Part shown: positions 1 to 64,000 of the stretch, piece by piece | Layout: each line of letters starts with the position of its first letter | Position numbering within the stretch: position 1 is the first letter of the stretch | Source of the DNA: Pseudomonas aeruginosa PAO1 | Lineage (GTDB): Bacteria; Pseudomonadota; Gammaproteobacteria; Pseudomonadales; Pseudomonadaceae | Strand: one strand, 5' to 3' | Length of the DNA: 64,000 bases | Assembly (NCBI RefSeq): GCF_000006765.1 | Contig: NC_002516.2 | Notes under the pieces: model-generated | What the model saw: only the letters and a program-made list of their open reading frames with translations | Told to the model about the DNA's origin: nothing | The model's database searches: none | Position numbers and translations under genes: made by a program

Positions 1-263
1 AGACAGTAGCCGACGCCGCTGGAGCCGCGGGCGAACCCCGGCAAGCTCCGCGCGGCGCGGCCGGATTGCCGGCGCACTCTACCAGTTCCGACCATTCGGC
101 GATATGACGGCGAACTCCGCGAAACTCCAGCGCATCGTTATCCGCCTTGCGGCATAATGAGCAAGACGGCCTCTTCGCGTGATGTCCGTCTCTTTTTTCA
201 GGTTCGCTTCGTTTTTCATCTTCATTTCATTTTCTACCCTCCGTCTTCAAGGGTTCTTCATTA

Positions 264-1694
264 ATGTTCAAGTCGCTGCGTACTCTTGCCTTCGCCACGC
301 TCCTGCCTTTCGCCCTTCCCACCCTCGCCCAGGTCAACGCCACCCTGCCGGCCAACGTGCAGAAAGCCCTGCAGACCAACAAGCTGACCGGCAACGATCT
401 GTCGCTGGTGCTGATTCCGCTCGACGGCCCGGGCAACCCCACCTACTACAACGCCGACGTATCGGTGAACCCGGCCTCGACCATGAAGCTGTTCACCACC
501 TATGCCGCCCTGGAAATGCTCGGCCCGACCTACCAGTGGAAGACCGAGTTCTACACCGACGGCCAGCTCAAGAACGGAGTGCTCAACGGCAACCTCTACC
601 TCAAGGGCGGCGGCGATCCGAAACTGAACATGGAGAAGCTCTGGCTGCTGATGCGCGACCTGCGCGCCAATGGCGTGACCAAGGTCACAGGTGACCTGGT
701 ACTCGACCGCAGCTACTTCAACATCCCGCAGTTGCCGGTATTCAACGACGACGGCGGCGACGACACCAAGCCGTTCCTGGTCGGTCCGGACTCGCTGCTG
801 GTCAACCTGAAGAGCGTGCGCATGGTGGTGCGCACCGACGGCAACAAGGTCAACGTGCAGATGGACCCGCCGCTGGCCAACGTACGCATCGACAACCAGG
901 TGAAGATGACCGCGCCGGCCACCTGCCCGGCCTGGCCGAAGCTGCGCTTCAGCCCGGTGACCCAGTTCGACGGCACCACCCTGCTGGCCACCGGACAGAT
1001 TCCCCAGGGCTGTAGCGCGCAGACCTACATGTCGCTGCTCGACCACCCCGGCTACACCGCCGGCGCGGTGCGCGGCATCTGGCAGGAGCTGGGCGGCAGC
1101 ATCCTCGGCAAGGACCGCCAGGGCAGCGTACCGCGCAACGCCACGCTGATCGCCAAGGCCTTCTCGCCAGACCTGGTCGAGATCATCCGCGACATCAACA
1201 AATACAGTAACAACACCATGGCCCGGCAGTTGTTCCTCTCCATCGGCGCGCAGTTCCGCAACAGTGCCGACGGCGACGACGCCCAGGCCGCGCAGCGGGT
1301 GGTGCGGCAGTGGCTGGCGCGCAAGGGCATCACCGCGCCGCGCCTGGTGATGGAGAACGGCTCGGGACTGTCGCGCCAGGAACGGGTCAGCGCCCGTGAG
1401 ATGGCGGCGATGCTGCAAGCCGCCTGGCACAGCCCCTATGCAGCGGAGTACATCTCCTCGCTGCCGCTGGCCGGCCTCGACGGCACCATGCGCAAACGCC
1501 TGCGGCGCACCGCACTGGTCGGCGAGGCGCACGTGAAGACCGGCACCCTCAACACCGTGCGCGCCCTCGCCGGCTTCAGCCGCGACGCCAGCGGCCACAA
1601 CTGGGTGGTGGTGGCGATCCTCAACAGCCCGCGGCCGTGGGGCGCTTCGGCGATCCTCGACCAGGTACTGCTGAGCCTGCACGCGCGGAAATAA
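264..1694 (+). CDS. dacB: D-alanyl-D-alanine carboxypeptidase/endopeptidase PBP4 (peptidase S13)
   Basis: 476 aa with a signal peptide and the penicillin-binding motifs SxxK (STMK), SxN (SNN) and KTG. ORF is intact. Confidence 0.95.
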   Translation: MFKSLRTLAFATLLPFALPTLAQVNATLPANVQKALQTNKLTGNDLSLVLIPLDGPGNPTYYNADVSVNPASTMKLFTTYAALEMLGPTYQWKTEFYTDGQLKNGVLNGNLYLKGGGDPKLNMEKLWLLMRDLRANGVTKVTGDLVLDRSYFNIPQLPVFNDDGGDDTKPFLVGPDSLLVNLKSVRMVVRTDGNKVNVQMDPPLANVRIDNQVKMTAPATCPAWPKLRFSPVTQFDGTTLLATGQIPQGCSAQTYMSLLDHPGYTAGAVRGIWQELGGSILGKDRQGSVPRNATLIAKAFSPDLVEIIRDINKYSNNTMARQLFLSIGAQFRNSADGDDAQAAQRVVRQWLARKGITAPRLVMENGSGLSRQERVSAREMAAMLQAAWHSPYAAEYISSLPLAGLDGTMRKRLRRTALVGEAHVKTGTLNTVRALAGFSRDASGHNWVVVAILNSPRPWGASAILDQVLLSLHARK

Positions 1695-1705
1695 GGCGCA
1701 GTACG

Positions 1706-1744
1706 AAAAAAAGGCCGCCAGCGGTTGCCCGCCGGCGGCCTTTT
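1706..1744. terminator. Bidirectional intrinsic terminator between dacB and rlmKL
   Basis: A7 run, then ggccgcc...ggcggcc stem, then T4, between convergent stop codons. Confidence 0.8.
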
Positions 1745-1762
1745 GCATGAATGCCGCTCGCC

Positions 1763-3940
1763 TCAGCGAACGGTGATTCTCCAGGCCCGATGGATCTTCG
1801 GATTACGCGCGAAATCCGGATCGAGGGTTTCGCCAGTGATCTCTTCGACCGCATAGCGGGCCTGCACGCTCTCGTCCAGTTCGAACTTGCGGAAGTTGTT
1901 GGAGAAATACAGCACCCCGCCCGGCGCCAGCCGCGCCATGGCCAGGTCGAGCAGTTCGACGTGGTCGCGCTGCACGTCGAACACGCCTTCCATGCGCTTG
2001 GAGTTGGAGAAGGTCGGCGGGTCGATGAAGATCAGTTCGTACTGGCCATCGTCTTCCCGCAACCACTCCATCACGTCGCCGTGCACCAGGCGCTGCTTGT
2101 CGGAAAAGCCGTTGAGCGACAGGTTGCGGCGCGCCCAGTCCAGGTAGGTCTTCGACAGGTCGACGCTGGTGGTGCTGCGCGCGCCGCCCCTGGCCGCATG
2201 TACGGTGGCCGTGGCGGTATAGCAGAACAGGTTGAGGAAGCGCTTACCGGCCGCCTCCTTCTGGATGCGCAGGCGCATCGGCCGGTGATCGAGGAACAGC
2301 CCGGTATCCAGGTAATCGGTCAGGTTCACCAGCAGGCGCACATCGCCCTCACCCACCTCGAGGAACTTGCCCTCGCTGCTCTGCCGTTCGTACTGCTTCT
2401 TGCCGGCCTGGCGCTCGCGGCGCTTGACCACCACTCGCTCCTGGGCAACGCCCAGGGTCTGCGGAATCGCCGCCAGGGCGTCGAACAGGCGCGCCTGGGC
2501 TTTTGCCGGATCGATCGACTTGGGCGCGGCGTACTCCTGGACGTGAACCCAATCGCCGTAGATATCCACCGCCAGGGCATACTCCGGCATGTCGGCGTCA
2601 TACAGGCGATAGCACTCGATCTTGTCGCGGCGCGCCCATTTGCCCAGTTGCCGGAGGTTCTTCTGCAGGCGATTGGCGAACATCTGCCCGCCCTCGCTCA
2701 GCCGTGCCGGCTCGCTCGGCGCCCGCGCCAGGCCTTCGTCGTTGCGTTCGCCACGCTCGCCGGTGACGAACTGGCGCGGCTCGACCTGGATCATCAGCAG
2801 CTTGCAGGCCAGCGCGCCGTTCCAGAACGCGTATTGCTTATGGCTGCGGATACCCATGCGCTTGCCCAGTTCCGGCGCCCCGGTGAACACCCCGGCGCTC
2901 CAGCCGATGCAGCTCTGGCGCAGGCGCTCGCCGAGGTTCTGGTAGAGATACAGCAGGCTGGCTTCGTCGCCGAGGCGCTCGCCATAGGGCGGGTTGCAGA
3001 TCACCAGGCCGGTCTGGCCCTTGTCCGGGCGCGGCTCGAAAGTCGCCAGTTCGCCCTGGTAGATCTTCACCCAGTCGGCCACTCCGGCACGCTCGATATT
3101 GTTGCACGCCGGCTGGATCAGGCGCGGGTCGGCCTCGTAGCCGCGAATCCACAACGGCGGCCTGGCCAGGCCGGCCGCCGCGCGCTGCTGGGCCTCCTCG
3201 TGGAGCTTGCGCCACAGCGCCGGCACGTGCCCCAGCCAACTGCTGAAGCCCCAGCGCTCGCGCTTGAGGTTCGGCGCGATATCGGCAGCCATCAGCGCCG
3301 CCTCGACCAGGAAGGTGCCGACGCCACACATCGGGTCGGCCAGGGCACCGCCCTCGGCGGCGATCTTCGGCCAGCCGGCACGGATCAACACCGCCGCCGC
3401 CAGGTTCTCCTTCAGCGGCGCGGCGCCCTGCTGCAGACGATAGCCGCGCTGGTGCAGGCTATGCCCGGAGAGGTCCAGGGAAAGGGTCGCCTGGCCGCGG
3501 TCGAGGTGCAGGTGGACGCGCACGTCCGGATTGACCTTGTCCACCGACGGACGTCGGCCGGAGCGCTCGCGCAGGTTGTCGACGATCGCATCCTTGACCT
3601 TCAGCGCCCCGAAATGGGTGTTGTCGATGCCCGAGCCCTTGCCGCTGAACTCCACCGCCAGCGTGCCGCCGGCGTCCAGGTGGTCTTCCCAGTTCACCGC
3701 GTGGACCGCCATGTACATGGACTCGGCGTTCTCCACCGGGAATCGCGCCAACACCAGCAAGACCCGGTTGGCCAGGCGCGACCACAGGCAGAGGCGATAG
3801 GCCACCTCCAGGCTGCCCTGCCCGCGCACCGCCGACACCTGGGCGCGCGCCTCGTCCAGGCCGAGCCCCTGCGCCTCTTCGAGGAGCAGGCTTTCCAGGC
3901 CTTTCGGGCAGGTCAGAAACAATTCGTAAACATCAGCCAT
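1763..3940 (-). CDS. rlmKL: Bifunctional 23S rRNA m2G2445/m7G2069 methyltransferase RlmKL
   Basis: Start re-picked at MADVYELFLT (725 aa). THUMP region, DPMCGVGT and NPPY in the first methyltransferase domain, LNLFCYT and DPPTF in the second. Confidence 0.93.
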   Translation of the reverse strand: MADVYELFLTCPKGLESLLLEEAQGLGLDEARAQVSAVRGQGSLEVAYRLCLWSRLANRVLLVLARFPVENAESMYMAVHAVNWEDHLDAGGTLAVEFSGKGSGIDNTHFGALKVKDAIVDNLRERSGRRPSVDKVNPDVRVHLHLDRGQATLSLDLSGHSLHQRGYRLQQGAAPLKENLAAAVLIRAGWPKIAAEGGALADPMCGVGTFLVEAALMAADIAPNLKRERWGFSSWLGHVPALWRKLHEEAQQRAAAGLARPPLWIRGYEADPRLIQPACNNIERAGVADWVKIYQGELATFEPRPDKGQTGLVICNPPYGERLGDEASLLYLYQNLGERLRQSCIGWSAGVFTGAPELGKRMGIRSHKQYAFWNGALACKLLMIQVEPRQFVTGERGERNDEGLARAPSEPARLSEGGQMFANRLQKNLRQLGKWARRDKIECYRLYDADMPEYALAVDIYGDWVHVQEYAAPKSIDPAKAQARLFDALAAIPQTLGVAQERVVVKRRERQAGKKQYERQSSEGKFLEVGEGDVRLLVNLTDYLDTGLFLDHRPMRLRIQKEAAGKRFLNLFCYTATATVHAARGGARSTTSVDLSKTYLDWARRNLSLNGFSDKQRLVHGDVMEWLREDDGQYELIFIDPPTFSNSKRMEGVFDVQRDHVELLDLAMARLAPGGVLYFSNNFRKFELDESVQARYAVEEITGETLDPDFARNPKIHRAWRITVR

Positions 3941-4269
3941 ATCGCCTTCCCGGGCCGTAGCCCTTGTCAGTGGAAGCACCCTCATGGGCACTTCTTTGGC
4001 ACCAGGTGCCGTGGTTCGATTGCCGGAACGCTCCCGGCGTTGCTCGCTGCGACCCCGAGTCGCAGTCTGGGCGACCCTTCGTCGGAATGCGAGGAAATCT
4101 CAATTGGTGGGGGTGCAAATCGTTATAAGGCGCAACCCCGCGACCCTGCGGCGTTAGCGCCGGAAACCAGGCGTCATGAGCCTGCAACATATGGCCCTAT
4201 CGACGAAAGCGTTAAGTCTTTATGACAAATCGGTCATTCACACGCCTGAACGCTTTGGTTAGAACTCCA

Positions 4270-4400
4270 GTTAATCCGCCACCGCAACGGTGTCGGGCGA
4301 GGGTCGTCACGCCGGCAACGACCCCTTTCGGCGAAAGCTTCGCCAGGCCTCCCCTGGGGGCCAACGGGACATAACAGTCAACAAGTGAGGGCAACACCCT
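4270..4400 (+). promoter_or_regulatory. Structured rmf 5' leader (probable Pseudomonas rmf RNA motif)
   Basis: Consecutive hairpins: caccg/cggtg, gggtcgt/acgaccc, ggcgaa/ttcgcc, ggcctccc/gggggcc, and aggg/ccct next to the ATG. A conserved rmf leader motif is known in Pseudomonas. Boundaries are approximate. Confidence 0.7.
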
Positions 4401-4613
4401 ATGAGAAGACTTAAGCGTGATCCGTTGGAAAGAGCCTTCTTGCGTGGTTATCAGAACGGCATAACCGGTAAATCTCGTGATCTTTGTCCGTTCACCCATC
4501 CTACGACGCGGCAGTCCTGGCTCAACGGCTGGCGCGAGGGCCGTGGCGACAACTGGGACGGCCTCACTGGCACGGCCGGCTTACAACGTCTCAATCAACT
4601 CCAGCACGTGTAA
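4401..4613 (+). CDS. rmf: Ribosome modulation factor
   Basis: 70 aa, MRRLKRDPLERAFLRGYQ...WLNGWREG signature. Confidence 0.95.
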   Translation: MRRLKRDPLERAFLRGYQNGITGKSRDLCPFTHPTTRQSWLNGWREGRGDNWDGLTGTAGLQRLNQLQHV

Positions 4614-4677
4614 GCGACAACACGGATAGCACCGATTTCCCCAAGGCACGCCCCATCCGGGCGGCGGGCGCAAGCCC

Positions 4678-4701
4678 AAGGGCTCCGCAAGGAGCCCTTT
4701 T
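4678..4701. terminator. Intrinsic terminator between rmf and pyrD
   Basis: aagggctcc-gcaa-ggagccctt followed by T. Confidence 0.8.
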
Positions 4702-5729
4702 CAATTCCGCCGCGGCAATGCGGCGATGGCGTCCACCGCTTCGCGGATCAACGCCGGTCCCTTGTAGATGAAACCCGAATAGATCTGCACCAGGCTCGCC
4801 CCGGCGGCGATCTTCTCCGCCGCGTGCGCGCCCTCGGTGATACCGCCGGCGGCGATGATCGGCAGCCGTCCGCCCAGTTCGCCGGCCAGCACCTTCACCG
4901 TGTGCGTGCTCTTTTCCCGCACCGGCGCGCCGGACAGGCCACCCGCCTCGTCGCCATGCGGCAGGCCTTCCACGCCTTCGCGGCCGAGAGTGGTATTGGT
5001 CGCGATCACCGCGTCCATCCCCGCCTCGACCAGCGCCGCGGCGACCAGCGCGGTCTCTTCGTCGGTCATGTCCGGGGCGATCTTGATCGCCAGCGGTACC
5101 CGCCGGCCATGCCGCAGCGCCAGCGCTTCCTGACGCTGGCGCAGTGCCTCCAGCAGTTGCTTGAGCGAATCGCCGAACTGCAGGCTGCGCAGGCCGGGCG
5201 TGTTCGGCGAGCTGACGTTGACGGTGACGTAGCTGGCGTCGGCGTAGACCTTGTCCAGGCAGATCAGGTAGTCGTCGACCGCGCGCTCCACCGGGGTATC
5301 GAAGTTCTTGCCGATGTTGATCCCCAGCACGCCGCGATACTTCGCCGCACGCACCCGCGCCAGCAGGTGGTCGACGCCGTGGTTGTTGAAACCCATGCGA
5401 TTGATGATCGCGTTGGCTTGCGGCAGGCGGAACAGGCGCGGCCTGGGATTGCCCGGCTGCGGTCGCGGAGTGACGGTGCCGATCTCGATGAAGCCGAAAC
5501 CGAGCTGGCCGAACCCGTCGATGGCGTCGCCGTTCTTGTCCAGGCCCGCGGCCAGCCCCACCGGGTTGGGAAACTCCAGGCCCAGCACAGAGACCGGCAG
5601 ACTGGCCGGCTTGGGCGTCAGCAGGCGGTTCAGGCCCAGGCGGCCGCCGGCCCCGATCAGGTCGATGGACAGTTCGTGGGAGGTTTCCGGGGACAGTTTG
5701 AACAGCAGCTGGCGGGCCAGGGTGTACAT
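4701..5729 (-). CDS. pyrD: Quinone-dependent dihydroorotate dehydrogenase (class 2)
   Basis: Start [10 protein letters not shown] (342 aa). [22 protein letters not shown] and GGLSG motifs. Confidence 0.96.
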
Positions 5730-5785
5730 GGTCGGGTATCGGTCGGCAGAATGAAGGGTGCCGATTATAGCCGTCGAGCGCCCGC

Positions 5786-6007
5786 TCAGGCGAGGCGTTG
5801 CAGCGCCAGCAGGCGGCCATCCTCGCTGAAATCGAGGCGGAACGTGCCATGCACGCCATCGTGGCCGATGAACGGACGCAGGTGATGGGCCGGCAGGTTC
5901 ACCCGGCGACCGTCGCGGCTGCGCAGCAGGACCCGATTGGCCCTGCCGCCGTAGATGGCCTGCAGGCGTTCGCCGGACAGGGCGATATCCATGATGAGAC
6001 TGGGCAT
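5786..6007 (-). CDS. Small hypothetical protein (DUF2835-like)
   Basis: 73 aa from [10 protein letters not shown]. The [21 protein letters not shown] pattern is recalled for DUF2835. An upstream start at 6067 is possible. Confidence 0.7.
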
Positions 6008-6159
6008 GGAGCCCCCCGCTTGAATGAACCACGACAGCTTGCCACAAACCACGCGGTTGAATGTCACGCCCGAACCTGTGCTTCAATGGACGGACCGTCG
6101 CCGTCCCCTCCCACCCCTTTCCGCGTCGGTCGCCGAGCCCGAGGAGCCCTCCGTCGATC

Positions 6160-7041
6160 ATGAGTTCCAACTCGCGTAGCAACAGCACCTTCACCGGTCG
6201 CCTTTCCGCACTCGCCAACCGCCTGCGCCTGGGTGCCGCGCGAAGCGATGGCCGGGAGCTGCGCGAACGGGCGGCCGCCCTCGAGCTGCCGTTCCAGCCA
6301 TTGCGACGGCCGGAGCCGAGCGTCTGGTGGCAGGCCGGACCGCCCCTGCACACCCTGGTCGACCTGCCGCGCGGCGCGCTGTCCGGCCCGGTCCAGGAAG
6401 ACAAGGCGGAAGCCCACGCGGTCCTCAAGCGCCTGGTGCGGGTCAGCCACTCCACCCTGGAGTCGGTCGACCTGAAGACCATCGAAGGCGTATGCAGCCG
6501 CGAGATCCTCGTCCAGGCACCTTGCCCACGCCTGGAAGACCTGGCCACGGCCGAGGTCTGCCGGGGCGTACGGATCATCAGCTACAAGGATTTCGTCAAG
6601 GCCCTGAGCCTGGCCCTGCCGCGTTTCACCAACGGCGACAGCATCCGCCTGCGCCAGGCCGCCTGGCACGGCGAGCGCCTGTTCTGGGCGGGCGAACGCC
6701 AGGCCTGCGCCTTCGCCGCGGCGATCGTCTACGCCCGCCGCCGCGAACTGGAACTGAAGCTGCCGGCACATCTGGAACGCTACGAACTGGAGCCCGGCGC
6801 GCTGGACGAACTGGAACAGCGCTACCACATGCTGCGGATTCCGACCGAGGCCTGGTCCGAGCCGACCTTCATGAGCCTGCTGCTGGATACCGGCCTGCCC
6901 TATGCGCGACTCGCCCTGTTCACCCCGGAAACCCCGGAGTGCCTGTTGCTGCCCCGCAACGACGAACGCGCCGATGCCCTCGGCGAAGGTCTGCGGGCGG
7001 CTGGCGCGGCAGACGTGGTGAAGTATCTGAAGCAACTGTAG
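6160..7041 (+). CDS. Conserved hypothetical cytoplasmic protein
   Basis: Typical P. aeruginosa codon usage. The start is uncertain (6061 or 6160); no recognisable motif. Confidence 0.7.
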
Positions 7042-7112
7042 GCAACCGGCCAGGACTGGCCAGCTCGCGCCCTGACGTGCATCCTCCAGCAGACCCACAC
7101 AGGAGCGATCGC

Positions 7113-8120
7113 ATGTCCCTACCCCGCCTCAGCCTCAGCCTCTGTCTCGCCCTCGCCTGCGGGCCGGCGCTGGCCAGCCAGGCGCCGGTCTACGGCGAAC
7201 GCCTGGAAGGCTTCGACTACGCCTATCCGGTGCATTATCTGGACTTCACCTCCCAGGGCCAGCCGCTGAGCATGGCCTACCTCGACGTCGCGCCGAAGAA
7301 AGCCAACGGCCGCACCATCCTGCTCATGCACGGCAAGAATTTCTGCGCCGGGACCTGGGAGCGCACCATCGACGTGCTCGCCGACGCCGGCTACCGGGTG
7401 ATCGCCGTCGACCAGGTCGGTTTCTGCAAGTCGAGCAAGCCGGCCCATTACCAGTACAGCTTCCAGCAACTGGCAGCCAACACCCACGCCCTGCTGGAAC
7501 GGCTCGGCGTCGCCCGGGCCAGCGTGATCGGCCACTCCATGGGCGGCATGCTCGCTACCCGCTACGCCCTGCTCTATCCGCGGCAGGTCGAACGACTGGT
7601 GCTGGTCAACCCCATCGGTCTGGAGGACTGGAAGGCCCTGGGCGTGCCCTGGCGCAGCGTCGACGACTGGTACAGGCGCGACTTGCAGACCAGCGCCGAA
7701 GGCATTCGCCAATACCAGCAAGCCACCTACTACGCCGGCGAATGGCGCCCCGAGTTCGATCGCTGGGTACAGATGCAGGCCGGCATGTATCGCGGCAAGG
7801 GGCGCGAGTCGGTGGCCTGGAACTCGGCGCTGACCTACGACATGATCTTCACCCAGCCGGTGGTCTACGAACTGGACCGGTTGCAGATGCCGACCCTGCT
7901 GCTGATCGGCGAGAAAGACAACACCGCCATCGGCAAGGACGCCGCGCCGGCAGAACTGAAAGCCAGGCTGGGCAACTACGCGCAACTGGGCAAGGACGCC
8001 GCCAGACGGATTCCCCAGGCGACCCTGGTGGAATTCCCCGACCTTGGCCATACCCCGCAGATACAGGCTCCGGAACGCTTCCACCAGGCACTGCTGGAGG
8101 GTCTGCAAACCCAGCCCTGA
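7113..8120 (+). CDS. Exported alpha/beta hydrolase
   Basis: Start MSLPRL after CAGGAG (335 aa). Signal peptide, HGKNF oxyanion loop, GHSMGG nucleophile, GEKD and GHTP. Confidence 0.88.
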   Translation: MSLPRLSLSLCLALACGPALASQAPVYGERLEGFDYAYPVHYLDFTSQGQPLSMAYLDVAPKKANGRTILLMHGKNFCAGTWERTIDVLADAGYRVIAVDQVGFCKSSKPAHYQYSFQQLAANTHALLERLGVARASVIGHSMGGMLATRYALLYPRQVERLVLVNPIGLEDWKALGVPWRSVDDWYRRDLQTSAEGIRQYQQATYYAGEWRPEFDRWVQMQAGMYRGKGRESVAWNSALTYDMIFTQPVVYELDRLQMPTLLLIGEKDNTAIGKDAAPAELKARLGNYAQLGKDAARRIPQATLVEFPDLGHTPQIQAPERFHQALLEGLQTQP

Positions 8121-8287
8121 ACCATCCACCGGCGGCGCTCTCGCCATCGGCTTCGCCGCGCCTTGCCCGGCGTCAACACCGATGCCTGCCGCCGGCGTTT
8201 CACTGCACTGGCTGCGCGACGACGCGTGGCTCGCGTCGCGCAGGCCCGCCCACGCCGCGGCCGTTCCCATCCACATGGAGGTTCATC

Positions 8288-10192
8288 GTGTTCCCTTGCC
8301 TACCCCGTTCGCTACTCGCCGGCGTCCTGCTGGCGAGCGCCCTGCCCGCTCACGCGGAGCTGCCCCACGCGCCCGCCTACATCGATGACAGCGCCTACCC
8401 GGCCGCGGCCCGCCAGCGCATCCTGCCACCGATGTTCGAGCAGAGGCTGGGCAGCCTGCGCTACCTCGCCAAGCCCGGCGACCCCTTGATCACCCAGGCC
8501 GAGAGCAGCGACTTCCAGCGTACCAGCGACTACCGCGAGACCCGCGCCTACCTGGAGAAACTGGTAGCCGCCTCCTCCGGCCGCATCGCCCTGCGCGAGT
8601 TGCCCGAGCGCAGCGCCGAGGGTCACCCGATGCTGCTGGTGACCGCCTCCACCGAGGCCGACAAGTCCGCCGCCGGCCTGAAGCGCTCCGCCAAGCCGAC
8701 CTTGCTGGTGGAAGCCGAGATCCATCCCGGCGAGGCCAACGGCAAGGACGCCATGTTCATGCTGCTGCGCGACATGAGCGCTGCCGACCGCCCGCTCGCC
8801 GGGCTGCTGGAGAAGATCAACCTGCTGTTCATCCCGGTGGTCAACGTCGACGGCGACCTGCGCCGCAGCGCCTACGGGCGGATCAACCAGAACGGCCCGC
8901 AGGAGACCGGCTGGCGGGTGAACGGCCGCAATCTCAATCTCAACCGCGACTTCACCAAGCTCGACAGCGCGGAGATCCGCAACGTCGCCTGGGTGTTCAA
9001 CCACTACGAGCTGAGCTTCTTCGCCGACACCCACTCCACCGACGGCGCCATGTATCCCTACGACAGCTCCTACTGCCACAACGGCAACGGCTGGTCACCG
9101 GCGAGCAGCGCCTGGATGGACCAGGTCATGCGCAAGCCGGTGTACCAGGCGCTGGAAAGCCTCGGGCACATGGTCCATGAATGCATCAGCCTGAACGACA
9201 ACCAGGATCCGACCCAGGGCTACTACCCCTACCGCACCGACCTGGCGCGCTTCTCCAACCAGTACGGCGACATCCGCAACGTGCCGTCGATCCTCATCGA
9301 GCAACACGCCCTGCATCCGTACAAGACCCAGGTGCTGGGCAACTACGTGATGCTCAAGGCGATGTTCGAGGTGATCGGCGAGCAGGCCGCCAGCCTGCGC
9401 CAGGCCATCGCCAGCGACCGCGAGCGCCTGCTGCGGCAGAAGGAGGTGATCCTCACCTGGAAGCCGGGCGAGGTCGCCGAGACGCCGTTCGTGGTGGGCG
9501 ACTACCGCTACGAGCAATCGCCGGTCACCGGAGCCCGCACCATCGTCTGGAGCAACCGGCCGAAGACGCTGAAACTGCCGGTGACCGACAACGGCGTACC
9601 CGACCTGGTGGTGCCGCGTCCCCAGCGTTTCATCGTCCCGGCGCAGTGGCACGAGGTGATCGCCCGGATCAAGGCCCATGGCATCCGCTATAGCACCCTC
9701 GAGCGTCCGACCGAAATCGCCGTGACCCTGTACCGCATGGACGACATCAAGCTCGCCGATGGCTTCGAACCGGATCGCGTGCAAGGCAACCGGATTCCGG
9801 GCTACGAAGGTCGCCTGCTGGTCAGCGGCACGCCGAAGCCGTTCCAGCGCCTGCTGACCTTCCCGGCCGGCTCGCTGTCGATCGACACCGCCCAGCCGCT
9901 GGGCGTCCTGGCCATCGACCTGCTGCAACCGCAGAGTCCGGATTCCTTCTGGTCCTGGGGCTTCTTCAATTCCACCCTGGTGGCCGCCGAGGAGCCGGAG
10001 GAATACGTGATGGAGCCGATGGCGCGCAAGATGCTGGCGGAAGACCCGGCGCTGAAGGCCGCCTTCGACAAACGCCTGCGCGAGGACAAGGCCTTCGCCG
10101 CCGATCCGCAGGCGCGCCTGCAATGGTTCTACCAGCGCACGCCGTTCTACGACGTGAACGCCTTCGTCTATCCGGTAGGAGTGGTGTTCTGA
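8288..10192 (+). CDS. Exported M14-family zinc carboxypeptidase
   Basis: GTG start after GGAGG (634 aa). Signal peptide, IHPGE (HxxE), NVDG, NLNR and DTHS motifs. Confidence 0.85.
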   Translation: MFPCLPRSLLAGVLLASALPAHAELPHAPAYIDDSAYPAAARQRILPPMFEQRLGSLRYLAKPGDPLITQAESSDFQRTSDYRETRAYLEKLVAASSGRIALRELPERSAEGHPMLLVTASTEADKSAAGLKRSAKPTLLVEAEIHPGEANGKDAMFMLLRDMSAADRPLAGLLEKINLLFIPVVNVDGDLRRSAYGRINQNGPQETGWRVNGRNLNLNRDFTKLDSAEIRNVAWVFNHYELSFFADTHSTDGAMYPYDSSYCHNGNGWSPASSAWMDQVMRKPVYQALESLGHMVHECISLNDNQDPTQGYYPYRTDLARFSNQYGDIRNVPSILIEQHALHPYKTQVLGNYVMLKAMFEVIGEQAASLRQAIASDRERLLRQKEVILTWKPGEVAETPFVVGDYRYEQSPVTGARTIVWSNRPKTLKLPVTDNGVPDLVVPRPQRFIVPAQWHEVIARIKAHGIRYSTLERPTEIAVTLYRMDDIKLADGFEPDRVQGNRIPGYEGRLLVSGTPKPFQRLLTFPAGSLSIDTAQPLGVLAIDLLQPQSPDSFWSWGFFNSTLVAAEEPEEYVMEPMARKMLAEDPALKAAFDKRLREDKAFAADPQARLQWFYQRTPFYDVNAFVYPVGVVF

Positions 10193-10210
10193 GGCCCACC
10201 TGGGGCTGAC

Positions 10211-10241
10211 GGCGGATAACGCTGCGCGTTATCCGCCCTAC
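10211..10241 (-). repeat. GTAG-type REP element
   Basis: Perfect 12-bp stem ggcggataacgc/gcgttatccgcc. On the minus strand it is headed by GTAG. Confidence 0.8.
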
Positions 10242-10265
10242 CGCTGGGCTTCGGGAGCCCCGTTG

Positions 10266-10300
10266 CCTCTCCCGCTTGCGGGAGAGGGCTGGGGAGAGGG
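10266..10300. repeat. cctctccc...gggagagg palindromic intergenic repeat
   Basis: 10-bp stem cctctcccgc-tt-gcgggagagg, followed by a second ggggagaggg arm. Confidence 0.65.
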
Positions 10301-10308
10301 AGCCGGTC

Positions 10309-10785
10309 TCAGGTACCGTCGGTGGGTGTGGGCAGGTTGCTTCTCGGCTTGCGCTTGCGCCTGGGTTTCGGTGGTTTTTCGGGTGGCGGCGACAACTCCC
10401 GCTTGCGCACCTTCTTGAGGATTTCCCGATGCTTCTCGCGCCAGGCCGGCACGTCGAGACCGTGGAGTTCGAGCAGCTCGGGGTTACGCTCCACCAGATA
10501 GACCGCCGCTTCCTGGGCGGCCTCGGCGATCTTCCAGGCGATCGACTGCGGTTCGATGCTGCCTTCATAGGCGATCCAGTCGCTGAACTCCGGGAAGGTC
10601 CCGCAGACCTTCTCGAAATCCTCGTCGTGCATGCGCTGCCGGCCACTCTCGATGTTCTCAAGGCGTTTGGGATCCATGCCGACCACCTCGGAAAACTGCG
10701 GTCGGTTCAACCCCGTCAGCCCGCGCAACCCGAACAGGCGCTCGCCGGCGCGAAACAGGCAGCGCTTCCTCACTACATAGACCAT
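10309..10785 (-). CDS. XRE-family HTH repressor-like protein, copy B
   Basis: Start re-picked at MVYVVRKR (158 aa). HTH LNRPQFSEVVGMDPKRLENIE; paralogue of 10823..11299. Confidence 0.8.
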   Translation of the reverse strand: MVYVVRKRCLFRAGERLFGLRGLTGLNRPQFSEVVGMDPKRLENIESGRQRMHDEDFEKVCGTFPEFSDWIAYEGSIEPQSIAWKIAEAAQEAAVYLVERNPELLELHGLDVPAWREKHREILKKVRKRELSPPPEKPPKPRRKRKPRSNLPTPTDGT

Positions 10786-10822
10786 GTACAGATACTTCCC
10801 TTCGTTTCTGGCGCGATGCGCC

Positions 10823-11299
10823 TCAGTCGCCCTTGCCGCTCGCGGGCGTTTTCCTCTTCCGCTGGCGCCTGGGTTCCGGCGGCTCTTCCAGGGGCGCCGG
10901 CTCCGCCTCCGGCGCCTGTTCCGCCGCCAGCAGCGCCTCGCGTATCTCGCGGTGGCGTTCGCGCCAGGCCTGCATGTCGATGCCGTGCTGCTCAAGCAGC
11001 ACCGGGTTGCGCTCCACCAGGTAGACCGCGGCCGCCTGCGCCGAGTCGGCGACCTTCCAGGCGATCGACTGCGGCTCGATGCTGCCTTCATAGGCGATCC
11101 AGTCGCTGAACTCCGGGAAGGTTCCGCAGACCTTCTCGAAGTCCTCGTCGTGCATGCGCTGCAGCTCGTTCTCGATGTTCTCCAGGCGCTTGGCCGTCAT
11201 CCCCACCAACTCGGCGAACTGCGGACGGCTCAAGCCCATCAGCTCGCGCAGGGCGCGCAAGCGCTTGCCAGCAGTGAACAAACGTCGATTCTTTACCAT
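10823..11299 (-). CDS. XRE-family HTH repressor-like protein, copy A
   Basis: 158 aa. Classic XRE N-terminus GKRLRALRELMGLSRPQFAELVGMTAKRLENIE. Confidence 0.88.
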   Translation of the reverse strand: MVKNRRLFTAGKRLRALRELMGLSRPQFAELVGMTAKRLENIENELQRMHDEDFEKVCGTFPEFSDWIAYEGSIEPQSIAWKVADSAQAAAVYLVERNPVLLEQHGIDMQAWRERHREIREALLAAEQAPEAEPAPLEEPPEPRRQRKRKTPASGKGD

Positions 11300-11328
11300 G
11301 TGTAGTCCGCGTCTGATGGTTCCCTATG

Positions 11329-11363
11329 CATATTGATTCACTAACTGTTAGTAGATCAATATG
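11329..11363. promoter_or_regulatory. 35-bp imperfect palindrome, candidate operator of the divergent switch
   Basis: CATATTGAT-TC-ACTAAC-T-GTTAGT-AG-ATCAATATG. 15 of 17 positions pair; 10/35 GC in a GC-rich window. Confidence 0.75.
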
Positions 11364-11424
11364 AATCCAAGCCCTCTAGACCGAGGGTTCCCCTCCAACA
11401 TCGGACCATGGTGCAGGACGCCTG

Positions 11425-11655
11425 ATGAAAGTGGAAGAACTCCCCCAAGAGGGTTTCGCCGAGTGCCCCCGCTATATAACCCTGATGCGTTTCGCCTTCC
11501 TGACCGGCCTCAGCGACCGGCCGGACCTGCTCTACGCCTGGATAGAGAGCGGCGACCTGCCGATGCGAACCTTCGGCACGCAACGCCTGGTGGATATGCA
11601 GAAGCTGCAAAAACGCATCGAGGAAGCAAAAAAAGGGGCCGATTCAACCGGGTGA
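11425..11655 (+). CDS. Small Cox/Xis-like winged-HTH DNA-binding protein
   Basis: 76 aa. ITLMRFAFLTG...YAWIESGDLP..FGTQRLVDM fits the excisionase/Cox/AlpA pattern. Divergent from the repressor pair. Confidence 0.7.
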   Translation: MKVEELPQEGFAECPRYITLMRFAFLTGLSDRPDLLYAWIESGDLPMRTFGTQRLVDMQKLQKRIEEAKKGADSTG

Positions 11656-11666
11656 ATCGGCCCTTT
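11628..11666 (-). terminator. Intrinsic terminator of the pel operon, embedded in the 3' end of the Xis-like gene
   Basis: Stem gggccgattca/tgaatcggccc with loop accggg. A7 at 11628-11634 gives a U7 tail for the minus-strand transcript. Confidence 0.8.
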
Positions 11667-11695
11667 CTGAAAGACCCTGCCGCCGGCGAAACCCC

Positions 11696-13066
11696 TCAGC
11701 GATTGAGCATGAAGGTCTCGTACTCCAGGTCGTCCAGCGCGGTGGTCAGGCGGTACAGCCCGACCAGCACGCAGACCAGCAGCGACAGGGTGAAGCCGTA
11801 GCCGAAGAAGCTCGGCCCGAGCAGCAGGCTGACGAAGGTCAGGGCGCCGTTGACGATCACGAACAGCACGCAGAGTTCGAGGACGATGCGGCGCTTGTCC
11901 AGGTAGAAGAAGACGTTGAGCAAGGCCATGAACACTACCTGGATGCTCACCCCGATCAGGTCGATGTAGAACAGCGGCAGGTAATAGCGGGAAATTCCCA
12001 GCCAGCCGAGCAGTTGCGGCGCCAGCAGGAACAGCAGGACCACCGCCAGCCCCTGCACCTTGCAGATTTCCAGCAGGCCCTGGCGGATGGCGAGGATCAT
12101 CTGCTCCTTGAGCAGGCCGATGTGCTGCAGGGTCTCTCCGCCGCGGATCGCCTCGTAGACCCGCTCGTACCACTCGGCGAAGTCGGTCTCGATGCGCACC
12201 AGGAACACCGCCATGCCGGGAATGATCGACAGGTAGGCGAGGAAGATCGGCAGGTCGTAGAGGATCGAGGCGCGCAGCGGGCCGATCACCAGGTCCGAGG
12301 TGGAGGGGTTGAACCAGAAGATGAACTTGTCGATCCAGATCCCCAGGTTGTAGCAGAGGCCGGTCAGCAGCAGGCTGACGAAGACCTGCCGGCGGTCGAG
12401 GAAGTCGAAGGCCACCATGCGCCTGGCCGGGTACTCGCGGAGGATGTCGTAGAGGAAGACGAACAGCAGGCTGGCGTGGCCGATCAGCAATGCCAGCAGC
12501 AGGCCGTCCATCTGCATGAAACGCAGCAGGTAGGCACAGGCGACCATCAGCGCGTAGCCGATGAACATCACCAGCAGGATGCGTTTGTAGGCCTTCATTC
12601 CCGACAGGAAGATGATCACCAGCCACAGGTTGCAGAGCACCACGAAGTTGGCCATCACCAGCAGGCGGTAGGCGAACGGCTCATCGAACAGGGTCGCCAG
12701 CAATATCGCCGAGAGCAGGCCCGCCGCCAACGTCACCAGCAACAGCACGCCCACCAGGTTGGGCAGGATCGCCTCGTGCTTGCGCTCGAACAGGCGATCG
12801 GAAATGAAGCGGGTGAAGAACAGTTGCAGTCCCCCGGTGAAGATCAGCGACAGCGCCATCAGGTAGGTCACCGTGATCAGGAACTGCCGGACCAGCACGT
12901 CCGGCACCACCACGCCGAGGCTCAGCACGCCGATCAGCATCACGCTGACGATCGACAGCACCCAGGGACCGGAGCTGATCAGCCCGGCGTAGAGGTAGGC
13001 GCGCAGGGTCGCCGTATAGGAATCGCGGGAAAGGATCTTCCGCAGTTCGAAGCCGATGCCGGCCAT
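11696..13066 (-). CDS. pelG: Pel polysaccharide inner-membrane transporter PelG
   Basis: Start MAGIGFELRK (456 aa), multi-pass membrane protein, last gene of the pel cluster. Confidence 0.95.
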   Translation of the reverse strand: MAGIGFELRKILSRDSYTATLRAYLYAGLISSGPWVLSIVSVMLIGVLSLGVVVPDVLVRQFLITVTYLMALSLIFTGGLQLFFTRFISDRLFERKHEAILPNLVGVLLLVTLAAGLLSAILLATLFDEPFAYRLLVMANFVVLCNLWLVIIFLSGMKAYKRILLVMFIGYALMVACAYLLRFMQMDGLLLALLIGHASLLFVFLYDILREYPARRMVAFDFLDRRQVFVSLLLTGLCYNLGIWIDKFIFWFNPSTSDLVIGPLRASILYDLPIFLAYLSIIPGMAVFLVRIETDFAEWYERVYEAIRGGETLQHIGLLKEQMILAIRQGLLEICKVQGLAVVLLFLLAPQLLGWLGISRYYLPLFYIDLIGVSIQVVFMALLNVFFYLDKRRIVLELCVLFVIVNGALTFVSLLLGPSFFGYGFTLSLLVCVLVGLYRLTTALDDLEYETFMLNR

Positions 13067-13067
13067 G

Positions 13068-14591
13068 TCATGCAATCTCCGTGGCTTCGCGGTACAGCCC
13101 GCGGTAACGTCCGAGCATCAGCGCCTCGGTGTAGTAGCGTTCGACCCGTTGCAGGCCGACCGCCTGGGCCGCCTGCCAGCGCTGCGGATTGCGCAGCAGG
13201 GCGAGGATCGCCCGCGAAGTGGCCTGCGGGTCGGCGATCGCCACCACCTCCCCGGCGCGACCCAGGGCGCGATCTTCGGCGTCGGCGCCTTCGATCAGTT
13301 CGCGGCAGGAGCCGACGTCGCTGCTCACCACCGGGGCGCCGGCAGCCCAGGCTTCGAGGATCACCAGCGGCTGCGCTTCGCTGATCGAGGTGAGGACCAT
13401 CAGGCCGAGTTGCGGCAGGACCTCGCCGATCCGACGGAAACCGAGGAACTTCACCTTGTCCTGCAGGCCGAGGCTGGCCACCAGGCTGCGGCATTCGCTG
13501 GCATAGTCCGGATCTTCCTCCTCCGGACCGACGATCCAGCCCTCCGCCTCCGGCATCGCGCTGACCACCCCGCGCATGGCGCGGATGAAGGTCTTCACGT
13601 CCTTGATCGGCACTACCCGGCCGACCAGCCCGACCACCGGCGGAATCCCCGGCGGCCGCCGTTCGAGGGCGCCGGTCCAGGCATCGAGGTCGATGCCGTT
13701 GGGGATCACCCGGGTGCGCCGTGGCTCGGCGCCATCGAGTACCTGGCGCTGGCGGTTGCCTTCGTAGAGGGCGACGATCGGATTGGCGGCGCGATAGGTG
13801 AGCAGGCCGACACGCTCGAAGAAGCGGATCCACAAGCGACGGATGTAGCTGACCTCGGCATCCAGTCCGGTACTCAGCTGCTCGTCGGGGTTCTCCGCGA
13901 TCCAGTTGGCCTGGGCCAGGTCGATCTTGCGCTCCTTGGTGTAGATGCCGTGCTCGCTGAGCAGGTAGCGGCAGCCCCAGCGACGTTGCAGGATGCAGCC
14001 CAGCAGGCCGGCGTAGCCGGTGGAGATCGAGTGCAGCATGCGCGCCCGCGGCATCCGCCGGGCCGCCTCGGCGAGCATGAACACCGGCGCCTGCATCGAG
14101 CGCAGGGTCCAGAAGTAATTGACGAAGGACGGATCGGTGCAATAGCGCTCGTAGCCTGCGGTGATCGCCTCCCAACTGGCCTTGCTGTGGAGAAAGTCCT
14201 CGCGGCCGATGCGGCCCTCGGCGAGCAGGTCGAGCAGCGCGTCGCCCTCCTCCACGTCCGGCGTCTCCGGGTAGTGGAAGAAACGGTGCAGATCGCGCAA
14301 CGCCTTTTCGGTCTCGCTACTGCCCTGTCGCGTCTGCGGGTTCGGCGAACTCCAGGCGGTTTCCAGGAAGTGTTCCTCGATGTGCAGCACATTGTCCGGG
14401 ATCGGGTAGTGGCGCTTGCCGTAGGCATCCTTCTGGCCGCCGATGAAGAACACCGAGAAGGTCAGGTCGGGGAGACCGAGGATCAACTGGTTGACCCAGC
14501 TGGAGACGCCGCCGCGGACATAGGGCCAGGTGCCCTCCAGCAGCAGGCAGACATCGGCGACGGGCGCCGTCGGAGCGGTGTGTTCGGTCAT
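13068..14591 (-). CDS. pelF: GT4 glycosyltransferase PelF
   Basis: 507 aa. EGTWPYVRGGVSSW start region and the EX7E motif EAQPLVILE. Confidence 0.96.
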   Translation of the reverse strand: MTEHTAPTAPVADVCLLLEGTWPYVRGGVSSWVNQLILGLPDLTFSVFFIGGQKDAYGKRHYPIPDNVLHIEEHFLETAWSSPNPQTRQGSSETEKALRDLHRFFHYPETPDVEEGDALLDLLAEGRIGREDFLHSKASWEAITAGYERYCTDPSFVNYFWTLRSMQAPVFMLAEAARRMPRARMLHSISTGYAGLLGCILQRRWGCRYLLSEHGIYTKERKIDLAQANWIAENPDEQLSTGLDAEVSYIRRLWIRFFERVGLLTYRAANPIVALYEGNRQRQVLDGAEPRRTRVIPNGIDLDAWTGALERRPPGIPPVVGLVGRVVPIKDVKTFIRAMRGVVSAMPEAEGWIVGPEEEDPDYASECRSLVASLGLQDKVKFLGFRRIGEVLPQLGLMVLTSISEAQPLVILEAWAAGAPVVSSDVGSCRELIEGADAEDRALGRAGEVVAIADPQATSRAILALLRNPQRWQAAQAVGLQRVERYYTEALMLGRYRGLYREATEIA

Positions 14592-15577
14592 GTCCAGTAT
14601 CTCGCCAGGGCCGCGAAGGGCGGCCGTTGCAGCATGTCGTCGGGCATTCCGGCGAGAAGCCGGGGGATGTCCCGGTAGCGCCGCTGGAAGAACGCCACCT
14701 CGGCGCGGAACGGCGCCAGCTGGGCACTATCGATTCCCGCCTCCTCGGCGGCCTGGAGGGCGCGTCCGGCATCCTCCAGGCGGCCTTGTTCGAGGGCGAT
14801 GCGCCCGGCCAGCAGATGCAGGTCGGCCGAGGGTGTGCCGCGCAGCGCCTGGTCGGTATGCTCGCGCGCCTGCTCGAGGATGTGCTCCAGCACGCTGCCC
14901 TGGGCCAACCCCAGGTAGGCCAGTTCCCAGTACCAGCGCGCCAGGGTTCCGTGCAGCGCGCCGCGTCGCGCCGGCGTGGCGCCGGCGAGGCGGCCGAGGG
15001 CGGCCTCGATGCGCTGGTTGATCCGGCTTTCCTTCTGGTCGAGCATCGAGTAGGCCAGCAGGCGGACGTCGTCGGCGGGGTCGCGCAGGGCCAGCTTGAG
15101 GATCGGGATCGCCTCCTTGCCGGGCATCCGCCGGGTGGCGAAGATCGCCGTGAGCCGCTGGTTCGGGTCCGGCGCATGGCGCAGGACGTCCTGCAGACCG
15201 CCGTCGCTGAACATCATGTCGAGGCGCTTTTCCTTCGGCCGGAACGGCAGCTCGGGGACGCCCATCGCCTGCCAGGCCTGCTCGCCACGCTGGCGCGGCA
15301 GGTACAGCGCCGGGAACACCGCCGCAGCGACGCCGACCGCTCCGATCAGCGGCACGAAGAAGGCCAGGCTGAAGAGGAACAGCGGGCTCCACGGCAGCGG
15401 GAACTTGTAGCGCCGCGGCAGCAGCAGCCATACGCCGACGCACAGCAGCGCGCTGCCCAGGCCGTGGGCGAACAGGTAGAGCGCCAGCGCCTGGCCGATC
15501 GGCAGGTCGGCGAAGACGCTCGCCCAACTGCTCAGCTCGAACAGGAAGGCGCCGCTAAATAGCCACTTGCTGATCAT
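14588..15577 (-). CDS. pelE: PelE (two TM helices, HEAT/TPR-like)
   Basis: 329 aa. DDVRLLAYSML motif and position in the operon. Confidence 0.93.
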   Translation of the reverse strand: MISKWLFSGAFLFELSSWASVFADLPIGQALALYLFAHGLGSALLCVGVWLLLPRRYKFPLPWSPLFLFSLAFFVPLIGAVGVAAAVFPALYLPRQRGEQAWQAMGVPELPFRPKEKRLDMMFSDGGLQDVLRHAPDPNQRLTAIFATRRMPGKEAIPILKLALRDPADDVRLLAYSMLDQKESRINQRIEAALGRLAGATPARRGALHGTLARWYWELAYLGLAQGSVLEHILEQAREHTDQALRGTPSADLHLLAGRIALEQGRLEDAGRALQAAEEAGIDSAQLAPFRAEVAFFQRRYRDIPRLLAGMPDDMLQRPPFAALARYWT

Positions 15578-16922
15578 TCAGGCCGCACTCGTTGAAAAGG
15601 AAATGTCCCAGCGCCTGGCGATCGTTGCCGGCGTCCAGTTCGTACTGGCGGATGCGCACGCCCAGCGACTCCAGCTCGCGGGCCTGGCCGAAGCGTTCGG
15701 CGAAGAGAATCCTCAGGCGCTGCAGATACCCCTGGGAGCCTTCGGCGGAAGTCAGCGGCAACAACACCAGCAGGACCCGCCGGCCCTCGTCGTTGCGCAG
15801 TCGCAACTGCACGTCGAGGCCACGCTGGCTGCCTTCCAGCAGACGCTGGACCTCTTCGCCGTAGCGCGCATCGGTCAACTCGAAGGCATACAGGCAGGCC
15901 GGCAATCCATGGTCGCGGGCGTCCAGCAGGGAGCGCTTGAGGTACTGGGAGAAGCGCTGGGCGTCGATGTCGGCCAGTTGCAGTGCGCGACGGTCGCTCT
16001 GCAGCAAGTCGGCGATGTGCCCGGCGAGGATCGCCAGCAGGCTGAAGGTACGTTCGTTGAAGACGAAGAACGGCATCTGCTCCACCGCCAGCAGGGCGAG
16101 GATCCGCCCATCGGTGTCGACCAGCGGCACGCACACCTGCAGCGCGCTGTGCGCACGCTGCTCGCCGCGCTCCAGCAGTTCCTGGCGCACGCTGACCAGT
16201 TCGCCGCGCTCCAGACAGGTGCGCACCAGCAGATCGTCGGCGTCCAGCGCCGGCATCTCGCCGAGCGTCGCCAAGGGTTGCGGCTCCGGGGTGCGGTCGT
16301 AGCGCACACGGTAGAGTCCGGCGATGCGCAGCGAACCGTACTGGGCCAGCAGCGCCAGCACGGTTTCCGCCAGCGCATCGAGCGGTGCCTCATCGCCCGG
16401 CAGCTCGCGCAGCAGTTGTCGCAGACCGAGCAGCGAACTGCGCAGGCTCTGGTCGTTGCCGGCGACCCGCTGTTCCAGGCGATCGTGGGAGATGCGCAGG
16501 ATGTGATGGGCGCGGGTGAATTCGTCGAGGCGCAACTGGCGGTACTCGTTCGCCAGCTCCAGGCGCTCCAGGCGGCGTTCCCAGATGTCGCGGAACTCGC
16601 CCACCAACATGGCGCAGAGCAGCACGCCGACGATGAAGGCCGCCGGTACCTGGGCATAGGCCTCGACGCCCCGGGCGCGGAACGCGAACAGCGCGGCCAC
16701 CAGCAGCGCCGCGCTGGCCAGGCCGCGGACGAAGCCGTAGCGCATGCCCAGCAACAGGGGCGCGAGGATCACCCAGGGAAAGGTGGCGTTGACCTGCAGC
16801 GGGTCGTCCGGGCTGAACCACCAGCCCAGGCCCAGCGCGAGCGCGCTGATGACCAGCGTCTCGACCCAGGAGACACTGCCGCTGGCGCGCGGTGCGAGGG
16901 TGAAATCCTTGTGCGCGGACAT
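15555..16922 (-). CDS. pelD: c-di-GMP receptor PelD (GAF plus degenerate GGDEF)
   Basis: Start MSAHKDF (455 aa). Four TM helices, a GAF-like region and the RxxD I-site RGLD. Confidence 0.94.
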   Translation of the reverse strand: MSAHKDFTLAPRASGSVSWVETLVISALALGLGWWFSPDDPLQVNATFPWVILAPLLLGMRYGFVRGLASAALLVAALFAFRARGVEAYAQVPAAFIVGVLLCAMLVGEFRDIWERRLERLELANEYRQLRLDEFTRAHHILRISHDRLEQRVAGNDQSLRSSLLGLRQLLRELPGDEAPLDALAETVLALLAQYGSLRIAGLYRVRYDRTPEPQPLATLGEMPALDADDLLVRTCLERGELVSVRQELLERGEQRAHSALQVCVPLVDTDGRILALLAVEQMPFFVFNERTFSLLAILAGHIADLLQSDRRALQLADIDAQRFSQYLKRSLLDARDHGLPACLYAFELTDARYGEEVQRLLEGSQRGLDVQLRLRNDEGRRVLLVLLPLTSAEGSQGYLQRLRILFAERFGQARELESLGVRIRQYELDAGNDRQALGHFLFNECGLNDQQVAI

Positions 16923-16927
16923 CGCCG

Positions 16928-17446
16928 TCACTCGAGCCGCAGGTCGCCGACCAGCTCGCGCAGGACTTTCTGCGCGGCGCCCGCCAGGCTTTCCCGGGAC
17001 CAGCCGGCGCGCGCCCCGCTGGTGCTCCAGAGCACCCGCCCGGACGCCGGCTCCAGCACCTGCAGGCTGACGCCCACCGCCGGCTCGCCGTCGAGGCCGT
17101 TCTTGTACTGCCACTCCTCGACGCTGCCGGTGACCACGTAGGCCAGCTTCTGCTGGCGTGCCCAGTCCAGCGCGCGCTGCTGGCGCTCGCGGTCGTCGAC
17201 CAGTTGCAGGTCGCCTTGCGGCTGCGCCGGGTACAGGCGCGGCCGCACACCCTCCTCGGCCAGCACGCTGAGCAGGATCTGCTCGGCACGCTCGCCGGCC
17301 TGCGGCGCCTGGGAATAATTGAGCAGCGGCACCAGGCCCCACTGCGCGCCGCGCGCCAGCGGCGTAGCGCTTTCGCTGGTGAAGCTGGAGCAGCCCGCCA
17401 TGAACAGGGCGACGGCCGCGAGAGCCAGGCAGCGGATGGATTGCAT
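16928..17446 (-). CDS. pelC: Outer-membrane lipoprotein PelC
   Basis: 172 aa with lipobox MAGC and GSVEEWQYK. Confidence 0.94.
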   Translation of the reverse strand: MQSIRCLALAAVALFMAGCSSFTSESATPLARGAQWGLVPLLNYSQAPQAGERAEQILLSVLAEEGVRPRLYPAQPQGDLQLVDDRERQQRALDWARQQKLAYVVTGSVEEWQYKNGLDGEPAVGVSLQVLEPASGRVLWSTSGARAGWSRESLAGAAQKVLRELVGDLRLE

Positions 17447-17485
17447 GTTGTGTTCCTCCTGTTGAGTTCCGTATCCGGGCCGCGT

Positions 17486-20400
17486 TCAGCGGCCGAAGCG
17501 CGTGCTGTAGGTCACCCCGAGCGTGCCGCCGGCATCGCCGCCACCGCCCTGGGGAGCCGACTGGTAGCCGAAGGTGAACGCCAGTTCGTCGTCGCCCAGC
17601 AGCTCCATGCCGATGCCGAGATCGATGCCGTAGTTGAACTCCTTCTCTGTCCACTGCCAGCCGGCCAGGGTGTCGACGATCCAGGTGTATTGCGGACGGC
17701 TGCGGTTCAGCGCGCCAGGGAAGCCACGGCGCCAGGTGCTGCCGAGGTAGACCTGGCCATAGCGGTCCTGCAGCAGGTCCTGGCTGCGCGCGCCATCGAG
17801 CGCCAGCGCACCGCCATGGGCCGCCAGCAGGTCGTCCGGCACGCGGTTCTCCAGGCGATTGCGCTGGTAGTCGATGCCGCCGCGCAGTTGCCAGGCCGGG
17901 CCGTCGAAGAACAGTGTGTGGGCCCATTCCAGGGACAGCGCCTCGCCGTTGCCGAGGTCGTCGCCCTGGCGGGTAGAGAAGCGGTTGTGCGCCAGCGACC
18001 AGCTCAACTGGTCGCGCCCGCTGAGGGTGTGGCGGCCGCCGAGCCGTAGGCTGTCGCGCATGCCGAGGGCTCGCATCAGGCCGGTCTCGTCGGTCTCGCG
18101 GTGCCAGTCGAGGCCCGCTTCCAGTTCGTCGCGCGAGCTCAGCCGCCAATTGCGCAGCACCCCCAGACCGTGGCGGTCCTCGTCGTCGCGCCAGCTGCCA
18201 TCGAGCGTCGCCGCGGCGAAGCCATCGGCCAGTTCGCGCCGCAACGTCAGCCTGGCGTTGCGTTCGCTACCGAGGAGCGAGCTATCCAGCGCATCGCCGT
18301 GATAGCGGCCACTGCCCAGTTCGAGATCGGCGTACCAGTCGTCGCCGAGGTGGCGCGCCGCGCGCAGCGTCGGCCCCTTGAAGTCGAGACCGCCGAAGTC
18401 GCGCTTGTTCCAACCCAGTTGCAGGCCCTGGGGAGTGCGTTCGAGGATTTCCGCCGCCTGCCGCCGCAGCTGCTCGCGGTTGTCGCGCGAGTGGCCGTCG
18501 CCCAGTGCGCCCAGGGCCTCGCCCAGCGCTTCGCCGCCATGGCCGAGACGCACCAGCGCCTCGACCCGCTGCGCCGGATCCAGCTCGCCGCGCTCCAGCA
18601 GGCGTTGCAGGGCGGCGCGATTCTGGCTGCGCAGGGCGGCCTGGATCTCTTCGTTGCGCCCGATCTTCAGGCCCCGGCCGCGCGCCCAGGCCAGCCAGTT
18701 ATCCTTCAGCGGCTCCTGGTTGGTGGCGGCGAGCTGGTCGAGGAACTGCTCGAACCACAGCTGCAGCATCGCCGGCTCGCCATTCCAGGCCCGCCGCGCC
18801 TCGCCCTGGGCGAGCAGCGGCCCCTGGGCCACGGCGAGCAGGCGCAGGTAGGTGGCGAAGCTGTCCGGGGTGGCCCTGACCGCCTCGCGGTCGAGCCGCC
18901 GGAGCAGTAGTCGGCGCAGGCGCAGGGCCTTGTCCTGGTAGCCGCTGGCATCCAGTGCGTCGGCGTAGGCGGCCTGCACCAGCCAGTCGTTGGGATTGGA
19001 CTTGAGGTACAGGCGGAACCAGGCCAGCGCCTGGTCGTTACGCTCGAGCAGCAGGCTGGCGCTGGCGAACGGCAGCCACAGCGTGCTGTCCCGCAGCGCC
19101 AGGCCATGCCACTGCGCCAACAGGGGCGCCAGGCTGTCGCGACGGCCACGGTCGATGTAGAACCAGAGCAGGCGTTCGCGCACCAGGTTCTCGCCGGGGA
19201 AACGCACCAGGGCTTCCCGGTACAGACGCTCGGCGACGTCGCCATGGCCTTCCTGTTCCGCCAGCCGCGCCCTGGCCACCCAGTAATAGGGGCTGCCCTG
19301 CGCTTCCGGCAGGCCTTCGGCCTCGGCCAGCAGGCTCTTCAGGGCCGGCCAGTCGTGGAGGTTCTCCGCCAGTTGCAGGGCGCTGGCCAGGCGCCGCGGA
19401 TCGCGGCTGCGCTGCCAACTGCCGATAAGCACCTGCAAGGCCTGCTTCGGATTGCTGTCCCGGTACAGGGCGATCAACTGGTCCTCGTCGCGGCTGTTCA
19501 GGCGGATGTCCAGGGCCAGCATGCGCTCGTAGGCGGCGCGGGCATCGTCGTCCTGCTCCAGGGCCCAGGCCAGCGCCGCGCGCAGGCGCCAGAACTCCGG
19601 CTCGCGGATCGCGCGGGTATCCACGCCGGCGAGGACCTTCCAGGCCTGGCGCGGATCGAACAGGTTCCAGTGGGTTTCCGCCCACTGCATGCGTTCCTTG
19701 ACACTCAGCGGGAAATGCCGGGCCATCCGCGCCCAGACCCCGGTCTCTTCCTGCAACTGCTGGGTGTGTTCGAGAATCTGTTGCAAGCGCTGCCAGGCCA
19801 GGCGCTGTTTCGGATAACGCTGCACGTAGCCGCGCAGCCATGCCTCGCCCTCTTCCGGCGTGCCGCGGGTTTCATGGCTGTAGACCAGCGCATCGAGTTC
19901 CTCGTCGGTCATCTGTCGCTGCGCACCGATGGGCGCCAGCAGCTCGATGGCGCTGTCGAAATCGAACATCTGCAGCGACAGGCGCCAGGCATGCTCGCGC
20001 AGGGCCGGGTCATCGGCGCCGGCCAGCAGTTGCTTCCAAAAGCCCAGCGCCCGCGGGCCGTTGCCGGTCCATTCGCCAAGGCGCGCGAGATCGGCCAGCA
20101 GCGTCCTGTCCTCCGGGCGCAGGGCCAGCAGCTCCTGGCCGACCTCCCAGGCCCGCTCGACCCGCCCGGCGGCCATGTTCAGACGCAGGTCGGCGGCCAG
20201 CGCCTCATGGTCCTCGGGGCGCAATTCGCGCCAGCGCCGGATGAAGCGTTCGGCCAGGTCGTAGCGCTGGCTGCCTTCGGCGGCGCGTACGCCCTGGGCG
20301 AGCCAGGCCAGGGTCGATTCATCCTCCGGCAAGGCGTCCAGCCGCTCGTCCAGCAACAACGCCGCCTGTTCGCCGCGCTCGCCAGCGAGCAGGCTGGCGA

Positions 20401-21067
20401 AGGCCTGGCGCAGATAGGCCAGGCGCTTCGCCGGCTCGGTTTGCGCTTCGGCCAGTTGCCGCTGGATGTCCGCCGCCGGCAGCGGCTCGCCGGAAGCCAG
20501 GTACCAGCGCGCCGCCTCGTCCAGCCAGCGCTGCCGGCCCTGCGGGTCGCGGCCGGCCAGTTCGGCAAAGGTCCGCGCCGCCAGGTCCGGCGCGTCCAGG
20601 GCCAGGGCATGACGGGCAAGTCGTTCGAGCATGGCGTCGTTCAACGAAACGTGCTCGATCTTGCGCAGGCGCTCCAGCAATCGGCGCGTCTGCTCCTCAT
20701 CCATGCCCTCGGGCCTGGCCAGGGCGCCAAGGATGTCCAGTTCCACCTCGTAGAACGGCGTTGCCAGGCGGTCCTTGCCGCGCAGACGGGCGAGGTGATG
20801 ACGCGCCTGCTCGAAGTCACCGAGCTTGACCAGCAGATCGATCAGGGTCAGGCGCAGCGCGTCGTTCTCCGGGTGCGCCTGCAACAGCAGTTCGGCGTAG
20901 TTCACCGAGACCGCGTCGGGCTCGCCATCGCCGCTGGGCATGAATACTTCTTCGCTGTTGAAGGTCAGCCACAGCACCAGCGCCACCCCGAGAGCGACCG
21001 GCAGCAGGGCCCAGGGATTCAGCAGGCGCGCCTGGGGATGCTTGTCAGCGGCAGACGAGTTGGCCAT
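17486..21067 (-). CDS. pelB: TPR plus beta-barrel export protein PelB
   Basis: Start MANSSAAD (1193 aa). Helical repeats followed by a C-terminal beta-strand barrel. Confidence 0.93.
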   Translation of the reverse strand: MANSSAADKHPQARLLNPWALLPVALGVALVLWLTFNSEEVFMPSGDGEPDAVSVNYAELLLQAHPENDALRLTLIDLLVKLGDFEQARHHLARLRGKDRLATPFYEVELDILGALARPEGMDEEQTRRLLERLRKIEHVSLNDAMLERLARHALALDAPDLAARTFAELAGRDPQGRQRWLDEAARWYLASGEPLPAADIQRQLAEAQTEPAKRLAYLRQAFASLLAGERGEQAALLLDERLDALPEDESTLAWLAQGVRAAEGSQRYDLAERFIRRWRELRPEDHEALAADLRLNMAAGRVERAWEVGQELLALRPEDRTLLADLARLGEWTGNGPRALGFWKQLLAGADDPALREHAWRLSLQMFDFDSAIELLAPIGAQRQMTDEELDALVYSHETRGTPEEGEAWLRGYVQRYPKQRLAWQRLQQILEHTQQLQEETGVWARMARHFPLSVKERMQWAETHWNLFDPRQAWKVLAGVDTRAIREPEFWRLRAALAWALEQDDDARAAYERMLALDIRLNSRDEDQLIALYRDSNPKQALQVLIGSWQRSRDPRRLASALQLAENLHDWPALKSLLAEAEGLPEAQGSPYYWVARARLAEQEGHGDVAERLYREALVRFPGENLVRERLLWFYIDRGRRDSLAPLLAQWHGLALRDSTLWLPFASASLLLERNDQALAWFRLYLKSNPNDWLVQAAYADALDASGYQDKALRLRRLLLRRLDREAVRATPDSFATYLRLLAVAQGPLLAQGEARRAWNGEPAMLQLWFEQFLDQLAATNQEPLKDNWLAWARGRGLKIGRNEEIQAALRSQNRAALQRLLERGELDPAQRVEALVRLGHGGEALGEALGALGDGHSRDNREQLRRQAAEILERTPQGLQLGWNKRDFGGLDFKGPTLRAARHLGDDWYADLELGSGRYHGDALDSSLLGSERNARLTLRRELADGFAAATLDGSWRDDEDRHGLGVLRNWRLSSRDELEAGLDWHRETDETGLMRALGMRDSLRLGGRHTLSGRDQLSWSLAHNRFSTRQGDDLGNGEALSLEWAHTLFFDGPAWQLRGGIDYQRNRLENRVPDDLLAAHGGALALDGARSQDLLQDRYGQVYLGSTWRRGFPGALNRSRPQYTWIVDTLAGWQWTEKEFNYGIDLGIGMELLGDDELAFTFGYQSAPQGGGGDAGGTLGVTYSTRFGR

Positions 21068-23891
21068 CGCGCACCTGCTCCATCGGCAACTCGAACGTCC
21101 ACAGGCCGTTGCCGGCCTTTCCCGGGAAGGCCTTGCCGGCCGCACTCAGCCGGCAATCGCCCGCCGCGCGCACCACCAGGCGTAATGGCAGGTGCCCGGC
21201 GAAGGCGAACTCGACGCGGCCATCGTCGCGGTAGCGCCAGTGCTTCAGCGGCAGGTTGGCCTCCTCCAGCGCCGGCCGCGGATCGCGGCTGTCGCGCAGG
21301 ACCAGGCGCGCATTCGCCGCACTCAGGTGCACATAGCGCCCCTGGGGCAGGTCGCGCACGCCCGCGACTCCCGTGGAGCGGCCGAGGTCCGGCCAACCCA
21401 GCGCCGGGTCCAGGCGCACCGTGCGCAAGGCGGCGAAGCCACGCAGTTGCCAACTGCCATCGGCACGCTTGGCCAGGCTGGCGCGATGCAGGCCTTCCAG
21501 GCGCGGGATGTAATCGCTCATCCACAGCGACAACGGATGCTCCGCCTGCATCGCCGCGTAGATCTGGTGCATGGTGCGGATCGAGGCCTGCTTGGTCCCC
21601 GAATAGAAGTGGTAGTACAGGTGCAGGCCGCGCAGGCGGCGCGGGCTGTCGGTCAGGGCGAAGGTATCGATGACGCCGCGGAAGCCGTAGTACGGCCCCT
21701 GCCAGAGATTGGTGTAGACGTTCTCGTTGATGATCGGCGCGTAGTACTGCACGCCGCCGCGGGTGGGCCGGATCAGCGGGTAGAGTCCGGTCAGCGAGGG
21801 AAAGGCCCGGGTCAGCGCGGTATTGCCGCCGTTGACGTTCATCAGCCCGGCGTCGTAGGCGAGCTTGATGGTGGCGGCGTCGGGCAGCGCGTCGCCGGAC
21901 CAGAAGATCATCTTGACCGGCTTCCGCGGGGTGGTCAGGCGCTGCTCGATGTAGTCGCGGGCGCCGATCACCTCGCGTACGAAGTCGACCTTGTCGTAGC
22001 CCGGGATGGCCATCTTGTAGCCATACTGGGCCTCGAAGTTCTCGCCCTGCTCGGCCAGTTGCGGCTGCCAGAAGAACGGATGGCTGAAGGTATGGCTGGC
22101 GACCTCGACCTTGTCGTCGGCGAAGATGCGCCGGGCGATCGGCTCCAGTTCCCTGGCCAGGTGCGGGTACATGCCCTTCGGCCCGACCTCGCCTTCGATC
22201 ACCGAGACCGAGGTGAGGAACGGATAGGGCTTGATGAAGTCCTCCAGCACCTGCTGGCCGGCATAGGGACTGCCGGGCACCTCGGCACGGGAGACGAAGC
22301 CGTCGCCATCGATGTGCACGGTGGCGATGCGCCGGCCATTCTCGGTGGTCGCGTCGGGACTCGGCAGCGGCACAAGACGCAAGGCCTTGCGCAGGAAGGC
22401 GAACGGATCGAGGATCCAGCGCCGGTGCTCGCTACCCTCCTCCAGCACATAGGGCGCCAGGGCGAAGCCCCCCCAGTCGGCGGTCGCCACCGGCACGTAC
22501 TCCTTGCCGTCGCCCTTGAGCTTGAGCGCCGGGGTCACCCGCGCCGGATCGAGTACGGTGAGCGCCGGCAGGTCGCGGATCCGGATCACCAGCGGCGCTT
22601 CGAAGGAACCAAGCAGCGCCTGGTCGTGGGTCTCGGTGCTCGGCTTGACCTTGAGTTTCTGCGACAGCCGGCGAATACCCAGGCGCTGCAACAGGCCGTC
22701 GTTCTCTGTGGGCAGGCCGGCGAGGAACGCCACCGGCACCTTTTCGTCGAGACGTGCAGCGATCCAGTTGTCGAAGGCGTCGCTGGCCAGCGGCGGTCCA
22801 CTGGTCATCCAGGTCACCACCCCGGCGTAGAGACCGCTCAGCGGACGTTCGGGCAGCGGCTGGTCGGTGGGCAAGTAGTCGACCCGATAACCGAGGTATT
22901 CGAGCAGGCCGCCGAGGTAGACGTGGCCGGGGCTCAGAGTCAGGTCGCCCTCGCGCGGATCGTAGAGCAGCGCGATGCGCCGCGGTTGCACCTCGACGTC
23001 GCTCACCCCCAGGTAGTCCAGCGCCGGGGTGCTGACGAACGGCACGTAGCCTTCGCTACGCAGGCGCGCAGCGAGCGCGCGCGCCTCGTCGCGCCGCTCC
23101 GGCGGCAGGTAGTCGATGGCGACGATGGGCATGCCCTGGGCGCGCAGGGCATCCAGGTGACCCTTCAGCCAATCGCGATCGTCCTGGGGCACCTCGCGGT
23201 ATTGCCCGGCAGCGGCGTCCCAACCGGCATGGATCGACTCCACGGCCACCGCCGACGCGACGCCGGGCAACTCCGGCAGCACTTCGAAACCGCGATTGAA
23301 AAACAGCTTGAGGCCCGGCTCCTGGCGATGCAGCTGGGCGAGGAAACTGGCCAGCGCCCGGCGCTGGCCCTCGCGGCGCTCCTCGGCCTGTAGCTGGAAG
23401 CTGTCCAGGGTATCGAGGAACAGGCCGGCGTAGCCCTGTTTGCGCAGCTCCGCGGCGCGCTTGAGCAGGTGCGCCCGCCAGCTCGGCGCGGCGAGGTCCA
23501 TTACCTGGCTGTTCCAGGCTTGGTTGCGGACCGCGCTCTTGCCCCGGGCCAGGCCGCTGTCGGCGATGGCGGCGGCGTCGCCGTCGAACTCGCCGACCGA
23601 CAGATAGGCGAAGGGCGTGCTGCCCTGCTCTTTCAGATACCCGACATCGGCCGGCTTGAGGTGCGCCGCTTCGAGCACCACCCAGTCGAACTGGGAAAGC
23701 TCGGCCAGCGGCGGCCGCTCGGCGTACCAGAACGCCACGCTGGACGGCCCGCCGGCAGCCCCTGCGGCAGTGCCGGCACAAAGCGCCAGCGCCAGGCCGG
23801 CAAGCCAGGCGAGCGGGCACTCGATGGGTCGAAGGATGTTACGGCGGGACGGCAGACGCAGCACGGCGATTCCTTTCTTGCTGAACCGCAT
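21045..23891 (-). CDS. pelA: Bifunctional glycoside hydrolase/deacetylase PelA
   Basis: 948 aa. AYLSVGE and GLFLDTLD in the hydrolase domain; HIDGD and HTFSH in the deacetylase domain. Confidence 0.95.
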   Translation of the reverse strand: MRFSKKGIAVLRLPSRRNILRPIECPLAWLAGLALALCAGTAAGAAGGPSSVAFWYAERPPLAELSQFDWVVLEAAHLKPADVGYLKEQGSTPFAYLSVGEFDGDAAAIADSGLARGKSAVRNQAWNSQVMDLAAPSWRAHLLKRAAELRKQGYAGLFLDTLDSFQLQAEERREGQRRALASFLAQLHRQEPGLKLFFNRGFEVLPELPGVASAVAVESIHAGWDAAAGQYREVPQDDRDWLKGHLDALRAQGMPIVAIDYLPPERRDEARALAARLRSEGYVPFVSTPALDYLGVSDVEVQPRRIALLYDPREGDLTLSPGHVYLGGLLEYLGYRVDYLPTDQPLPERPLSGLYAGVVTWMTSGPPLASDAFDNWIAARLDEKVPVAFLAGLPTENDGLLQRLGIRRLSQKLKVKPSTETHDQALLGSFEAPLVIRIRDLPALTVLDPARVTPALKLKGDGKEYVPVATADWGGFALAPYVLEEGSEHRRWILDPFAFLRKALRLVPLPSPDATTENGRRIATVHIDGDGFVSRAEVPGSPYAGQQVLEDFIKPYPFLTSVSVIEGEVGPKGMYPHLARELEPIARRIFADDKVEVASHTFSHPFFWQPQLAEQGENFEAQYGYKMAIPGYDKVDFVREVIGARDYIEQRLTTPRKPVKMIFWSGDALPDAATIKLAYDAGLMNVNGGNTALTRAFPSLTGLYPLIRPTRGGVQYYAPIINENVYTNLWQGPYYGFRGVIDTFALTDSPRRLRGLHLYYHFYSGTKQASIRTMHQIYAAMQAEHPLSLWMSDYIPRLEGLHRASLAKRADGSWQLRGFAALRTVRLDPALGWPDLGRSTGVAGVRDLPQGRYVHLSAANARLVLRDSRDPRPALEEANLPLKHWRYRDDGRVEFAFAGHLPLRLVVRAAGDCRLSAAGKAFPGKAGNGLWTFELPMEQVRDGQLVCR

Positions 23892-24017
23892 GCCCAGCCT
23901 ACGCGGCAGGGTCGATACCGACCGAAGCGGCAGGTCGGAAGCATGGATGCGGTTTCCGGTGGCAACGTCGAATCCCTGGCAGTGCGGGCACGGGCAAAGC
24001 AGCCGCAGGCGATTAAC

Positions 24018-24031
24018 GTCAATCTAATGAC
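24018..24031. promoter_or_regulatory. FleQ box (proximal) of the pelA promoter
   Basis: GTCAATCTAATGAC matches the GTC-N8-GAC FleQ consensus. FleQ control of pel through two boxes is established. Confidence 0.8.
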
Positions 24032-24067
24032 TAAATATGCTAATTGCTAAATTTTTAAGCGGAAACT

Positions 24068-24081
24068 GTCAATTTTTAGGC
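24068..24081. promoter_or_regulatory. FleQ box (distal) of the pelA promoter
   Basis: GTCAATTTTTAGGC, 50 bp from the first box and flanking an AT-rich promoter core. Confidence 0.7.
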
Positions 24082-24372
24082 GCACACATGACGCCATGGT
24101 GTCCTTTTGCCTGCCCGTGACGCTTTGCAGGTCAACTCCGCGCTTCCCGAGACACCGCTGTGGCAAAGTGGAAAGCCCAGGTTTCACGCACTTCATCAGG
24201 AAAGTCGACGGCCCTCCGGAAGCCCCCGGAAGTCACTTCGTCTAGACCCATCGGTTCGGTAGACGCCGTTCGCTAATAACTAAATATTTATTAAATCCGT
24301 GAAACAGGTTGTCTTTTCCGGCCAACGAAAGGCGCCGGGCATTTGGCGCACGCGCGTGCGGTCGCACCGCCT

Positions 24373-25359
24373 TCAGTTGCGTGCGAGGAACCGCACCAGC
24401 CACACCGAGGCGACGCCTATCGCCCCACCCGCCAGTACTTCGGCGACCCGCAGCGAGGCGACCAGGGGCGACTGCTGAATCGCCCAGGAGGCGCAGGCGA
24501 TGCACGCGCAACGCGCGGCAAAACCTGTCGCGTAGTGACGGAATCCGACGAGGGTGAGGACCGAGGCAAGAGTCGCCAAGGTGTGGACCAATAGAACATG
24601 CGGTAGAGCGGCCCCTACCGCGAGGCCGAGCGGTACGCCGAGCAGCGCGCCAAGCCCGCGATCGCGCAGCTTCAGGTGCGCGCTGGCGGCATTGCCGGTA
24701 ACCACGCTGGCGGACGACCAGATCGCCCACTGGCCGTATTCGATGTGCCGCCACGCCACCAAGGTCGCGCTGGAGGCTACGGCGAGTGTGACCGCCAACA
24801 CAGCCTGGAGCAGCTCGTCATGCGCGGCCGCGTGGCCCGTCAAGTGCGCCCCACGCCAGCGCAGCAGGGTGCCGTAACGGCGTGCGAGCGCTGCGTGGCG
24901 CAAGGTATCGACACCGGCGAGCGCCACCGATGGTAGCGTCGCGACGACGAGATACGGCACCAGGGACAGCGCAGCGCGGTGCGTCGCGGCAACCTCGCAG
25001 GCCAGATAGAGCACAGGAATAAAGACGAAATTGCCCAGCGTGCGCAAGCGCGTATCCAGGCCGGATAGCGCGACAGCAGCAGCGGCGAGCGCTGCGCAAG
25101 CGATGGCAAACGCCGCTCCCCAGGCGAGCGCGAACGACAGGCCGAGAAAGCCGAGGATGATCGCCACCCCCTGGCCGAGCGCCGCGAGCGGTGCGCTACC
25201 GACCCGCTCGACGACGACCGCCACGGAGATCGTCGCGATATTCGCCAGCAGCCAGTTGGCATCGCCGCTGGCGCTGTAGAGCACGAACAGCGGCAGCGAC
25301 ACGGCGAGCGCGCGCCCCATGGCGCGGCCGTCGAACAGGCGTGTCAGCGAGGCGCACAC
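24373..25359 (-). CDS. FUSC-family (aromatic acid exporter-like) membrane protein
   Basis: Multi-TM protein with a C-terminal WAIWSSASVV...RDRGLGALLG pattern. Start is GTG 25359 or ATG 25320. Confidence 0.7.
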   Translation of the reverse strand: MCASLTRLFDGRAMGRALAVSLPLFVLYSASGDANWLLANIATISVAVVVERVGSAPLAALGQGVAIILGFLGLSFALAWGAAFAIACAALAAAAVALSGLDTRLRTLGNFVFIPVLYLACEVAATHRAALSLVPYLVVATLPSVALAGVDTLRHAALARRYGTLLRWRGAHLTGHAAAHDELLQAVLAVTLAVASSATLVAWRHIEYGQWAIWSSASVVTGNAASAHLKLRDRGLGALLGVPLGLAVGAALPHVLLVHTLATLASVLTLVGFRHYATGFAARCACIACASWAIQQSPLVASLRVAEVLAGGAIGVASVWLVRFLARN

Positions 25360-25371
25360 ACGACGCGCCGC

Positions 25372-25944
25372 CTAGAGCGCTGCCAACTGGTCGAGCGTGA
25401 CGATCCGCGCGATGCCGCCCAGGACCTCGATGGAGCGCCGGTGCTCCTCGTCGCTGGCCGCCGCGCAGGCCTCCTCCAACACCAGCACTTGGTAGTCGCG
25501 ATCGTGCGCATCGCGCGCGGCGGCCTGCACAGCCCAGGTCGTACTGACACCGGCGAGCACCAGGCGCTCGATCCGCCTCGCCCGCAACACGGCCTCCAGG
25601 CGCGTGGCATAGAAGGCGCTGATGCGCGGCTTGAGCACTTCCATCTGCACGGCATCCCGCTTCAGGTCAGGATGAAATGCGCAACCGCGCCCGCAGAGGT
25701 CGAGAGCGCCGAGTGCCTGCGCGGCAGCGAAGATCGGCGAATGTTCCGGCAGGTCCGGATAGCCGGGCTCGAAGCCCACCCTCACCGCGATCCGCAGCCA
25801 GCCACGCTGCTCGGCGACGGCGAGCGCGCGGTTGAAACGCGCGACCACGCCACGCAAGGCGGCCTGTTCTGCACAGCGGGCAATCCTACCGTCGGGATGC
25901 ATGATATCGACGATGTAGTCGAGACCGATCAGTGCTGTGTTCAT
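25372..25944 (-). CDS. Isochorismatase/cysteine-hydrolase-fold protein
   Basis: Start MNTALIGLD after GAGGAG (190 aa). KPRISAF and ARDAHDRDY motifs. Confidence 0.88.
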   Translation of the reverse strand: MNTALIGLDYIVDIMHPDGRIARCAEQAALRGVVARFNRALAVAEQRGWLRIAVRVGFEPGYPDLPEHSPIFAAAQALGALDLCGRGCAFHPDLKRDAVQMEVLKPRISAFYATRLEAVLRARRIERLVLAGVSTTWAVQAAARDAHDRDYQVLVLEEACAAASDEEHRRSIEVLGGIARIVTLDQLAAL

Positions 25945-25986
25945 CGGGAACTCCTCTTCCATCTGCCGGAACCCAAAGCCCTGGAT

Positions 25987-26430
25987 TCAGGGCTCCTCGA
26001 ATTGCGCCAGGCGTGTCAGCAACGGACCGGCCGCCGCCAGCAGGGCGCGCTCGCTCTCGTCGAGACAGGCGTGCATGGCACGCACCAGCCATTCTTCGCG
26101 CTTGGCGCGGTTGCCGTAGAGATTTCGCCGGCCCTCCGAGCTCAGCGACACGCGGGTTCTGCGCCCATCTTGCGGATCGGCGTGACGGACGATCAGCCCT
26201 CCGCGTTCCAGTTCGCGCAGCAGCGCGGCCAGATTCGACGAGCGCATCCGCTCGGCGGCGGCCAGCTCGGAAGGTGTGACGTCGCCGCCAAGGCGGTCGA
26301 TCGCGCCAAGCACGACCAGTTGCGAGAATTGCACCGGATCGGCCTGCGCCTCGCGACGCAGGCGGCGGGTCAGGGTGGTGACCTGGCTGCGCAGATGCGC
26401 TGCCAGTTGGAGATCCTGGTTGGTGGGCAT
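25987..26430 (-). CDS. MarR-family transcriptional regulator
   Basis: 147 aa with winged-helix pattern TPSELAAAE...LERGGLIVR..DPQDGR. Confidence 0.92.
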   Translation of the reverse strand: MPTNQDLQLAAHLRSQVTTLTRRLRREAQADPVQFSQLVVLGAIDRLGGDVTPSELAAAERMRSSNLAALLRELERGGLIVRHADPQDGRRTRVSLSSEGRRNLYGNRAKREEWLVRAMHACLDESERALLAAAGPLLTRLAQFEEP

Positions 26431-26525
26431 ATTTATCTACATAATCATAGCTATATTTTCATAGCAAAATAACACATCCAACGCCGCCCGCCATGGGACC
26501 CGACCGACGGCACGACAGCTGAAAT

Positions 26526-26555
26526 GAAAGAGCCCCGCACTAGGGCGGGGCTCTT
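26526..26555 (-). terminator. Intrinsic terminator of gdhB
   Basis: 11-bp stem aagagccccgc/gcggggctctt with a U-rich tail on the minus strand. Confidence 0.8.
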
Positions 26556-26577
26556 GCTTGCCGTCAGTCCGCTCGCA

Positions 26578-29500
26578 TCAGGGGATGCAGACACCGTGCT
26601 GGCTGCTCTGCGCCAGGTCCATCAGCTCGCGGTTGGCCACGGCGTACATGGCGTAGTCGGTACCCGACGCGGCACGCAGTTCGACCAGCATCGCCCGCCA
26701 GCGCTCGACCAGCGGCAGGTGCTGTTCCAGCCACAGGCCGACGCGAGCCTCGACCTCCTTCGGTCCGTCCTGCATCTGCAACACCGAGACGGTGATCGCC
26801 CGCTGCTGCCAGTCGAGGTCGTCGCGGAACGCCTCGCGGGCCAGCGCCTGCCAGTTGTTCTCCACCGGCAGGTTGGTGATCTGTTGCAGGTACCAGGTCA
26901 GGTCCAGCGCGCTGCCCACGGCGAAATAGGCCTTGGCCACTTCCGCGGTGTCCTGGCCGGTCACGTCGGACGCCTCGATGATCGGCAGCAGCGTGTACAA
27001 GTGGCTGGTACCGGCCACCATGCGTGCCAGCAGTTCCGGCACGCCGGCGTCGACGTAGGTCTGGTAGCGCGCCTGCCACAGCTCGCGGGTCGGCCCTTCG
27101 AGCAGCTCGTTGAGCTTCAGGCCGAGGGCGGCGATGCGCGGGCCGAAGTGGGCCACGTCGCGCGCCGCGTCCAGCTCGTTGCGGCGGCTGCGGAGGAACC
27201 AGCGGGTGGCGCGGCGGCCGAGGCGCATCAGTTCGTCCATCAGGGTCAGCTGGATATCAGCGGGCACCTGGTAGTCGAGATTCTCGATCTGGCGGAACCA
27301 ATGCGGCAGGTGGAATACGTCGCGGACGATCACGTAGGCCCCGGCGACGTTGGCCGCGCTCATGCCGGTGGACTCCTTCAGGCGCTGCACGAAGGTGATG
27401 CCCATGTGGTTGACCAGGTCGTTGGCGATCTGCGTGCTGACGATCTCGCGCTTCAGGCGATGGCGGCGCATGGCGTCGCCGAACTTCTCCGCCAGCAATG
27501 CCGGGAAGGCGGTCTCCATGTCGCGGGTCAGGTAGTCATCGTCGGGCACCAGCGATTTCAGCAGCGATTCCTTGAGGTCGATCTTGCTGTAGGAGATCAG
27601 CACCGACAGCTCGGCGCGGGTCAGCCCCTGGCCGGCACTGATGCGTTCCGCCAGCTCCTCGTCGGAAGGCAGGAACTCCAGGGCGCGATCGAGCTTGCCA
27701 CGCGCCTCGAGGTCGCCCATCAGCCGCTTGTACTCGGCGATCCGCTCGCGGGCGCGACGTTGCGCCAGGGACAGCGCCTGGGTCTGCTTGTAGTTGTTGC
27801 CCAGCACCAGGGCGCCGACCGCGTCGGTCATCTTCACCAGCAGCGCGTTGCGCTGCTTCTCGGTCATGTCGCCGGCCTGCACCACTTCGTTGAGCAGGAT
27901 CTTGATGTTGACCTCATGGTCGGAGCAGTCCACGCCACCGGCGTTGTCGATGAAGTCGGTGTTGTTGGCACCGCCGTGCAGGCCGAACTCGACCCGCGCC
28001 AGTTGGGTCATGCCCAGGTTGCCGCCCTCGCCCACCACCTTCGCGCGCAACTCGCGGCCGTCGACGCGCAGACCATCGTTGGCCTTGTCGCCGACATCGG
28101 CGTGGGTTTCCTTGCTCGACTTCACGTAGGTACCGATCCCGCCGTTCCAGAGCAGGTCGACCGGCGCCTTGAGCAGCGCATGGATCAGCTCGGTGGGCGC
28201 CAGCCTGTCGGCCTGGATGTCGAAGCGCGCCTTCATTTCCGGGGTGATGGCGATGCTCTTGGCGCTGCGCAGGAAGATCCCGCCGCCGGCGGAGATCAGC
28301 TTGGCGTCGTAGTCGGCCCAGCTCGAACGCGGCAGGTTGAACAGGCGCTGGCGCTCGACGAAGCTGCTGGCGGCGTCCGGGTTCGGGTCGATGAAGATAT
28401 GCATGTGGTTGAAGGCGGCCACCAGTTGCAGCTTGTCCGACATCAGCAGGCCGTTGCCGAACACGTCGCCGGCCATGTCGCCGATGCCGATGACGCTGAT
28501 GTTGTCCTTCTGCACGTCGATGCCGCGTTCGCGGAAGTGCCGTTGCACGCTGACCCAGGCGCCCTTGGCGGTAATCCCCATGCCCTTGTGGTCGTAGCCG
28601 GCGGAGCCGCCCGAGGCGAAGGCGTCGCCGAGCCAGAAGCCGTACTCGGCGGCGATGCCGTTGGCGATGTCGGAGAAGGTCGCCGTGCCCTTGTCCGCGG
28701 CGACCACCAGGTAGGGATCGTCCTCGTCGTGGCGGACCACGTTGGCCGGCGGCACCACTTCGCCTTCCTTGAGGTTGTCGGTGATATCGAGCAGGCCGGA
28801 AATGAAGATCCGGTAGCAGGCGATCGCCTCGGCCTGGATCTCGTCGCGGCTACCGCCAAGCGGCAGGCGGCGCGGGACGAAGCCGCCCTTGGCGCCGACC
28901 GGCACGATCACCGCGTTCTTCACCTGCTGGGCCTTGACCAGGCCGAGCACCTCGGTGCGGAAGTCTTCCTCGCGGTCCGACCAGCGCAAGCCGCCGCGAG
29001 CCACCTTGCCGCCGCGCAGGTGCACGCCCTCGACGCGCGGCGAGTAGACGAAGATCTCGTACTTGGGCACCGGCCTGGGCAGCTCCGGAATGGCCTTCGG
29101 GTTGAACTTGAAGCTGAAGTAGCTCTTGTTCTGGCCGTTGCCGTCGGGCTGGTAGAAGTTGGTCCGCAGGGTCGCCTTGATCAGGTCGAGGTAGCGCCGC
29201 AGGATGCGGTCCTCGTTGAGCACCTGGACTTCGTCGAGGGCACCGAGGATCGCCTGCTCCAGCTTCTGTTGCTTGTCTTCCAGGTCTTCCGCGGTGAGTT
29301 TGCGCGCCAGGTAGAAGCGGGTCTTGAACAGCCGCACCAGCTCGCGGGCGATGTCGGTGTGGGCATTCAGCGCACTGGCGATGTAGCCGAGGTCGAAGCC
29401 CAGGCGGATCTGCTTCAGGTAACGCGCGTAGGCACGCAGCAGGGCGACGTCGCGCCACGGCAGGTTGGCGGTCAGCACCAGGCGGTTGAAGGCGTCGTTC

Positions 29501-31440
29501 TCGGCGTCGCCGCTGACGATGTGGACGAAGGCGTCCTGGAGGATCTCGTTGAGCTGCTGGATGTCCACGTCCAGCCCTTCGGCGTAGGTGAAGGCGAAGT
29601 CGTGGATCCAGTATTCGCGGCCGTTCTGGTGGCGCAGGCGGTAGGGGAATTCGCCGAGCACGCGCAGGCCGAGGTTCTCCAGGATCGGCAGGACGTCGGA
29701 CAGGGCCAGCGGGGTGTCGGCGTGGTACAGCTTGCAGTGCAGTTGCTGCTCGCCCTGCGCCAGCGGCTGGTAGAAGCTCATCACCAGCGGGCGCTGCTCG
29801 GAGAGGCTGAGCAGGTGCTGCAGGTCGACCACCGCGAAGTGCGGGGCGAAGCGCTCGCGGTAGCCGGCCGGGAAGCCTTTCGGGAAGTCGGCCAGGACGT
29901 TGGTGCCCTTGGCCTCGCCGAGGTTTTCCACCACCAGGCTGCTGTAGTCGTCCTGCCAGGAACGGCAGGCCTGGATCACTTCTTCCTCCAGGCGCGCCGG
30001 GTCGATGTCGATGCGCGACTTCGGGTCGACGCGGAGGATGAACTGCACGCGGGCCAGCACCGACTCGGAGAAGAAGGTCCAGAACTCGCAGTCGCTCGCC
30101 TGCAGGCGCTCCATCAGGACCTGCTGGATCTTCAGGCGCGTCTCGGTGGAATACACGTCGCGCGGCACGTAGGCCAGGCAGTAGCAGAAGCGACCGTAGG
30201 GGTCCTTGCGCAGGAACACGCGGATCTTGTTGCGCTCCTGGATGCGGACGATCGCCAGGGCGGTGCTGAACAGCTCGTCCACCGGGGTCTGGAACAGGTC
30301 GTCGCGCGGCAGTACTTCCAGCACCTGGGCCAGTTCCTTGCCGAGGTGGGCCTTGGTGTCGAAACCGGAGCGCCGCATCACTTCGGCGACCTTGCCGCGG
30401 ATGAAGGGGATGTCGTTGACGCTCTCGTTGTACACCGAGGAGGTGAACAGGCCCATGAAGCGGCACTCGCGGATCACCCGGCCCTTGCCGTCCAGCTCGC
30501 GGATCGACACGTAGTCCGGGTAGGCCGGGCGGTGCACACGGCTCGGATGGGCAGCCTTGGCGAAGGACAGCAGGACCGGTTCGCGCAGGTAGGCGACGGC
30601 ATAGTCCTCGATGTGCAGGTCATCCTTGCTCAGGCCGGCACGCAGCAGACGGGTCAGGCCGAGGAAGGATTTCTCGTCGTAGACCATGCGCCCGCCGTCG
30701 GCCTCGTCGGCGACGCTGAATTCCTCGTAGCCGAGGAAGGTGAAGTGGTTGTCCAGCAGCCATTCGAGATAGCTGCGTACTTCCTTCAGTTCCTCCGCCG
30801 GCACCTTCAGCTTGGCCTTGCCAAGCCAGGTCAGCAGTTCGCGGGCCTTGGCCTTCATCGGTTCGAAGTCGGCGACGGTCACGCGTACTTCACCGAGCAC
30901 TTCCAGGATGGCCTTCTCCAGCGCCCGCAGTTCGCCGGCGTGGGCGCAACGGTCGATCTCCAGGTACATCAGCGATTCCTGGCTGACGTCCTTGCCCTGG
31001 CTACCCTTGGGCAGGATTTCCTTCAGCTCGCCCTTGGCCGAGCGGCGCACGCTGAGGACGTTGGTCTGCAGGGTATGGATGCTGTAGCCGCGACGGTTCA
31101 GTTCCATGCGCACCGAGTCGACCAGGAACGGCAGGTCCGGGTGCAGCACTTCTACCGCGGTGTGGGTGGATTGCCAGCCGTGCTTCTCGTAGTCGGGGTT
31201 GTATACGCGGACTTCGGGCTGGTCGCGGTCGAAGCGCTCCAGCAGGCGCCAGGCGGAAAGGGTGCAACCGACCAGGTCGGAAAGCCGACGCTGGGTCAGT
31301 TCATCGAGGGAGATCAGGCTGAAGAACTGTTCGGCGAACAGCGTGACTTGTGGTAACGCCTTGTCGCCGAGGTGCTGCGCCAGTGCCGTCTGCAGTTGAT
31401 GCTGGAAATCGGCTTTGCTGGCCGCGGTGAAGAACGCCAT
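26578..31440 (-). CDS. gdhB: Large NAD-specific glutamate dehydrogenase
   Basis: 1620 aa. ARGGLRWSDR, GAKGGF, VAADKGTA, GEGGN and DNAGGVDCSDHEVN motifs. Confidence 0.97.
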   Translation of the reverse strand: MAFFTAASKADFQHQLQTALAQHLGDKALPQVTLFAEQFFSLISLDELTQRRLSDLVGCTLSAWRLLERFDRDQPEVRVYNPDYEKHGWQSTHTAVEVLHPDLPFLVDSVRMELNRRGYSIHTLQTNVLSVRRSAKGELKEILPKGSQGKDVSQESLMYLEIDRCAHAGELRALEKAILEVLGEVRVTVADFEPMKAKARELLTWLGKAKLKVPAEELKEVRSYLEWLLDNHFTFLGYEEFSVADEADGGRMVYDEKSFLGLTRLLRAGLSKDDLHIEDYAVAYLREPVLLSFAKAAHPSRVHRPAYPDYVSIRELDGKGRVIRECRFMGLFTSSVYNESVNDIPFIRGKVAEVMRRSGFDTKAHLGKELAQVLEVLPRDDLFQTPVDELFSTALAIVRIQERNKIRVFLRKDPYGRFCYCLAYVPRDVYSTETRLKIQQVLMERLQASDCEFWTFFSESVLARVQFILRVDPKSRIDIDPARLEEEVIQACRSWQDDYSSLVVENLGEAKGTNVLADFPKGFPAGYRERFAPHFAVVDLQHLLSLSEQRPLVMSFYQPLAQGEQQLHCKLYHADTPLALSDVLPILENLGLRVLGEFPYRLRHQNGREYWIHDFAFTYAEGLDVDIQQLNEILQDAFVHIVSGDAENDAFNRLVLTANLPWRDVALLRAYARYLKQIRLGFDLGYIASALNAHTDIARELVRLFKTRFYLARKLTAEDLEDKQQKLEQAILGALDEVQVLNEDRILRRYLDLIKATLRTNFYQPDGNGQNKSYFSFKFNPKAIPELPRPVPKYEIFVYSPRVEGVHLRGGKVARGGLRWSDREEDFRTEVLGLVKAQQVKNAVIVPVGAKGGFVPRRLPLGGSRDEIQAEAIACYRIFISGLLDITDNLKEGEVVPPANVVRHDEDDPYLVVAADKGTATFSDIANGIAAEYGFWLGDAFASGGSAGYDHKGMGITAKGAWVSVQRHFRERGIDVQKDNISVIGIGDMAGDVFGNGLLMSDKLQLVAAFNHMHIFIDPNPDAASSFVERQRLFNLPRSSWADYDAKLISAGGGIFLRSAKSIAITPEMKARFDIQADRLAPTELIHALLKAPVDLLWNGGIGTYVKSSKETHADVGDKANDGLRVDGRELRAKVVGEGGNLGMTQLARVEFGLHGGANNTDFIDNAGGVDCSDHEVNIKILLNEVVQAGDMTEKQRNALLVKMTDAVGALVLGNNYKQTQALSLAQRRARERIAEYKRLMGDLEARGKLDRALEFLPSDEELAERISAGQGLTRAELSVLISYSKIDLKESLLKSLVPDDDYLTRDMETAFPALLAEKFGDAMRRHRLKREIVSTQIANDLVNHMGITFVQRLKESTGMSAANVAGAYVIVRDVFHLPHWFRQIENLDYQVPADIQLTLMDELMRLGRRATRWFLRSRRNELDAARDVAHFGPRIAALGLKLNELLEGPTRELWQARYQTYVDAGVPELLARMVAGTSHLYTLLPIIEASDVTGQDTAEVAKAYFAVGSALDLTWYLQQITNLPVENNWQALAREAFRDDLDWQQRAITVSVLQMQDGPKEVEARVGLWLEQHLPLVERWRAMLVELRAASGTDYAMYAVANRELMDLAQSSQHGVCIP

Positions 31441-31670
31441 GGTTGTACTCCGCTTGGCTTGTTATTTCATGGAGGCGAGCGGTTCGCGGGAAAGGTCGCG
31501 AGCAACGCACCTTCGGACCGACCCTCGCTGCGTCCATGAAGTTCAGCAGAAGCTGAGCATTAATCCAGGCAGGCAGGCGCACAGCAAAGGCTGACCGGGA
31601 ACCGCCCTTTTCGGCGAGCGACCCGCCGGTCATATCCGACAGAGCTTAACGAGCCGGCAAGGCAAAACAC

Positions 31671-31686
31671 TTACCGTGCTGCGACA
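31671..31686 (-). promoter_or_regulatory. ArgR half-site upstream of gdhB
   Basis: TGTCGC-N8-AA (tgtcgc agcacggt aa) on the gdhB strand. Arginine/ArgR induction of gdhB is established. The second half-site is degenerate. Confidence 0.6.
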
Positions 31687-31712
31687 TATTCGTTCACCCC
31701 GGGAGCATCGGC

Positions 31713-32483
31713 TCACTGCACCGGCAGGAAATGCATGAACAGCAGTCCCTGGGCGTAGTTCACGCTGATCCGCCGGTAGCGTTCGCCGAGCACCTCGGCG
31801 AGCAGGTCCAGGCGCGCGACGATCTTGGCGAACTCGCGGGCGTAGCTGAGGTTGCTGGCGTCGTCGGTGAGGGCGTTGGAAAGCAGCAACGGGGCACCCT
31901 TGTCGTCCTTGCGGGTAGCCAGCATCCAGGTGGCGACCTCGACGTTGCGCGCGGCGTTGTAGACGTACTGCGCGTCGATCCCCTGGTAGACGTAGAACTC
32001 GGTGCGCCCGCCATGGGCGGTGATCAGCATGCTGGCCAGGGAGTATATGAAGGCACCGACGCGGTCGCCCTTGAACGCCGGATCGAGGGAGTAGGACAGT
32101 GCGGCGATGTCGCGGCGGCCGCCCAGGTCGCTGAGTTCGCGGTTCTGCTCGATGGCCCGGCGGATCGCCAGCTCGGCGTCGGCCTGGCTCGGCAGGCCGG
32201 TCTTCTTCCATTCGGCGGGATTGCGCTTGTACAGCTTCCAGAGCAACTGGTAGAGGCTTTGCAGGTTGTCGCGCATGGCCAGGGTGGCCATGCGATCGGC
32301 ATCGGTCTGGAGGAATTCGCCGGCGCGCATCGAACCCTGGCTGGTGTCCTCGCCGGCGGCGTTGCGCGGCGCGTTCGAACATCCGCTGGCGAGCGCGCCG
32401 AGCAGCAACAGCAGCCCACCGACCCAGCGCCGCCACCCACGCCGGGCGCGGCCCTCCCCCTTGCGCCGGGCAAGCCCCGGCAA
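31713..32483 (-). CDS. Hypothetical lipoprotein
   Basis: TTG start preceded by CAGGAG. Basic N-region, LLLLLGA core and lipobox ASGC. Confidence 0.7.
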   Translation of the reverse strand: MPGLARRKGEGRARRGWRRWVGGLLLLLGALASGCSNAPRNAAGEDTSQGSMRAGEFLQTDADRMATLAMRDNLQSLYQLLWKLYKRNPAEWKKTGLPSQADAELAIRRAIEQNRELSDLGGRRDIAALSYSLDPAFKGDRVGAFIYSLASMLITAHGGRTEFYVYQGIDAQYVYNAARNVEVATWMLATRKDDKGAPLLLSNALTDDASNLSYAREFAKIVARLDLLAEVLGERYRRISVNYAQGLLFMHFLPVQ

Positions 32484-32822
32484 TGTCGCTCCTGACAAAC
32501 GCTCTGTCCATTCGCTGTTCGCATCGCGGAAACCGACCCGCCTGAGCCGGCGAAGTTCCCCGGGCGCGTCGATCCGCCGCGCTTCGCGAGGCAGGTCACG
32601 GCGAGAGGCGGAGGCTTTTCACCGGCATACCCGCGCGGGTTCACGAATAGGCGCGGCACGAGCGTCGGAGAGTACGCTAGGCAGTCGCCGTGCGCTAACA
32701 TGTGCGGGATCGGGGGGCGTCATCCGCCGCAGAGCGGAGCCTTCTCCCCGCCCGCGCGCGCCGGCCTCGCCGTGCGCCACCGAGCGACACCCCAGCAGGC
32801 CTTGGAACCGGTAGTCCAGACA

Positions 32823-33803
<981 letters not shown>

Positions 33804-33813
33804 GGCCGCCGCC

Positions 33814-34752
33814 ATGCTGAGCGCCGCCCCGGGCGTCGAACTGGGCCTCGACGAGCTTCTGGAAATGCGCCACCGGCTCCACGAAGCGCGCCTGTTCTCC
33901 TCGCAGAACCGCCGCAGCCCGTTGGTCGGCCTGCATCACTCGCGCCTGCGCGGACGCGGCGTGGACTTCGACCAGGTGCGCATCTACCAGCCCGGCGACG
34001 ACGTACGGACCATCGACTGGCGCGTCACCGCGCGCACCCGCGAGCCGCACACCAAGCTGTTCCACGAGGAACGCGAGCGACCGGTGTTCGTCCTGGTCGA
34101 ACAGAGCCAGCGCCTGTTCTTCGGCTCCGGCCTGTGCTTCAAGGCGGTGCTGGCGGCACGCGCGGCGGCCTTCATCGGCTGGTCGGCGCTGGCCCACAAC
34201 GACCGTATCGGCGGCCTGGTATTCAGCGACCGCGACTGCCACGAAATCAAGCCGCGACGCAGCAAGCACAGCCTGCTGCAACTGTTCAACCAGCTATTGC
34301 GGGCCAATCGCGAGCTGCGCGAGACGCCGGCCGAGCGGCCTGGCGAACTGTTCGGCCTGGCCCTGCGCCGCGCCCGCGAAGTGCTGCGCCCGGGCAGCCT
34401 GATCCTGGTACTGTGCGACGAGCGCACACTCAATGACGTCGCCGAGCAGCAACTCAGCCTGATCGCACGCCATACCGACCTGGTGCTGCTGCCGCTGTCC
34501 GACCCGCTCGACCATGCCCTTCCCGCCGCCGGACTGCTGCGCTTCCGCGAAGGCGCCGCCGACCTCGAACTGGACACCCACGCCGACGAGCTGCGCCAGG
34601 CCTATCGCGAACTGGCCGAGGCGCGCCGCGCGCGCTGGCAGCGGCTGGCCCAGCGACTGGGCGTGCCGCTGCTGCCGCTGTCGACCCAGGAAGACCTGGT
34701 GGAGCAGTTGCGGGACCTGCTGGAACAACACCAGCCGGGGTATCGCGCATGA
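33814..34752 (+). CDS. DUF58 protein (MoxR partner)
   Basis: GRGVDFDQVRIYQPGDDVRTIDWRVTAR signature. Confidence 0.92.
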   Translation: MLSAAPGVELGLDELLEMRHRLHEARLFSSQNRRSPLVGLHHSRLRGRGVDFDQVRIYQPGDDVRTIDWRVTARTREPHTKLFHEERERPVFVLVEQSQRLFFGSGLCFKAVLAARAAAFIGWSALAHNDRIGGLVFSDRDCHEIKPRRSKHSLLQLFNQLLRANRELRETPAERPGELFGLALRRAREVLRPGSLILVLCDERTLNDVAEQQLSLIARHTDLVLLPLSDPLDHALPAAGLLRFREGAADLELDTHADELRQAYRELAEARRARWQRLAQRLGVPLLPLSTQEDLVEQLRDLLEQHQPGYRA

Positions 34753-35243
34753 ATCCGCTCGACCGGCTGGAACCGCTGATCGCTCCCCTGCCCGTCGGCT
34801 GGTGGCCGCCAGCGCCCGGCTGGTGGCTGCTGGCCGCCCTGCTGCCGTTGCTCGGCTGGGGGCTCTGGCGACTGCGCCGGCACCTGCCGCGGCGCACCAT
34901 CGCCACCCGCGGCGAAGCGCCGCTGGATCCGCTGCGCGAAGCGGCCCTGGCCGAACTGGCGGCGCTTGCCAAGCCCTACGGCAGGGCTTCCGCCGGGCCC
35001 TGGCTGCAGGCCATCAACGGCCTGCTCAAGCGGGTCTGCAGGGCGCGCTGGCCAGATAGCGGCAGCCACGCCCTCAGCGGCCGCGCCTGGCTGGCGTTCC
35101 TCGACAACCGTTGCCCGGCCGCCGGCCTGACCCGCTGGATGATCCTGGTGGAAGGCGGCTACCGCGCCGACTGCACCCTCGACGACAAGGCCGTGGACGG
35201 CCTCGACGCCGCCGTCGCCACCTGGATTCGCAAGCATGTTTGA
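34749..35243 (+). CDS. DUF4381-like membrane protein
   Basis: N-terminal LIAPLPVGWWPPAPGWW plus one TM helix; operon position. Confidence 0.85.
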   Translation: MNPLDRLEPLIAPLPVGWWPPAPGWWLLAALLPLLGWGLWRLRRHLPRRTIATRGEAPLDPLREAALAELAALAKPYGRASAGPWLQAINGLLKRVCRARWPDSGSHALSGRAWLAFLDNRCPAAGLTRWMILVEGGYRADCTLDDKAVDGLDAAVATWIRKHV

Positions 35244-36258
35244 GTTCGCCTGGCCCTGGGTCTTCGCCTTCGCCCCGTTGCCCTGGCTGCTGCGCCTGGT
35301 GCTGCCGGCCGCCGACAGCGGCGAGGCGGCGCTCAAGGTGAGCTTCCTCGACGAACTCGAAAGCCTCGCCGGACGCCGTGCCCGCGCACGCCTGCCGGCC
35401 TGGCGGCAGCAGGTGCGCTTCGCCCTGCTCTGGTTCCTCCTGCTGCTCGCCGCGGCCCGCCCGCAGTGGGTCGGCGACCCCCTGCCGCTACCCGCCAGCG
35501 GCCGCGACCTGCTGCTCGCGGTGGATGTCTCCGGCTCCATGGACTACCGCGACATGCGCTGGCAGGACGACGAGATCAGCCGCCTGGAACTGATCAAGAA
35601 ACTCTTCGGCGACTTCATCGAAGACCGTCGTGGCGACCGCGTCGGCCTGATCCTGTTCGGCAGCCAGGCCTACCTGCAGGCGCCGCTGACCTTCGACCGG
35701 CACACCGTGCGGGTCTGGCTGGACGAGGCACAGATCGGCATCGCCGGCAAGAACACGGCGATCGGCGACGCCATCGGCCTGGCGGTCAAGCGCCTGCGCC
35801 AGCGGCCTGCGGAAAGCCGGGTGCTGGTGCTGATCACCGACGGCGCCAACACCGGCGGACAGATAGCCCCGCAGATCGCCGCGCAACTGGCCGCCGAGCA
35901 ACAGGTGAAGATCTACACCATCGGCATCGGCGCCGACCCGCAGCAAGGCGGCGTGCCCGGCCTGTTCGGCTTCAACCCGGGGCTCGATCTCGACGAGCCG
36001 ACCCTGCGCGGTATCGCCGAGAGCACTGGCGGCGAATACTTCCGCGCGCGATCCAGCGCCGAGCTGGAAAGCATTTCCGCGACCCTCGACCGCCTCGAAC
36101 CGGTCGCCCAGCAGACTACCCGGGCGCGCCCGGCCCTGGCGCTGTACAGTTGGCCGCTGGCCGCCGCCCTCGGCCTGAGTGTGCTGCTGGTGGCGCTGGA
36201 GCTCTGGCCACGGGAAAACCGGACCTGGCCGCGCCGCCGTTCCGGGAGGCAACCATGA
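35236..36258 (+). CDS. VWA-domain protein (BatA-like)
   Basis: N-terminal TM helices, intact MIDAS DVSGS, TAIGDA and TDG. Confidence 0.92.
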   Translation: MFEFAWPWVFAFAPLPWLLRLVLPAADSGEAALKVSFLDELESLAGRRARARLPAWRQQVRFALLWFLLLLAAARPQWVGDPLPLPASGRDLLLAVDVSGSMDYRDMRWQDDEISRLELIKKLFGDFIEDRRGDRVGLILFGSQAYLQAPLTFDRHTVRVWLDEAQIGIAGKNTAIGDAIGLAVKRLRQRPAESRVLVLITDGANTGGQIAPQIAAQLAAEQQVKIYTIGIGADPQQGGVPGLFGFNPGLDLDEPTLRGIAESTGGEYFRARSSAELESISATLDRLEPVAQQTTRARPALALYSWPLAAALGLSVLLVALELWPRENRTWPRRRSGRQP

Positions 36259-38015
36259 ACCTGTTGCTGGACGCCTGGCCGCACTGGCTGCGCCCCTACT
36301 GGCTGCTGCTGGCGCCGCTGCTTGGCTGGTTGCTGTGGAAGCTGCTGCATCGCCAGCGTCGTGCCGGACGCTGGCAGTTGCTGTTGCCGACGGCCTTCCA
36401 GCCCTGGCTGCTGGTCGGCGGCGCCGGGCGGCAGAACCGCATGCCCTGGATCTGCCTCGGCATCGCCTGGCTGCTGGCCCTGCTGGCCTTGCTCGGGCCC
36501 AGTTGGCAGCAACTGGAACAGCCCTCGATGAAGCGTAGCGACCCGCTGGTGGCGATCCTCCAGCTGACTCCCGGGATGCTTGCCGGCGACCTGTCGCCGA
36601 CCCGCCTGGAGCAGGCCCGGCGCAAGCTGCTCGACCTGCTTCGCACGCGCAACGACGCGCAGACCGCGATCGTCGTCTACGCCGGCAGCGCGCATACCCT
36701 GGTGCCGCTGTCGGACGACCAGCTCACCGCGCGCAACCTGCTCGACGCCCTGAAACCTTCGATCATGCCCGAGCCCGGCCAGCGCGCCGACCTCGCCGTG
36801 CGCCAGGCCCTCGACCTGCTGGAACAGGGCGCCCAGGGCCGCGGCCGCCTGCTGCTGCTGACCAGCGAGCTGAGCGAACCCGAGCGCCAGGGCATCCGCA
36901 GCGCCCTCGAGCACCGGGCGGCGCGCCTCGCCGTGCTCGGCGTCGGCACGCCGAAGGGCGCTCCGGTGCAGCAGGAGGATGGCAGCTTCCTCAAGGACGA
37001 CCAGGGCGGCATCCTCCTGCCCAGGCTCGACGAAAGCGGGCTGCGCCGCTTCGCCGCGGAGATCGGCGCCGGCTACCAGCGCCTGCGGCCGAACGACCGC
37101 GACCTCGACAGCCTCGGCCTGCTGGCCCGCGGCGGCACGCTGGAGGAAGATCGCGAGAACGCCCTGCTGCGCCTGCAGCGCTGGGCCGACCAGGGTTACT
37201 GGCTGCTCCTGCCGCTGCTCCTGCTGGCCGCCTGTGCCGGACGGCGCGGCTGGCTGTTCTGCCTGCCGCTGTTGATGCTGAGCCTGCCGCAACCGGCCAT
37301 GGCCTTCCAGTTCGAAGACCTCTGGCTGCGTCCGGACCAGCAAGGCCAGCGCCTGTTGCAACGGGGCCAGGCGGACGAGGCGGCGAAGCGCTTCGAGGAC
37401 TTCCGCTGGAAAGGCCTGTCGCTCTACCAGGCCCGCGACTACGCCGCCGCGGCCCAGGCCTTCGCCCAGGGCGACCAGGCCGACGATCACTACAACCGTG
37501 GCAACGCCCTGGCCCGCCAGGGCGAACTGGAAGCCGCCGTCGACGCCTACGAACAAGCCCTGGAGCGCCAGCCGCAACTGGTCGCCGCGCAACGCAACAA
37601 GGCCCTGGTCGAGGAACTGCTGCGCCAGCGCCAGGAACAGGCGGCGCAGCAGCAGGCCGGCGAGAACAAGGAACAGCGCCAGGAAGCGAGCCAGCAGAGC
37701 CCGCCATCCGGAAGCAGCCAGCGGCCGCCGCGCGACGCGGCGACCGTCGATGCGCAGAAGGCCCAGGCCGCGGCGCCCTCGACCAGCCTGCCGGAAGACG
37801 AAGGCGAGAAGACCGCCGGAGCACCCGGCCAAGCGCAGCCGCAGCCCGACGCCGAGGACGAGCGGACGGGCGACGAGGAAGCCGACGACGGACTCGACGA
37901 CGAACGTCGCCAGGCCCTCGAGCAATGGCTGCGACAGATTCCCGACGATCCCGCCGAGTTGCTGCGGCGCAAGTTCTGGTACCAACAGCAGCAACGCCAG
38001 GAAGCCACGCCATGA
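36255..38015 (+). CDS. VWA plus TPR protein (BatB/BatC-like)
   Basis: Start MNLLLDAW (586 aa). VWA fold, TPR YNRGNALARQGELEAA, Q/E-rich linker and C-terminal WLRQIPDDP. Confidence 0.88.
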   Translation: MNLLLDAWPHWLRPYWLLLAPLLGWLLWKLLHRQRRAGRWQLLLPTAFQPWLLVGGAGRQNRMPWICLGIAWLLALLALLGPSWQQLEQPSMKRSDPLVAILQLTPGMLAGDLSPTRLEQARRKLLDLLRTRNDAQTAIVVYAGSAHTLVPLSDDQLTARNLLDALKPSIMPEPGQRADLAVRQALDLLEQGAQGRGRLLLLTSELSEPERQGIRSALEHRAARLAVLGVGTPKGAPVQQEDGSFLKDDQGGILLPRLDESGLRRFAAEIGAGYQRLRPNDRDLDSLGLLARGGTLEEDRENALLRLQRWADQGYWLLLPLLLLAACAGRRGWLFCLPLLMLSLPQPAMAFQFEDLWLRPDQQGQRLLQRGQADEAAKRFEDFRWKGLSLYQARDYAAAAQAFAQGDQADDHYNRGNALARQGELEAAVDAYEQALERQPQLVAAQRNKALVEELLRQRQEQAAQQQAGENKEQRQEASQQSPPSGSSQRPPRDAATVDAQKAQAAAPSTSLPEDEGEKTAGAPGQAQPQPDAEDERTGDEEADDGLDDERRQALEQWLRQIPDDPAELLRRKFWYQQQQRQEATP

Positions 38016-39643
38016 TCCGCCTGTTCTGCAGCCTGCTTCTCGCGCTCCTCTGCGTCTCCGCCCACGCCAGCTTCAGCGCCAGCGTCGACCGCGCCCGCCT
38101 GACCGAAGGGGAAAGCGTCGAACTGACGCTGGAATCGGACGACCCGACCCTCTTCGGCAAGCCCGACCTGAGCCCGCTGGACGCCCTCTTCGAGGTCCTC
38201 GGCACGCGCCAGGTCAACCGTCTCGCCACACAGAACGGCCGGGCCCAGGCCACCACCCGCTGGATCGTCACCCTCCTGCCGAAGCAGAGCGGCTACGTGG
38301 CGATCCCGCCGATCAGCCTCGGCGCCAGCAGCACCCAGCCGATCAGGCTGCACGTACTGGAGGCGCGCGACCGCGCCAAGAGCAGCAAGCTGGCGCCGGT
38401 CTTCATCGATGCCAGCGTCGACCAGGAGACGGTCTACGTGCAGGCCCAGGCGATCCTCACCCTGCGCATCTACCACTCGGTGTCGCTATACGACGACAGC
38501 AGCCTGACCCCGCTGGCGATGAACGACGCGAAGGTCGAACAGCTCGGCGAGGCGCGCACCTACGAGAAGGAGATCAACGGCATCCGCCACGGCGTGATCG
38601 AGGTGCGCTACGCGATCTTCCCGCAGAAGAGCGGCACCCTGGAGATTCCTGCGCAAGCCTTCAGCGCGACCCTGGTCGACCGTGGCAGTGACGACTACAA
38701 CCCCTTCGGCCCGCGCCCCGGCCGGCAGATGCGGGTGACTTCGCCGAGCATCCCGCTGCAGGTCCGGCCCAAGCCTGCCGACTATCCGGCCGACGCGCCC
38801 TGGATGCCGGCCCGCGCGCTGAGCATCAGCGAAAGCTGGAGCCCGCAGCCGGAGCAGGCGCAGGTCGGCGAATCGCTGACGCGCAATGTGCTGCTGAAGG
38901 TCGAGGGGCTTTCCGGCACCCAGCTTCCGCCGTTGCCGCTGCCCGACGTGCAAGGCCTGCGGCGCTACCCGGACCAACCGCAGTTGGCCGACCAGAGCAC
39001 CGACCAGGGCCTCATCGGCAGTCGCGAGGAACGCGAGGCGCTGGTGCCCGAGCAGGCCGGGCGCATCGAGTTGCCGGCGCTCGAAGTGGTCTGGTGGAAC
39101 ACCCGCGAAGACCGCCTGGAGCGCACCAGCCTGCCACCGCGCACCCTGGAAGTGGCCGCCGCGCCGCAGGCCGAGGCGGAGCCGCCGGCGGCGGCGCTGC
39201 CGCTCGGCGAACGCCTGGAGCCGACGCTCTGGCCCTGGCAACTGGCTACCGCCGTGCTGGCCCTGACCACCCTGCTCGGCTTCGGCCTCTGGTGGCGCGC
39301 CCGCCAGCTGCCGGCGGTGATCCGCGCCGCGGCCAACGGCCCGAGCAGCCGCAGCCTGCTCGACGAGCTGCGCCGCGCCTGCCTGGCCAACGATCCCCAG
39401 GCGACCCGCCAGGCCCTGGACGCCTGGGCCCGTCAGCAACCCGATACCCTGGCCGACATGGCGGCCCGCTTCGTACCGCTGTCCGACGCCCTGGATGGCC
39501 TCAACGGCGCGCTGTACAGCGAGAGCGGCCATTCCTGGCAGGGCGAGGACCTGTGGCGGGCGATCCGCGCCCTGCCCACCACGGAACAAGCGCCGGCGGG
39601 AGCGGTCGACAATGGCGGCCTGCCACCGCTCTATCCGCGCTGA
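38012..39643 (+). CDS. BatD-family protein
   Basis: Start MIRLFCS (543 aa). Signal peptide, repeated beta-sandwich segments and a C-terminal TM helix. Confidence 0.85.
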   Translation: MIRLFCSLLLALLCVSAHASFSASVDRARLTEGESVELTLESDDPTLFGKPDLSPLDALFEVLGTRQVNRLATQNGRAQATTRWIVTLLPKQSGYVAIPPISLGASSTQPIRLHVLEARDRAKSSKLAPVFIDASVDQETVYVQAQAILTLRIYHSVSLYDDSSLTPLAMNDAKVEQLGEARTYEKEINGIRHGVIEVRYAIFPQKSGTLEIPAQAFSATLVDRGSDDYNPFGPRPGRQMRVTSPSIPLQVRPKPADYPADAPWMPARALSISESWSPQPEQAQVGESLTRNVLLKVEGLSGTQLPPLPLPDVQGLRRYPDQPQLADQSTDQGLIGSREEREALVPEQAGRIELPALEVVWWNTREDRLERTSLPPRTLEVAAAPQAEAEPPAAALPLGERLEPTLWPWQLATAVLALTTLLGFGLWWRARQLPAVIRAAANGPSSRSLLDELRRACLANDPQATRQALDAWARQQPDTLADMAARFVPLSDALDGLNGALYSESGHSWQGEDLWRAIRALPTTEQAPAGAVDNGGLPPLYPR

Positions 39644-39696
39644 ACGGCGCTATGGTTAGGACTGGCACGACATTCCGATTCCGCAAGAGGGCCCGC

Positions 39697-40776
39697 ATGC
39701 GCTTCCGTACCCTGTACCTCGTCCTGTGCGGCCTGCTCCTGGGCCACGCCGCGACGGCCGCCGAACCGCCGACCGCGCCCACGCCGCCGACGCAGCCGGC
39801 CGAAGGGCCGGGCGGCGCGGACTATCGCCATGCCAGCGTGCATCAGTGGCACTTCGGCGAAGGCGCTCGCGAATACTGGGTGTTCACCCCCGAGCAACCG
39901 GTCCCCGGCAACGCTCCGCTGGTGATCTTCCTGCACGGCTGGAGCGTGATGCAGCCGGACCTCTACCGCGCCTGGATCGACCATATCGTCCGCCGCGGCA
40001 TGGTGGTGGTCTACCCACGCTACCAGCCGGACCTGAAGACGCCCAACGCAGCCTTCCTCGACAATGCCGCCGGCGCCCTCGGCGACGCCCTCAGGCGCCT
40101 GCAGGCCGGCGAGCTGGGGGTGCGCCCGCGGCTGAACCAGGTCGCCTACCTCGGCCACTCCGCCGGCGGACTGCTCGCCGCCAACCTGGCGGCCGCCAGC
40201 GAACGCCTGAAGCTGCCGGCGGCGAAGGCGCTGATGGTGGTCGAGCCCGGCAAGAGCCAGGGCAAGCGCTGGGACGGCGTGGCCCAGGAACGCCTGTCGG
40301 GGCTGGCCAAGGGCACCCTGCTGCTGGCGGTCTGCGGCGACGAGGACAGCCACGTGGCCTGCACCGACGCCAAGCGCATCTACCGCCAGAGCCGGCACAT
40401 TCCGCCCAGCGACAAGAACCTGCTGCTGCTGCGCAGCGATCGCCACGGCGCTCCGCCGCTGCTGGCCAACCACGCGGCACCCACCGCGCCGGTATTCGGC
40501 CCGCAGTATCCGAAGGAAGAAGACAGCGACTGGTTGCTCGACCGCGTCGAGAAGCGCCTCGAAGTCCAGCAGGCCGAAGGCCGCTATACCGGCCACGACC
40601 CGCTGGTGATCGACGCCCTCGACTGGTACGGCACCTGGAAGCTGTTCGATGGCCTCACCGACGCGGCGTTCTACAACCGCAACCGCCAGTACGCCCTGGG
40701 CGCTACGCCGGAGCAGACCGGCATGGGCCAGTGGAGCGACGGCACCCCGGTGAAGCCGATCAAGGTGCTCAAGTAG
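39697..40776 (+). CDS. Exported alpha/beta hydrolase (chlorophyllase/cutinase-like)
   Basis: Start MRFRTLY (359 aa). Signal peptide, IFLHGW and GHSAGG. Confidence 0.78.
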   Translation: MRFRTLYLVLCGLLLGHAATAAEPPTAPTPPTQPAEGPGGADYRHASVHQWHFGEGAREYWVFTPEQPVPGNAPLVIFLHGWSVMQPDLYRAWIDHIVRRGMVVVYPRYQPDLKTPNAAFLDNAAGALGDALRRLQAGELGVRPRLNQVAYLGHSAGGLLAANLAAASERLKLPAAKALMVVEPGKSQGKRWDGVAQERLSGLAKGTLLLAVCGDEDSHVACTDAKRIYRQSRHIPPSDKNLLLLRSDRHGAPPLLANHAAPTAPVFGPQYPKEEDSDWLLDRVEKRLEVQQAEGRYTGHDPLVIDALDWYGTWKLFDGLTDAAFYNRNRQYALGATPEQTGMGQWSDGTPVKPIKVLK

Positions 40777-40837
40777 GCGCGGGCAACGCCCGCGGCGAAC
40801 CAGGCACAGCGTCCCATCCGTCATGCGAACAGATACC

Positions 40838-41509
40838 ATGCATATCCACGTACTCGTCGTCGAAGACAACTTCGATCTCGCCGGCACCGTCATCGACTAC
40901 CTCGAGGCCGCCGGGGTGGTCTGCGATCACGCCCGCGACGGCCAGGCCGGCCTCAACCTGGCGCGCGCCAACCGCTACGACGTGATCCTGCTGGACATCA
41001 TGCTGCCGCGCATCAACGGCCGGCAGGTCTGTCGCCAGCTGCGCGAAGCCGGCCTGCAGACCCCGGTACTCATGCTCACCGCCCTGGATACCCTGCAGGA
41101 CAAGCTCGACGGCTTCGACGCCGGCGCCGACGACTACCTGCTCAAGCCCTTCGAACTGCCGGAGCTGCTGGTCCGCCTGCAAGCCCTCAGCCGGCGCCGC
41201 AGCGGCCAGGCCCAGCGCCTGCAGGTCGACGACCTGGTGATGGACCTCGACAGCCGCCAGGCCAGCCGCGGCGGCACGCCCCTGGCGCTGTCCCCCACCG
41301 CCTGGAAGATCCTTGAGTGCCTGATGCGCGCCAGCCCCGCGCTGGTCACCCGCGAGCAGCTGGGGCGCAGCGTCTGGGGCGACGAACCGCCGGAAAGCAA
41401 CACCCTCAACGTGCACATGCACCACCTGCGCAGCACCGTCGACAAGGGGTTCGCCACCCCTCTGATCCATACCCTGCACAGCGTCGGCTTCCAGCTGGAG
41501 CGCAAATGA
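40838..41509 (+). CDS. cprR: OmpR-family response regulator CprR
   Basis: Start MHIHVLVVED (223 aa). LDIMLP, GADDYLLKPF and a winged-helix C-terminus. The name comes from recalled synteny. Confidence 0.85.
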   Translation: MHIHVLVVEDNFDLAGTVIDYLEAAGVVCDHARDGQAGLNLARANRYDVILLDIMLPRINGRQVCRQLREAGLQTPVLMLTALDTLQDKLDGFDAGADDYLLKPFELPELLVRLQALSRRRSGQAQRLQVDDLVMDLDSRQASRGGTPLALSPTAWKILECLMRASPALVTREQLGRSVWGDEPPESNTLNVHMHHLRSTVDKGFATPLIHTLHSVGFQLERK

Positions 41510-42801
41510 AACGCGGCCTGAGCCTGATCCCCATCGTCGGCGGCGGCGTCACCCTGATCCTCGCCGGGGTGTTGCTGGTCTACACGCGCATGCTCGGCGA
41601 CTACGGCGAGACCGGCGCCCTCTACCTGCTCAGCATGATGATGGAAGAGGAAGGGCTGTACTTCGCCCAGCGCTACCAGGAAGACCCGGCTACGCCGGCG
41701 CCGGACAGCTACTACTTCAAGGGCAGCGTCGGCACCGCGGGGCTGCCGCCGAAACTCAGGGAGATGCTCGACACCCCGCCCTACAAGAGCATCGGCGCCA
41801 TGCAACTGCTCGGCAACTGGGACGACGATGACGAAGAGGAGGATGACGACGCGCCCAGCGACGATGCCTACGTGGTGGTCCGCCAGCCACTGGCCGACGG
41901 CAAGACGCTCTACCTCTACGACAACGACGCCGCCGGCAGCATCGACACGCCGCTGTCCGACGCCATCATCGACGCCCGCGTCAGGCAGACCTGGATCGTC
42001 ACCCTGTCGGTCACCCTGCCTTCGCTGGCCGCCGTCGGCCTGCTGGTCTGGTTCATCGTCGCGCCGTTGCGCAAGCTGACGCGCTGGTCGATGACCCTCG
42101 ACGACCTCGCCCCGGACAGCCAGCGGCCGCGCTTCAACTACCGCGAACTCAACGTGCTGGCGGATACCCTGTGGAACAGCGTGACCCGGATCAAGGACTT
42201 CAGCCAGCGCGAGGAGCGCTTCCTGCGCTACGCCAGCCATGAGCTGCGCACCCCGCTGGCGGTGATCGGCATGAACCTGGAGTTGCTCGACCAACCCGGC
42301 CGCGCGCCCTCCCCGCATGCCTTGCAACGCATCCGCCGCTCGGCGCTGGGCATGCAGCAGATGACCGAGACCCTGCTCTGGCTCAGCCGCGAGAGCGGCG
42401 AACTGCGCGACGACGGACACATCGAGGTCGGCCGCCTGCTGGAGGAACTGCTCGAGGAACAGCAGGCGCTGAGCCAGCGCCGCGGCCTGACCTTCCACCT
42501 CGACGTGGAGCCACACAGCCTGCCGCAGACCCGCGCACGGATCATCATCGGCAACCTGCTGCGCAACGCCCTGCAGTACAGCGACGAGGGCGTGGTGGAA
42601 ATCGTCGTGCGCGACCGCAGCCTGCTGATCAGCAACCCCATCGGTGCGGCCCAGGGCACGGAGGAGTCGATGGCGTTCGGTTATGGCCTGGGCCTCGACC
42701 TGGTCCAGCGCCTGTGCCAGAAGAGTGGCTGGCGCCTGCATTACAGCAGCGACGAGCAGCGCTTCCGCTGCGAGCTGCTGTTCCCCGCCACGCCGGACTG
42801 A
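41506..42801 (+). CDS. cprS: Sensor histidine kinase CprS
   Basis: Start MKRGLS (431 aa). Two TM helices, acidic periplasmic loop, ASHELRTPL H-box and NLLRNA N-box. Confidence 0.85.
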   Translation: MKRGLSLIPIVGGGVTLILAGVLLVYTRMLGDYGETGALYLLSMMMEEEGLYFAQRYQEDPATPAPDSYYFKGSVGTAGLPPKLREMLDTPPYKSIGAMQLLGNWDDDDEEEDDDAPSDDAYVVVRQPLADGKTLYLYDNDAAGSIDTPLSDAIIDARVRQTWIVTLSVTLPSLAAVGLLVWFIVAPLRKLTRWSMTLDDLAPDSQRPRFNYRELNVLADTLWNSVTRIKDFSQREERFLRYASHELRTPLAVIGMNLELLDQPGRAPSPHALQRIRRSALGMQQMTETLLWLSRESGELRDDGHIEVGRLLEELLEEQQALSQRRGLTFHLDVEPHSLPQTRARIIIGNLLRNALQYSDEGVVEIVVRDRSLLISNPIGAAQGTEESMAFGYGLGLDLVQRLCQKSGWRLHYSSDEQRFRCELLFPATPD

Positions 42802-42823
42802 AGCGCGACGGCCTTCCTCCGCA

Positions 42824-42853
42824 CAAAAAAACCGCGGCCGGGGCCGCGGTCTT
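42824..42853. terminator. Terminator between cprS and the RND gene
   Basis: A7 run followed by the stem accgcggcc/ggccgcggt. Confidence 0.75.
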
Positions 42854-42871
42854 GGCGGGGCTCGGCGCGAC

Positions 42872-45253
42872 TCAGTGAGCGAACAGCGAGGCCTTCCTGG
42901 CCTGCAGCTTGGCCGGGTTGATCAGGAAACGCGCCAGGGCCGGCAGCAGCCAGAGGGCGCCGAACATGTTCCAGAGCAGCATGAAGGTCAGCATCAGGCC
43001 CATGTCGGCCTGGAACTTGATCGCCGAGAAGATCCAGGTGGCCACGCCGATCGCCAGGCACAGGCCGGTGAACAGCACCGCCTTGCCGGTGGAGCGGAGG
43101 GTCTCGTAGTAGGCCTCCTGCAACGGCAGGCCCATGCGCAGGAAAGACTCCAGGCGGGTGTAGATGTAGATCCCGTAGTCCACCCCGATGCCGACGCCGA
43201 GGGCGATCACCGGCAGGGTCGCGACCTTCACGCCGATGCCCAGCGCCGCCATCAGCGCGTTGCCCAGCACCGAGGTGAGGATCAGCGGCAGGACGATGCA
43301 GAGGGTCGCGGCGAAGGAACGGAAGGTGATCATGCACATGGCCGCCACGCAGATGTACACCAGAACCAGGATGATCAGTTCGGACTGCTTGATCACCTCG
43401 TTGGTGGCGGCCTCGATCCCGGCGTTGCCGGCGGCCAGCTGGAACTGCAGGTCGTCCTTGTCGTTCTCCGCGGCGAAGGCCTGCACCGCCGCCACCGCGC
43501 GGTCGAGGGTCTCGGCCTTGTGGTCGTTGAGGAAGACCAGCAGCGGCGCCAGCGAGCAGTCGGTGTTGTAGAGACCGTCGGCACGGGCGATGGAGTTGTT
43601 CAGCACGTCCTGGTTGCGCGACAGGGTCTCCCATTTCAGGTTGCCTTCGTTCATCCCCTTGATCACCTGCTTGGACACGGTGACCATCGAGATCGCCGAC
43701 TGCACGCCCTCGGTGTTCTCCAGCTTCCAGGCCAGCTCGTCCATGGCCGCCAGGGCCTGGTGGGTGGAGCAGCCTTCCGGGGAGGTCTTGACCATCACCA
43801 CCAGCACGTCCGAACTGGTCGAGTAGTTGCGGATGATGAAGTCGTTGTCGAGGTTGTAGCGCGAGTCGGGACGCAGTTCCGGCGCGCCCTGGTCGAGGTC
43901 GCCGATCTTCAGGTGCTTGCCATACCAGAGGCCGCCGCCGAGCATCAGCAGGGCGATGGCGATGGACACCGGGGCCACCTTCGGGCTGGAGAAGTTCGAC
44001 AGCAGGCGCCAGAACGGGTGCTCGCGCACCGCGTCATCCTTGCTGCGCTGCACCGCCTTCTTGCTGATGCCGATGTAGGAGATCGCCACGGGCAGCAGGA
44101 TCAGGTTGGTGAAGACGATCACCGCCACGCCGATCGAGGCGCCGATGGCCAGCTCGCGGATCACCCCGATGTCGATCACCAGCAGGGTGATGAAGCCGAC
44201 GGCGTCGGCGAGGATCGCGATCATCCCCGGCAGGAACAGTTGGCGGAAGGTCAGCCGCGCCGCCATCAGCGCATTGTCGGCGCCGCTGGACTGCAAGGCG
44301 ATGCCATTGATCTTCTGCACGCCGTGGGAAATACCGATGGCGAAGATCAGGAACGGCACCAGCATCGAATAGGGATCGAGGCCGAAACCGACCAGGTTGA
44401 GCAGGCCAAGCTGCCAGAGCACCGCGACCAGGGTGGTGATCAGCACGGCGATGGTGCTGCGGATGCACTTGGTGAACCAGTACAGCAGGACCAGGGTGAT
44501 CAGCAGGCAGATACCGAAGAAGCCGACCACCATCACCAGCCCGTCGATCAGGTCGCCGACCTTCTTCGCGAAGCCGACGATGTGCACCTTCACGTTGGGG
44601 TTCTGCAACTGGTACTTGTCGCGGATCTTCTCTTCCAGCTCATGGGAGAACTGGCGGTAGTCGAGCTTGATCAGTTCGCTCTGGTTCTTCGGGTTCGGGT
44701 ACATCTCCAGCAGCGGTACGTCGACGATGCTCGACTTGAAGTTGTTCGCCACCAGGCGGCCGATCTGCCCGGACTTGAGCACGTTGTTGCGCAGTTCCTC
44801 CAGCGCCCGCGGCGAACCGTCGTAGGTCTGCGGGATCACCTCGCCGCCGGCGAAGCCTTCCTCGGTCACTTCGGTCCAGCGCACGCTGGGGCTCCACAAC
44901 GACTTCAGGCCGGAACGGTCGACGCCGGGGATGTAGAACACCTCGTCATGGATCTGCCGGAGCGTCTCCATGTACTCCTTGGTGAAGATGTCGCCGTTCA
45001 CCGCCTCCACCGAGATGCGCACGGTGTTGCCGAGGTTGGCCAGGTCGTTGCGGTGCTCGAGCATTTTCTGGATGAACGGGTGCTCCAGCGGGATCATCTT
45101 CTCGAAGCTGGTGGACGGCCGCACCTGGGTGGCCTGGTAGAACAGGAAGACGCTGACCAGCACGCAGAGGAAGATCACCACCGGCCGGTTGTTGAAGATC
45201 AGGCGTTCGAGCAGGCTCGCCTTGTTTTGCTGATGCTGGTTCATGGCACTCAT
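42872..45253 (-). CDS. MMPL/RND-family transporter
   Basis: 793 aa. Two repeats of TM clusters plus periplasmic domains; GIGVDY motif. Confidence 0.9.
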   Translation of the reverse strand: MSAMNQHQQNKASLLERLIFNNRPVVIFLCVLVSVFLFYQATQVRPSTSFEKMIPLEHPFIQKMLEHRNDLANLGNTVRISVEAVNGDIFTKEYMETLRQIHDEVFYIPGVDRSGLKSLWSPSVRWTEVTEEGFAGGEVIPQTYDGSPRALEELRNNVLKSGQIGRLVANNFKSSIVDVPLLEMYPNPKNQSELIKLDYRQFSHELEEKIRDKYQLQNPNVKVHIVGFAKKVGDLIDGLVMVVGFFGICLLITLVLLYWFTKCIRSTIAVLITTLVAVLWQLGLLNLVGFGLDPYSMLVPFLIFAIGISHGVQKINGIALQSSGADNALMAARLTFRQLFLPGMIAILADAVGFITLLVIDIGVIRELAIGASIGVAVIVFTNLILLPVAISYIGISKKAVQRSKDDAVREHPFWRLLSNFSSPKVAPVSIAIALLMLGGGLWYGKHLKIGDLDQGAPELRPDSRYNLDNDFIIRNYSTSSDVLVVMVKTSPEGCSTHQALAAMDELAWKLENTEGVQSAISMVTVSKQVIKGMNEGNLKWETLSRNQDVLNNSIARADGLYNTDCSLAPLLVFLNDHKAETLDRAVAAVQAFAAENDKDDLQFQLAAGNAGIEAATNEVIKQSELIILVLVYICVAAMCMITFRSFAATLCIVLPLILTSVLGNALMAALGIGVKVATLPVIALGVGIGVDYGIYIYTRLESFLRMGLPLQEAYYETLRSTGKAVLFTGLCLAIGVATWIFSAIKFQADMGLMLTFMLLWNMFGALWLLPALARFLINPAKLQARKASLFAH

Positions 45254-45265
45254 GCGACCCCCGCC

Positions 45266-46363
45266 TTATTGTTGTTGTTCGAGCGCGGCACCGTTCGCCG
45301 CAGCGAGGTGCACGCCGCCCTGGCCGACCAGGATCAGGTGGCCGTCGCCGGTGGCGCTGACGCCGGCCAGGGACAGCCGGTCGGGACGGTTGAACACGCT
45401 GAAGCTGCGCCCGCCGTCGGTGCTTTCGAGGACACTGCCGCCGTGGCCGACCACGACGATACGCCCGTCCGCCAGCAGCGCACCGTCGGAGAGACCGAAT
45501 TCCAGGTCGCCGGACGCCGCCTTCAGCGGTATCTCTTCCCAGCTGTCGCCGAAATCGGCGGAGCGGAACAGGTGGCCGCGCAGGCCGTAGACCAGCACGC
45601 CGCCCGCATCGGCGGTACCGATGGCGCCGAACAGCGAGCCCTCGTAGGGGCCTTCGAGTTTTTCCCAGGTGGCGCCCCAGTCCTTCGAGCGGAACAGGCT
45701 GCCGGCTTCGCCGACCACCAGCAGGCCGTTGTCCTTGACCGCGGCGATGGCGTTGAGGTGGAACTGGTCCTCGTTGTCCAGGCGCTCGCTGACGTCTTCC
45801 CAGTGCTGGCCGCCGTCGCGGGTCTCCAGCAGCGCGCCATAGGCACCGACGGCCAGGCCGTGCTGTTCGTCGGCGAACCAGATGTCCAGCAACGGCGCTT
45901 CGCGGCCGAGGTCCTCGAACTGCCTGGCCCAGGTGCTGCCGGCGTCGTCGCTGACGAGGATCTGCGCATCGTGCCCGACCGCCCAGCCCTTGCGCTCGTT
46001 GACGAAGAACACCGAGGTGAGCAACTGGCGGGTCGGCACCTTGGCCTGGGTCCAGGTCTTGCCGTCGTCGTCGGAGAGCAGGATATGCCCACGGTCGCCG
46101 ACCGCGACCAGCCGCTTGCCGGCATGGGCGACGCTGAGCAGCAGGCTGCTGGCGGCCTTCGGCGACTCCACGGCGAATTGCGGCGGCGCGGCGGTTGGCG
46201 TCGACTCGGCCAGGACCGGGGTGGCGGCGAAGGTCAGAAGAGAAAGCGCCCCGAGAAACGACAGGGCCCTGCTGGCCAGGGGCGATCTGGAAGGAATGGC
46301 CGGATGCCGCGAAGCGTCCGCGGTTTGGCCGGGCGAAGTGCGCCACGTCATGGGCTCACGCAT
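45266..46363 (-). CDS. YCF48/BNR-repeat beta-propeller protein
   Basis: Start MREPM (365 aa). Repeated SxDxGxTW Asp-boxes and GWAVG repeats. Confidence 0.88.
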   Translation of the reverse strand: MREPMTWRTSPGQTADASRHPAIPSRSPLASRALSFLGALSLLTFAATPVLAESTPTAAPPQFAVESPKAASSLLLSVAHAGKRLVAVGDRGHILLSDDDGKTWTQAKVPTRQLLTSVFFVNERKGWAVGHDAQILVSDDAGSTWARQFEDLGREAPLLDIWFADEQHGLAVGAYGALLETRDGGQHWEDVSERLDNEDQFHLNAIAAVKDNGLLVVGEAGSLFRSKDWGATWEKLEGPYEGSLFGAIGTADAGGVLVYGLRGHLFRSADFGDSWEEIPLKAASGDLEFGLSDGALLADGRIVVVGHGGSVLESTDGGRSFSVFNRPDRLSLAGVSATGDGHLILVGQGGVHLAAANGAALEQQQ

Positions 46364-46542
46364 GGATACCGTCCCCGTTGTTGTTATTAGTGGTTCGTGG
46401 TGAGCGTTATATAGCCAGCGTTTGGCGACGGAGACAATTGAAGCCACGTTATCTTTTGTTAAGCGTGTAAGCCGTCTGTAACGGGGGATCGGCGCCGCCC
46501 TCCTCCCCCGAGGGAAGCGGTCGGCGCCGGCGAGCGGAGCGA

Positions 46543-47910
46543 TCAGCGGGTGCCGCGGCGGCGCAGGGCCGAGGGCTTGAAGTAGGAGTCGTCCGGTATC
46601 GCCTGGGTGAAGTCGATGGTACCCGGCTCCTCGTTGTCCAGGTTCTGCACGTGGTAGCGACGCGCCTGCAGGTCGTGGAACACGTCCAGCGCGCTCCAGG
46701 TGTACGGCAGGTCGTAGAAGTTCTTCAGGTAGGCCATCGACACCCGCCACAGTTCGCCGCGACCGTCGTACTGGTCGACCACCGCCGCGCTCCAGCTGTC
46801 CTCGTCGAGGTACAGGGTGCGCTTGGAGTAGATATGCCGCGCGCCCGGCTTCAGGGTGCCTTCCACCACCCATACGCGGTGCAGCTCGTAGCGGGTGTAT
46901 TGCGGATCGAGGTGGCCCGGCTTGAGCAGTTCCTCGTACTTCACCTCGGGGCTGCTGACCTTGTAGTTGTTGTAGGGAATGTAGATTTCCTTCTTGCCCA
47001 GCAGCTTCCAGTCATAGCGGTCCGGCGCGCCGTTGAACATGTCGGTGTCGTCGGCGGTGCGCAGGCCGTCGGCGGCGGCGATCGGCGTGTCGTAGGCAAG
47101 GTTCGGCGCACGCCGCACACGGCGCTGGCCGGCGTTGTAGCCCCAGGCCTGGCGCGGCTCCTTGACCTGGTCGAGGGTCTCGTGCACCAGCACCGCGCCG
47201 CCGGCCAGGCGCGCCGGGCTCTTGGTGAACGACAGGTAGTAGAACATCAGGTTGTTCAGGTCGGCGAAGCTGCCGCCCTTGAGGTAGTACTTGAACAGCG
47301 CTTCCTGCTGCGAGGTCACCAGCGAGTAGCTACCGTTGCGCTGTACCGCGACTTCCGAAGCGCGGCGCACGACATAGGTGCCGCGGTAGCGGGCGACGTG
47401 GTTCCACAGCGCCTCCACGCCGCTCTTCGGAATCGGGAACGGCACCCCGCCATAGGCGTCGGCGAACCCGTTGCCGCCGTCCAGCAGCCTGGCGCTGGTG
47501 GCATTGGCGAAGGTGTTGTCGTACAGCCACTGCGGCGCCGAACCGGAACGGCGACTGGGGTAGACCGGCATCCGGAAGCTGTCCGGGTAGGTCTTGAACA
47601 GCGCCAGCTGGCCCGGGGTCAGGTGTTCCCTGTACTGCTCCAGGTTGGCCTTGTCGATGGTGAACAGCGGCTTGTCCGCGGCGAACGGGTCCGGGTGGTG
47701 CTGGCCCGGCTTGTAGCCGGCCGGCGCCTGGGTAATGCCGCCGGTCCAGGCGGGAATGCTGCCGGCGGCGTTGCCGGCCTTCTCCGCGCCCAGCGGGGTG
47801 AGGCTCGACTTCAGTTGCGCCGCCTCGCCGGCGGAAACGCCGGCCAGCGCGCCGCCGCTGCCCAGTGCCAGCGCCAGGGAAGCGCCGATCAGCAGGTGCT
47901 TGTTCAACAT
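46543..47910 (-). CDS. DUF1329 periplasmic protein
   Basis: 455 aa. Signal peptide, TPLGAEKAGNAAGSIPAWTGG and QRRVRRAP. Confidence 0.88.
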   Translation of the reverse strand: MLNKHLLIGASLALALGSGGALAGVSAGEAAQLKSSLTPLGAEKAGNAAGSIPAWTGGITQAPAGYKPGQHHPDPFAADKPLFTIDKANLEQYREHLTPGQLALFKTYPDSFRMPVYPSRRSGSAPQWLYDNTFANATSARLLDGGNGFADAYGGVPFPIPKSGVEALWNHVARYRGTYVVRRASEVAVQRNGSYSLVTSQQEALFKYYLKGGSFADLNNLMFYYLSFTKSPARLAGGAVLVHETLDQVKEPRQAWGYNAGQRRVRRAPNLAYDTPIAAADGLRTADDTDMFNGAPDRYDWKLLGKKEIYIPYNNYKVSSPEVKYEELLKPGHLDPQYTRYELHRVWVVEGTLKPGARHIYSKRTLYLDEDSWSAAVVDQYDGRGELWRVSMAYLKNFYDLPYTWSALDVFHDLQARRYHVQNLDNEEPGTIDFTQAIPDDSYFKPSALRRRGTR

Positions 47911-47968
47911 GAGGGTTCTCCGTGTGAGGTGCCGGGCGCTCGCGGCGCCCGTGTCGTTATCGGTTCGG

Positions 47969-49933
47969 TCAGAAGGAGTACTTCACGGTCAGGCCGATGT
48001 TGTCGCGGTCGCGGATGTTGTTGTTCTGCCCGCCGCCGTAGAACTCGGTGTACTGCAGTTCGCCTTCCAGGCTGTTCAGGTAGGTGGCCTTGATCCCCAG
48101 GGTGTAGGCCTTGCGACCTTCGATGAAGTTGCCGGTCTGGTAGGAGTTGCCTTCGAAGTCGTCCTTGTAGACCACGTAGGGCGACACGTTGACCCCGGCG
48201 AACACGTCGTTCCAGGTGCCGCTGAGCAGCAGGGTGTAGCCGTAGGCGTTGCGGTTCACCTGGTCGCCACGGTCGCCGCCGGAAACGTACGAGCTGTTGC
48301 CGCGCCCGGCATAGTAGCGGGTGCTGCCGTCGTAGGCGGTGTACTTCAGGCTGCTGCCGCGCAGGTGTTCCGAAGCCAGCTCGGCGACGCCGGTCAACGA
48401 GTCGAAGCTCAGCGACGGACCGAAGTTGTAGATGGTCCCGAGGGAGGTGTTGAACGCCTCGACCCGCTCGTAGTTGTGGATCTGCCCGCCGAGGCCGACC
48501 ATCTGCCCGCCGACGTTGATCTGTCCGCCGTTGGCGGCTTCCGCCGCACCGTGGGCGAGGTCGCCGATCAGGTCGTTGGTGGCGGCGATGCCGATCGGCA
48601 GGTTCGGCCGGTAGGCCAGCTCGCCGAACACCGAGGCGTCGCCCACCGTGGTGTTGAAGCTGAAGCCGTACATGCGGATGTCTTCGGCGAACTCGCGCCG
48701 GGCATTGATGTTGCCCATCACGTCGGCGGTCACCAGGCCGTTGGCCAGGGCTTCGGCGAGGTTGCCGGCGATCGGCCGCAGGGTGTTGGCCAGCGCCGCC
48801 AGGTCGGCCCCGGCATAGTCGCCGATGTCGGCGTACAGGGTCGGTTCCTTGGAGTGGTAATTGACGAAGTAGAAGCCGAACTCGGTGCTGTTCAGTTCCT
48901 CGGCGATGTAGCGGAAGGCCACGCCGAACTGGCCGTCGTTGCGCGCGTTGATGTCCTTGCCGATGGACGACACCTTCATCACGTTGCCGTAGGCCGGGGT
49001 CACGCCGTTGGCATAGAGGCCGGTGTTCTTCAGCGCGCCGCTGAGCAGCGGATTGTTGCCCAGCGCCTGGTACAGGCCGATGACGTTGCCGAAGCCGGGC
49101 ACCGGGGTGTCCAGCGCGGTACCGGTGAAGTCGCTGTAGCCGGTGTTGCCGCCGTCGGCGAACAGGTCGGTCTCGGAGAAGAAGGTACCGACCGGGTCGA
49201 GGCGGGTTTCCTTCCAGTTCCACTGGTAGAAGGTTTCCATCGACAGGTTGTCGGTCAGGCCGATGTTGAAGCTCAGCGCTTCCACCGGCATCAGCACTTC
49301 CTTGAGCTCGGAACCGGGCAGGCGGTACTTGGCGGCGTCCACCGGGTTGGTGGTGTTGACCCCGCCACGGTAGAAGATGCCCTCGCCCCAGTTGAACACC
49401 TGGCGGCCGAAGCGCGCGCTCAGCGGCATGTTGCCGATGTCCCAGCTGCCGTAGACGTAGGCGTCGAGGATTTCCGCCTTGTGCCCGGCGATGTCGCGGG
49501 TCTGGCTGGTGAAACGGTCGTCGTGGGGATAGCTCTGGCTCGGCTGCGATGGATCGTTGTGGCTGTAGTAGTCGTTGCGCTTGTCCATGATCTGGGTGTC
49601 ATAGAACGCCGTGCCGCGGATGAACACGCCATAGTTGCGCCAGGTCGCCTCCAGGTCCGAGGTGATCTTGTAGACCTCGGAAACCAGGCCGGTATCGAAG
49701 TTGCGGTTGCCGTCGTTGGTGTTGATGTCATTGTTGCTCTTGTCCTGCCCCTGCACCCGCCACAGGGTGCCGTAGGACAGGGTGGTGTCGAGCGAACCGG
49801 ACACCTCGTTGTCGAGGAAGCTGAATTCGACGGCCTGGGCCTGGCCGCCCAGCAGCGGCAGCAGCCCGGCGAAGGCGAAGCCGGCCCGGGCCGGCGCGGA
49901 GCGCAGCCGGGGCTGGCGGTTGGGGATGTACAT
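47969..49933 (-). CDS. DUF1302 outer-membrane beta-barrel protein
   Basis: Start MYIPNRQ (654 aa). Signal peptide, NDGNRNF, and a C-terminal DRDNIGLTVKYSF ending in Phe. Confidence 0.85.
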   Translation of the reverse strand: MYIPNRQPRLRSAPARAGFAFAGLLPLLGGQAQAVEFSFLDNEVSGSLDTTLSYGTLWRVQGQDKSNNDINTNDGNRNFDTGLVSEVYKITSDLEATWRNYGVFIRGTAFYDTQIMDKRNDYYSHNDPSQPSQSYPHDDRFTSQTRDIAGHKAEILDAYVYGSWDIGNMPLSARFGRQVFNWGEGIFYRGGVNTTNPVDAAKYRLPGSELKEVLMPVEALSFNIGLTDNLSMETFYQWNWKETRLDPVGTFFSETDLFADGGNTGYSDFTGTALDTPVPGFGNVIGLYQALGNNPLLSGALKNTGLYANGVTPAYGNVMKVSSIGKDINARNDGQFGVAFRYIAEELNSTEFGFYFVNYHSKEPTLYADIGDYAGADLAALANTLRPIAGNLAEALANGLVTADVMGNINARREFAEDIRMYGFSFNTTVGDASVFGELAYRPNLPIGIAATNDLIGDLAHGAAEAANGGQINVGGQMVGLGGQIHNYERVEAFNTSLGTIYNFGPSLSFDSLTGVAELASEHLRGSSLKYTAYDGSTRYYAGRGNSSYVSGGDRGDQVNRNAYGYTLLLSGTWNDVFAGVNVSPYVVYKDDFEGNSYQTGNFIEGRKAYTLGIKATYLNSLEGELQYTEFYGGGQNNNIRDRDNIGLTVKYSF

Positions 49934-50379
49934 CGGGAACTCACTCCATGTGGTCATGCGTTGGGCGCCGCCACTGCGGGCGGTTCGCCGTTCGGCCGTT
50001 TCTCTGCGGCCTTGTTATGGGTGGTCGCGGCGTCACCGGCCTAGCATCGACGAAAGGGAACCGCGCGACGAGGCAGTGCAACCGGGATGCCAATTCAACG
50101 GAATCCTCCAGGCAATTCAATGGATTGCGAAAAAAACAGGACTTCCTGCGGGATGACTGTTCATTCACTGACCAGAAAACAGGAAGTGTCCGACAAAACG
50201 CGCCAGGCGAATTTCGCCGGTGGCGCGAAAAGTCCCTTCGCAGAGCCTGCGCAGGGAGGTTCGCGAAACACGATTAAGCGGACTCCATCAATGGAAAACA
50301 GTGAAGCGATTCCCAGAAGTAACAAAGGGCGTTACCAGCCAGTGGCCAGTAACACCCTCTTCCGGGTGAAGCTGGCGGA

Positions 50380-53037
50380 TCAGGCCAGGCTCTTGCTCAC
50401 CACTTCGTAGACGTCGCTGGACAATTCGCCGGAGGCCAGGATGCGTTCCAGCTCGCCGCGCATCAGCGCCTGCCGCGCCTCGTCGTACTTGCGCCAGCGG
50501 GTCAGCGGCACCAGCAGGCGCGAGGCGATCTGCGGGTTGAGTGCGTTGAGCACGATCACCTGGTCGGCGAGGAAGCGATAGCCGGCGCCGTCAGGACGAT
50601 GGAAGTTGACCAGGTTCTGGTTGGCGAACGCGCCGATCAGCGCGCGCACCTTGTTCGGGTTCTTCAGGGTGAAGGCCGGGTGCTGCATCAGCTCCTGGAC
50701 CCGCTCCAGCCCGCCCGGCAGCGGCGAGCCGGCCTGCACGCTGAACCACTGGTCCATCACCAGCGGGTCATCCTTGAAGTAATCGGCGAACATGGCCAGG
50801 GCCTTGCCCTTCTCCGCCTCGAAGCCGGAGTTGACCAGCACCGCCAGGGCGGTCAGGCGCTCGGTCATGTTGTCGCAGCCTTCGTACTGCTCCAGGCAGG
50901 CGGCGAGGATTTCCTCCCGGCCCGACAGCGACAGGTAGGACAGCGCGATGTTCTGCAGGCTGCGCCGGGCTATGTGCGAAGCCTCGGCGAGGTAGGCGGT
51001 GTCGCGGGAAATCTTGCGGTTGGCCTGGTAACGCTGCCACAGCGGCTCGAACAGCGCTTCGCCGATACGCTGGCGGGCGAATTCGCGGGCGGCATGGATC
51101 GCGTCGACATCGGCGACTTCGCTGATCTCGGTGAGATAGGCCTCGCTGGGCAGCGAGAGCATCTCGGCGACCATCGCCTGGTCCAGCGCCTCGTCCGCCA
51201 GGAGGGTGCGGTAGGCCTCGATCAGGCGCGGGTCGAGTACCAGTTGCTCGCCGCGCTGGTGCTGGCCGATCAGCTCCTGCAGGACCTGCACCGAAAGCTG
51301 TTGGCCGGCCTCCCAGCGGTTGAAGCCGTCGCTGTCGTGCTGCATGAGGAACAGCAACTGGTCGCGGCTGTAGGGGAAGCTCAGTTTCACCGGCGCGGAG
51401 AAGCCGCGCAGCAGCGATGGCAGCGGCTGCTCCGGCACCTCGACGAAGACGAAGCGCTGCTCGGCCTCGGTCACCGCCAGCACGCGGTTGCCGCCCTGGG
51501 CCACGGCCTCGCCTTCCAGGCGCAGCGGAAGTTCGTGGCCCTGGCCGTCGAGCAGACCCAGCTCCAGCGGGATGACGAAGGGTTCCTTGCTCGGCTGGCC
51601 GGGAGTCGGCGGGCAGCTCTGGCGCACCGTCAGGGTGTAGCGGCGGGCGGCGGCGTCGTACTCGCCTTCCACCGCCAGGCGCGGAGTGCCGGACTGGCTG
51701 TACCAGCGCTTGAACTGGGTCAGGTCGACGCCATTGGCGTCTTCCATGGCCTTGACGAAATCGTCGCAGGTCACCGCCTGGCCGTCGTGGCGCTGGAAGT
51801 ACAGGTCCGAGCCCTTGCGGAAGCCTTCGGCGCCGAGCAGGGTGTGGATCATCCGCACCACTTCCGAGCCCTTCTCGTAGACGGTCAGGGTGTAGAAGTT
51901 GGAAATCTCGATGAACGAGTCGGGGCGCACCGGATGCGCCATCGGCCCGGCGTCCTCGGCGAACTGGTTGGTGCGCAGGAAGGCGACGTCCTCGACGCGC
52001 TTGACCGTGCGCGAGTTCATGTCGGCGGAGAACTCCGAGTCGCGGAATACGGTGAAGCCCTCCTTGAGCGACAGCTGGAACCAGTCGCGGCAGGTGACCC
52101 GGTTACCCGACCAGTTGTGGAAATACTCATGCGCCACCACGCCCTCGACCCGCTGGTGGGCGGCGTCGGTGGCGGTTTCGGCGCGGGCCAGGACGCAACT
52201 GGAGTTGAAGATGTTGAGGCCCTTGTTCTCCATCGCGCCCATGTTGAAGTCGTTGACCGCGACGATCATGAAGATGTCCAGGTCGTACTCGCGGCCGTAG
52301 ACCTCCTCGTCCCAGCGCATCGACTTCTTCAGGCTGTCCATGGCGTGCTGGACCTTGTCGATGTTCTCCGGCTCGACGTAGATGCGCAACGCCACGTCGC
52401 GCTGGCTCATGGTGCGGAAGCTGTCCTCGACGCACCAGAGGTCGCCGGCGACCAGGGCGAACAGGTAGGCCGGCTTCTTGAACGGGTCTTCCCAGGTCGC
52501 CCAGTGCCGGCCGTTGCCTTCGGAACCGCTGGCCACCGGGTTGCCGTTGGAGAGCAGCACCGGGTAGCGCTGCTGTTCGGCGCTGACGGTGGTGGTGAAG
52601 CGACTCATCACGTCGGGACGGTCGAGGTAATAGGTGATCTTGCGGAAACCCTCGGCCTCGCACTGGGTGCAGAACATCTTGCCGGACTTGTACAGGCCTT
52701 CCAGCGCGGTGTTGCTCTCCGGATGGATACGCACCGTGCTCCTGAGGACGAATTCGGCCTGCCGCGGTTGCACCCCGAGCTGCTCGTCGTCCAGTTGGTA
52801 GTCGTCCGCGCCGAGCGCCTGGCCGTCCAGTTCGAGCGCCAGCAGCTCCAGTTGCTGGCCATGCAGCAACAGCGGCGGCAGGCCGGCGCCGCGCTCGGGG
52901 TTGCGCCGCAGCTTCAACTCGGCGTGTACCAGGCTGTGGTCTTCGAACAGTTCGAACTTCAGGTGGGTCTCGTCGATCAGGTAGTCCGGCGCCTGATAGT
53001 CCTTGAGGTGGATGACTTTCGGTTGCTCGGTGCGCAT
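50380..53037 (-). CDS. pepN: Aminopeptidase N (M1)
   Basis: 885 aa. GAMEN and HEYFH-X18-E. Confidence 0.97.
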   Translation of the reverse strand: MRTEQPKVIHLKDYQAPDYLIDETHLKFELFEDHSLVHAELKLRRNPERGAGLPPLLLHGQQLELLALELDGQALGADDYQLDDEQLGVQPRQAEFVLRSTVRIHPESNTALEGLYKSGKMFCTQCEAEGFRKITYYLDRPDVMSRFTTTVSAEQQRYPVLLSNGNPVASGSEGNGRHWATWEDPFKKPAYLFALVAGDLWCVEDSFRTMSQRDVALRIYVEPENIDKVQHAMDSLKKSMRWDEEVYGREYDLDIFMIVAVNDFNMGAMENKGLNIFNSSCVLARAETATDAAHQRVEGVVAHEYFHNWSGNRVTCRDWFQLSLKEGFTVFRDSEFSADMNSRTVKRVEDVAFLRTNQFAEDAGPMAHPVRPDSFIEISNFYTLTVYEKGSEVVRMIHTLLGAEGFRKGSDLYFQRHDGQAVTCDDFVKAMEDANGVDLTQFKRWYSQSGTPRLAVEGEYDAAARRYTLTVRQSCPPTPGQPSKEPFVIPLELGLLDGQGHELPLRLEGEAVAQGGNRVLAVTEAEQRFVFVEVPEQPLPSLLRGFSAPVKLSFPYSRDQLLFLMQHDSDGFNRWEAGQQLSVQVLQELIGQHQRGEQLVLDPRLIEAYRTLLADEALDQAMVAEMLSLPSEAYLTEISEVADVDAIHAAREFARQRIGEALFEPLWQRYQANRKISRDTAYLAEASHIARRSLQNIALSYLSLSGREEILAACLEQYEGCDNMTERLTALAVLVNSGFEAEKGKALAMFADYFKDDPLVMDQWFSVQAGSPLPGGLERVQELMQHPAFTLKNPNKVRALIGAFANQNLVNFHRPDGAGYRFLADQVIVLNALNPQIASRLLVPLTRWRKYDEARQALMRGELERILASGELSSDVYEVVSKSLA

Positions 53038-53055
53038 GGCTTGTGGCCCTTCTGC

Positions 53056-53889
53056 TCAGTGATGCACGGCGATCTGGTAGGCCGTGTATTTGCGAATGTT
53101 GATCACCCCGGTGTCGAGGATCAGGTACTGGCCCTTGATACCGCGAAGCGTGCCTTCGACGATAGGCGTTTTTTCCAGGTCGAGGCTGGCGACCTTGCTC
53201 GGGTAGGCCTCGACCGGGTAGGCGATCTCGAGCGGATCGAGGTCGATAACCGGTTGGATCGCCTGCAGGCCGAAACGTTGCTGCAATTCGCGCAGGCCGT
53301 CGGCGCACTGGTCGAACAACTGCTCGCGGACTGCCGCCAGATCGACCGGCTCGGCTTCGCCCTTGAGCATGGCCCGCCAATTGGTGCGGTCGGCGACCTG
53401 GCTGCGCAGCAGGTCTTCCACCAGGCCGGACTGCTGGCGGGTGGCCACGCGCAGGATCGGCAGCGCCTGGCGCGCGCCCTGGTCGATCCAGCGGGTGGGA
53501 ATCTGGCTGGCGCGGGTGATGCCGACCTTCACCCCGGAGGAGTTGGCCAGGTACACCACGTGATCGGTCATGCAGAACCGCTCGCCCCACTCCGGTTCGC
53601 GGCAGGTGCCCTGCTCGTAGTGGCACTTCTCCGGGCTGACGATGCAACTGTCGCACTGCGCCAGCCGGGTGAAGCAGGGATAGCAATAGCCCTGGCTGAA
53701 ACTCTTCTTCGTCTTGCGGCCGCAATGGGTGCAGAAGATGCTGCCGAGGTACTCCAGGCGCAGCGGCCGGCCGATCAGCGGGTTCACCGCGACTTCGCGG
53801 TCGTCGAGGCGGAAGGCGTATTGCACGGGAGCATTGCTTTCCAGGCGCGCCGTCATCTTGCTCAGCGCGCCGCGGGCGATTTCTTCCAT
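53056..53889 (-). CDS. DUF2797 Cys-rich protein
   Basis: Start MEEIARG (277 aa). Three CxxC motifs, HVVYLA, KVGIT and RWIDQGA. Confidence 0.85.
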   Translation of the reverse strand: MEEIARGALSKMTARLESNAPVQYAFRLDDREVAVNPLIGRPLRLEYLGSIFCTHCGRKTKKSFSQGYCYPCFTRLAQCDSCIVSPEKCHYEQGTCREPEWGERFCMTDHVVYLANSSGVKVGITRASQIPTRWIDQGARQALPILRVATRQQSGLVEDLLRSQVADRTNWRAMLKGEAEPVDLAAVREQLFDQCADGLRELQQRFGLQAIQPVIDLDPLEIAYPVEAYPSKVASLDLEKTPIVEGTLRGIKGQYLILDTGVINIRKYTAYQIAVHH

Positions 53890-54152
53890 CAGTGCACGGA
53901 GTCCGACTTGAACAGGATGTTCGGGATCGGCTCGTCGGAATGCGAGGAGCAGTGCTGCGGGCCCATGTAGCCGGTGCGCTCCTCCTCGGGGAGGTTCTGC
54001 AGCTCCCAGGCGATCACCGCCTGCAGGCAGAGTTCCTTCTGCTCCTGGGTCAGCTTGCGGCCGTCCGGCCACTTGCCGATCTCGATGGCCAGCTTGAGGT
54101 TCTGGTAGATCTCAGGAGTGATGTTCTCGATCGCTTGATTGAAGGACGACAT
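53889..54152 (-). CDS. YeaC/DUF1315-family protein
   Basis: 87 aa. AIEIGKWPDGRKLTQEQKELCLQAVIAW. Confidence 0.88.
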   Translation of the reverse strand: MSSFNQAIENITPEIYQNLKLAIEIGKWPDGRKLTQEQKELCLQAVIAWELQNLPEEERTGYMGPQHCSSHSDEPIPNILFKSDSVH

Positions 54153-54235
54153 GGCCGGCTCCGGTGAAAAGGCGTACCGGCCATTCTACCGGGCCGGGGC
54201 CGGCGGCGCACATCGAAGCTGCCGCAGCCCCTCGC

Positions 54236-55096
54236 TCAACGGCGACGCCGCGCCAGCAGGCCGCCCAGCAAACCGCTGAGGCAACCGACCAGCAGCCCGC
54301 CAACGTGCGCGCCGTTGGCGATGGAGCCGAAGCCGAGCAGGTCGATCACCCCGGACAGGCACACCAGCAGCCAGATCAGCATCATCGCCACGACGCCCCT
54401 GGGCAGGCGATAGGCCTGGTTCGGCGCCAGGTACTGGAAGATCCAGCAGTGCCCGAGCAAGCCATAGAGCACCCCGGACAACCCGCCGAACAGGCTGGCG
54501 CCGCTCACCGCGTACTGCACCACGTTGGACACCAGGCCGAACAGCAGGGTCAGGCCGAGCAGCATCGGACGGCCCTGGCGGAATTCGATGCGCCGGCCCA
54601 GCTCCCAGAACCACATGGCGTTCATCGCCAGGTGCAGCCAGCCGAAGTGGATCAGCATCGGCGTGAACAGCCGCCACCATTGACCCGCCGCCAGGCTCTC
54701 GGCCAACGGCGTGAACAGCGCGTACTGGCCCTGGATACGGAAGTCCTGGAAGGTCAGCCAGCGCATCGTCGCGAAGTTGTCGCCAAGGTAGGTGACAGCG
54801 GCGACGACGAAGGTCAGCAGCAACACCGCGGCGGTCATCGGGCTCATCCGCAGTTGCCGGACGAAACCCTGCCCCGCCGGTCGCGGCGCGGCCTCCAGGG
54901 TCGCCTGCGGATCGCCTTCGGGATAACGCCGGTACAACTCGCGGACCTGCTCGGCGAGCCGCTCGTCGGGCACCCAGAGGACCTGCTGGCCGGATTCCTC
55001 GCTGACCCGGTGCGGCACGTTCAGCCGCCGCAGCAGGCCGACGAAGCCGGCCAGGTCGACCGACAGGGGAAACTTCAGGACCTGCACCGCGCTCAC
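54236..55096 (-). CDS. Rhomboid intramembrane serine protease (GlpG-like)
   Basis: WWR, HFGWLHL, GLSG (catalytic Ser) and AHVGG (catalytic His). Confidence 0.92.
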   Translation of the reverse strand: MSAVQVLKFPLSVDLAGFVGLLRRLNVPHRVSEESGQQVLWVPDERLAEQVRELYRRYPEGDPQATLEAAPRPAGQGFVRQLRMSPMTAAVLLLTFVVAAVTYLGDNFATMRWLTFQDFRIQGQYALFTPLAESLAAGQWWRLFTPMLIHFGWLHLAMNAMWFWELGRRIEFRQGRPMLLGLTLLFGLVSNVVQYAVSGASLFGGLSGVLYGLLGHCWIFQYLAPNQAYRLPRGVVAMMLIWLLVCLSGVIDLLGFGSIANGAHVGGLLVGCLSGLLGGLLARRRR

Positions 55097-56073
55097 TCGT
55101 CAGCCTCCGGCCGCTTCACTTCGACCCAGACGAACTTGTGCCGGTCCAGGCGGGTTTCCTCATCCAGGCGATAGGCCGCCAGCTTGCCGTACATCACCGC
55201 GCTGTAGTCCAGGCAGGCCAGGTTCGGCCGGATCGGCGCCGGCGTGCCGCGTCGCCAGTAGTGGCCGACGAACAACAGCGGTTCGTCGGCGCCGTAGGTC
55301 AGCAGGCTGGACTTCTGCTCCTCGCTGAGCGGCTCGCGGGCGATCGCTTCGGGCAACGCGTCGGGCTGGAAGACGATATCGCCGTAGGTGCGCGGCGCCT
55401 CGTCCTCGACCCAGAACTTGGTGCGGAAGAAGGCGCGCGTATAGCCATCGCTGCTGGTCAGGGTGGCACCGTGCGGCAGGCGCATGTCGGTGCCGCGCAG
55501 CAGACGGTTGCAGGCCAGGTCGGCGAAGCTGCCGGGCTCCGCCGACTCCTGCAGGAAGGCTTCGCTGATCCGCCCGTCGGGGAACTGCCGGCGCAGGGTC
55601 GCGATCAGCTCGCCGTCCCAGCAGGCATGGACCATGCGGAAGCGCCCGGCATCGAGGAACAGCGGCAGTTGCTGGAACCAGCCGAGGAAGTCGCGCCAGT
55701 CGGCGTCGTGGCCCTCGAACTGCTCGAGGGTCTCCTTGATCAGCCGGGCATGCCGCGGCGTATGCTCGCGGACGTACTGGCGGCCGCTGCCGGGCGCCGC
55801 CGGGGTGCTCCAGCCGAGCGCGTTGAATTCGTGGTTGCCCATGATGCACAGCGCCTCGCCGGCGTCGACCATCGCGTGCACCCGGTGCAGGGCCTCGCGG
55901 ATGCGCGGGCCGCGGTCGACGATGTCGCCGAGGAACAGCGCCTGGCGCCGCGGATGGCGCCAGACGCCGCCCTGCAGGCGGTAGCCGAGCAGGTCGAGGA
56001 GGCGGTCCAGGGTATGCGCGCAGCCGTGGACATCGCCGATCAGGTCGTAGCCACGTCCGGGGTCGAGTTGCAT
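55093..56073 (-). CDS. Calcineurin-like metallophosphoesterase (ApaH/PrpE-related)
   Basis: GDVHG, GDIVDRG, GNHE, VHA and GHY motifs. Confidence 0.9.
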   Translation of the reverse strand: MQLDPGRGYDLIGDVHGCAHTLDRLLDLLGYRLQGGVWRHPRRQALFLGDIVDRGPRIREALHRVHAMVDAGEALCIMGNHEFNALGWSTPAAPGSGRQYVREHTPRHARLIKETLEQFEGHDADWRDFLGWFQQLPLFLDAGRFRMVHACWDGELIATLRRQFPDGRISEAFLQESAEPGSFADLACNRLLRGTDMRLPHGATLTSSDGYTRAFFRTKFWVEDEAPRTYGDIVFQPDALPEAIAREPLSEEQKSSLLTYGADEPLLFVGHYWRRGTPAPIRPNLACLDYSAVMYGKLAAYRLDEETRLDRHKFVWVEVKRPEADE

Positions 56074-56960
56074 CAGTCGCCTCCGCCCAGGCGGCTGCCC
56101 CAGCCGAGCTTGGTCCGGCAGATCTCGTAGTAGTTGTGGTCGATGGGGTGGATCAGGCGCAGCTTCTGCGGCTTCTTGCTGATCGTCACGGTATCGCCGG
56201 GGGCGCAGGTGAAATGGTTCTGCCCGTCGCAGGAGACCTGCGGGTAGATCTGCATGTTCGGCGACACGACGATCTTCAGCTCGCTGTTGCCGTCCACCAC
56301 GATCGGGCGGCTGGAAAGCATGTGCGGGTACATCGGCACGATGACGATGGCATCCAGCTTCGGATGCATGATCGGACCGCCGGCGGACAGCGCGTAGGCG
56401 GTGGAACCGGTGGGCGTGGCGACGATCAGGCCGTCGGCCTTCTGGCTGCAGACGAACTGGCCGTCGATATACAGCTCGAACTCGATCATCCGGGTCGACT
56501 TGCCCGGGTGCAGGACCACGTCGTTGAGCGCATCGCCCTGCCCCATCGAGTCGATACCGCGACGCACCTGGGCATCGAGGAGGAAGCGGCTCTCGACGAT
56601 GTACTGGCCGTCCAGCACCTCGCCGACCTTGGCCTCCAGTTCATCCGGGCGGATGTCGGTGAGGAAGCCCAGGCTGCCGCGGTTGATCCCCAGCACCGGC
56701 ACCTTGTGCCGGGCCAGCGCGCGGGCCGCGCCGAGCATGCTGCCATCGCCGCCGACCACCACCACCAGGTCGCAGATCTCGCCCATGATCTTCCGCGAGC
56801 AGGTCTGCAGGCCGTGTCCGGGCAGGACTTCGGCGATGGTGTCCTCGAGGATCACATGCAGGTGGCGATCGATCAGGAATTTCTTCAGCCGGCGAATGGT
56901 GTCCAGCACCTGGGTGCTGCCGAGGCGGCCGATGATGCCGATATTGCGAAAGGGTTCCAT
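56073..56960 (-). CDS. nadK: NAD kinase
   Basis: GGDGSML, GINRGSLGFL, ALNDV and TPTGSTAY. Confidence 0.96.
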   Translation of the reverse strand: MEPFRNIGIIGRLGSTQVLDTIRRLKKFLIDRHLHVILEDTIAEVLPGHGLQTCSRKIMGEICDLVVVVGGDGSMLGAARALARHKVPVLGINRGSLGFLTDIRPDELEAKVGEVLDGQYIVESRFLLDAQVRRGIDSMGQGDALNDVVLHPGKSTRMIEFELYIDGQFVCSQKADGLIVATPTGSTAYALSAGGPIMHPKLDAIVIVPMYPHMLSSRPIVVDGNSELKIVVSPNMQIYPQVSCDGQNHFTCAPGDTVTISKKPQKLRLIHPIDHNYYEICRTKLGWGSRLGGGD

Positions 56961-57084
56961 GCGGTTCCTGCGAAAAGCTGGCGGGCGGGATAGAGCGGAT
57001 TATGGGCGAAAGCCGCGGACAGCGGCAAACCCGCGCATGTACGGGAAATCGCCGCGAGTGGCGCAACCCGGCTAACCTCTGGGT

Positions 57085-58050
57085 ATGACGCTGCTGACCG
57101 AATTGCTCGACGAATTGCGCCACCCGGCCGTCCGCGACCTGGCCTGGACCCTGCTCGCCCCGCCGTTGCTGCGCCGGACCCCGGAGCCGCAGCGCCATCC
57201 GCTCGCCGCCAGCCGCTGGCGCCAGGAACCGGAGCGCCTGGCCGCCTGGTTGCGCGAACAGGAGCGACAGCCGCAGCATCTCGCCGCCTGGCTCGCGCAA
57301 TGGCCACGGCAGCGTCTCGGCCTGTACTACGAACATCTCTGGCAATTCGCCCTGGAACAGGCCCCGGACGTGCGCCTGATCGCCGCCAACCTGCCGGTGC
57401 GCGACGGCGGGCATACCCTTGGCGAACTCGACCTGCTGCTGCGGGACGACGACGGCATCCACCACCTGGAACTGGCGATCAAACTCTACCTGGGGCCCCA
57501 GTCCGGCCCCGGCGACTGGCTCGGGCCCGGCGGCCAGGACCGCCTGTCACGCAAGCTGGAACACCTCTGCCGACACCAGTTGCCGCTGGCGGCGACCCGC
57601 GAGGGTCGCCAGGTGCTGGCCGCCCATGGCGCCGAATCGGCCGTTTCCGCATTGTGGCTGAGCGGCTACCTGTTCCATCCCTGGCCCGGGCCGGGCAGCC
57701 TGCCCGCCGACATCGAGCCACGGCATCTGCGTGGCCGCTGGCTCCGCCAGCGCGACTGGCCGGCGTACCTGGCCAGCCTGGCCGGACCGCAGACCGGGCA
57801 GCATTGGCTGCATCTGTCGCGCGAGCACTGGCTGGCGCCGGCCATGCGGCGGCAGGACCCGCTCGACCCACCGCGCGACGGCGCCTGCTGGAACATCGCC
57901 TTCGCCGACGAGGCACGTCCGCAAATGCTGGTAAGGGTGGTGCCGCGCGACGGCTACTGGGTAGAGGCCGAGCGCCTGTTCCTGGCCAGCGACGACTGGC
58001 CACCGGGGCTCAGCCTGTGGGGTAGCGCGCGCCAGGCCGCGGATGCCTGA
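57085..58050 (+). CDS. DUF1853 protein
   Basis: VRDLAW, RLGLYYEHLW and GELDLL...HLELAIKLY motifs recalled for DUF1853. Confidence 0.8.
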   Translation: MTLLTELLDELRHPAVRDLAWTLLAPPLLRRTPEPQRHPLAASRWRQEPERLAAWLREQERQPQHLAAWLAQWPRQRLGLYYEHLWQFALEQAPDVRLIAANLPVRDGGHTLGELDLLLRDDDGIHHLELAIKLYLGPQSGPGDWLGPGGQDRLSRKLEHLCRHQLPLAATREGRQVLAAHGAESAVSALWLSGYLFHPWPGPGSLPADIEPRHLRGRWLRQRDWPAYLASLAGPQTGQHWLHLSREHWLAPAMRRQDPLDPPRDGACWNIAFADEARPQMLVRVVPRDGYWVEAERLFLASDDWPPGLSLWGSARQAADA

Positions 58051-58983
58051 TCAGAGCAACGCCAGCAAACGCTCCTGCAATGCCCGGCGGCCCTGCAGGC
58101 CTCCGCTGTGCAGCGCCACCAACCGGCTGCCGCGAGCCACCGCGCCGCTCTCCACGGCCTCGCGCAGGGCGAGCAGCAGCTTGCCGGTGTACAGCGGTTC
58201 GAGGGCGACGCCGCTGGCCGTCTCGAACTCGACGATGAACCGCGCCAATCGCCCATCGAGGCGGGCGAAACCACCACGGCTGGCGTCCAGCAGGCGATAG
58301 CCGGTATCGGCCCAGCCCGCCTCGGCAAGGGTCGCCGCGACCTGGGCGGCGACGCCGTGGTCCTCCGGCACCGCCAGCGCGCCCACCACGGGATGCCGCC
58401 CGGCCTCGCCGAGCACCAGGCCGGCCAGTGTCGTACCGGTACCGGCGGCCACCCAGATCGCGTCGTAATCGTCCCAGCCGAGCGTCGGCAACTGGGTCGC
58501 TATGCGCTCCACCAGCCCGATGCAACCGCGCGCGCCCAGCAGCCCGCCACCGCCCTCGGCGACCGGCAGCAAGCCTGGGTAACGTTCCCGCCAGGGAAGC
58601 CAGAAGCCGGCGGCATGCCGCTGGCGATAGCCGCCGTAGCCGAGCCAGTGCAGTTCCATGCCGAGACTGCGCAGGTCGCGCACCGTCGGCGTATCGACTT
58701 CGTGTCCGCGCAACAGGCCGACGCAACGGAAACCGAAACGCGCGCCAGCGCCGGCCAGCGCGTGCAGGTGGTTGGAGTGGGCGCCGCCGAGGCTGATCAG
58801 GCCGTCCAGCCCCTGCTCGCGGGCCAGCGCCAGGTGTGGCGCGAGCTTGAACCCCTTGTTGCCGGAGATCAGCGGATCGGCCTGGTCCAGGCGCAGCAGC
58901 GCCAGTTCGACCCCGGCCCGTTGCAGCCAGTCGAGTTCGAGACGCTGCAAGGGTGTATGCGGTGACCAGTGGGGAAACGGCAA
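58051..58983 (-). CDS. PLP-dependent D-cysteine desulfhydrase/ACC-deaminase-family enzyme
   Basis: SGNK (PLP Lys), GGAHSNH, AGTGTT and EPLYTGK. Thr in place of the ACC-deaminase Glu argues against true ACC deaminase. Confidence 0.82.
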   Translation of the reverse strand: MPFPHWSPHTPLQRLELDWLQRAGVELALLRLDQADPLISGNKGFKLAPHLALAREQGLDGLISLGGAHSNHLHALAGAGARFGFRCVGLLRGHEVDTPTVRDLRSLGMELHWLGYGGYRQRHAAGFWLPWRERYPGLLPVAEGGGGLLGARGCIGLVERIATQLPTLGWDDYDAIWVAAGTGTTLAGLVLGEAGRHPVVGALAVPEDHGVAAQVAATLAEAGWADTGYRLLDASRGGFARLDGRLARFIVEFETASGVALEPLYTGKLLLALREAVESGAVARGSRLVALHSGGLQGRRALQERLLALL

Positions 58984-58987
58984 GGAG

Positions 58988-60391
58988 TCAGCTCACGGTG
59001 CGCAGGCGCCCCGTGGTCTTGTGCCGGGCGCAGCAGTTGGTGTCGCCGGCGACGAAGCGCGCCGGGTTGTCGACCCGGTCGAGCGGCAGGTTGCAGCGTT
59101 CGCCGCCGGGCAGCAGCGCCTCGCAGCGCGGCTGCTGGAAGTGGTCCAGCCACTGGCGGTACTGGCTCTCGGAGACGAAGCACTTGGCCGCCGCGTAGGC
59201 CAGCGGATTGTCCTGGTAACGCGGGATGTCCTGCAAGGGGATGGTCAGGTGCCCGGCGCCGGGATGGTAGGCGACGAATACCACGCCCTGGCCGGATAGA
59301 CGCTCCAGCAGTTGCTCCGGCCCCTGGGCGGCCAGACGGTCGCGCTCGGCGCGCAGCTCGGCCAGTTCCTGCTCCAGTTGCTGGTCCAGCTCGTTGCGGT
59401 AGGCCAGTTCGACGTCGCGGATCGAGACCTGCTCCTTGTAGCCGGCCACCGCCGCCGCCACTCGAGCCTCCAGTTCGTCGGCGAACTCCGAGCGCAGCAG
59501 GTCGGTCTCGTTGCGCCCCTGGTTCTCGATGAAACGCAGTTGCCGGGTCAGTTCCTCGCGGTTGCGCTGGAACTGCTCGCCCTGCTCCAGCAGACGCTGC
59601 TGCAATTCGGCGTTCTCCCGCGCCTGCCGTTCCAGGGCCTGTTGCAGGCTGAGCACTTCGCTGCGCAGGATGTCCAGTTGCCCGCGGGCGTCCTGTTCGC
59701 GCCTGGCCAGTTCCTCTTCGTGCTGCCGGGCGAGCCCGGCCAGGCGCTGCTCCTGCTGCCGGGCCAGGGCGGCGAGCTGTTGTCGCTGCTGCTTGACCAG
59801 TTGCGCCAGGCGCGCCGTCTGCTCGTCCTCCTGCTTGCGCGGAGGCTCCGCGGGCGGTGCCTTCGGGGCGGCGGGACCGGCGGCGTACCATTGCTCTTCG
59901 GCGGCCATCTGCAGCCGCTGCGGCTCCACCGCGGCAGGCTCTTCGTCCACCAGCAGGCCCAGCTGGTTGCGCCTGAGCGCGTCGCGGATGAGCACGAAAT
60001 GGTTGCGTCCGGCGCTGCTCTCCGGGTCCCAGAGGTGCATCTGGTGCCAGGACACCGGGCACTGGCTGCGACAGGCCAGGCGGATCGGCCCGCCGCCCAT
60101 GTCGGGGCCGCGTCCGGCGCGTTCGGCGAGGTTGCGCAGAGGCAGGTTCCAGCCGGTGTCGGCGCCGCCCTGCTCGTCGAAATCGAGATAGAAGAACACC
60201 GCCGCCCGCGCCTGCAGGCGCGGATTGATCAACACATAGGCCAGGTGCATCTGCCGGTCGGCGTATTCCGGCATGCGCACCAGGCCATCGAGCAGCGCCT
60301 CGAATTCGGGATACAGCATTTCCTTGCAGACGCCGCTGTCGTTGAAGAACAGCACGGCCTCCGCCATCTGTGGCTTTTTCTGCATGCTCAT
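58988..60391 (-). CDS. Hypothetical coiled-coil protein with a Cys-rich C-terminus
   Basis: Globular N-terminus, a long E/Q/R coiled coil and a C-terminal C..C..CC..H cluster. Start is uncertain. Confidence 0.8.
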   Translation of the reverse strand: MSMQKKPQMAEAVLFFNDSGVCKEMLYPEFEALLDGLVRMPEYADRQMHLAYVLINPRLQARAAVFFYLDFDEQGGADTGWNLPLRNLAERAGRGPDMGGGPIRLACRSQCPVSWHQMHLWDPESSAGRNHFVLIRDALRRNQLGLLVDEEPAAVEPQRLQMAAEEQWYAAGPAAPKAPPAEPPRKQEDEQTARLAQLVKQQRQQLAALARQQEQRLAGLARQHEEELARREQDARGQLDILRSEVLSLQQALERQARENAELQQRLLEQGEQFQRNREELTRQLRFIENQGRNETDLLRSEFADELEARVAAAVAGYKEQVSIRDVELAYRNELDQQLEQELAELRAERDRLAAQGPEQLLERLSGQGVVFVAYHPGAGHLTIPLQDIPRYQDNPLAYAAAKCFVSESQYRQWLDHFQQPRCEALLPGGERCNLPLDRVDNPARFVAGDTNCCARHKTTGRLRTVS

Positions 60392-60763
60392 CGCTAACCC
60401 TCGAACGCCTGGCGAGGCGGCCCGCATCCGGCAGTACCCATCTGGCATGTCACCTGAAAAACAGGCGCTATCTCGTTGTTCGGGCAAGTCTAGGGGAAAA
60501 AATGTCGCGGGCAATGTGACTGGGTTGGCAGACACCCGGGCGATGCCGGACGGCCCGCCGAGCGGTAGGGGAAATTGTGAAGCGGTCGGGTTTTGAGCGG
60601 ACGGAGATCACCGTGGCAGAGCGCCACCGTTCACCGAACCGGTGCGCAGCGCCCCGCCGCGCCGACGAGGGCGGACAGGGGCGATACGCAGAACCTGTGC
60701 GAGCTGGAGAAAAGCCGTTTTCAACGCAGTTTCTCCGCTACGCAACAGATCGCGGAAAGGCTC

Positions 60764-64000
<3,237 letters not shown>

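What the first reader, a model, noticed from the sequence alone, without database searches (positions are those of the whole stretch)
10309..11655. Orphan temperate-phage-type genetic switch (two repressors plus a Cox/Xis-like gene) attached to the end of the pel operon
Seen in sequence: two tandem XRE-HTH genes on the minus strand are divergent from a 76-aa winged-HTH gene, across a 125-bp spacer with an AT-rich palindrome. The neighbours are a peptidase and pelG; the window has no integrase or structural phage gene. Established knowledge: a back-to-back repressor and Cox/Xis pair sharing an operator is the lysis-lysogeny switch of P2-like phages (C/Cox) and Pf inoviruses (Pf4r/XisF4). The segments LSRPQFAELVG...FPEFSDW and RFAFLTG...WIESGDLP resemble my recollection of those families; this is not a search result. 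Inference: a domesticated switch that could give stand-alone immunity against Pf/P2-like phages, interfere with resident prophage excision, or act as a bistable host regulator linked to biofilm matrix. Pf phage and Pel are both biofilm-associated.
Basis: partly seen in the sequence, partly recalled or inferred. Interest (0 to 1): 0.85.

Follow-up and report, generated by a model that had tools for sequence, protein, structure and literature searches.

The report
Chromosomal XRE repressors facing Cox-like regulator
This is a real but uncharacterised regulator cassette of Pseudomonas aeruginosa (PA3055-PA3056-PA3057) that is laid out like a phage C/Cox switch, yet it is an old core-chromosome gene pair that only this lineage has next to the pel biofilm operon, not a leftover phage switch tied to it.

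Summary
Two tandem 158-aa XRE-HTH genes (10309-10785 and 10823-11299, minus strand; 76% identical) face a 76-aa winged-helix gene (11425-11655) across 125 bp. That spacer holds the only 20+20-nt palindrome in the 64 kb.

The small protein is Cox/excisionase-like. Its model's top PDB match is P2 Cox, and hhalign gives 87% probability. The XRE proteins are generic 434-type HTH plus a family-specific helical domain, and are not P2 C/Pf4r-like.

The pair is not a phage orphan. Nine other loci from Pseudomonas-type genomes carry the XRE gene and small gene divergently, with a co-varying CTAA-N3-TTAG operator 46-48 nt upstream of the XRE start. All but one (P. flavescens) lie beside the pyrD-rmf block; two of these, and one locus without the small gene, also have gdhB on the other side. 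None shows integrase or phage genes within the flanks read. Only P. aeruginosa and P. paraeruginosa have pel on one side, PA3053-54 on the other, and a duplicated XRE gene.

In relatives the small gene is followed by variable small cargo, including a QslA-family gene.

The most likely function is an autoregulated repressor/counter-regulator pair with an unknown regulon. Neither a link to Pel nor phage immunity is supported. Interest is moderate.

The parts
10309..10785 (-). XRE-family HTH gene, distal tandem copy (PA3055-type), 158 aa, with a basic C-terminal tail (KPRRKRKPR)
   Evidence: ORF and translation. HTH_31 at 22 bits, phrog_147 at E 1.4e-9. 76% identical to the proximal copy. dN/dS against P. 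paraeruginosa is 0.19 for codons 1-125. The protein was detected by proteomics as PA3055 (PMC10805311).
10786..10822 (-). 37-bp gap between the two XRE genes, with an AGGGA ribosome-binding site. No palindrome, so the genes are probably co-transcribed.
   Evidence: Sequence. Co-transcription is inferred.
10823..11299 (-). XRE-family HTH gene, proximal copy (PA3056-type), 158 aa. HTH at residues 10-57, a family-specific helical domain at 58-128, and a basic tail (PRRQRKRK).
   Evidence: HTH_31 at 31 bits, above the cut-off of 27. AlphaFold2 pLDDT is 79, with high confidence for residues 10-70 and 80-128. Foldseek matches only the HTH part: C.BclI, ClgR, SinR, DdrO, CapH, HigA, P22 c2. The family profile matches the 434 repressor DNA-binding domain at E 1e-4.
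11300..11424 (.). 125-bp divergent control region
11326..11366 (.). Imperfect 41-nt palindrome (core ACTAAC-T-GTTAGT at 11340-11352), the putative dimer operator. It lies between TTGATY (-35-like) and CAATAT (-10-like) hexamers that can be read on both strands.
   Evidence: Unique in the window. A CTAA-N3-TTAG core sits 46-48 nt upstream of the XRE ATG in the orthologous spacers where it was measured. The outer base changes symmetrically (ACTAA/TTAGT against CCTAA/TTAGG). The promoter hexamers are my reading; the consensus scan found none at its threshold.
11408..11418 (+). Conserved ATGGTGCAGGA motif (Shine-Dalgarno sequence plus flanking bases), 6 nt upstream of the small-gene ATG here
   Evidence: Nearly invariant in nine loci. 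Hairpin predictions are not significant.
11425..11655 (+). Small Cox/excisionase-type winged-helix gene (PA3057-type), 76 aa. The conserved part ends near K70, and the last six codons are encoded by the pelG terminator hairpin.
   Evidence: AlphaFold2 pLDDT 79.5 with winged-helix topology. Foldseek finds P2 Cox, RdfS, BldC and Pukovnik Xis, and phage excisionases. hhalign against P2 Cox gives 87% probability. dN/dS is 0.13. Orthologues occur in nine further loci. A promoter fusion was measured in MPAO1 (PMC3197603).
11636..11663 (-). GC-rich hairpin followed by a T-run, the intrinsic terminator of pelG. It is shared head-on with the 3' end of the small gene.
   Evidence: and the sequence.
11628..11634 (.). 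A7 run (codons K69-K70 of the small gene, and the T-tail of the pelG terminator). It is the insertion point of a conjugative element in many other P. aeruginosa strains.
   Evidence: Homology of L013 and L023 to the window ends at 11633 and is followed by DUF2274 and trbI-G-F-L-J-E-D-C-B.

Best explanation
PA3055/PA3056 and PA3057 form a self-contained, core-chromosomal transcription-factor cassette.

Proposed mechanism, all inferred:
- The XRE proteins dimerise through their family-specific C-terminal helical domain.
- The dimer binds the palindrome (core ACTAAC-N-GTTAGT). This sits in the spacer of two overlapping divergent promoters.
- Binding therefore autoregulates the PA3056-PA3055 operon and represses PA3057.
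- PA3057 is a Cox/excisionase-type winged-helix DNA-binding protein. It is the output and counter-regulator. With no partner recombinase, it probably acts as a transcription factor on the shared control region and/or distal sites, not as an excisionase.

In sister species the small gene is translationally coupled to a variable small cargo gene: an 84-91-aa family of unknown function, or a QslA-family gene. In P. aeruginosa that cargo is absent. The pel operon lies in its place, and the repressor gene has been duplicated, with a changed start of the recognition helix (MTAKR against MDPKR).

Shown here: the gene content, folds, operator conservation and covariation, synteny, and purifying selection.
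For: - Domain and fold assignments.
- The palindrome is unique in the window and AT-rich.
- In nine loci the operator core lies at a near-constant position, 46-48 nt upstream of the XRE ATG where measured. The outer base changes symmetrically on both arms, as expected of a site bound by a dimer.
- The XRE gene and small gene are divergent in nine further loci. Eight lie beside pyrD-rmf, most with DUF6685, and L009 also has gdhB on the other side; the P. flavescens locus L008 has other neighbours.
- gdhB lies at window 26578-31440 on the expected strand, so pel plus about 2.6 kb sits between gdhB and the small gene.
- Purifying selection: dN/dS is 0.13 for PA3057 and 0.19-0.29 for the folded parts of the XRE genes.
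- The 4-nt ATGA overlap between the small gene and the cargo gene is seen in L005, L008 and L009.
- The QslA-family cargo scores 34.8 bits against a cut-off of 25.
- The PA3055 protein is detected by proteomics (PMC10805311). A PA3057 promoter-gfp fusion was measured in biofilm and planktonic cells and showed no difference between them (PMC3197603).
Against: - No binding, transcript-start or regulation data exist for this locus. Searches for PA3055-57 found nothing in the HT-SELEX or ChIP-seq atlases or under my guessed PA14 locus tags.
- The consensus promoter scan found no sigma-70 site at its threshold.
- Which protein binds the palindrome is unknown.
- P. knackmussii keeps the XRE gene without the small gene, so the pair is not obligatory.
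- The Cox-like assignment rests on several weak-to-moderate signals. None passes a curated threshold: HTH_17 scores 16 bits against 27, and the Foldseek E-value is 0.19.
Confidence: 0.55

Rival explanations
1. One reading: a domesticated or orphan temperate-phage immunity switch (P2 C/Cox or Pf4r/XisF4 type). It would give stand-alone immunity to Pf/P2-like phages or interfere with prophage excision.
For: The architecture matches, and the small protein's best structural match is P2 Cox. Spacer lengths are similar: 125 bp here, and 114 bp between C and cox in P2.
Against: - The XRE proteins are not C-like (hhalign 14%). Pf4r is reported to be 42% identical to P2 C (PMC7379572).
- Neither protein has a tblastn hit in 50,697 phage genomes.
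- IMG/VR gives one hit only. It is a provirus call that begins at the first base of PA3056 and so includes the two XRE genes, next to a Mu-like prophage.
- The operator pattern occurs only in eight low-GC (34-37%) environmental contigs.
- The pair lies beside pyrD-rmf in many loci with no integrase in the flanks read.
Confidence: 0.07
2. A lineage-specific regulator of Pel or biofilm. After pel was placed beside it, the cassette was rewired. It could act through PA3057 on pel promoters, or through convergent transcription from PA3057 into the pelG 3' end.
For: PA3057 converges on pelG, with 40 bp between the stop codons and a shared terminator hairpin. The XRE duplication coincides with the lineage that has pel here.
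Against: - No second copy of the operator core occurs anywhere in the 64 kb, including upstream of pelA.
- The pair predates the juxtaposition with pel and occurs next to unrelated genes elsewhere (pga genes, an amidohydrolase, YkuD, EamA, gdhB).
- PA3057 promoter activity was the same in biofilm and planktonic cells (PMC3197603).
Confidence: 0.1
3. A type II antitoxin-like or defence-system regulator (HipB/HigA/PezA-type, or CapH-type) whose partner toxin or effector lies nearby.
For: One pipeline labels PA3055 'antitoxin HipB' (PMC10805311). There are weak HTH-only hits to PezA, HipB, CapH and RmrA models.
Against: - All hits cover only the generic HTH and are far below the curated cut-offs.
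- No toxin, CapP protease or defence gene is adjacent in any of the loci read.
- The small partner is a DNA-binding winged helix.
Confidence: 0.05
4. Host-encoded recombination-directionality or gatekeeper function. PA3057 would act on mobile elements that integrate at its own 3' end.
For: A Trb-type conjugative element is inserted exactly in the A7 run inside PA3057 codons 69-70 in strains carrying the 91-aa variant, which is recorded on 350 contigs. The closest folds are excisionases (P2 Cox, RdfS).
Against: - The cassette exists in element-free strains and in species without that element.
- The insertion site is the T-tail of a terminator, so it may simply be a favoured AT-run target.
- No Cox-box-like repeats were identified.
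Confidence: 0.04
5. A decaying remnant with no present function.
For: The cargo gene is absent in P. aeruginosa. The tails of the XRE proteins evolve fast (dN/dS 0.47-0.69). Some strains have collapsed the tandem pair into one hybrid gene.
Against: - The ORFs are intact and under purifying selection.
- The genes are recorded on well over a thousand P. aeruginosa contigs.
- The operator is conserved.
- The protein is detected.
Confidence: 0.05

Closest known systems
Phage P2 immunity switch: C repressor and Cox (Peduoviridae)
   Same: An HTH repressor gene is divergent from a small winged-helix gene across a control region of about 115-125 bp. The small protein's best structural match is P2 Cox (4lhf), and its HTH segment aligns to Cox at 87% hhalign probability.
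   Different: - The repressor is not C-like.
- There is no integrase, attP or early operon.
- It has one central palindrome, not the O1/O2 direct half-sites with face-to-face Pe/Pc promoters annotated in P2.
- The repressor gene is duplicated.
- It sits in the core chromosome of a Pseudomonas clade.
Pf4 switch Pf4r/XisF4 of P. aeruginosa inoviruses (PMC7379572)
   Same: Divergent repressor and excisionase-type genes in the same species. In Pf4 the 5' UTRs overlap and the two proteins repress each other, which is the behaviour proposed here.
   Different: - Pf4r is a P2 C relative, and the XRE proteins here are not.
- XisF4 is described as AlpA-like with no similarity to Cox, whereas PA3057 leans toward Cox.
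- The locus is not in a prophage.
- There is no tblastn similarity to any phage record.
Domesticated repressor/activator pairs of P. aeruginosa: PrtR-PrtN (pyocins) and AlpR-AlpA (alpBCDE lysis genes). These are recalled from my own knowledge.
   Same: Chromosomal, phage-style repressor plus small DNA-binding output protein controlling cargo genes. A PrtN-named protein appears among the structural matches of PA3057 (rank 22).
   Different: As recalled, PrtR and AlpR are LexA/CI-like with an S24 self-cleaving domain and respond to DNA damage. The XRE proteins here have a different, unassigned helical C-terminal domain with no Peptidase_S24 hit. In P. aeruginosa no cargo gene follows the small gene.
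HTH_17 / excisionase (MerR-like winged helix) superfamily, for example RdfS, Pukovnik Xis and BldC
   Same: The same strand-helix-helix-strand-strand core. The nearest outgroup sequences are mostly HTH_17.
   Different: The protein scores below the Pfam cut-off (16-22 bits against 27). The family proper is small, at about ten 50%-identity clusters. Nearly all named members come from Pseudomonas genomes.

Membership tests
P2-type C/Cox switch | The small protein belongs to the Cox family (Pfam Phage_Cox / Cox fold) | tested here: inconclusive
   Foldseek top PDB hit is 4lhf (probability 0.98, TM 0.57, E 0.19). hhalign probability is 87% over 27 columns. Phage_Cox scores E 0.027 in one orthologue, below its cut-off. 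phrog_575 scores E 0.029. The profile against the 4lhf sequence gives E 0.87.
P2-type C/Cox switch | The repressor is homologous to P2 C (and so to Pf4r) | tested here: not met
   hhalign of the XRE family profile against P2 C gives 14% probability, over the generic HTH only. No phage tblastn hit.
P2-type C/Cox switch | Linked to an integrase and attP inside a prophage | tested here: not met
   The window has no phage DNA beyond four short matches and no tRNA gene. The flanking genes are an M14 peptidase and pelG. No integrase or phage gene appears in the flanks of the relatives' loci that were read.
P2-type C/Cox switch | Mutual repression from face-to-face or overlapping promoters | not testable with these tools
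   Only weak promoter hexamers read by eye. The consensus scan found none.
Pf inovirus Pf4r/XisF4 switch | Encoded within a Pf prophage and similar in sequence to XisF4 or Pf4r | tested here: not met
   Not in a prophage. tblastn against the phage collection is negative for both proteins. A direct profile comparison with XisF4 was not possible because no sequence was at hand.
XRE (434 Cro/CI-type) HTH regulators | HTH_31 / HTH_3 domain | tested here: met
   PA3056-type: HTH_31 at 31 bits, above the cut-off of 27. PA3055-type: 22 bits, and 76% identical to the former. Foldseek probability 1.00 to C.BclI, SinR, DdrO and P22 c2. 434 DNA-binding domain at E 1e-4.
HTH_17 / excisionase superfamily | Winged-helix topology and a match to the HTH_17 profile | tested here: inconclusive
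   The topology is met. HTH_17 scores 16 bits for PA3057 and 21-22 bits for orthologues, against a cut-off of 27. 39 of 60 nearest outgroup proteins match HTH_17.
LexA/CI-like domesticated repressors (PrtR, AlpR) | C-terminal S24 peptidase (self-cleavage) domain | tested here: not met
   No Peptidase_S24 hit. The C-terminal domain is all-helical and unassigned.
Type II toxin-antitoxin (HipB/HigA/PezA antitoxin) | An adjacent cognate toxin gene, and an antitoxin model above its cut-off | tested here: not met
   NCBIfam hits score 17-18 bits against cut-offs of 72-290. No toxin-like neighbour in any locus read.
CapH/CapP-type defence regulators | An adjacent CapP protease and a defence operon | tested here: not met
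   The capH model hit covers the HTH only (E 2e-5). The other five proteins scanned (small genes and cargo genes of this locus and of L005) gave no PADLOC hit apart from one very weak mad1 match (E 0.025).

The most novel reading that the evidence does not exclude
The cassette may be a chromosomal two-state toggle that has been kept for a long time at one edge of a highly plastic insertion site. On this reading, its Cox-like output protein controls whatever cargo lands downstream: a QslA-family quorum-sensing anti-activator in P. flavescens, and the p84 family elsewhere. In P. aeruginosa the duplicated, diverged repressors and PA3057 would act on new targets. Candidates are the convergent pel 3' end, or the conjugative element that integrates inside PA3057's last codons.
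Probability: 0.12. Interest if true: 0.65.

Novelty: new member of a known kind. Interest (0 to 1): 0.35.

Why it matters
PA3055-PA3057 are conserved, expressed and unstudied regulators. They sit directly beside a major biofilm operon of an important opportunistic pathogen.

This work settles that they are a phage-style repressor/Cox-like pair in form only. They are ancestral to the chromosome and were placed beside pel secondarily. That prevents an attractive but unsupported story of Pf/P2 immunity linked to Pel.

It also gives a concrete, cheap set of experiments:
- a defined operator;
- two paralogous repressors with different recognition-helix starts;
- a small output protein.

Two further leads may interest specialists in Pseudomonas regulation and mobile elements. 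The first is the QslA-family cargo in a relative. The second is the repeated mobile-element insertions at both ends of the cassette.

Tried and rejected
- tblastn of PA3056 and PA3057 against 50,697 phage genomes gave nothing.
- IMG/VR scans with both family profiles gave only a P. aeruginosa provirus call that starts at the first base of PA3056 and so includes the two XRE genes. The element itself is a Mu/BcepMu-like prophage joined 17 bp after the PA3055 stop. I treat this as coincidental.
- An exact scan for the operator pattern in IMG/VR gave eight hits. All are in 34-37% GC environmental contigs and are irrelevant.
- PADLOC and NCBIfam gave only generic HTH hits.
- A consensus RNA structure for the small gene's 5' UTR found no pairs. 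Single-sequence folds of the conserved AUGGUGCAGGA region were not better than shuffles, except in one species.
- The five-to-six-codon mini-ORF (MVQDA-type) that overlaps the small gene's ATG is not kept in P. flavescens, so I dropped it.
- The p84 cargo has no Pfam, NCBIfam or PDB match and no relation to the QslA-like cargo.
- Literature searches for PA3055-57, for my guessed PA14 tags, and in the supplements of the HT-SELEX and ChIP-seq atlases found no functional data.
- The consensus promoter scan of the spacer found nothing at its threshold.
Full report
**What is there**

The window is P. aeruginosa chromosome. PA numbers are my mapping from the remembered PAO1 gene order (PA3058 = pelG); published tables name PA3055 an XRE-family regulator and treat PA3057 as a gene with its own promoter.

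- Two tandem genes lie on the minus strand, at 10823-11299 (PA3056-type) and 10309-10785 (PA3055-type). Each encodes 158 aa with an N-terminal XRE helix-turn-helix. HTH_31 scores 31 and 22 bits, and phrog_147 scores E 1e-10 and 1e-9. They are 76% identical over 119 residues.
- On the plus strand, 125 bp away, is a 76-aa gene (11425-11655, PA3057-type).
- The spacer is 50% GC in a 67% GC window. It contains a 41-nt imperfect palindrome at 11326-11366 (27% GC). This is the only inverted repeat with 20-nt arms and at least 17 matches in the whole 64 kb. Its 13-nt core ACTAACTGTTAGT has no second copy even with two mismatches allowed.
- The neighbours are an M14 carboxypeptidase (ending at 10192) and pelG (11696-13075, PF16933 at 509 bits).
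- There is no tRNA gene. No phage-like DNA is detectable in the window except four short matches (97-951 nt) far from the locus.

**What the proteins are**

*The small protein.*
- Its AlphaFold2 model (pLDDT 79.5) has the order strand-helix-helix-strand-strand-helix, a winged helix.
- Its best match among solved structures is 4lhf, P2 Cox (probability 0.98, TM 0.57). RdfS excisionase, BldC and Pukovnik Xis follow.
- Among predicted viral structures the top matches are excisionase and HTH_17 proteins.
- A profile of 23 family members aligns to P2 Cox with 87% hhalign probability over the helix-turn-helix and the start of the wing: FA-L-G...V--WI--G-LP.
- Curated sequence models are only grazed. 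HTH_17 scores 16-22 bits against a cut-off of 27. Phage_Cox scores E 0.027 in one orthologue. phrog_575 'Cox-like excisionase and repressor' scores E 0.029.
- An exhaustive HMM search of 1.84 billion representatives found only 161 proteins at E up to 1e-3 and 15 at E up to 1e-10. Of 60 outgroup hits, 39 match HTH_17, 13 match Phage_Cox and 8 match MerR.
- I conclude that PA3057 is a diverged, narrowly distributed branch of the excisionase/Cox winged-helix superfamily.

*The XRE proteins.*
- They have a generic 434/Cro-type HTH. The family profile matches the 434 repressor DNA-binding domain at E 1e-4, and Foldseek finds C.BclI, ClgR, SinR, DdrO, CapH and HigA.
- They also have a confidently modelled all-helical C-terminal domain (residues 58-128), which matches nothing specific.
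- Against P2 C, hhalign gives 14% probability. Pf4r is reported to be 42% identical to P2 C (PMC7379572), so a Pf4r relationship is unlikely too.
- Neither protein has a tblastn hit in 50,697 phage genomes.

**Where it comes from**

Homologues of both proteins are named almost exclusively from Pseudomonas.

The XRE gene and the small gene are divergent neighbours in nine further loci, all from Pseudomonas-type genomes: P. paraeruginosa, P. citronellolis, P. borbori, P. flavescens, four unnamed or possibly mislabelled genomes, and one metagenomic contig.

- In eight of these loci the pair lies beside the pyrD-rmf block. In seven of the eight, DUF6685 (the PA3052 type) is present as well.
- The P. 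flavescens locus (L008) has different neighbours, with an EAL-domain gene next to the XRE gene.
- gdhB lies on the other side in P. borbori and P. knackmussii.
- P. knackmussii has the XRE gene but no small gene.
- No locus shows an integrase or phage gene within the flanks read.

In the window, gdhB lies at 26578-31440 on the matching strand. So in the P. aeruginosa and P. paraeruginosa lineage the pel operon, plus about 2.6 kb, lies between gdhB and the small gene. PA3053-PA3054 lie between the XRE gene and PA3052. The XRE gene is duplicated only in this lineage. The paralogue dS is 0.78, against an orthologue dS of 0.40-0.53, so the duplication predates the split of the two species.

Adjacency to pel is therefore lineage-specific. 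In P. citronellolis the far-side neighbours include pgaC/D-like genes (identified by eye). In others they are an amidohydrolase-type gene (also by eye), YkuD or EamA.

The cassette is under purifying selection. dN/dS is 0.13 for PA3057 and 0.19-0.29 for the folded parts of the XRE genes, while the tails evolve faster.

**The control region**

- Aligned spacers from nine loci keep a CTAA-N3-TTAG core. Its centre is 46-48 nt upstream of the XRE start codon where measured.
- The outer base changes symmetrically: ACTAA/TTAGT in P. aeruginosa, P. flavescens and P. borbori, against CCTAA/TTAGG in the citronellolis group. That is the signature of a site read by a symmetric dimer.
- In P. aeruginosa the core is flanked by TTGATY and CAATAT hexamers that can be read as -35 and -10 on both strands. 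The operator would then lie in the spacer of two overlapping divergent promoters. This is my reading; the consensus scan found nothing at its threshold.
- A second conserved element, ATGGTGCAGGA, lies just upstream of the small gene's start.

**Cargo in relatives**

- In four species the small gene is followed by an 84-91-aa gene with no known family. The 4-nt ATGA overlap with the small gene was checked in L005 and L009.
- In P. flavescens the following gene is a 98-aa QslA-family protein (PF18226, 34.8 bits against a cut-off of 25), also with a 4-nt overlap.
- In two genomes, and in P. aeruginosa, nothing follows.
- The small gene thus looks like the first gene of a small, variable output operon. 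P. aeruginosa retains the regulators only.

**Most likely mechanism (inference)**

XRE dimers bind the palindrome, autoregulate their own operon and repress PA3057. PA3057 is a Cox-type DNA-binding protein without a partner recombinase. It most likely acts as a transcription factor on the shared region or on distal sites.

The two paralogues differ at the start of the recognition helix (MTAKR against MDPKR). They share a 109-nt tract with three or fewer mismatches, against 79% identity overall, which suggests gene conversion. They may form heterodimers or read different sites.

Expression is documented. The PA3055 protein is detected by proteomics and is lower in a cprS mutant (PMC10805311). 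A PA3057 promoter-gfp fusion was measured in MPAO1 and showed no difference between biofilm and planktonic cells (PMC3197603).

**Comparison and verdict**

- The cassette works like, and looks like, a C/Cox or Pf4r/XisF4 switch in layout. Its small protein is Cox-like in fold.
- It fails the membership tests for those systems on the repressor, the prophage context and the recombination partner.
- The better functional analogues are domesticated chromosomal pairs such as PrtR-PrtN and AlpR-AlpA (from my own knowledge). Those use LexA-like repressors, which these are not.
- The proposed links to Pf/P2 immunity and to Pel have no computational support. No operator copy occurs elsewhere in the window or in Pseudomonas-like viral contigs.
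- It is a real, conserved, uncharacterised regulator cassette. I class it as a new member of a known kind, of moderate interest.

Noticed in passing
window 11628-11634; L013 2700-5276; L023 10277-20276: In P. aeruginosa strains with a 91-aa PA3057 variant (recorded on 350 contigs), homology to the window stops at 11633. That point is inside the A7 run, which is the T-tail of the pelG terminator and codons 69-70 of PA3057. It is followed by DUF2274 and a trbI-G-F-L-J-E-D-C-B operon, the end of a Trb-type conjugative element (Tn4371-like by my recollection). The element replaces the last six codons of PA3057.
   Followed up: partly
window 10292; L007 991-6456: In one IMG/VR P. aeruginosa provirus, a Mu/BcepMu-like prophage end is joined 17 bp after the PA3055 stop. 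It carries a Dam-type methylase, tail-fibre assembly and tail-fibre genes, and gpI/J/W baseplate genes. Its best relative is Pseudomonas phage Komp_PAO1_1. The provirus call begins at the first base of PA3056 and so includes the two XRE genes.
   Followed up: partly
L014 1908-2375 (corresponds to window 10309-11299): Some strains carry a single 155-aa hybrid XRE gene. It has the PA3056 N-terminus and the PA3055 C-terminus. It arose by deletion of window 10728-10958 through recombination between the tandem paralogues.
   Followed up: partly
window 10959-11250 against 10436-10727 (codons 46-82 of both XRE genes): A 109-nt tract has three or fewer mismatches between the paralogues, against 79% identity overall. 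Synonymous sites are conserved too, which suggests gene conversion.
   Followed up: partly
window 11408-11418, and the same position in L001-L006, L008 and L009: The motif ATG(G/T)TGC(A/G)GGA is almost invariant just upstream of the small gene's start. It is more conserved than a ribosome-binding site needs to be. It resembles the CsrA/RsmA CAnGGAyG consensus (my recollection). Folding gave no significant hairpin.
   Followed up: partly
L008 4375-4668; L005 5417-5668; L009 4379-4651: The gene translationally coupled to the small winged-helix gene differs between species. In P. flavescens it is a QslA-family (LasR anti-activator) protein. In four others it is an unassigned 84-91-aa protein with an invariant C-x-C-R-H-P...F-Y-Y-R-W-L-P motif.
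   Followed up: partly
window 10309-10400 and 10823-10900 (C-terminal tails of both XRE proteins): The P. aeruginosa and P. paraeruginosa copies end in Lys/Arg-rich tails (PRRQRKRK, KPRRKRKPR). Most orthologues in other species have acidic tails instead.
   Followed up: no
window 11636-11663: The last six codons and the stop codon of PA3057 lie inside the pelG terminator hairpin. The two convergent genes therefore share one terminator, and the conserved part of PA3057 ends near K70.
   Followed up: yes
window about 24012-24060 and 26428-26475: These are the two most AT-rich 41-mers of the window (20-24% GC). One lies just upstream of the pelA end of the pel operon, and the other lies next to gdhB. 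They were not examined.
   Followed up: no
window 28475-28571 and 54091-54314: Short 99-100% identical matches to positions 173-526 of Pseudomonas phage vB_PaeM_RP15. They probably reflect host-derived or repeat DNA in that record.
   Followed up: no
window 10193-10308: The gap between the peptidase gene and PA3055 contains GC-rich, repeat-like sequence (for example GGGAGAGGGCTGGGGAGAGGGAG). This is the segment next to the Mu-like insertion point.
   Followed up: no

Follow-up and report, generated by a model that had tools for sequence, protein, structure and literature searches.

A palindrome between divergent XRE repressor and winged-helix genes beside the pel operon as a predicted repressor operator in Pseudomonas aeruginosa

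The palindrome reported here (positions 11329–11363, no strand) sits in the 125-bp spacer between two divergent genes near pelG, in a 64,000-nucleotide stretch of Pseudomonas aeruginosa DNA (the window, i.e., the whole stretch that was analyzed). To its left, an XRE-family HTH repressor of 158 amino acids (PA3056/PA14_24580-like) is encoded on the minus strand at 10823–11299, followed on the same strand by a tandem repressor paralog (PA3055/PA14_24590-like, about 10309–10785), also of 158 amino acids and 70% identical to the PA3056-like protein. The DNA of the two genes forms a tandem repeat with a period of 523 bp and 82% identity over 300 nt. To the right, the plus strand encodes a small winged-helix protein of 76 amino acids (PA3057/PA14_24570-like, 11425–11655) with an excisionase/Cox/BldC-type fold. 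A GC-rich bidirectional terminator (11633–11666, no strand) closes both the small gene and the convergent pel operon, whose gene pelG (11696–13075, minus strand) lies beyond it. The PA3056-like protein is 97–99% identical to P. aeruginosa proteins, and published tables equate PA3055, PA3056, and PA3057 with PA14_24590, PA14_24580, and PA14_24570, respectively. All three genes are present in essentially all P. aeruginosa genomes. The spacer, compared in eight P. aeruginosa genomes, is identical save for one SNP outside the palindrome, and population variation is therefore uninformative.

The letters at 11329–11363 are CATATTGATTCACTAACTGTTAGTAGATCAATATG, 35 nt with a G+C content of 10/35. Two 17-nt arms flank T11346 and are complementary at 15 of 17 positions, an outer 9-bp block being separated from an inner 6-bp block by a 2-nt mismatch; our recount thus agrees with the preliminary description of this DNA in pairing, base composition, and arm lengths. 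The pairing has no meaningful extension past these ends, and a repeat search returned 20-nt arms at 85%. The palindrome region is a local AT maximum (47–49% GC, the window as a whole having 67%). Across all 64 kb, pairing of 15/17 with a loop of 0–5 nt is reached at just three loci, the palindrome included, and the other two are GC-rich bidirectional terminators (1708–1745 and 11633–11666). First-order Markov simulations gave 0.14 comparable palindromes expected per 64 kb, and the simulated frequency in a 125-bp spacer of local composition was about 5e-5; the palindrome is non-random. The sequence CATATTGAT has no copy in the window beyond the two outer arms, and ACTAACNGTTAGT, with up to two mismatches allowed, has no second copy there, so the window is without extra operator copies. 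An intrinsic terminator was considered and rejected: the stem is 29% GC, there is no T run, and the terminator scan makes no call, whereas the true terminators of the window are GC-rich. The earlier preference for a DNA site over a terminator is borne out on these grounds. The local AT richness would also suit a chance palindrome, or a generic target of nucleoid proteins (MvaT/MvaU or IHF) without a dedicated regulator. Both the simulated frequency for the spacer and the position-specific conservation and symmetric co-variation of the half-sites in 45 loci, described below, speak against this, and we regard it as extremely improbable.

The two divergent products differ in how firmly they can be classified. 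The PA3056-like protein matches Pfam HTH_31 (E 3.2e-7, 31 bits against a cut-off of 27), and its AF2 model contains a five-helix HTH_3 domain in which the recognition helix (helix 3) comprises residues 36–43, AKRLENIE. Foldseek matches this domain to SinR, DdrO, C.BclI, and P22 c2 with probability 1.0 and rmsd of 1.2–1.4 Å, further fold matches being C.AhdI and P2 C. The C-terminal half of the model (90 residues) has no recognized fold match. The PA3055-like paralog carries the identical KRLENIE recognition helix. The AF2 model of the small protein (pLDDT 82) is arranged as strand-helix-helix-wing-helix, and its top geometric match in the PDB is P2 Cox (4lhf; probability 0.93, TM 0.55, rmsd 2.6 Å over 59 columns, E 0.48), followed by RdfS excisionase, BldC, and Pukovnik Xis. 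Please note that every one of these structural E-values exceeds 0.3, so "Cox-like" is used here for a fold-level resemblance and family membership is not demonstrated. Profile matches of the small protein are likewise weak (HTH_17 at E 0.014, under the cut-off; PHROG 575 "Cox-like" at E 0.029; excisionase), and a profile search of PDB sequences returned only spurious armadillo-repeat matches.

A repressor facing a Cox-fold protein invites the Pf/P2 phage framing under which the palindrome had been presented, and this framing has to be given up. A tblastn search of the repressor and the small protein against 50,697 phage records gave no match for either, and the PHROG matches of the locus proteins are generic. 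No integrase, att site, or phage genes occur at the locus, its neighbors being pelG and a carboxypeptidase, and in relatives the module lies in conserved gdhB...pyrD-rmf synteny. From the lack of phage relatives together with this synteny we take the module to be core chromosome, and an origin as a phage or prophage remnant is rejected. Other settings were rejected as well. A type II toxin-antitoxin pair (HipB/HigA-type) is excluded by the sole co-transcribed gene, which encodes the paralogous HTH protein and no toxin; NCBIfam antitoxin matches of the locus proteins are far under the cut-off. Membership in a restriction-modification controller or defense system was dismissed since the PADLOC defense-system scan of the locus gave generic HTH matches only. 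An extra downstream gene is common in the loci of relatives and absent in P. aeruginosa; among these genes, no homology was detected between the QslA-like and the "FYYRWLP" types.

Switches in which a palindromic operator precedes an HTH repressor gene are commonplace; the locus itself is unstudied. A text search of the literature found no functional study of PA3055, PA3056, or PA3057, the sole mentions being of PA3057 as a "random gene" promoter control and of PA3055 in a proteome table. The supplements of the HT-SELEX atlas and the ChIP-seq atlas contain no entry for PA3055–57, and neither does the supplement file of the PAO1 dRNA-seq study of Gill et al. 2018 for the locus.

Published 5'-end maps of strain PA14 do cover the locus, and their coordinates convert exactly to the window because gene lengths and spacings are equal and the spacer is near-identical. 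In the map of Wurtzel et al. (2012, PMC3460626, Table S3), which takes as the start of a gene its most abundant reproducible 5' end and lists ends without a breakdown by condition, PA14_24570 starts at PA14 2148059 (−), i.e., window position 11300 on the plus strand, with a 125-nt leader, and the main 5' end of PA14_24580-24590 is at PA14 2147958 (+), i.e., 11401 on the minus strand, with a 102-nt leader. The same 2147958 (+)/11401 (−) end is listed for PA14_24580 in planktonic cultures at 4 h and 12 h by Dötsch et al. (2012, PMC3272035, Table S4), and is thus reproduced in two independent PA14 datasets (PMC3460626, PMC3272035). Dötsch et al. (PMC3272035, Table S4) list two further ends, one for PA14_24580 in 48-h biofilm only (PA14 2148034 (+), window 11325 on the minus strand, 26-nt leader) and one for PA14_24590 in planktonic culture at 4 h (PA14 2148507 (+), window 10852 on the minus strand, 67-nt leader); the method cannot tell primary from processed ends (PMC3272035).

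The dominant starts, 11300 (+) and 11401 (−), are therefore distal ones, and they stand face to face, 101 nt apart. Since they flank the palindrome, both long leaders cross it, and it is transcribed on both strands, the operator center being at +47 and +56 relative to the two starts, which is an unusual position for repression. The distal promoter of the repressor has its −10 element CACCAT at 11413..11408, 7 nt from the start, and its −35 element TTCCAC at 11436..11431, and overlaps the RBS, start codon, and first codons of the small gene; the GCACCAT block that holds this −10 element is conserved in those related loci that retain the small gene. The distal promoter of the small gene has a −35 element TTGCCA (11265–11270) and a weak −10 element ATTCTT (11288–11293), both within the first codons of the repressor. 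Each gene thus has a distal promoter inside or against the other gene, and the two, being convergent, yield transcripts that overlap by about 102 nt according to the published PA14 5'-end mapping. The earlier picture of an operator that overlaps both divergent promoters fits the biofilm-only end at 11325, which agrees with a promoter in the palindrome, and does not fit the dominant starts, which are 29 and 38 nt outside the palindrome ends.

To see which part of the palindrome is kept in evolution, a genome scan with an alignment of XRE proteins was used; it gave 44 related loci, almost all from Pseudomonas, or 45 with the window. The small protein is encoded divergently in 43 of the 44. The inner core of the palindrome, TCACTAAC-T-GTTAGTAG (17 bp, 11338–11354, no strand), corresponds to a family consensus TTACTAA-N3-TTAGTAA, and the CTAA-N3-TTAG core is centered 44–58 nt upstream of the XRE start codon in nearly all 45 loci. 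Inner-arm sequence, position, and dyad symmetry are thus conserved in the 44 related loci. The preliminary description took the palindrome for DNA to which a protein binds, within the control region shared by a divergent repressor/Cox-like pair, and this is supported. In the alignment of the 45 loci, which was anchored on CTAA-N3-TTAG so that position ±6 lies outside the anchor, positions ±5 are an invariant C and G. At ±6, A and C divide the left side 24/21 and T and G the right side 27/18, the two sides being complementary in 42 of 45 loci; this symmetric A:T or C:G pair defines two operator classes, TTACTAA-N3-TTAGTAA and ATCCTAA-N3-TTAGGGT. Placed on the XRE protein tree, the symmetric switch at ±6 requires at least two events, one at the base of the panipatensis/nitroreducens clade, where the change was gained, and one in P. 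delhiensis and P. citronellolis LMG 18378, where it was reversed. The gain coincides with a change of R38 to S, T, or D in the recognition helix (KR[LIV]ENIE to K[STD][VI]ENIE). The helix-operator correlation is imperfect: KTV occurs with ACTAA in loci L019 and L024 and KTI with CCTAA in L031, from which we conclude that residue 38 by itself does not set specificity.

Which of the two proteins would bind this core is a fair question, for the winged-helix protein PA3057 could be the binder in place of the XRE protein. The small protein co-occurs with the site in 43 of 44 loci and co-varies with the operator class, CPRY being found with ACTAA and YY mostly with CCTAA; since the small protein and the XRE protein both change on the same branches by shared descent, this co-variation alone cannot name the binder. 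Other observations point to the XRE protein. In Azotobacter bryophylli (L044) the small gene has been lost, whereas the XRE gene and the operator remain, as does a TTGACC-17-TACAAC promoter, which now drives the downstream "cargo" gene directly. It is relative to the XRE start that the site holds a fixed distance, and not relative to the small gene. Dimeric HTH_3 proteins typically bind dyads whose half-sites are one helical turn apart, and the core, a dyad with 5–6-bp half-sites about 10 bp apart, conforms to what is standard for HTH_3/XRE dimers such as SinR, P22 c2, and the C-proteins, which the fold search had returned. An inner site bound by PA3057 accordingly seems to us very unlikely. 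The dyad geometry and the retention of the site in L044 favor the XRE protein as the binder, and the inner arms are best read as the putative operator of an XRE dimer, with one recognition helix (AKRLENIE) per ACTAA half-site.

The outer arms behave differently from the inner core. The left arm, CATATTGAT (11329–11337, no strand), reads TTGAT(T), a −35-like element at 11333–11338, on the plus strand and ATCAAT/CAATAT, −10-like, on the minus strand; the right arm, ATCAATATG (11355–11363, no strand), reads TTGATC, −35-like, at 11359..11354 on the minus strand and ATCAAT/CAATAT, −10-like, on the plus strand. The −35-like TTGAT had been pointed out before and stands, whereas for the −10-like element ATCAAT or CAATAT fits better than the TATG proposed then. 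The left-arm ATCAAT and CAATAT lie 7 and 5 nt upstream of the mapped end at 11325 (−), and the 7-nt distance is as expected if a leftward promoter lay within the palindrome. That end marks either the start of such a promoter or, on the longer transcript, a site of processing that lies 4 nt 3' of the hairpin. The right-arm −10-like element would belong to a mirror promoter, predicted to start transcription near 11367 (+), and the published PA14 maps contain no such 5' end. A repressed promoter would be invisible in the standard growth conditions of both studies, so the missing start leaves room for the mirror promoter.

Only P. aeruginosa has fully paired outer arms, and those of P. paraeruginosa come close; in the rest of the family pairing is at chance level (0.09–0.67) at distances 9–17 from the center. 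Many class-A loci conserve GTCAAT on the repressor-proximal side, which the small-gene strand reads as TTGAC. A sigma70-like promoter that straddles the operator and scores at least 8/12 is present on the small-gene strand in 16 of 45 loci (for example, TTGACA-17-TACAAA and TTGATA-16-TAGAAT) and on the repressor strand in none of the 45. The window itself scores 7/12 on both strands (TTGATT/TTGATC, 16–18 nt, ATCAAT/CAATAT), which follows from the symmetry of its outer arms. A consensus promoter scan of 10100–11800 called no promoter, and the hexamers quoted here must therefore be read as weak matches that were placed from the published 5' ends. Given the restriction of outer pairing to the P. 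aeruginosa lineage and the straddling promoters of relatives, we read the outer arms as probable promoter hexamers and not as a second operator. Ancestrally, the operator may have occupied the spacer of a promoter for the small gene, and the P. aeruginosa lineage would have added a leftward promoter by symmetrizing the arms.

This bears on the nested arrangement that had been suggested at the outset, with one pair of arms for the repressor dimer and the other for the Cox-like protein (inner and outer, respectively, or the other way round), the two proteins together occluding symmetric promoters. The palindrome is truly nested (9 + 6 bp arms with the 2-nt mismatch between), the symmetry of its outer arms is perfect in P. 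aeruginosa and almost perfect in P. paraeruginosa, and the small protein has a DNA-binding winged-helix fold. However, the outer symmetry is missing in the other 43 loci, 42 of which retain the small protein, and the −35/−10 hexamers are a simpler account of the outer arms. Moreover, proteins of the Cox/Apl/Xis type bind direct repeats one helical turn apart (PMC7498355), and the 125-bp spacer of the window contains 0 pairs of helically phased 6-mer direct repeats against 2.4 expected. A nested two-protein operator is thus unlikely, and a separate outer site for the Cox-like protein is not upheld; of the "shared operator" of the preliminary description there remains a predicted operator common to both genes, and its overlap with the two promoters is supported only in part. 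As an aside, phased direct repeats are in excess in a few relatives (L010, L017, and L020).

Transcription of the palindrome on both strands, from the 5' ends at 11300 (+) and 11401 (−), also brings in an RNA-level element, either a 35-nt hairpin in each mRNA or a part of the 102-nt sense/antisense duplex, which would set stability, processing, or translation and of which the 11325 end would be a cleavage product. The hairpin folds at −12.1 and −11.8 kcal/mol on the two strands (z −3.9 and −4.4), and the 11325 end, 4 nt 3' of the stem, comes from a method blind to primary versus processed ends. The comparison of loci does not agree with such an element. The family conserves the 5–6-bp half-site sequence and no stem, the folding energy of the conserved core by itself is −0.1 kcal/mol, the extended stem is restricted to the P. 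aeruginosa lineage, and no Rfam covariance model matches at E ≤ 1 in 10100–11800. The switch from A:T to C:G, in turn, falls into two discrete specificity classes that track the recognition helix of the repressor. A 5'-UTR hairpin is significant in only 13 of 44 related loci and was rejected as a conserved feature of the family. With the core folding so weakly, the half-site sequence conserved without pairing, and no Rfam match, an RNA hairpin cannot explain the family-wide pattern, and we give this reading a small chance as the account of the palindrome; a hairpin role in P. aeruginosa is possible and could coexist with the DNA operator.

Taken together, the palindrome is most likely the predicted site at which an XRE dimer controls its own gene and the neighboring small Cox-like gene, the palindrome being a composite of this inner operator and promoter-like outer arms. 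As a whole, our best explanation, which we hold to be rather probable, is that it forms the control center of a chromosomal two-regulator module in which PA3056 and its paralog PA3055 are divergent from the Cox-fold PA3057. On the comparative data, the inner 17 bp at 11338–11354 would be the binding site of an XRE dimer made up of PA3056 and perhaps PA3055. The outer arms would supply the −35 and −10 hexamers of two mirror-image, fully overlapping promoters whose 16–18-bp spacer is the operator, and because the operator is the spacer of both, bound repressor would shut both. The promoter directed to the small gene is probably the ancestral one, with the leftward promoter as the addition of the P. 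aeruginosa lineage. Bound repressor may further act as a roadblock to the distal transcripts, and the convergent distal promoters may interfere with each other, a promoter geometry that would resemble the P2/186 switches. The weakness of the promoter hexamers in the palindrome (7/12) is a point against this explanation.

One may go further and imagine a phage-independent, P2/186-style bistable switch in the core chromosome of the P. aeruginosa group, in which the XRE repressor (duplicated in P. aeruginosa) opposes the Cox-fold protein through convergent distal promoters overlapping by 102 nt and a mirror promoter pair in a single palindromic operator, so as to produce a heritable on/off state of an output beside the pel biofilm operon; the output in relatives would be a Cys-rich "FYYRWLP" protein or a QslA-like anti-activator. 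We offer this extended scheme as a speculation and consider it doubtful. Should the two regulators indeed operate as a switch, they would offer a simple non-phage model of regulation by convergent promoters, and they would be candidates for generating cell-to-cell heterogeneity next to an exopolysaccharide operon. Apart from this, the candidate operator now has a half-site consensus, a specificity position, and a candidate recognition residue, along with a promoter map of the locus, and the module is shown to be an old chromosomal feature of one Pseudomonas lineage.

Compared with known systems, the locus shares with the C-Cox and CI-Apl switches of P2 and 186 a repressor set against a Cox-fold protein, face-to-face promoters, overlapping transcripts, and regulatory DNA between the starts, an arrangement described for P2-like phages (PMC7498355, PMC1904263). 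It differs in the distance between starts, 101 nt here against 40–60 bp in P2-like phages (PMC7498355), and in its single inverted repeat, whereas P2 C has operators made of direct repeats that lie over the lytic promoter (PMC1904268); Cox-box-like phased repeats are likewise missing here. There is also no integrase, att site, phage gene, or similarity to phage records in this core-chromosomal setting. On these four counts, i.e., phage context, operator type, Cox-box array, and start spacing, the locus is not a member of the P2/186 family. The lambdoid CI/Cro pair, with back-to-back promoters that share operators, would be a parallel provided that the mirror promoter does exist and the 11325 end is a primary one; unlike that pair, only one of the two inner starts has an experimental trace here, and the second regulator is of the Cox-type wing-helix and not of the Cro-type fold. 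There is also a close likeness to XRE/HTH_3 repressors with inverted-repeat operators (434/P22 c2, SinR, and the R-M C-proteins with C-boxes). The locus differs from these in lacking an OR1–3 array (P. aeruginosa has one operator, and one clade has two), in the C-terminal 90 residues of PA3056 without a fold match, in the lack of a phage, R-M, or toxin partner, and in main mapped starts that are outside the operator. It resembles them in the five-helix HTH_3-type N-terminal domain, in a short inverted repeat with 5–6-bp half-sites about one helical turn apart, in the placement of this repeat in the regulator's own control region (in the promoter spacer in many family members), and in a likely autoregulation. 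With the HTH_3 domain and the conserved site both in place, the locus probably functions as XRE repressors of the ordinary kind do, through an inverted-repeat operator.

One clade of the related loci (L016, L022, L036 and L040-L043) has a pair of predicted operators in front of the XRE gene, at a distance of about 29 bp from each other. The distal one, TTACTAA-N3-TTAGTRA, sits in a promoter spacer (TTGAC-16-TAAGCT/TAGAAT) and is asymmetric in three cases (ACTAA/CCTAA); the proximal one reads CTACTAAC-TG-GTAGTA, with a spacing unlike that of the distal site. In the window, the repressor gene itself is present in two tandem copies (10309-11299) with a period of 523 bp, which are 82% identical as DNA over 300 nt and 70% identical as proteins. 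For the PA3055-like copy, the downstream one, a separate 5' end has been published at 10852, inside the 3' end of its upstream neighbor, and this start has no operator-like site ahead of it.

The interval that separates the palindrome from the small gene contains a GC-rich hairpin, CCCTC-TAGACC-GAGGG (window 11371-11389), which is transcribed as part of both leaders. Analogous hairpins of differing sequence are found in some clades, with a fold z below -2 in 13 of the 44 related loci, and are absent from the P. borbori group. A short direct repeat, GGTTCCCT / GGTTCCCCT, at 11319-11326 and 11387-11395 flanks the palindrome asymmetrically; it is partially retained in P. paraeruginosa, was seen nowhere else, and may be a matter of chance. 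Two other palindromes of the window, i.e., a perfect 12-bp inverted repeat GGCGGATAACGC / GCGTTATCCGCC at 10211-10237, directly after the carboxypeptidase gene, and a strong GC-rich palindrome with A and T runs at its flanks at 1708-1745, both look like terminators.

Among the 44 related loci, 17 encode a Cys-rich hypothetical protein of 84-111 amino acids 3' of the small gene, with the motif C-x-C-(R/x)-HP-x-LFEF-x-FYYRWLP, and in most cases the two genes are joined by an ATGA start/stop overlap. The loci entered for a gene downstream of the small gene are L002, L004-L015, L017, L021, L025, L028, L031 and L044; the last of these, from Azotobacter bryophylli, is without the small gene, so that there the Cys-rich gene and the XRE gene form the divergent pair directly. 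Three further loci, of the P. flavescens group, have a QslA-like protein (PF18226, E 1.3e-8) in this position instead, the two types of downstream protein being mutually unrelated. P. aeruginosa lacks both kinds of downstream gene, as do 23 other loci.

In two lineages, the regulator module directly borders an exopolysaccharide operon: pel (pelG, pelF, pelE and following genes) at window 11696-15577, and pgaABCD in P. citronellolis (L047, 1-4450). This neighborhood may be a coincidence or reflect a common insertion hotspot. One P. aeruginosa genome (CP083356.1; locus L054, 589-1452) is set apart in the small-gene region by an indel near the small-gene start; gene calling there gives no small gene, and a 287-amino acid PelG-like product extends up to the spacer.

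Immediately 5' of the small gene, the block ATGGTGCAGGA (window 11408-11424) is kept in the related loci that retain the small gene. Read on the plus strand, it contains the Shine-Dalgarno sequence and can be translated as a mini-ORF, MVQDA-stop, whose stop codon overlaps the small-gene ATG (TGATG); read on the minus strand, it provides the -10 element (CACCAT) of the mapped distal promoter of the repressor. Either role may be the one that holds the block invariant. The block also holds a GCAGGA, which we take to resemble a GGA site of the RsmA/CsrA type.
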